Shown here in pieces: positions 1 through 13,111 of a stretch of DNA of 13,111 nucleotides. The DNA is from Fonticula alba ATCC 38817 (Eukaryota > Protista > Nucleariida), in the NCBI GenBank assembly GCA_000388065.2, contig KB932203.1; one strand, given 5' to 3'. The position numbers and the translations under genes were made by a program. How positions within the stretch are numbered: the stretch's first letter is position 1; every line of letters starts with the position of its first letter. Below the pieces are notes generated by a model. The model saw only the letters and a program-made list of their open reading frames with translations, did no database searches and was not told the DNA's origin.

Positions 1-155
1 CCCCCTTTTTTTTTCTTTCCCGCGGGCACATTTGCCGGGCATGGCGCTGTCGGCGGCGCATTGTCTCTTTTCGTTCCCCCCCCCCCCCTCCCTTTCGACT
101 GACCGAGCATGCGGTTTTCTTGGGACCGCCTGTCCTTCCCCGTGCGATGATGCAG

Positions 156-811
156 CTGGCCGACATCCTCACCCCCACGCGGCGATTCATCGCCGAGGAG
201 ACCATCGCCCTGCTGAAGGCTCCGCCCACGGACCCGCCCACCGGCTCGGGCCCGGTGTTCGACAAGCGCCTGTACCTGTTCAATGATCTGGCCTTGTTGA
301 TCCATGTGACCGGGTCGTCCGGCATCGGGGCCAGCCCCTCGGGCGATGAGCAGCTCCGCCTGCTGGCGCGTGTGCCGCTAGAGTGCGCCTCGGTTGTGGC
401 CTGTCCCGTGTCCGACCAGGGCCTGCAATTGGTCCATGCGGCGCATGCGGTGTACTACATCATGTTCACCCGGGCGCCCATCTGCGCGCGTGTCCTGCCG
501 GAGATGATCCGCCTGGCCGAGGAGGAGGTCGAGCGCAGCGCCTTCGAGCGTGAGGCCGGCTTTGCGTCGCTCGATGACGGTGAGGATGAGACCTTCGATG
601 AGGACCTGGTCAGTGAGGGCGGCAGTGATGTCGTGGATCTGGACCAGGAGAGCAATGCCCGGGCAGCGGCCGCGGCCGCGGCCGCTGCCGCCGCCGTTGC
701 GGCTACCTCTCTCGTCGCGACGGCCGAGTCGCCCGATGCGCCAGGCCCGGCGCCGGTCGCCTCGCCGGTCCTCAGCACCCGGACTCCGTCTCACAGCTCG
801 GTCCAGTCAGC
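156..811 (+). CDS. Gene A, first visible exon (internal; gene starts upstream of window): PH domain of probable DH-associated (RhoGEF) type, then acidic stretch and poly-Ala
   Basis: Pyrimidine tract and CTGAC (100-104) precede acceptor TGCAG| at 155. Translation LADILTPTRRFIAEETIALL...KRLYLFNDLALLIHV...LLARVPLECASV...QGLQLV...YYIMF...VLPEMIRLAEE matches the 'P.RRFI.EG...R.L.LFND.LL' signature of PH domains following DH domains. Codons are strongly C/G-ending. Donor C|GTGCGT at 812, phase 2. Confidence 0.85.
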
Positions 812-868
812 GTGCGTGCCAACCGTGCCGTCCCATGCATGCCATGGTTGTTGTCGGGCTGTTCCTCC

Positions 869-904
869 TGTGTGTGTGTGTGTGTGTGTCTGTGTGTCTG
901 TGTC
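869..904. repeat. (TG)n microsatellite in gene A intron
   Basis: Visible TG run with a few C interruptions. Confidence 0.95.
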
Positions 905-975
905 CGTCCAGCGGCTAACGTGTCTCTCTTGCTCTTTGTGGATTGTTTTTTTTCCCTCCCTTGCCCCTTCACCAG

Positions 976-1357
976 CACCAGCTCCTTCCAGACGGCCGAT
1001 GCCGGGTCTGCCTCGGATGACGTCCCCGAGTTCCTGAAGGTCCGGAGCCAGCTCCGGCGATCGGTCTATTCGGCCACCGGGCCGGACACGGCGGCCGACA
1101 TGCCGACCTCGGGGCCTCCGCCGCTGGCGGCCAACCTGACCGCGTCGACCTCATCGGCCGAGGAGCCGGCCCCGCCGCCGGACGCCACGGCGGCCAAGGC
1201 AACGGATCGCCCGGCGCCGCCGAGCATCGAAGCCACTGCGTCCACCGCCGCCGGCACTTCGCCCTCCTCCATGAGCCCCTCTTCGAGCCCCTCGTCGCCT
1301 CCTCCGGCTCTGGCATCGCCGCGCACGCAGTCCGGCTGGTGGTCCTCCTTCAAATCG
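976..1357 (+). CDS. Gene A exon (Ser/Pro/Ala-rich linker, part 1)
   Basis: Branch CTAAC 915-919; first downstream AG is CAG 973-975, and the phase-2 join GC|C restores the frame of the 812..1471 ORF (TSSFQTADAGSASDDVPEFLKVRSQLRRSV...GWWSSFKS). A second in-frame CAG at 979-981 is also possible. Donor TCG|GTGCGC at 1358, phase 0. Confidence 0.8.
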
Positions 1358-1439
1358 GTGCGCGGGGCCCATGCTCGGTGGTGGGCGACAAGGCCTTCGG
1401 TGGTTTCCCCCTCCCCGTCCCCTGTCGGCTCGCTTGTTC

Positions 1440-1574
1440 TCTCCCCCTCCCTCTCTCCCTCTCTTCCCTGACCTTTCTCTCTTCCCCTCCCCCCCCCCCC
1501 TTTGCCCTCTGTTGTCCGTCTCCCTCTCTCCCCCCCCACCTCCTTCTCCTCCTCCTCCTCCTCTTCCTCCCCCC
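1440..1574. repeat. C/CT/CCT low-complexity pyrimidine tract in gene A intron
   Basis: Poly-C, (CT)n and (CCT)n runs upstream of the 1610 acceptor. Confidence 0.9.
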
Positions 1575-1610
1575 GTGCGTGTGCCCTCGGTCGCCTCGCG
1601 TGCCGAGCAG

Positions 1611-2345
1611 ATGTTCAACTCCTCCGAAACCATCCCCACGGATGAGGCTGCCGCGGCGGCGGCCGATGCCAAGCGGGCCAAGAAGCAGGAGAAGCTCGAC
1701 AAGAAGTCCGGCAAGAAGCGTCGGTCCGGCGTGCCCGCCATCTCGGACCCACTGCCGGCTGGAGCGCAGACGCCAGTGCCAGCCACCCCTACCAGCGCCG
1801 AGGCGCCCGCCCCGGGCTCCGGCAAGGCGGGCGATGCGCCGGTTGCCGCGTCCGACGTCGGCGTCAAGGCGGAGGCCGCGTCGGCTGCCACCGCAGCGGC
1901 GCCGGCCACACGCTCGTCCACCGCGCCGGTGGCCGTCAAGTCGACCGGGGCCCCGGGCCCGGGCGATGGCCTGGCAACCGGGATCGGAGCGATGGCCACC
2001 ATGGAGCCGCGTGCCAAGCCGGTGGGGGGTCCTCCTGCTGATGCGGCTGCCGCGGCGGCCGGGCGGCGCCCCGTGTCGGAGATGATCGCTGCCGTCAACC
2101 GCCGGGCGTCCATCAGCGAGAGCAGTGGCCCTGCTGCTGGTCTGCAGCGCAATGAGTCGTACCGCCGGTCGATGATGGCGTCCTCTGGCGGCACCGCCGG
2201 CGGCGTGACTGCCGCATCCAGTGGCGGAGCCTCTCGCGCTGCTGCAGGTGGCACCCCGGCGGCGGCGGCGGCGACCGTTTCAGACAAGACCATCACCTCT
2301 CTTGTGGCTACCGTGGCCGAGGGCGATATGGCCGACAACCTTGAC
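1611..2345 (+). CDS. Gene A exon (polybasic patch, Ala/Pro-rich linker, first strand of PX domain)
   Basis: Long pyrimidine tract, then GAGCAG| acceptor at 1610. In-frame MFNSSETIPTDE...KRAKKQEKLDKKSGKKRR...KTITSLVATVAEGDMADNLD. Donor GAC|GTGCGT at 2346, phase 0. Confidence 0.85.
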
Positions 2346-2474
2346 GTGCGTTCTCCTCCCTTGCGTCCACCAGGCATCCTCCTTCTTTCCCGATGTCCCT
2401 CCCGGCAGCTGTTCCGTGTGTCTCGGCCTCTTTCCCGCTGGCTAATTCTTTGCTCCTCCCCCCCCCCCTCCAAT

Positions 2475-2504
2475 ACGGACACGGACACGGACACGGACAC
2501 GGAC
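2475..2504. repeat. (ACGGAC)5 hexanucleotide repeat
   Basis: Five perfect copies located between branch site and 3' splice site of intron 2346-2518. Confidence 0.95.
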
Positions 2505-2518
2505 ATGCGCGCACGCAG

Positions 2519-3172
2519 ACGTACATCCTGTCGGTGAATGTCACCCATGAGGACGGCAGCAAGAACACCCTCTCGGTGAACAAGCTCTATCGGGACTTCT
2601 ATGCGCTGCATGTGGCCCTGGTCACGAGCTTCCCCTCGGAGGCTGGACGGGTGTCCTCCTCGCGGACGGGGCGCACCCTGCCGGACCTGCCCACGCGGCC
2701 GGCGACTCTCATCGACTCGCAGGAGAGCTTCAGCGATGTGATTGGCCCACGCACGCGCAAGCCTTCCATGATCGGGGGGGATGGGGCCGCCGGGTCGGAC
2801 GGCGCCGCCGCCCGGCCAGCCATCACGCACCACCAGCGCCTGGCGCATCGGCGCCTGGCGCGCGATCTGAACCGCTATATGCAGGTGGTTCTTGGGCACC
2901 CGGCCACCGTGTCGCTCAGTGCCCCGGTTCGGACCTTCCTCCTGACGCAGTCCGGTGCCGTGACTCCCGGTGGCGTTGGGCGGGCAGGTGCCTCGGCGGC
3001 GGTGGGGGCTTCTTCGGCGGTGGCCACCGCCGCGTCGCGGGCTCCCAGCAGTCCGCTGGATGATGGCGCGCCGCAGCGGCCGCGCGCCTCCTCCCCCCCG
3101 GCCGAGGTGGCTTCGGTGGTGGCTCCGGGCAGTATCCGTTCCAACCCCTTCTTCGCCGCCGATCGCCGTTGA
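2519..3172 (+). CDS. Gene A terminal exon: PX (phox) domain of p40phox/Bem1 class, low-complexity tail, NPF motif, stop
   Basis: Branch CTAAT 2442-2446, acceptor CGCAG| 2518. Translation TYILSVNV...KLYRDFYALHVALVTSFPSEAG...RTLPDLP...DLNRYMQVVLGHPATVSLSAPVRTFL contains the PX hallmarks (YxDFxxL, LPxLP loop, LNxY helix, final VRxF). TGA at 3170-3172. Confidence 0.9.
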   Translation, partial: TYILSVNVTHEDGSKNTLSVNKLYRDFYALHVALVTSFPSEAGRVSSSRTGRTLPDLPTRPATLIDSQESFSDVIGPRTRKPSMIGGDGAAGSDGAAARPAITHHQRLAHRRLARDLNRYMQVVLGHPATVSLSAPVRTFLLTQSGAVTPGGVGRAGASAAVGASSAVATAASRAPSSPLDDGAPQRPRASSPPAEVASVVAPGSIRSNPFFAADRR

Positions 3173-3284
3173 GAGAGAGGGAGAGAGGGAGAGAGGGAGA
3201 GGCGACGGGCCCCCCCTTTTCGCTTGGTCGCCGCTTTTTCTTGCTCCCCCCCGATGTGCTGCGTCTTTGTCATGAAGGTGGCAC

Positions 3285-3304
3285 TGTGTGTGTGTGTGTG
3301 TGTG
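3285..3304. repeat. (TG)10 microsatellite
   Basis: Direct reading; lies in the presumed 3' UTR of gene A. Confidence 0.95.
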
Positions 3305-3344
3305 CGCGCGCACCATGCGCGCGTGCGCGCATCGCTCTCTCAGC

Positions 3345-3378
3345 TTTGTAATATCCACAGCTATTTATACAAATAATT
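3345..3378 (+). terminator. Putative polyadenylation signal region of gene A
   Basis: Isolated AT-rich island (TTTGTAATAT...TATTTATACAAATAATT) in GC-rich DNA, about 170-200 nt after the stop. Contains TGTA and AAATAA. Inference only. Confidence 0.4.
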
Positions 3379-3547
3379 CCCCTGTCCCCCCCTCCTCCTT
3401 GTTCCTGGAGCTCAGGGTGGCCCGCAAAATGCACCCCTCACCCCTCCTTATTTTTTCTGATGCCACATTGCGGTGTGTCGCCCGCCGCCCACGCCCCTGG
3501 TGGCCTTTTTTTCTCCGGGGTTTCCTCCATTCTTCTTCGCACCAAGG

Positions 3548-3567
3548 GAGAGAGAGAGAGAGAGAGA
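3548..3567. repeat. (GA)10 microsatellite
   Basis: Direct reading. Confidence 0.95.
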
Positions 3568-4623
3568 GGGGGGGAGGGCCCGGGCGGATGATGCGCCAAC
3601 GCGCTGAATGTCTCTCTCGGCAATTAGCCGCGGGAGGGTCACGAGACCACTCATCTGGATCACCAGTCTCGCTACGCTTCGGCTATCGTGGTCGTCTGAT
3701 CGGGAATCAATCACGCGCTACATTCGCCACGGAAAGGAAGAAACGGTTTCGCATTCCTCCCTCGCCGCTAGCCAGGGGGCATCCGAGGTGGCTAGGTGAA
3801 ATGCACTTCCCCCCCGCCCCTCAGCCTGCCGAGCCCTCGCGTGGGGGGGGGGGAGGGAGGGCGAGGGGGGCGTCGGGTGTGCCATATTGTAGGGTGCCCG
3901 CGTATACATTAGCCCACCAATCCCGGGGGGTCTGGCCAGGAGGCGGACTAGATACACGGGCGGGCGGGCGGGGGGAGGGGGCTGTATCGGGGTCTACCCT
4001 ACTGCCTAGTCGCGCTCATGGCCGGGCGCGTGCGTGGGCGCGCAAACAGGGCACGCGCACGCGGCGCCTGCCTGCCCCTCGGCCGGGTTTTTCTTCCCGG
4101 GGTGACGACGTTCGCCCTGACCGATCTGCCGGGGCCGGGTGTCAGGACCGTTATCCTGGCTCGCCGCGCGGCGGTGTGCTCCTCCACACATGCTGCACGC
4201 ACGTCCGTGTGTGGGCGCGCATGCGGGCGCTCGGGCAGGCGCAATGTCCGCCCCGGCCGGGGCCCCGTCACTCCGCTCAAGGGCCAGTGCCACCTCGCTT
4301 CCGCCGCCCAGCATCCACCACAAGGCAACCTCCCCTCTTCCTCCCTCCTTCCCGCCCTCTCCTGCCTGCTCCCTGTGCCATCGTCCCTCCTCGCCTCGTC
4401 GTCTTCCCCACCTCCCTGTTTGTTACTCCTCCCCGTCTGGCTCTGCTCGGGTGTTTGTGTCCCCTCAAATGGTACTCCCTCTCCGCTGTGCCGTCCCTTC
4501 TCGCCCGATTGTGCCCGCGCGCTTGGCTCACGCTCTGCCCTGCTTCCCGGTCCCCCCCCCCCCCCACCCCCCCTTTTGTGGAAACAGAGCGGCTCCTCCT
4601 CGCCGAGCCGCCGTCTGGCATCC

Positions 4624-5064
4624 ATGGCGCTGGCCGTGGCGCTGGCCCTGCTGGCCCTGTCTATGGCCACCGCGGTTGCGTCGCCCGCCCCGGCCCCGGC
4701 CAAGGGTGAGCCGGTTGTCGCCGCCGCCGCCGCCGGTGGCGCTTCGGCCAACGCCGCCCGCTCCGACGTGGAGCAGATCCGTCGTGCTGGTGCCGGCGGT
4801 CCGGCCACCGCCATCGTCCCCGGTCACTCGATCATCGCCAACGGCACGGCCCCGTCCATTGTCTATCTGGATGGTGTGCCGAGCTCCGTCGGGTCGAATG
4901 ACTGGCACCCGGTTCTGTCGCTGGAGTCGCATGAGGTCCCCTCGGCCCCGGTGTCTTGCAGCCCCTTCGTCACCTCGCAGTCGACCACCTCCCTGAGCCT
5001 GGGCGGCGGTCAGGCCGATGGCGGCAGCCTTCTGGACTGGGTCCGCCGGCCGACCACCGACTCG
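4624..5064 (+). CDS. Gene B exon 1: signal peptide and N-terminal region
   Basis: ATG 4624; MALAVALALLALSMATAVA-SPAP is a hydrophobic h-region with an AxA cleavage motif; coding-like codon usage. Donor TCG|GTACGT at 5065, phase 0. A short upstream exon may exist (see findings). Confidence 0.85.
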
Positions 5065-5218
5065 GTACGTGTGCATTGTGTGGCCCACGCGGCCTGTCCG
5101 CCGGCCTGGAGCTCCGCTTTGCCTCATTCTCATTGTGCCCCCCCCTTCTCCCGGTGGTCCCTGGCCCATCTCCGCGCCTGCTTCCCGGACTGACCATTGG
5201 CATGTACCCCGGATCCAG

Positions 5219-5713
5219 GCCAACTCCTATTGCCAGATTGACTTCTCTGCGGATGGTCGCTACGCCGCCGTGCTGCAGGGTGTTCCCGGGTCGGCCGGTG
5301 CCACGGTGCCGGTGGCCATGTGGAACCTGTGGAACTCCACCACCGCCTCGGCGGAGCTGATGGACACCTACGCCAGCTCCAATGTCTTCACCTCGCCGCG
5401 GTCGATCTCCCTGATTGCCGATGGCTCGGCTCTTGCCATTGCCAACTCCCTGGAGACGGTCATCTTCCGCGTCGGCATGAAGGAGCCTTCGCTGGTGATT
5501 AAGTGCTCGGCGGAGAAGGTTCTCTTCTCGCGTGATGGCAGCTCTCTCTTCCTGGTCCCCACCAACCCCCAGCGGGGTGTTCTGCTGCGGCACTCCTGGT
5601 CCGGCACCGAGGGTGGCCTGCGTGTCGGTGTCTCGCAGGAGCCCGGCACCAAGGGCCTGACTCCGTCCAGCCCGGCTGACACCGGGCAGGCCGGTTGCCC
5701 GAGCGTGTTTAAG
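5219..5713 (+). CDS. Gene B exon 2: WD40-like beta-propeller blades
   Basis: Branch CTGAC 5190-5194, acceptor CCAG| 5218. Repeated blade motifs IDFSADGRYAAV...AMWNL, ISLIADGSALAIA, VLFSRDGSSLFLV. Donor AAG|GTGCGT at 5714, phase 0. Confidence 0.9.
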
Positions 5714-5766
5714 GTGCGTCGTCTGCTTACTCTGTGTCTGTCATTTCTTTTCGCAAGCATGCAAGC

Positions 5767-5880
5767 GTGTGTGTGTGTGTGTGTGTGTGTGTGCATGTGT
5801 GTGTGTATGTATGTGTGTCTGTGCATGTGTGTGTGTATGTATGTGTGCGCATGTGTGTGTGTGTGTGTGTGCATGTGTGT
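5767..5880. repeat. Interrupted (TG)n microsatellite containing a ~30-bp duplication
   Basis: GTGCATGTGTGTGTGTATGTATGTGTG occurs at 5791 and again at 5821. Confidence 0.92.
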
Positions 5881-6000
5881 CTGTACACATTTGCATGCAT
5901 CTTTACACATCTGCGTGTATCTGTGCACATCTGCATGCATCTTTACACATCTGCGTGTATCTGTGCACATCTGCATGCATCTGTGCACATCTGCGTGTAT
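5881..6000. repeat. Minisatellite: three 40-bp units, each of four related 10-mers
   Basis: Consensus CTGTGCACAT-CTGCATGCAT-CTTTACACAT-CTGCGTGTAT at 5881, 5921 and 5961, with few substitutions. Confidence 0.92.
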
Positions 6001-6146
6001 CTGTGTCTGGGCACATGCTTGTGTATTTGCGCGGACGCCTGTGCATGTACATGTGCTCGAGTACCTTGACTCACCTGCTCTTCCCTTGATGTTTCTTCTT
6101 TTCCTTTCTCCCCGCCCGCCTCATGCTATCCTCCGTTCGAGCGCAG

Positions 6147-6680
6147 ACCGTTGAGAACCCCATCCAGGCGATTGCTGGCTCGCATTGCAGCACGGCCGTG
6201 GCCATCGGCACCAAGTCCCATGTGCATGTCATCGACGTGCTCATGGCCCTCACGCTGGACGATCTGCCCATCGACCCGGCCTCGTCGAAGGTGATCTCGA
6301 TTGCCTTCAGCACTCCGACGCGCTTCCTGGCGGCCGGTCTTGATGGCGGCCGGGTGATGATCTGGCAGCATGGCGCCGAGACCGGGCGCTACTCGCCCTT
6401 CCGGACCATCCAGCTTGGCCAGCAGGCCGGCATCGTGTCCATCTCCTTCAACAATGAGTCCCAGACCCTGCATGTGGCCCTGTCCAACGGGTCGGTGGCG
6501 CTGCTGCACCCGAGCGACGGCTTCGAGTTCAAGGGCCATGTCGCCCAGCTGACCGGCATCGGCGGTGTCAAGGGCTTCTCCCTGCATCCCTCCGGCAATC
6601 TGTATGGTGTGTGCTCCGGTGGTCCGGCTTCCGGCCCGGCTTCCATCTGGCACAACTCCCTGGGTCACTACTCCAAGCAG
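6147..6680 (+). CDS. Gene B exon 3: WD40-like beta-propeller blades
   Basis: Acceptor CGCAG| 6146 in frame. Blades VISIAFSTPTRFLAAGLDGGRVMIW, IVSISFNNESQTLHVALSNGSVALL, VKGFSLHPSGNLYGVCSGG...ASIW. Donor CAG|GTGTGT at 6681, phase 0. Confidence 0.9.
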
Positions 6681-6846
6681 GTGTGTTTGGCCTTTTGTCC
6701 TTGTGATGTTTTTTCATTTTCTCCGCGCTCCATTTTCCATTCTCCTCCTCATCGTGTGTCATTCGCTCATGCCTGGGCTCTTGTCTTTGCTCATGCTCGG
6801 CCTTTCTGCCTCGCTCCTCCCTTCTCTCCTTTTCTTCCTGTCTCTT

Positions 6847-6912
6847 CCTCCTCCCTCACCTCCTCCCTCACCTCCTCCCTCCCTCCCCCCCCCTCTCTCT
6901 CTCTCTCTCTCT
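6847..6912. repeat. (CCTCCTCCCTCA)~3 followed by poly-C and (CT)n
   Basis: Direct reading within intron 6681-6960. Confidence 0.85.
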
Positions 6913-6960
6913 CCTCCCCCTCCGCCCCCCGGTGTCATGACCAAAAAAAAAACCCCATAG

Positions 6961-7773
6961 CTCTCCGTGTCTGGCCTCATCTGGGGTATTTCCACTCGCG
7001 AGAGCCACAGCATCATCAGCCAGATCGTTGAGCGCCAGTTCAGCGAGGCGGCCGCCATCAACAGCAAGATCGACTCGCTGCAGGCCTCCATCGACGAGCA
7101 GACCGGCAAGATCACCGCCTACACCGAGGAGGAGAAGAGCCTGAAGGAGCGCCTGAACCATGTTCGCAAGCAGAAGAAGACCATTGAGATCATGGTGACC
7201 AAGCTCACCCAGGAGATCGACTACATCAAGAGCACCATCAGCGACCCGGCGTACAACCACCTGCTGGAGACCAACCGTCGCCGGCTCAAGGAGCTCGAGG
7301 CGGCCCTGGAGTACTACGACAGCCAGAGCAGCCAGGGCATCAAGACCCTGACCGCGCGCGACATCACCTTCTGGCTGGAGGAGCTCCGCCTGTCGAGCTA
7401 TGCGCCGCTCTTTGTGGCCCACAGCATCGATGGTATCGGCCTCGAGGATCTGACTCTGTCTTTCCTGCATCGTTACATTGGCATGCCGGTCAATGCGGCC
7501 AGCAAGCTGATGCTGCACGCGCGGTCGGTGCTGTCCGGCAGCGCGCCGCCGACTGGCGGCCTGTACAGCCTGGATTCGGCGGCCGCCGCCGAGTGGCTGC
7601 GGTCCAAGGTCGGCGGCAAGGTCGGCGAGCTGCTGGCCGTGCACAATGCCCAGCTCAACGGTCGGTCCCTGGCGCTGATGGATCTCCAGACCCTGCTGGA
7701 CCTGGGTGTGTCGCGTTTCTCTGACGCGCGTACCGTCCTGGCGGCCGTCCGTGCCGAGACTGGCGGCGTGTAG
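6961..7773 (+). CDS. Gene B terminal exon: coiled coil (~7030-7320) plus two SAM domains (~7345-7530, ~7567-7752)
   Basis: Acceptor CATAG| 6960 in frame. Heptad-patterned charged helix (IDSLQASIDEQTGKITAY...LKERLNHV...LTQEIDYI). SAM1 DITFWLEELRLSSYAPLFVAHSIDGIGLEDLT...IGM and SAM2 AAEWLRSK...NGRSLALMDLQTLLDLGV match the SAM pattern W....V..WL...L..Y...F....IDG..L..L....L..LG. TAG at 7771-7773. Confidence 0.88.
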   Translation, partial: LSVSGLIWGISTRESHSIISQIVERQFSEAAAINSKIDSLQASIDEQTGKITAYTEEEKSLKERLNHVRKQKKTIEIMVTKLTQEIDYIKSTISDPAYNHLLETNRRRLKELEAALEYYDSQSSQGIKTLTARDITFWLEELRLSSYAPLFVAHSIDGIGLEDLTLSFLHRYIGMPVNAASKLMLHARSVLSGSAPPTGGLYSLDSAAAAEWLRSKVGGKVGELLAVHNAQLNGRSLALMDLQTLLDLGVSRFSDARTVLAAVRAETGGV

Positions 7774-8020
7774 GGCAAAGAAGGGCCATCCCCATGAAGG
7801 CGGGGAGGCAGGCATGTTGTGCGTGTATTCGCGTGTGCGTGTGCGTGTGTGTGGCCGGTGTGTGGCCGGTGTGGCAATGTGTCGGTGCGAGAGGAGGCCC
7901 CCTTCGCCTCTTAGCCCGTGCGTCATCCATCGGAGGCGCGCCGGGGAAGGGCCCTGTGGGGTCTTTTCCCTTCCTTCTGGGGATTGCCCCGATGCGTGCA
8001 CGCCCGCGCACCAACCCACA

Positions 8021-8060
8021 CACGCACACACACGCACACACACGCACACACACGCACACA
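8021..8060. repeat. (CACGCACACA)4
   Basis: Four perfect 10-mers downstream of the gene B stop. Confidence 0.95.
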
Positions 8061-8747
8061 CGCTTTCCGATGCACATCCCTCTTCCCTCTCCATCGCTGT
8101 TCCTGTCCACCTATCTATCTCTCTATCTCTCTATCTCTCTATATATATCTTTCCCTCCCTCTCCCTCCCTCTCTCTGCTTCGCCCCCTCCCTTCCCCCCT
8201 CAATACACAGCACAATGCAAACGGTGATTCATCCGTGTGGACGTCTTGTCGCCGGCAAACGGGGCACTCGCGAGATTTGCGCCCATTGTGGGCCTTACGC
8301 CGTGTTCTCCTGCCTGTCGAGCCGGCCCTCCTGCCGCCGGGAGACCCCTCACGCGGGGTTTCCGTCATGCCATCGTCGCAGGATATTGTCTCTTGGCCGC
8401 GGCCTCGGTCCATCCTCGACCTTGTCCCCGTTCCCTGGGCCCCAAGGTCCGGTCTCTGCGCCTCTCGCCGGGGCCGCATGCCGGTCCTGTTTTGTTAAGA
8501 CAGTGGAGGCCACAAGAGCAGCGCTGATCATACGGACGCGGGTGGGGGTCCGCATGCAAGGCCGAGCAAGTCTCCCCCCCGCTTCTCTGCGAAGGTGATG
8601 TTGCCAGTGTCAGTGCCGATACTCGATTGGCCCTCCAGGCCGATGGGCCAAGCTCGGCTCGCGGCAATCCACTGATTGGCAGTGCCTGTCGCGATGCGTT
8701 GTCGAGGAGCGAGGAGAAAAGGGTGTGTCTGGGGGGGGGGGGGGGGG

Positions 8748-9348
8748 NNNNNNNNNNNNNNNNNNNNNNNNNNNNNNNNNNNNNNNNNNNNNNNNNNNNN
8801 NNNNNNNNNNNNNNNNNNNNNNNNNNNNNNNNNNNNNNNNNNNNNNNNNNNNNNNNNNNNNNNNNNNNNNNNNNNNNNNNNNNNNNNNNNNNNNNNNNNN
8901 NNNNNNNNNNNNNNNNNNNNNNNNNNNNNNNNNNNNNNNNNNNNNNNNNNNNNNNNNNNNNNNNNNNNNNNNNNNNNNNNNNNNNNNNNNNNNNNNNNNN
9001 NNNNNNNNNNNNNNNNNNNNNNNNNNNNNNNNNNNNNNNNNNNNNNNNNNNNNNNNNNNNNNNNNNNNNNNNNNNNNNNNNNNNNNNNNNNNNNNNNNNN
9101 NNNNNNNNNNNNNNNNNNNNNNNNNNNNNNNNNNNNNNNNNNNNNNNNNNNNNNNNNNNNNNNNNNNNNNNNNNNNNNNNNNNNNNNNNNNNNNNNNNNN
9201 NNNNNNNNNNNNNNNNNNNNNNNNNNNNNNNNNNNNNNNNNNNNNNNNNNNNNNNNNNNNNNNNNNNNNNNNNNNNNNNNNNNNNNNNNNNNNNNNNNNN
9301 NNNNNNNNNNNNNNNNNNNNNNNNNNNNNNNNNNNNNNNNNNNNNNNN
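8748..9348. other. Assembly gap (601 N) flanked by poly-G on both sides
   Basis: N run; G17 on the left and G11 on the right. Confidence 1.
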
Positions 9349-10030
9349 GGGGGGGGGGGCGCAGGTATGTTATCGCCGCCTGATGTGCGTGCTCCCCCTT
9401 GGCACGTCTACAGGGCCTTGGATGCCCCCTCTTGCCCGCGGTCTCTTTTCCTTTCGTCCTTGGTGCCTCGCACTCCCTCTCGCATTGTCCCCCTCCCCCT
9501 GTGCCTCTCGCTCCCCCTCATTCTATCGGCCTCTCCGATGCCGGTTATGGCTCCATGTCGAATGCTGGGAGTCCCGTGCATCACATGATGGCCGGGACAG
9601 TGTTTTGCCTCTTCCCTTGGCAATGCGTCCGAGGAATTTCTTCCGGTGGCTCGGCAAGGCGAGGGGGATGGCCCTCGAGATGCCCGAGGATGGCGGGCCA
9701 GAGGCCGGCGGTGGGCTCTTGATGCATGTCGCGGTACAGTGTTTGGGCCTGTGCTCTGCCGCCCCGGTGGGTGGTTGGTGCGTGTGGCCCTGAATGGCGT
9801 GTTCCACCCGGAAGCGCGCCAGAGTTGAAGCTTGGATGGCCAAGCGCCGGGTGCCAGCCTGACTGCGTGGCGCCGAGCCACAAGTAGCGCGGCCCGTCCA
9901 TGGCGGCTCATCGGGTGCGCGGGGCGCCTCGTCCCGCGCACCCCGGTGCTGCTCATCTTCCGCAGCACTTGGCGCGTGGTTGTCAAGGTGGCCTGGGACA
10001 AGGCGTTGTTGTCGCGTCTCCCTGGCATAT

Positions 10031-10070
10031 CGGCCCGGCCCGGCCCGGCCCGGCCCGGCCCGGCCCGGCC
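10031..10070. repeat. (CGGCC)8 pentanucleotide repeat
   Basis: Eight perfect copies, 100% GC. Confidence 0.95.
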
Positions 10071-10220
10071 CCCGGGAGCCAGTACCGGGGGCGGCCTGGA
10101 CCGGCGCCGCCCCCGAGCGCCCTCAAAGATTAGCATGCCACACGGAGGACCAAGCAGAGTCAAGGAGGCCGGGCCCGGGGCGAAGCATTATCGGGGGCTG
10201 GCTCGAGCTGACGACACATG

Positions 10221-10221
10221 C

Positions 10222-10253
<32 letters not shown>
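10221..10253. repeat. (CT)n microsatellite
   Basis: Direct reading. Confidence 0.95.
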
Positions 10254-11931
10254 CAGGGCAGCCACCTGGGCACGCTGGCTGCCGGCTAATTGTCCGGCCT
10301 CTGTCGAAGGTCTCTTGCGCCTTTCCCTCGAGAAAGCACGCCACCATGGACCTTAATGGACACATTCGCGCTCACTTAGATACATGCAAACGCACACGCA
10401 AATGCACACAAACAATCGGCCAACCGGCTCGGCCATCGCGCGTCCCGCACCCTCCCGGACTGGGACCGCATTGGCTTGAGCGGTCGGGGCGCTCGGTAGG
10501 CCCCGGGCCCGGTCCCGGTCCCAGTGGGCCCGCCTGGCCAAATGCCAGCCTCGGCCCGGCCGACTGGGCACATCCGTGGCTGCTGGATTATTTAGATTGC
10601 AGCCAGAACGTCGCTCTGGTGGAAGATCCGCCGGCGGTGGCAGGCGCGCGGGCTCGTCTGGTCGGCGGGCAAAGGGACGCCCACAATGCCCGGTCCGTCC
10701 GCCACCTCCTCCCGATTGAGCGCACAATCTCGCCGAAGTCTTAAAGAGGGGCGGAGAACGAGGGCATCTAGGGCAACCATTGCCCTGCCCACAGACGTCG
10801 TGCGAAAGCCGCACGAATTGCTCGTGCTCTTCGATCCCGACATCGGCGCGCCGGTGATGCTGGCAGGGTGGGGGCATAAGTCCCGGGCTTCCGGCCGCAA
10901 TATCCCCCTATGGTCCATGGCCCTGCGCACCGGCGGGCCTCTCCGGTTGCCTCTTTCCCTCGGATCCTACCGATCTCTCAGGATCATGGCTGCTCCACTC
11001 CCCTGGCGGGGCTTCGCTCGCAATGGCACAGACCCGCCCCCTAACCCGTGGCCCCGGCGCCAGGGAGACCTCCGCGCCTGGATCCATCCCATCCGCGCCC
11101 GAGTGGACCGACAGGAGGCCCTGCTGCCAGCTCCCGGGCGGTATATGCCTCGCTGAGCCAGCCGGTGGCTTGTTCGGCCCTTTCTTGCCGTTCCCCCGCT
11201 GGCGCCTCCTTCTCATGCATGTCCGTGCTCGGGAGAATGCGCCGAGGCCCGGCCCCAGCGGGACACAGGGCGGCAATCGAGGGCTAGGCCTAATGGCGTT
11301 GCATCCGTTGGCATGTCCATTAATTGCGGCTGATTGTGGGCTGGCTCCAATGCTTGTTCCTGAGTCTGTCCGCGCTGGCTGGAAGGGTGTCGTGTGACGC
11401 CGACGCACTGGGCGCGAGTTAGGGGGGGGGGTGGGGGGGGAGGGGGCACAGAGGCCACAGAGCGAGGAGTAGGGTCGACAAGGAGTTCGATTGATTGATC
11501 GGCTGCCGCGGACATGGCGCGCGTGCCGGGCCAACGGCACGGCCTGGCTTCCGGCACGACATATGGCCGCGGCGGCAAGGATGTGGCGGCCCTGCCTGGG
11601 GGGTGGCTGTGGTCCACAAGTCGCGTGCGGATGCGCCGGCTCTGCCAACAAAGGCAGCTTGGGTCGGTAATGGCTCGAACCATGGTCCGGCATGTTTGCA
11701 TGCAAGATGAAAGGCAAAGATTGGCCCTCCAGGGGGGGGGGGCTTTTGTTCGGCTGGCTGGAGGTTTGGGCTTTTCCCGGTGACCGTGCTCGTGGAGGCG
11801 CCCATGCGCATGATGTGCATTGCCGGAGCGAGGCATGCGTTGTGCCGGGCGGTGTCTGCGCAAGATTGGCTGGAGGAAGAGTGCGTTTCACCCTGCTCAA
11901 GGAAGCGAAAGCGGGGCGCGCGATAGCCCCC

Positions 11932-12596
11932 NNNNNNNNNNNNNNNNNNNNNNNNNNNNNNNNNNNNNNNNNNNNNNNNNNNNNNNNNNNNNNNNNNNNN
12001 NNNNNNNNNNNNNNNNNNNNNNNNNNNNNNNNNNNNNNNNNNNNNNNNNNNNNNNNNNNNNNNNNNNNNNNNNNNNNNNNNNNNNNNNNNNNNNNNNNNN
12101 NNNNNNNNNNNNNNNNNNNNNNNNNNNNNNNNNNNNNNNNNNNNNNNNNNNNNNNNNNNNNNNNNNNNNNNNNNNNNNNNNNNNNNNNNNNNNNNNNNNN
12201 NNNNNNNNNNNNNNNNNNNNNNNNNNNNNNNNNNNNNNNNNNNNNNNNNNNNNNNNNNNNNNNNNNNNNNNNNNNNNNNNNNNNNNNNNNNNNNNNNNNN
12301 NNNNNNNNNNNNNNNNNNNNNNNNNNNNNNNNNNNNNNNNNNNNNNNNNNNNNNNNNNNNNNNNNNNNNNNNNNNNNNNNNNNNNNNNNNNNNNNNNNNN
12401 NNNNNNNNNNNNNNNNNNNNNNNNNNNNNNNNNNNNNNNNNNNNNNNNNNNNNNNNNNNNNNNNNNNNNNNNNNNNNNNNNNNNNNNNNNNNNNNNNNNN
12501 NNNNNNNNNNNNNNNNNNNNNNNNNNNNNNNNNNNNNNNNNNNNNNNNNNNNNNNNNNNNNNNNNNNNNNNNNNNNNNNNNNNNNNNNNNNNNNNN
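11932..12596. other. Assembly gap (665 N)
   Basis: N run; flanked by a C run on the left and (CT)n on the right. Confidence 1.
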
Positions 12597-12896
12597 CTCT
12601 CTCTCTCTCTCTCTCTCGCTCGTGTGGCCACGTCTGCCTGCCTGTTCGCACGTCCTGCCCTTTGCTCGTGCGAATGCCGGCGCCTCCGGATCGGTTGTGC
12701 AGATAGTCGCACCTCTCTGCCCGCGCGCACGAAGGCCCAACTCAGACCGGGCCAACCTCCCGGGGGCCAGCCTCTCGCGCACTCGGCGCCGGGTGGCGAG
12801 GGCGGGGGCAGACACCAAACCGGAACCCACTAGACGCCCCTCCAAGATCCTCCAAGCACCAGCACGACCATCATCGCCCTGCGGCCCCACTCTCGT

Positions 12897-12935
12897 CCCC
12901 CCCCCCCCCCCCCCCCCGCCCCCCCCCCCCCCCCC
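12897..12935. repeat. Poly-C tract (one G interruption)
   Basis: Direct reading. Confidence 0.95.
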
Positions 12936-13111
12936 ATCGTCACCGGGCGGGGGCAATTAATAGATGGTGACTCGAGGGCGAAATGCGGGGAAAGTGGGTC
13001 CGGGGCAGGAGCGGAGCAGCAGCACGGGGAAGGGGGAAGGGGGGGGGCTGAGAACACCGACCGGCCCGCCCCCTGGTGCCGGGTACATCCTCATCCCCTT
13101 CCCCTCGACCC

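What the first reader, a model, noticed from the sequence alone, without database searches (positions are those of the whole stretch)
4624..7773. Apparently secreted beta-propeller / coiled-coil / tandem-SAM protein with no transmembrane segment
Seen: four in-frame exons give 760 aa comprising signal peptide, WD40-like blades, a long coiled coil and two SAM domains, ending ETGGV. There is no KDEL/HDEL, no GPI-type hydrophobic tail and no second long hydrophobic stretch. All 6 Cys and all 4 N-glycosylation sequons (NGT, NST, NES, NGS) lie in exons 1-3; the coiled-coil/SAM exon has none. Established: SAM domains are almost always cytosolic or nuclear oligomerisation/polymer modules. STIM has a luminal SAM but also EF-hands and a TM helix; WDSUB1 has WD40+SAM but no signal peptide and a U-box. 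Inference: this is neither. It could be an extracellular or luminal self-polymerising scaffold displaying a ligand-binding propeller (matrix, adhesion or aggregation role in an amoeboid protist). I do not recognise this architecture as a described family.
Basis: partly seen in the sequence, partly recalled or inferred. Interest (0 to 1): 0.78.

Follow-up and report, generated by a model that had tools for sequence, protein, structure and literature searches.

The report
Signal-peptide WD40, coiled-coil, tandem-SAM orphan protein
The amoeba Fonticula alba has one real, already annotated gene for a protein with no detectable relatives, in which a secretion-type leader is followed by parts (WD40 propeller, coiled coil, two SAM domains) that normally work inside the cell, so whether it is exported is open and needs an experiment.

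Summary
The four exons (4624-5064, 5219-5713, 6147-6680, 6961-7773, + strand) have GT/AG borders, phase 0 and strong third-position GC. Each maps letter for letter onto Fonticula alba H696_02278, a 773-aa "hypothetical protein". That record adds 13 N-terminal residues through a start codon at 4469-4471 and an intron at 4472-4587.

Domains:
- Confirmed: one N-terminal hydrophobic segment and no second one; a roughly 7-bladed WD40-type propeller; about 100 residues of heptad helix; a firm SAM.
- Weaker: the second SAM is below threshold by sequence and SAM-like only in an alignment-guided model.

Relatives: an exhaustive HMMER search with exon 4 and word searches with the whole protein and the propeller found nothing beyond generic SAM or WD40 hits. 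The genome holds no paralogue.

Localisation: the leader closely resembles those of this genome's own calreticulin and PDI. Secretion still rests on that segment alone. The Cys and sequon clustering is not significant, and no RNA data could be obtained. The SAM pair looks most like the liprin/kazrin packed tandem, not a known polymer.

I put export or luminal location at about 45%. A cytosolic membrane-anchored or later-start protein is the main rival. The architecture is a new combination of ordinary modules and of moderate interest.

The parts
4469..4471 (+). Start codon of the deposited model (M1 of H696_02278), the last three bases of a 5' exon
Evidence: This is the only ATG between 4245 and 4623 and it is followed by GT. 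The placement is inferred, with no transcript data.
4472..4587 (+). Intron 0 (116 nt, GTACTC...AG, contains a C14 run)
4588..5064 (+). Exon coding residues 2-160: n-region, hydrophobic segment, Ala/Gly/Pro-rich linker, start of the propeller.
   Evidence: GC3 contrast becomes clear only from about 4740.
4615..4677 (+). Hydrophobic h-region (residues 11-31), with a small-residue A-V-A site before Ser32-Pro33. Candidate signal peptide or signal anchor.
   Evidence: KD-19 of 2.32, the only window above 1.4. Such a window falls in the first 40 residues in 0.2% of shuffles. Same style as the calreticulin and PDI leaders of this genome. Encoded by an imperfect 21-nt duplication.
4903..6665 (+). WD40-type beta-propeller, residues about 107-498, spread over three exons
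   Evidence: The ESM Atlas model of this protein aligns about 300 residues to 7-bladed WD40 domains, TM 0.62 by the query and 0.86 by the target. Pfam and PDB sequence hits cover only 6192-6653. No Pfam hit for residues 80-335.
5065..5218 (+). Intron 1 (154 nt)
5219..5713 (+). Exon coding residues 161-325
5714..6146 (+). Intron 2 (433 nt) with a (GT)n microsatellite and a 40-nt tandem repeat
6147..6680 (+). Exon coding residues 326-503, with the canonical WD40 blades
6681..6960 (+). Intron 3 (280 nt, CT-rich repeats, A10 before the acceptor). An in-frame TAG lies directly before exon 4.
   Evidence: Exon 4 has no ATG for its first 78 codons, so it must be spliced on.
6994..7326 (+). Coiled-coil-type helical region, residues about 515-625, in two or three segments broken near Gly552 and Pro599
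   Evidence: Helices 516-545, 559-596 and 599-623 in a low-confidence AF2 model. Heptad a/d scan. Weak coiled-coil Pfam hits.
7345..7536 (+). SAM domain 1, residues 632-695
   Evidence: Pfam SAM_2 37.9 bits and SAM_1 32.9 bits, above cut-offs. hhalign 97%, E 8e-11. Five helices at pLDDT 84-92.
7567..7761 (+). SAM-like domain 2, residues 706-770 (divergent)
   Evidence: Pfam SAM_2 16.7 bits, below cut-off. hhalign E 0.035. Five-helix unit at pLDDT 78-88 in a model guided by a SAM alignment. Both units align to tandem SAM structures.
7771..7773 (+). Stop codon TAG after ...ETGGV
   Evidence: No coding-type periodicity from 7773 to the gap at 8748.

Best explanation
This is one real, spliced, species-restricted gene (Fonticula alba H696_02278). 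Its product is an oligomeric scaffold built from the following parts, in order:
- an N-terminal ER-type signal sequence;
- a low-complexity linker;
- a roughly 7-bladed WD40-type propeller, the likely partner- or ligand-binding face;
- about 100 residues of coiled coil, for dimer or trimer formation;
- a liprin/kazrin-like pair of SAM domains, for further protein-protein contacts.

The most likely course runs as follows. Translation starts at the first AUG (4469, or 4624 if intron 0 is not used). The hydrophobic segment engages SRP/Sec61 with its N-terminus on the cytosolic side and is cut after A-V-A. The rest of the protein then enters the ER lumen. It has no retention signal, no second membrane segment and no GPI tail, so it would travel on to a post-ER compartment or the outside, where it would act as a multivalent binder.

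Shown: the gene structure, the domains and the absence of relatives. Inferred: the start codon used, translocation, cleavage, oligomeric state and any ligand. The confidence given is for the extracytosolic topology. For the gene and domain architecture alone it is about 0.9.
For: Gene and exons.

No coding-like exon upstream to the neighbouring gene or downstream to the first gap, so no missed TM exon is visible.

Every candidate first AUG lies before the hydrophobic segment; the only ATGs between 4245 and 4662 are at 4469 and 4624.

The leader has the classical signal-peptide layout:
- an n-region with two Arg;
- 21 uncharged residues at KD 2.32;
- small residues at -3 and -1, with Pro at +2;
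- a net-neutral C-flank, which by the charge-difference rule puts the N-terminus in the cytosol and the body outside.

Positive controls from the same genome: calreticulin (ends RDEL) and PDI (ends HGDL) carry leaders of the same build, with an S/P/R-rich n-region, an 18-19-residue Ala/Leu-rich core and an AxA site before Ser.

Domains: propeller; coiled coil; SAM tandem.
Against: WD40 repeats and SAM domains are, by established knowledge, almost always cytosolic or nuclear. In the paper library, the phrases 'luminal SAM domain' and 'extracellular SAM domain' led to STIM papers in every listed hit whose title or abstract shows its subject. None of the 15 papers listed for the WD40 search contained 'secreted WD40' or 'extracellular WD40'.

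The closest structural matches of the C-terminal half are cytosolic scaffolds: liprin-beta, kazrin and SARM1.

No enrichment of Cys or N-glycosylation sequons supports an oxidising or glycosylating environment.

The hydrophobic core is encoded by a GC-rich 21-nt duplication, in a stretch where coding periodicity cannot be seen.

No dedicated signal-peptide predictor, no RNA evidence and no orthologues to test conservation of the leader.
Confidence: 0.45

Rival explanations
1. Cytosol-facing scaffold. The WD40, coiled-coil and SAM body stays in the cytosol, where such domains normally work. There are three ways this could happen. The hydrophobic N-terminus could be an uncleaved membrane anchor with the body on the cytosolic side (ER, mitochondrial outer membrane or another organelle). 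It could be skipped because translation starts at the Met at 4663. Or leaky scanning could give both forms.
For: Domain-family priors (established knowledge). The nearest structural analogues of the coiled-coil/SAM half are cytosolic: liprin-beta, kazrin, SARM1 and WDSUB1. The uncharged stretch of 21-23 residues is long enough to span a membrane. Both upstream AUGs have a pyrimidine at -3, so leaky scanning to 4663 is conceivable. No Cys or sequon signal. Another first-stage note in this genome describes a signal-peptide-like N-terminus on a BCS1-type ATPase, a family whose N-terminal segment is a membrane anchor and not a secretion signal (untested here).
Against: The Arg-Arg N-flank against a neutral C-flank predicts the opposite orientation. 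No positively charged C-flank of the kind seen in Tom20/Tom70/OM45-type or P450-type anchors (from knowledge of those families). The leader matches bona fide ER leaders of this genome, including their core length. The first-AUG rule places the hydrophobic segment in the protein for any start site upstream of 4624.
Confidence: 0.38
2. Type II membrane protein. The segment works as a signal anchor that is not cleaved, so the propeller, coiled coil and SAM pair are displayed on the luminal or outer face, tethered by the N-terminus.
For: The uncharged stretch is long (21-23 residues) and the N-flank is positive. The Ala/Gly/Pro-rich linker after it could serve as a stalk.
Against: There is a good A-x-A site with Ser-Pro after it. 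Control leaders of soluble ER proteins in this genome are just as long.
Confidence: 0.1
3. Mis-joined model: the propeller exons and the coiled-coil/SAM exon belong to two genes, or the gene is a non-expressed prediction.
For: No transcript evidence could be obtained. The protein has no relatives that would confirm the join.
Against: Exon 4 opens directly after an in-frame TAG at the acceptor. It has coding-type GC3 from its first codon and no ATG for 78 codons. Exon 3 ends in phase 0 at a GT exactly where the coding signal stops. The deposited annotation makes the same join.
Confidence: 0.05

Closest known systems
WDSUB1 (WD repeat, SAM and U-box domain-containing protein 1)
   Same: A WD40 propeller followed by a SAM domain in one chain. 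WDSUB1 clusters appear among the structural matches of SAM unit 1.
   Different: No U-box. It has a coiled coil and a second SAM-like unit instead, plus a hydrophobic N-terminal leader. No sequence relationship was detected.
Liprin-beta / liprin-alpha / kazrin (coiled coil + packed SAM tandem)
   Same: A coiled coil directly followed by tandem SAM domains. The two-unit model superposes as a whole on them: TM 0.67 and 0.65 over 147 residues, and 0.57 on PDB 3tad.
   Different: Two units, not three. No liprin or kazrin coiled-coil Pfam signature. The N-terminal propeller and leader are absent from liprins. No sequence-level kinship.
STIM1/2
   Same: The only established case of a SAM domain on the luminal or extracellular side, behind a signal peptide (established knowledge).
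   Different: No EF-hands. No transmembrane helix after the SAM. The coiled coil lies before the SAM, not after it. The propeller is absent in STIM.
SARM1 / caskin tandem SAMs
   Same: The top Foldseek E-values are to the SARM1 SAM1-2 tandem, and each unit is a SAM fold.
   Different: The relative orientation of the two units differs (rmsd 11-15, TM 0.35-0.41). No ARM or TIR domains, and none of caskin's other domains.
Coronin / POC1-type 'propeller then coiled coil' proteins; myocilin-type secreted 'coiled coil + propeller' proteins
   Same: A propeller combined with an oligomerising coiled coil. In myocilin and other olfactomedins this pairing is secreted.
   Different: No coronin- or olfactomedin-specific Pfam domains were found. 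The domain order is reversed relative to myocilin. These are resemblances recalled from knowledge, not tested by structure.

Membership tests
WDSUB1 | N-terminal WD40 propeller | tested here: met
WDSUB1 | SAM domain after the propeller | tested here: met
WDSUB1 | C-terminal U-box | tested here: not met
   No U-box family in the Pfam scans at E up to 1-10. The C-terminus is an all-helical SAM-like unit.
WDSUB1 | Sequence kinship | tested here: not met
   HMMER of exon 4 against 1.84 billion representatives gave only itself plus 5 weak hits, all SAM arrays or coiled-coil proteins and none with a WD40 part.
STIM | Signal peptide | tested here: inconclusive
   Classical n/h/c layout by inspection and by comparison with controls. 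No predictor or experiment.
STIM | EF-hand pair packed on the SAM | tested here: not met
   No EF-hand family in the Pfam scan.
STIM | Transmembrane helix after the SAM | tested here: not met
   No hydrophobic window above KD 1.4 outside the N-terminus.
Liprin / kazrin | Coiled coil followed by a packed SAM tandem | tested here: met
   The model was alignment-guided; pTM 0.57.
Liprin / kazrin | Three SAM domains (liprin homology region) | tested here: not met
   Only two units before the stop codon.
Liprin / kazrin | Family-specific coiled-coil signature or sequence kinship | tested here: not met
   No such Pfam hit among the families listed. The 5 weak hits of the exhaustive HMMER search are SAM arrays and a coiled-coil protein, and none carries a source name.
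Pfam SAM (SAM_1/SAM_2) | Score above the gathering cut-off, unit 1 | tested here: met
   37.9 bits against 20.5 and 32.9 bits against 23.
Pfam SAM (SAM_1/SAM_2) | Score above the gathering cut-off, unit 2 | tested here: not met
   16.7 bits against 20.5; hhalign E 0.035. The five-helix SAM-like fold appears only in a model guided by a SAM alignment.
WD40 repeat propeller | Pfam WD40 repeat above cut-off | tested here: not met
   PF00400 22.6 bits against 27. All propeller families are far below their cut-offs.
WD40 repeat propeller | Closed 7-bladed WD40 fold | tested here: met
   The Atlas model of this protein (mean pLDDT 0.60) aligns 300 residues to WD40 domains, TM 0.86 by the target. My own single-sequence AF2 model was too poor to use.
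Cleavable ER signal peptide | Positive n-region, hydrophobic core, small residues at -3 and -1 | tested here: met
   Same build as the calreticulin and PDI leaders of this genome.
Cleavable ER signal peptide | Actual translocation and cleavage | not testable with these tools
   Needs microsome, tagging or proteomic experiments.

The most novel reading that the evidence does not exclude
A truly exported or luminal WD40-propeller, coiled-coil and tandem-SAM protein. This would be the first SAM tandem, and one of very few canonical WD40 propellers, to work outside the cytosol apart from STIM. It would serve as a multivalent extracellular or phagosomal binder, for example in bacterial capture or in the secreted stalk matrix of this aggregative amoeba.
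Probability: 0.4. Interest if true: 0.7.

Novelty: new variant of a known kind. Interest (0 to 1): 0.45.

Why it matters
If the body of this protein really lies outside the cytosol, two of the most reliably intracellular interaction modules of eukaryotes, WD40 and SAM, would have been put to extracellular or luminal use in a lineage that evolved aggregative multicellularity on its own. That would give a new kind of oligomerising matrix or adhesion scaffold to study.

If the body is cytosolic, the case is a useful warning. Signal-peptide-like, Ala/Leu-rich N-termini in this GC-rich genome cannot be taken at face value. The protein would then be an ordinary, if lineage-specific, membrane-tethered scaffold.

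Either way the question can be settled with one simple translocation or tagging experiment.

Tried and rejected
No junction or start-site evidence exists in this report.
- Joined spliced protein. Exons were searched one by one by reference. Whole-protein work used the database record P0001 that a search returned.
- The look-up of encoding contigs for P0001: nothing on record.
- ESM Atlas feature search with exon 4: no usable hit.
- AF2 of the whole protein without an alignment: mean pLDDT 37.5, unusable for fold search.
- Self-comparison of the two propeller halves by BLASTP: nothing. Pfam on residues 80-335: nothing.
- Word search with the propeller alone at E up to 10: one generic WD40 protein at E 0.2.
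- A third secretory control, Peptidase_C1, had no match in the genome.
- Literature: no paper mentions H696_02278. The Fonticula papers found held nothing on this gene.
- Missed TM exon: rejected. No coding-type periodicity upstream (3172-4560) or downstream (7773-8747), and the introns are microsatellite or CT-rich.
- Antisense ORF 6868-8094: rejected. It is a GC-rich artefact whose third positions lack the GC excess.
- GPI or KDEL-type signals: rejected.
Full report
**Where we are.** The window is contig 3, 2339951-2353061, of a 31.3-Mb, 214-contig assembly. A protein returned by the exhaustive search carries the NCBI name "hypothetical protein H696_02278 [Fonticula alba]" and the UniRef name "SAM domain-containing protein". 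So the organism is the aggregative nucleariid amoeba Fonticula alba, and the gene is already annotated, without a function.

**Checking the gene model.**
- All introns are GT...AG and all junctions are phase 0.
- In the claimed frames the third codon position is 0.8-0.97 G+C. This contrast vanishes inside the introns.
- Exon 4 begins right after an in-frame TAG at its acceptor. It shows coding-type composition from its first codon and has no ATG for 78 codons, so it cannot be a separate gene.
- Each exon translation occurs exactly in the deposited 773-aa protein P0001, at 14-160, 161-325, 326-503 and 504-773.
Exons were searched singly by reference, and whole-protein analyses used the database record P0001.

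**A longer N-terminus.** Residues 2-160 equal the translation of 4588-5064, so Met1 must be spliced on. The only ATG between 4245 and 4623 is at 4469-4471. It is followed directly by a GT donor, and 4586-4587 is an AG behind a C-rich tract. I therefore place a 116-nt intron at 4472-4587. This is inferred from the deposited protein, not from transcripts. It matters because it adds an n-region with two Arg in front of the hydrophobic core.

**No missed exon.** Between the upstream gene's end (about 3172) and 4560, and from the stop codon to the first assembly gap (8748), no stretch shows coding-type periodicity: the maximum contrast is 0.15, against 0.25-0.55 in the exons. The introns are a (GT)n microsatellite, a 40-nt tandem repeat and CT-rich repeats. 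A hidden transmembrane exon is therefore unlikely. The long antisense ORF 6868-8094 lacks third-position GC excess and is an artefact of GC-rich DNA.

**Domains.**
- *Hydrophobic segment.* Only one exists: residues 11-33 carry no charge, and the best 19-residue Kyte-Doolittle window is 2.32 while the next best in the protein is 1.36. A window that hydrophobic falls in the first 40 residues in 0.2% of shuffles. There is no KDEL-type end and no hydrophobic tail.
- *Propeller.* Sequence evidence covers only exon 3. Pfam propeller families match at 1e-4 to 7e-6 but far below their cut-offs, and PF00400 scores 22.6 bits against a cut-off of 27. Notchless WD40 in the PDB matches at 1e-6. Residues 80-335 hit nothing. 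However, the ESM Atlas holds this exact protein (mean pLDDT 0.60). Its model aligns about 300 residues between 107 and 498 to 7-bladed WD40 domains, with TM 0.62 by the query and 0.86 by a 307-aa target. So a complete WD40-type propeller over exons 1-3 is supported.
- *Whole-protein model.* My own single-sequence AF2 run failed (pLDDT 37.5). It still shows strands through 225-481 and helices at 516-545, 559-596 and 599-623.
- *Coiled coil.* A heptad scan finds continuous a/d hydrophobicity over about 513-605, strongest at 562-598. "Long coiled coil" is fair, in two or three segments.
- *SAM unit 1 (632-695).* This is firm: SAM_2 37.9 bits and SAM_1 32.9 bits, both above cut-offs, and hhalign 97%, E 8e-11, against an alignment of unrelated SAM repeats.
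- *SAM unit 2 (706-770).* This is not established by sequence: 16.7 bits and hhalign E 0.035. It does keep the Trp-Leu ... Gly ... Leu-Gly-Val landmarks in an alignment with SAM arrays.
- *SAM pair model.* AF2 of residues 618-773 with that 12-row alignment gave pLDDT 82 and two five-helix units. Foldseek aligned both units to tandem SAM structures. The caveat is that the alignment of SAM repeats may have steered the second unit into a SAM fold.

**What the SAM pair resembles.** As a rigid two-domain body the model fits:
- liprin-beta, at TM 0.57 and rmsd 4.8 on PDB 3tad and TM 0.67 and rmsd 3.6 on an Atlas cluster;
- kazrin, at TM 0.65.

It fits the SARM1 ring tandem and caskin poorly as a unit (TM 0.35-0.41, rmsd 11-15). 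Liprins and kazrin are "coiled coil then packed SAM tandem" proteins. From knowledge of those structures, their SAM domains bind each other and partners and do not form head-to-tail polymers. With a model pTM of 0.57, the inter-domain geometry is only moderately trustworthy.

**Relatives.**
- HMMER of exon 4 against 1.84 billion representatives found the protein itself and five weak hits (8e-6 to 8e-4). These are unnamed SAM arrays or coiled-coil proteins from metagenomes.
- Word-indexed searches with the whole protein and with the propeller alone at E up to 10 found only itself and one generic WD40 protein.
- The genome has no paralogue.
"No relatives" is therefore strong for the coiled-coil/SAM half and weaker for the propeller.
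- No paper mentions the locus tag.

**Is it secreted?** This is the heart of the finding, and it cannot be settled here.

For export:
- Every candidate first AUG (4469 or 4624) precedes the hydrophobic core.
- The layout is classical: an Arg-Arg n-region, an uncharged core, A-V-A before Ser-Pro, and a neutral C-flank, which by the charge-difference rule puts the body outside.
- As a positive control I located calreticulin and protein disulfide isomerase in the same genome and read their first exons. Both have an S/P/R-rich n-region, an 18-19-residue Ala/Leu-rich core and an A-x-A site before Ser. They end in RDEL and HGDL. The leader of H696_02278 is of exactly this local style, including its length. 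This removes the objection that the core is too long for a cleaved signal.

Against export:
- WD40 and SAM are among the most consistently intracellular modules. In the paper library the phrases for luminal or extracellular SAM domains led to STIM papers wherever a listed hit's title or abstract shows its subject, and none of the 15 papers listed for the WD40 search held "secreted WD40" or "extracellular WD40".
- The closest analogues of the C-terminal half are cytosolic scaffolds.
Four sequons against 2.7 expected gives P = 0.27, and zero in exon 4 against 1.15 expected is unremarkable. All six Cys falling in the first 503 residues has a chance of about 0.08 (my arithmetic).
- The core is encoded by an imperfect 21-nt GC-rich duplication, in a stretch where coding periodicity is uninformative.
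- Both upstream AUGs have a pyrimidine at -3, so some initiation at the Met at 4663, which would give a leaderless protein, is conceivable.
- Earlier first-stage notes on this genome record signal-like N-termini on a BCS1-type ATPase and on a SET-domain protein. I did not test these. They show that the pattern recurs here, whether as biology or as artefact.

**Weighing.** I take a low prior for an extracytosolic WD40+SAM protein, of the order of 1-2%. I multiply it by a large likelihood ratio for a first-AUG leader of this quality. That gives roughly even odds. My estimates are:
- about 45% cleaved signal with the body in the lumen or outside;
- about 10% type II anchor;
- about 38% cytosol-facing or leaderless;
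- about 5% mis-joined or unexpressed model.

**Comparison with known families.** The protein works like a WD40 scaffold fused to a liprin/kazrin-type coiled-coil and SAM module. It is not a member of any of these families:
- WDSUB1: no U-box and no kinship.
- STIM: no EF-hands and no TM after the SAM.
- Liprin/kazrin: two SAM units, not three, no family signature and no kinship.
- SARM1: no ARM or TIR.

It is a lineage-restricted new combination of ordinary modules. The annotation exists already. The unusual point is the leader.

**Not done.** Signal-peptide predictors and multimer modelling were also not available. The experiments listed under next steps would decide the matter quickly.

Noticed in passing
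window 4629-4668: The hydrophobic core of the leader is encoded by an imperfect 21-nt tandem duplication (1.9 copies, GCN/CTG-rich). This suggests it arose or grew by a local repeat.
   Followed up: partly
window 5767-6005: Intron 2 carries a (GT)59 microsatellite followed by a 40-nt unit repeated 3.3 times at 94% identity.
   Followed up: no
window 6846-6952: Intron 3 holds CT-rich 12-nt and 27-nt repeats and an A10 run just before the acceptor. The exon 3 frame stays open through the whole intron to 7031 (ORF 6123-7031), so intron retention would give a propeller-only protein with a different tail.
   Followed up: no
window 8748-9348 and 11932-12596: Two runs of N (601 and 665 bases), flanked by G or C homopolymers. 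They are assembly gaps or withheld stretches, and nothing can be said about genes across them.
   Followed up: no
L006 (G000:C7:1631093-1634686) and L008 (G000:C4:107418-110927, minus strand): Fonticula calreticulin ends in RDEL and its PDI in HGDL. ER retrieval signals in this organism therefore seem to deviate from KDEL/HDEL, so a screen for KDEL or HDEL alone would miss ER residents.
   Followed up: partly
P0006 (342 aa, JGI metagenome): One of the weak SAM hits is an array of four SAM repeats behind a short hydrophobic N-terminus. It may be another exported SAM array in an uncultured organism, or a truncated gene call.
   Followed up: no
window 6868-8094, minus strand: A 408-aa antisense ORF lies over exon 4. 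It has no coding-type third-position bias and is a by-product of GC-rich coding DNA.
   Followed up: yes
ESM Atlas feature hits for P0001:75-510: The two nearest clusters by language-model features are unnamed 721-aa and 724-aa ANAPC4_WD40-only proteins, of similar length to this protein (score 0.95, 166-168 shared features, taxa not recorded). Their sequences could not be fetched, so possible distant kin with the same layout remain unchecked.
   Followed up: no
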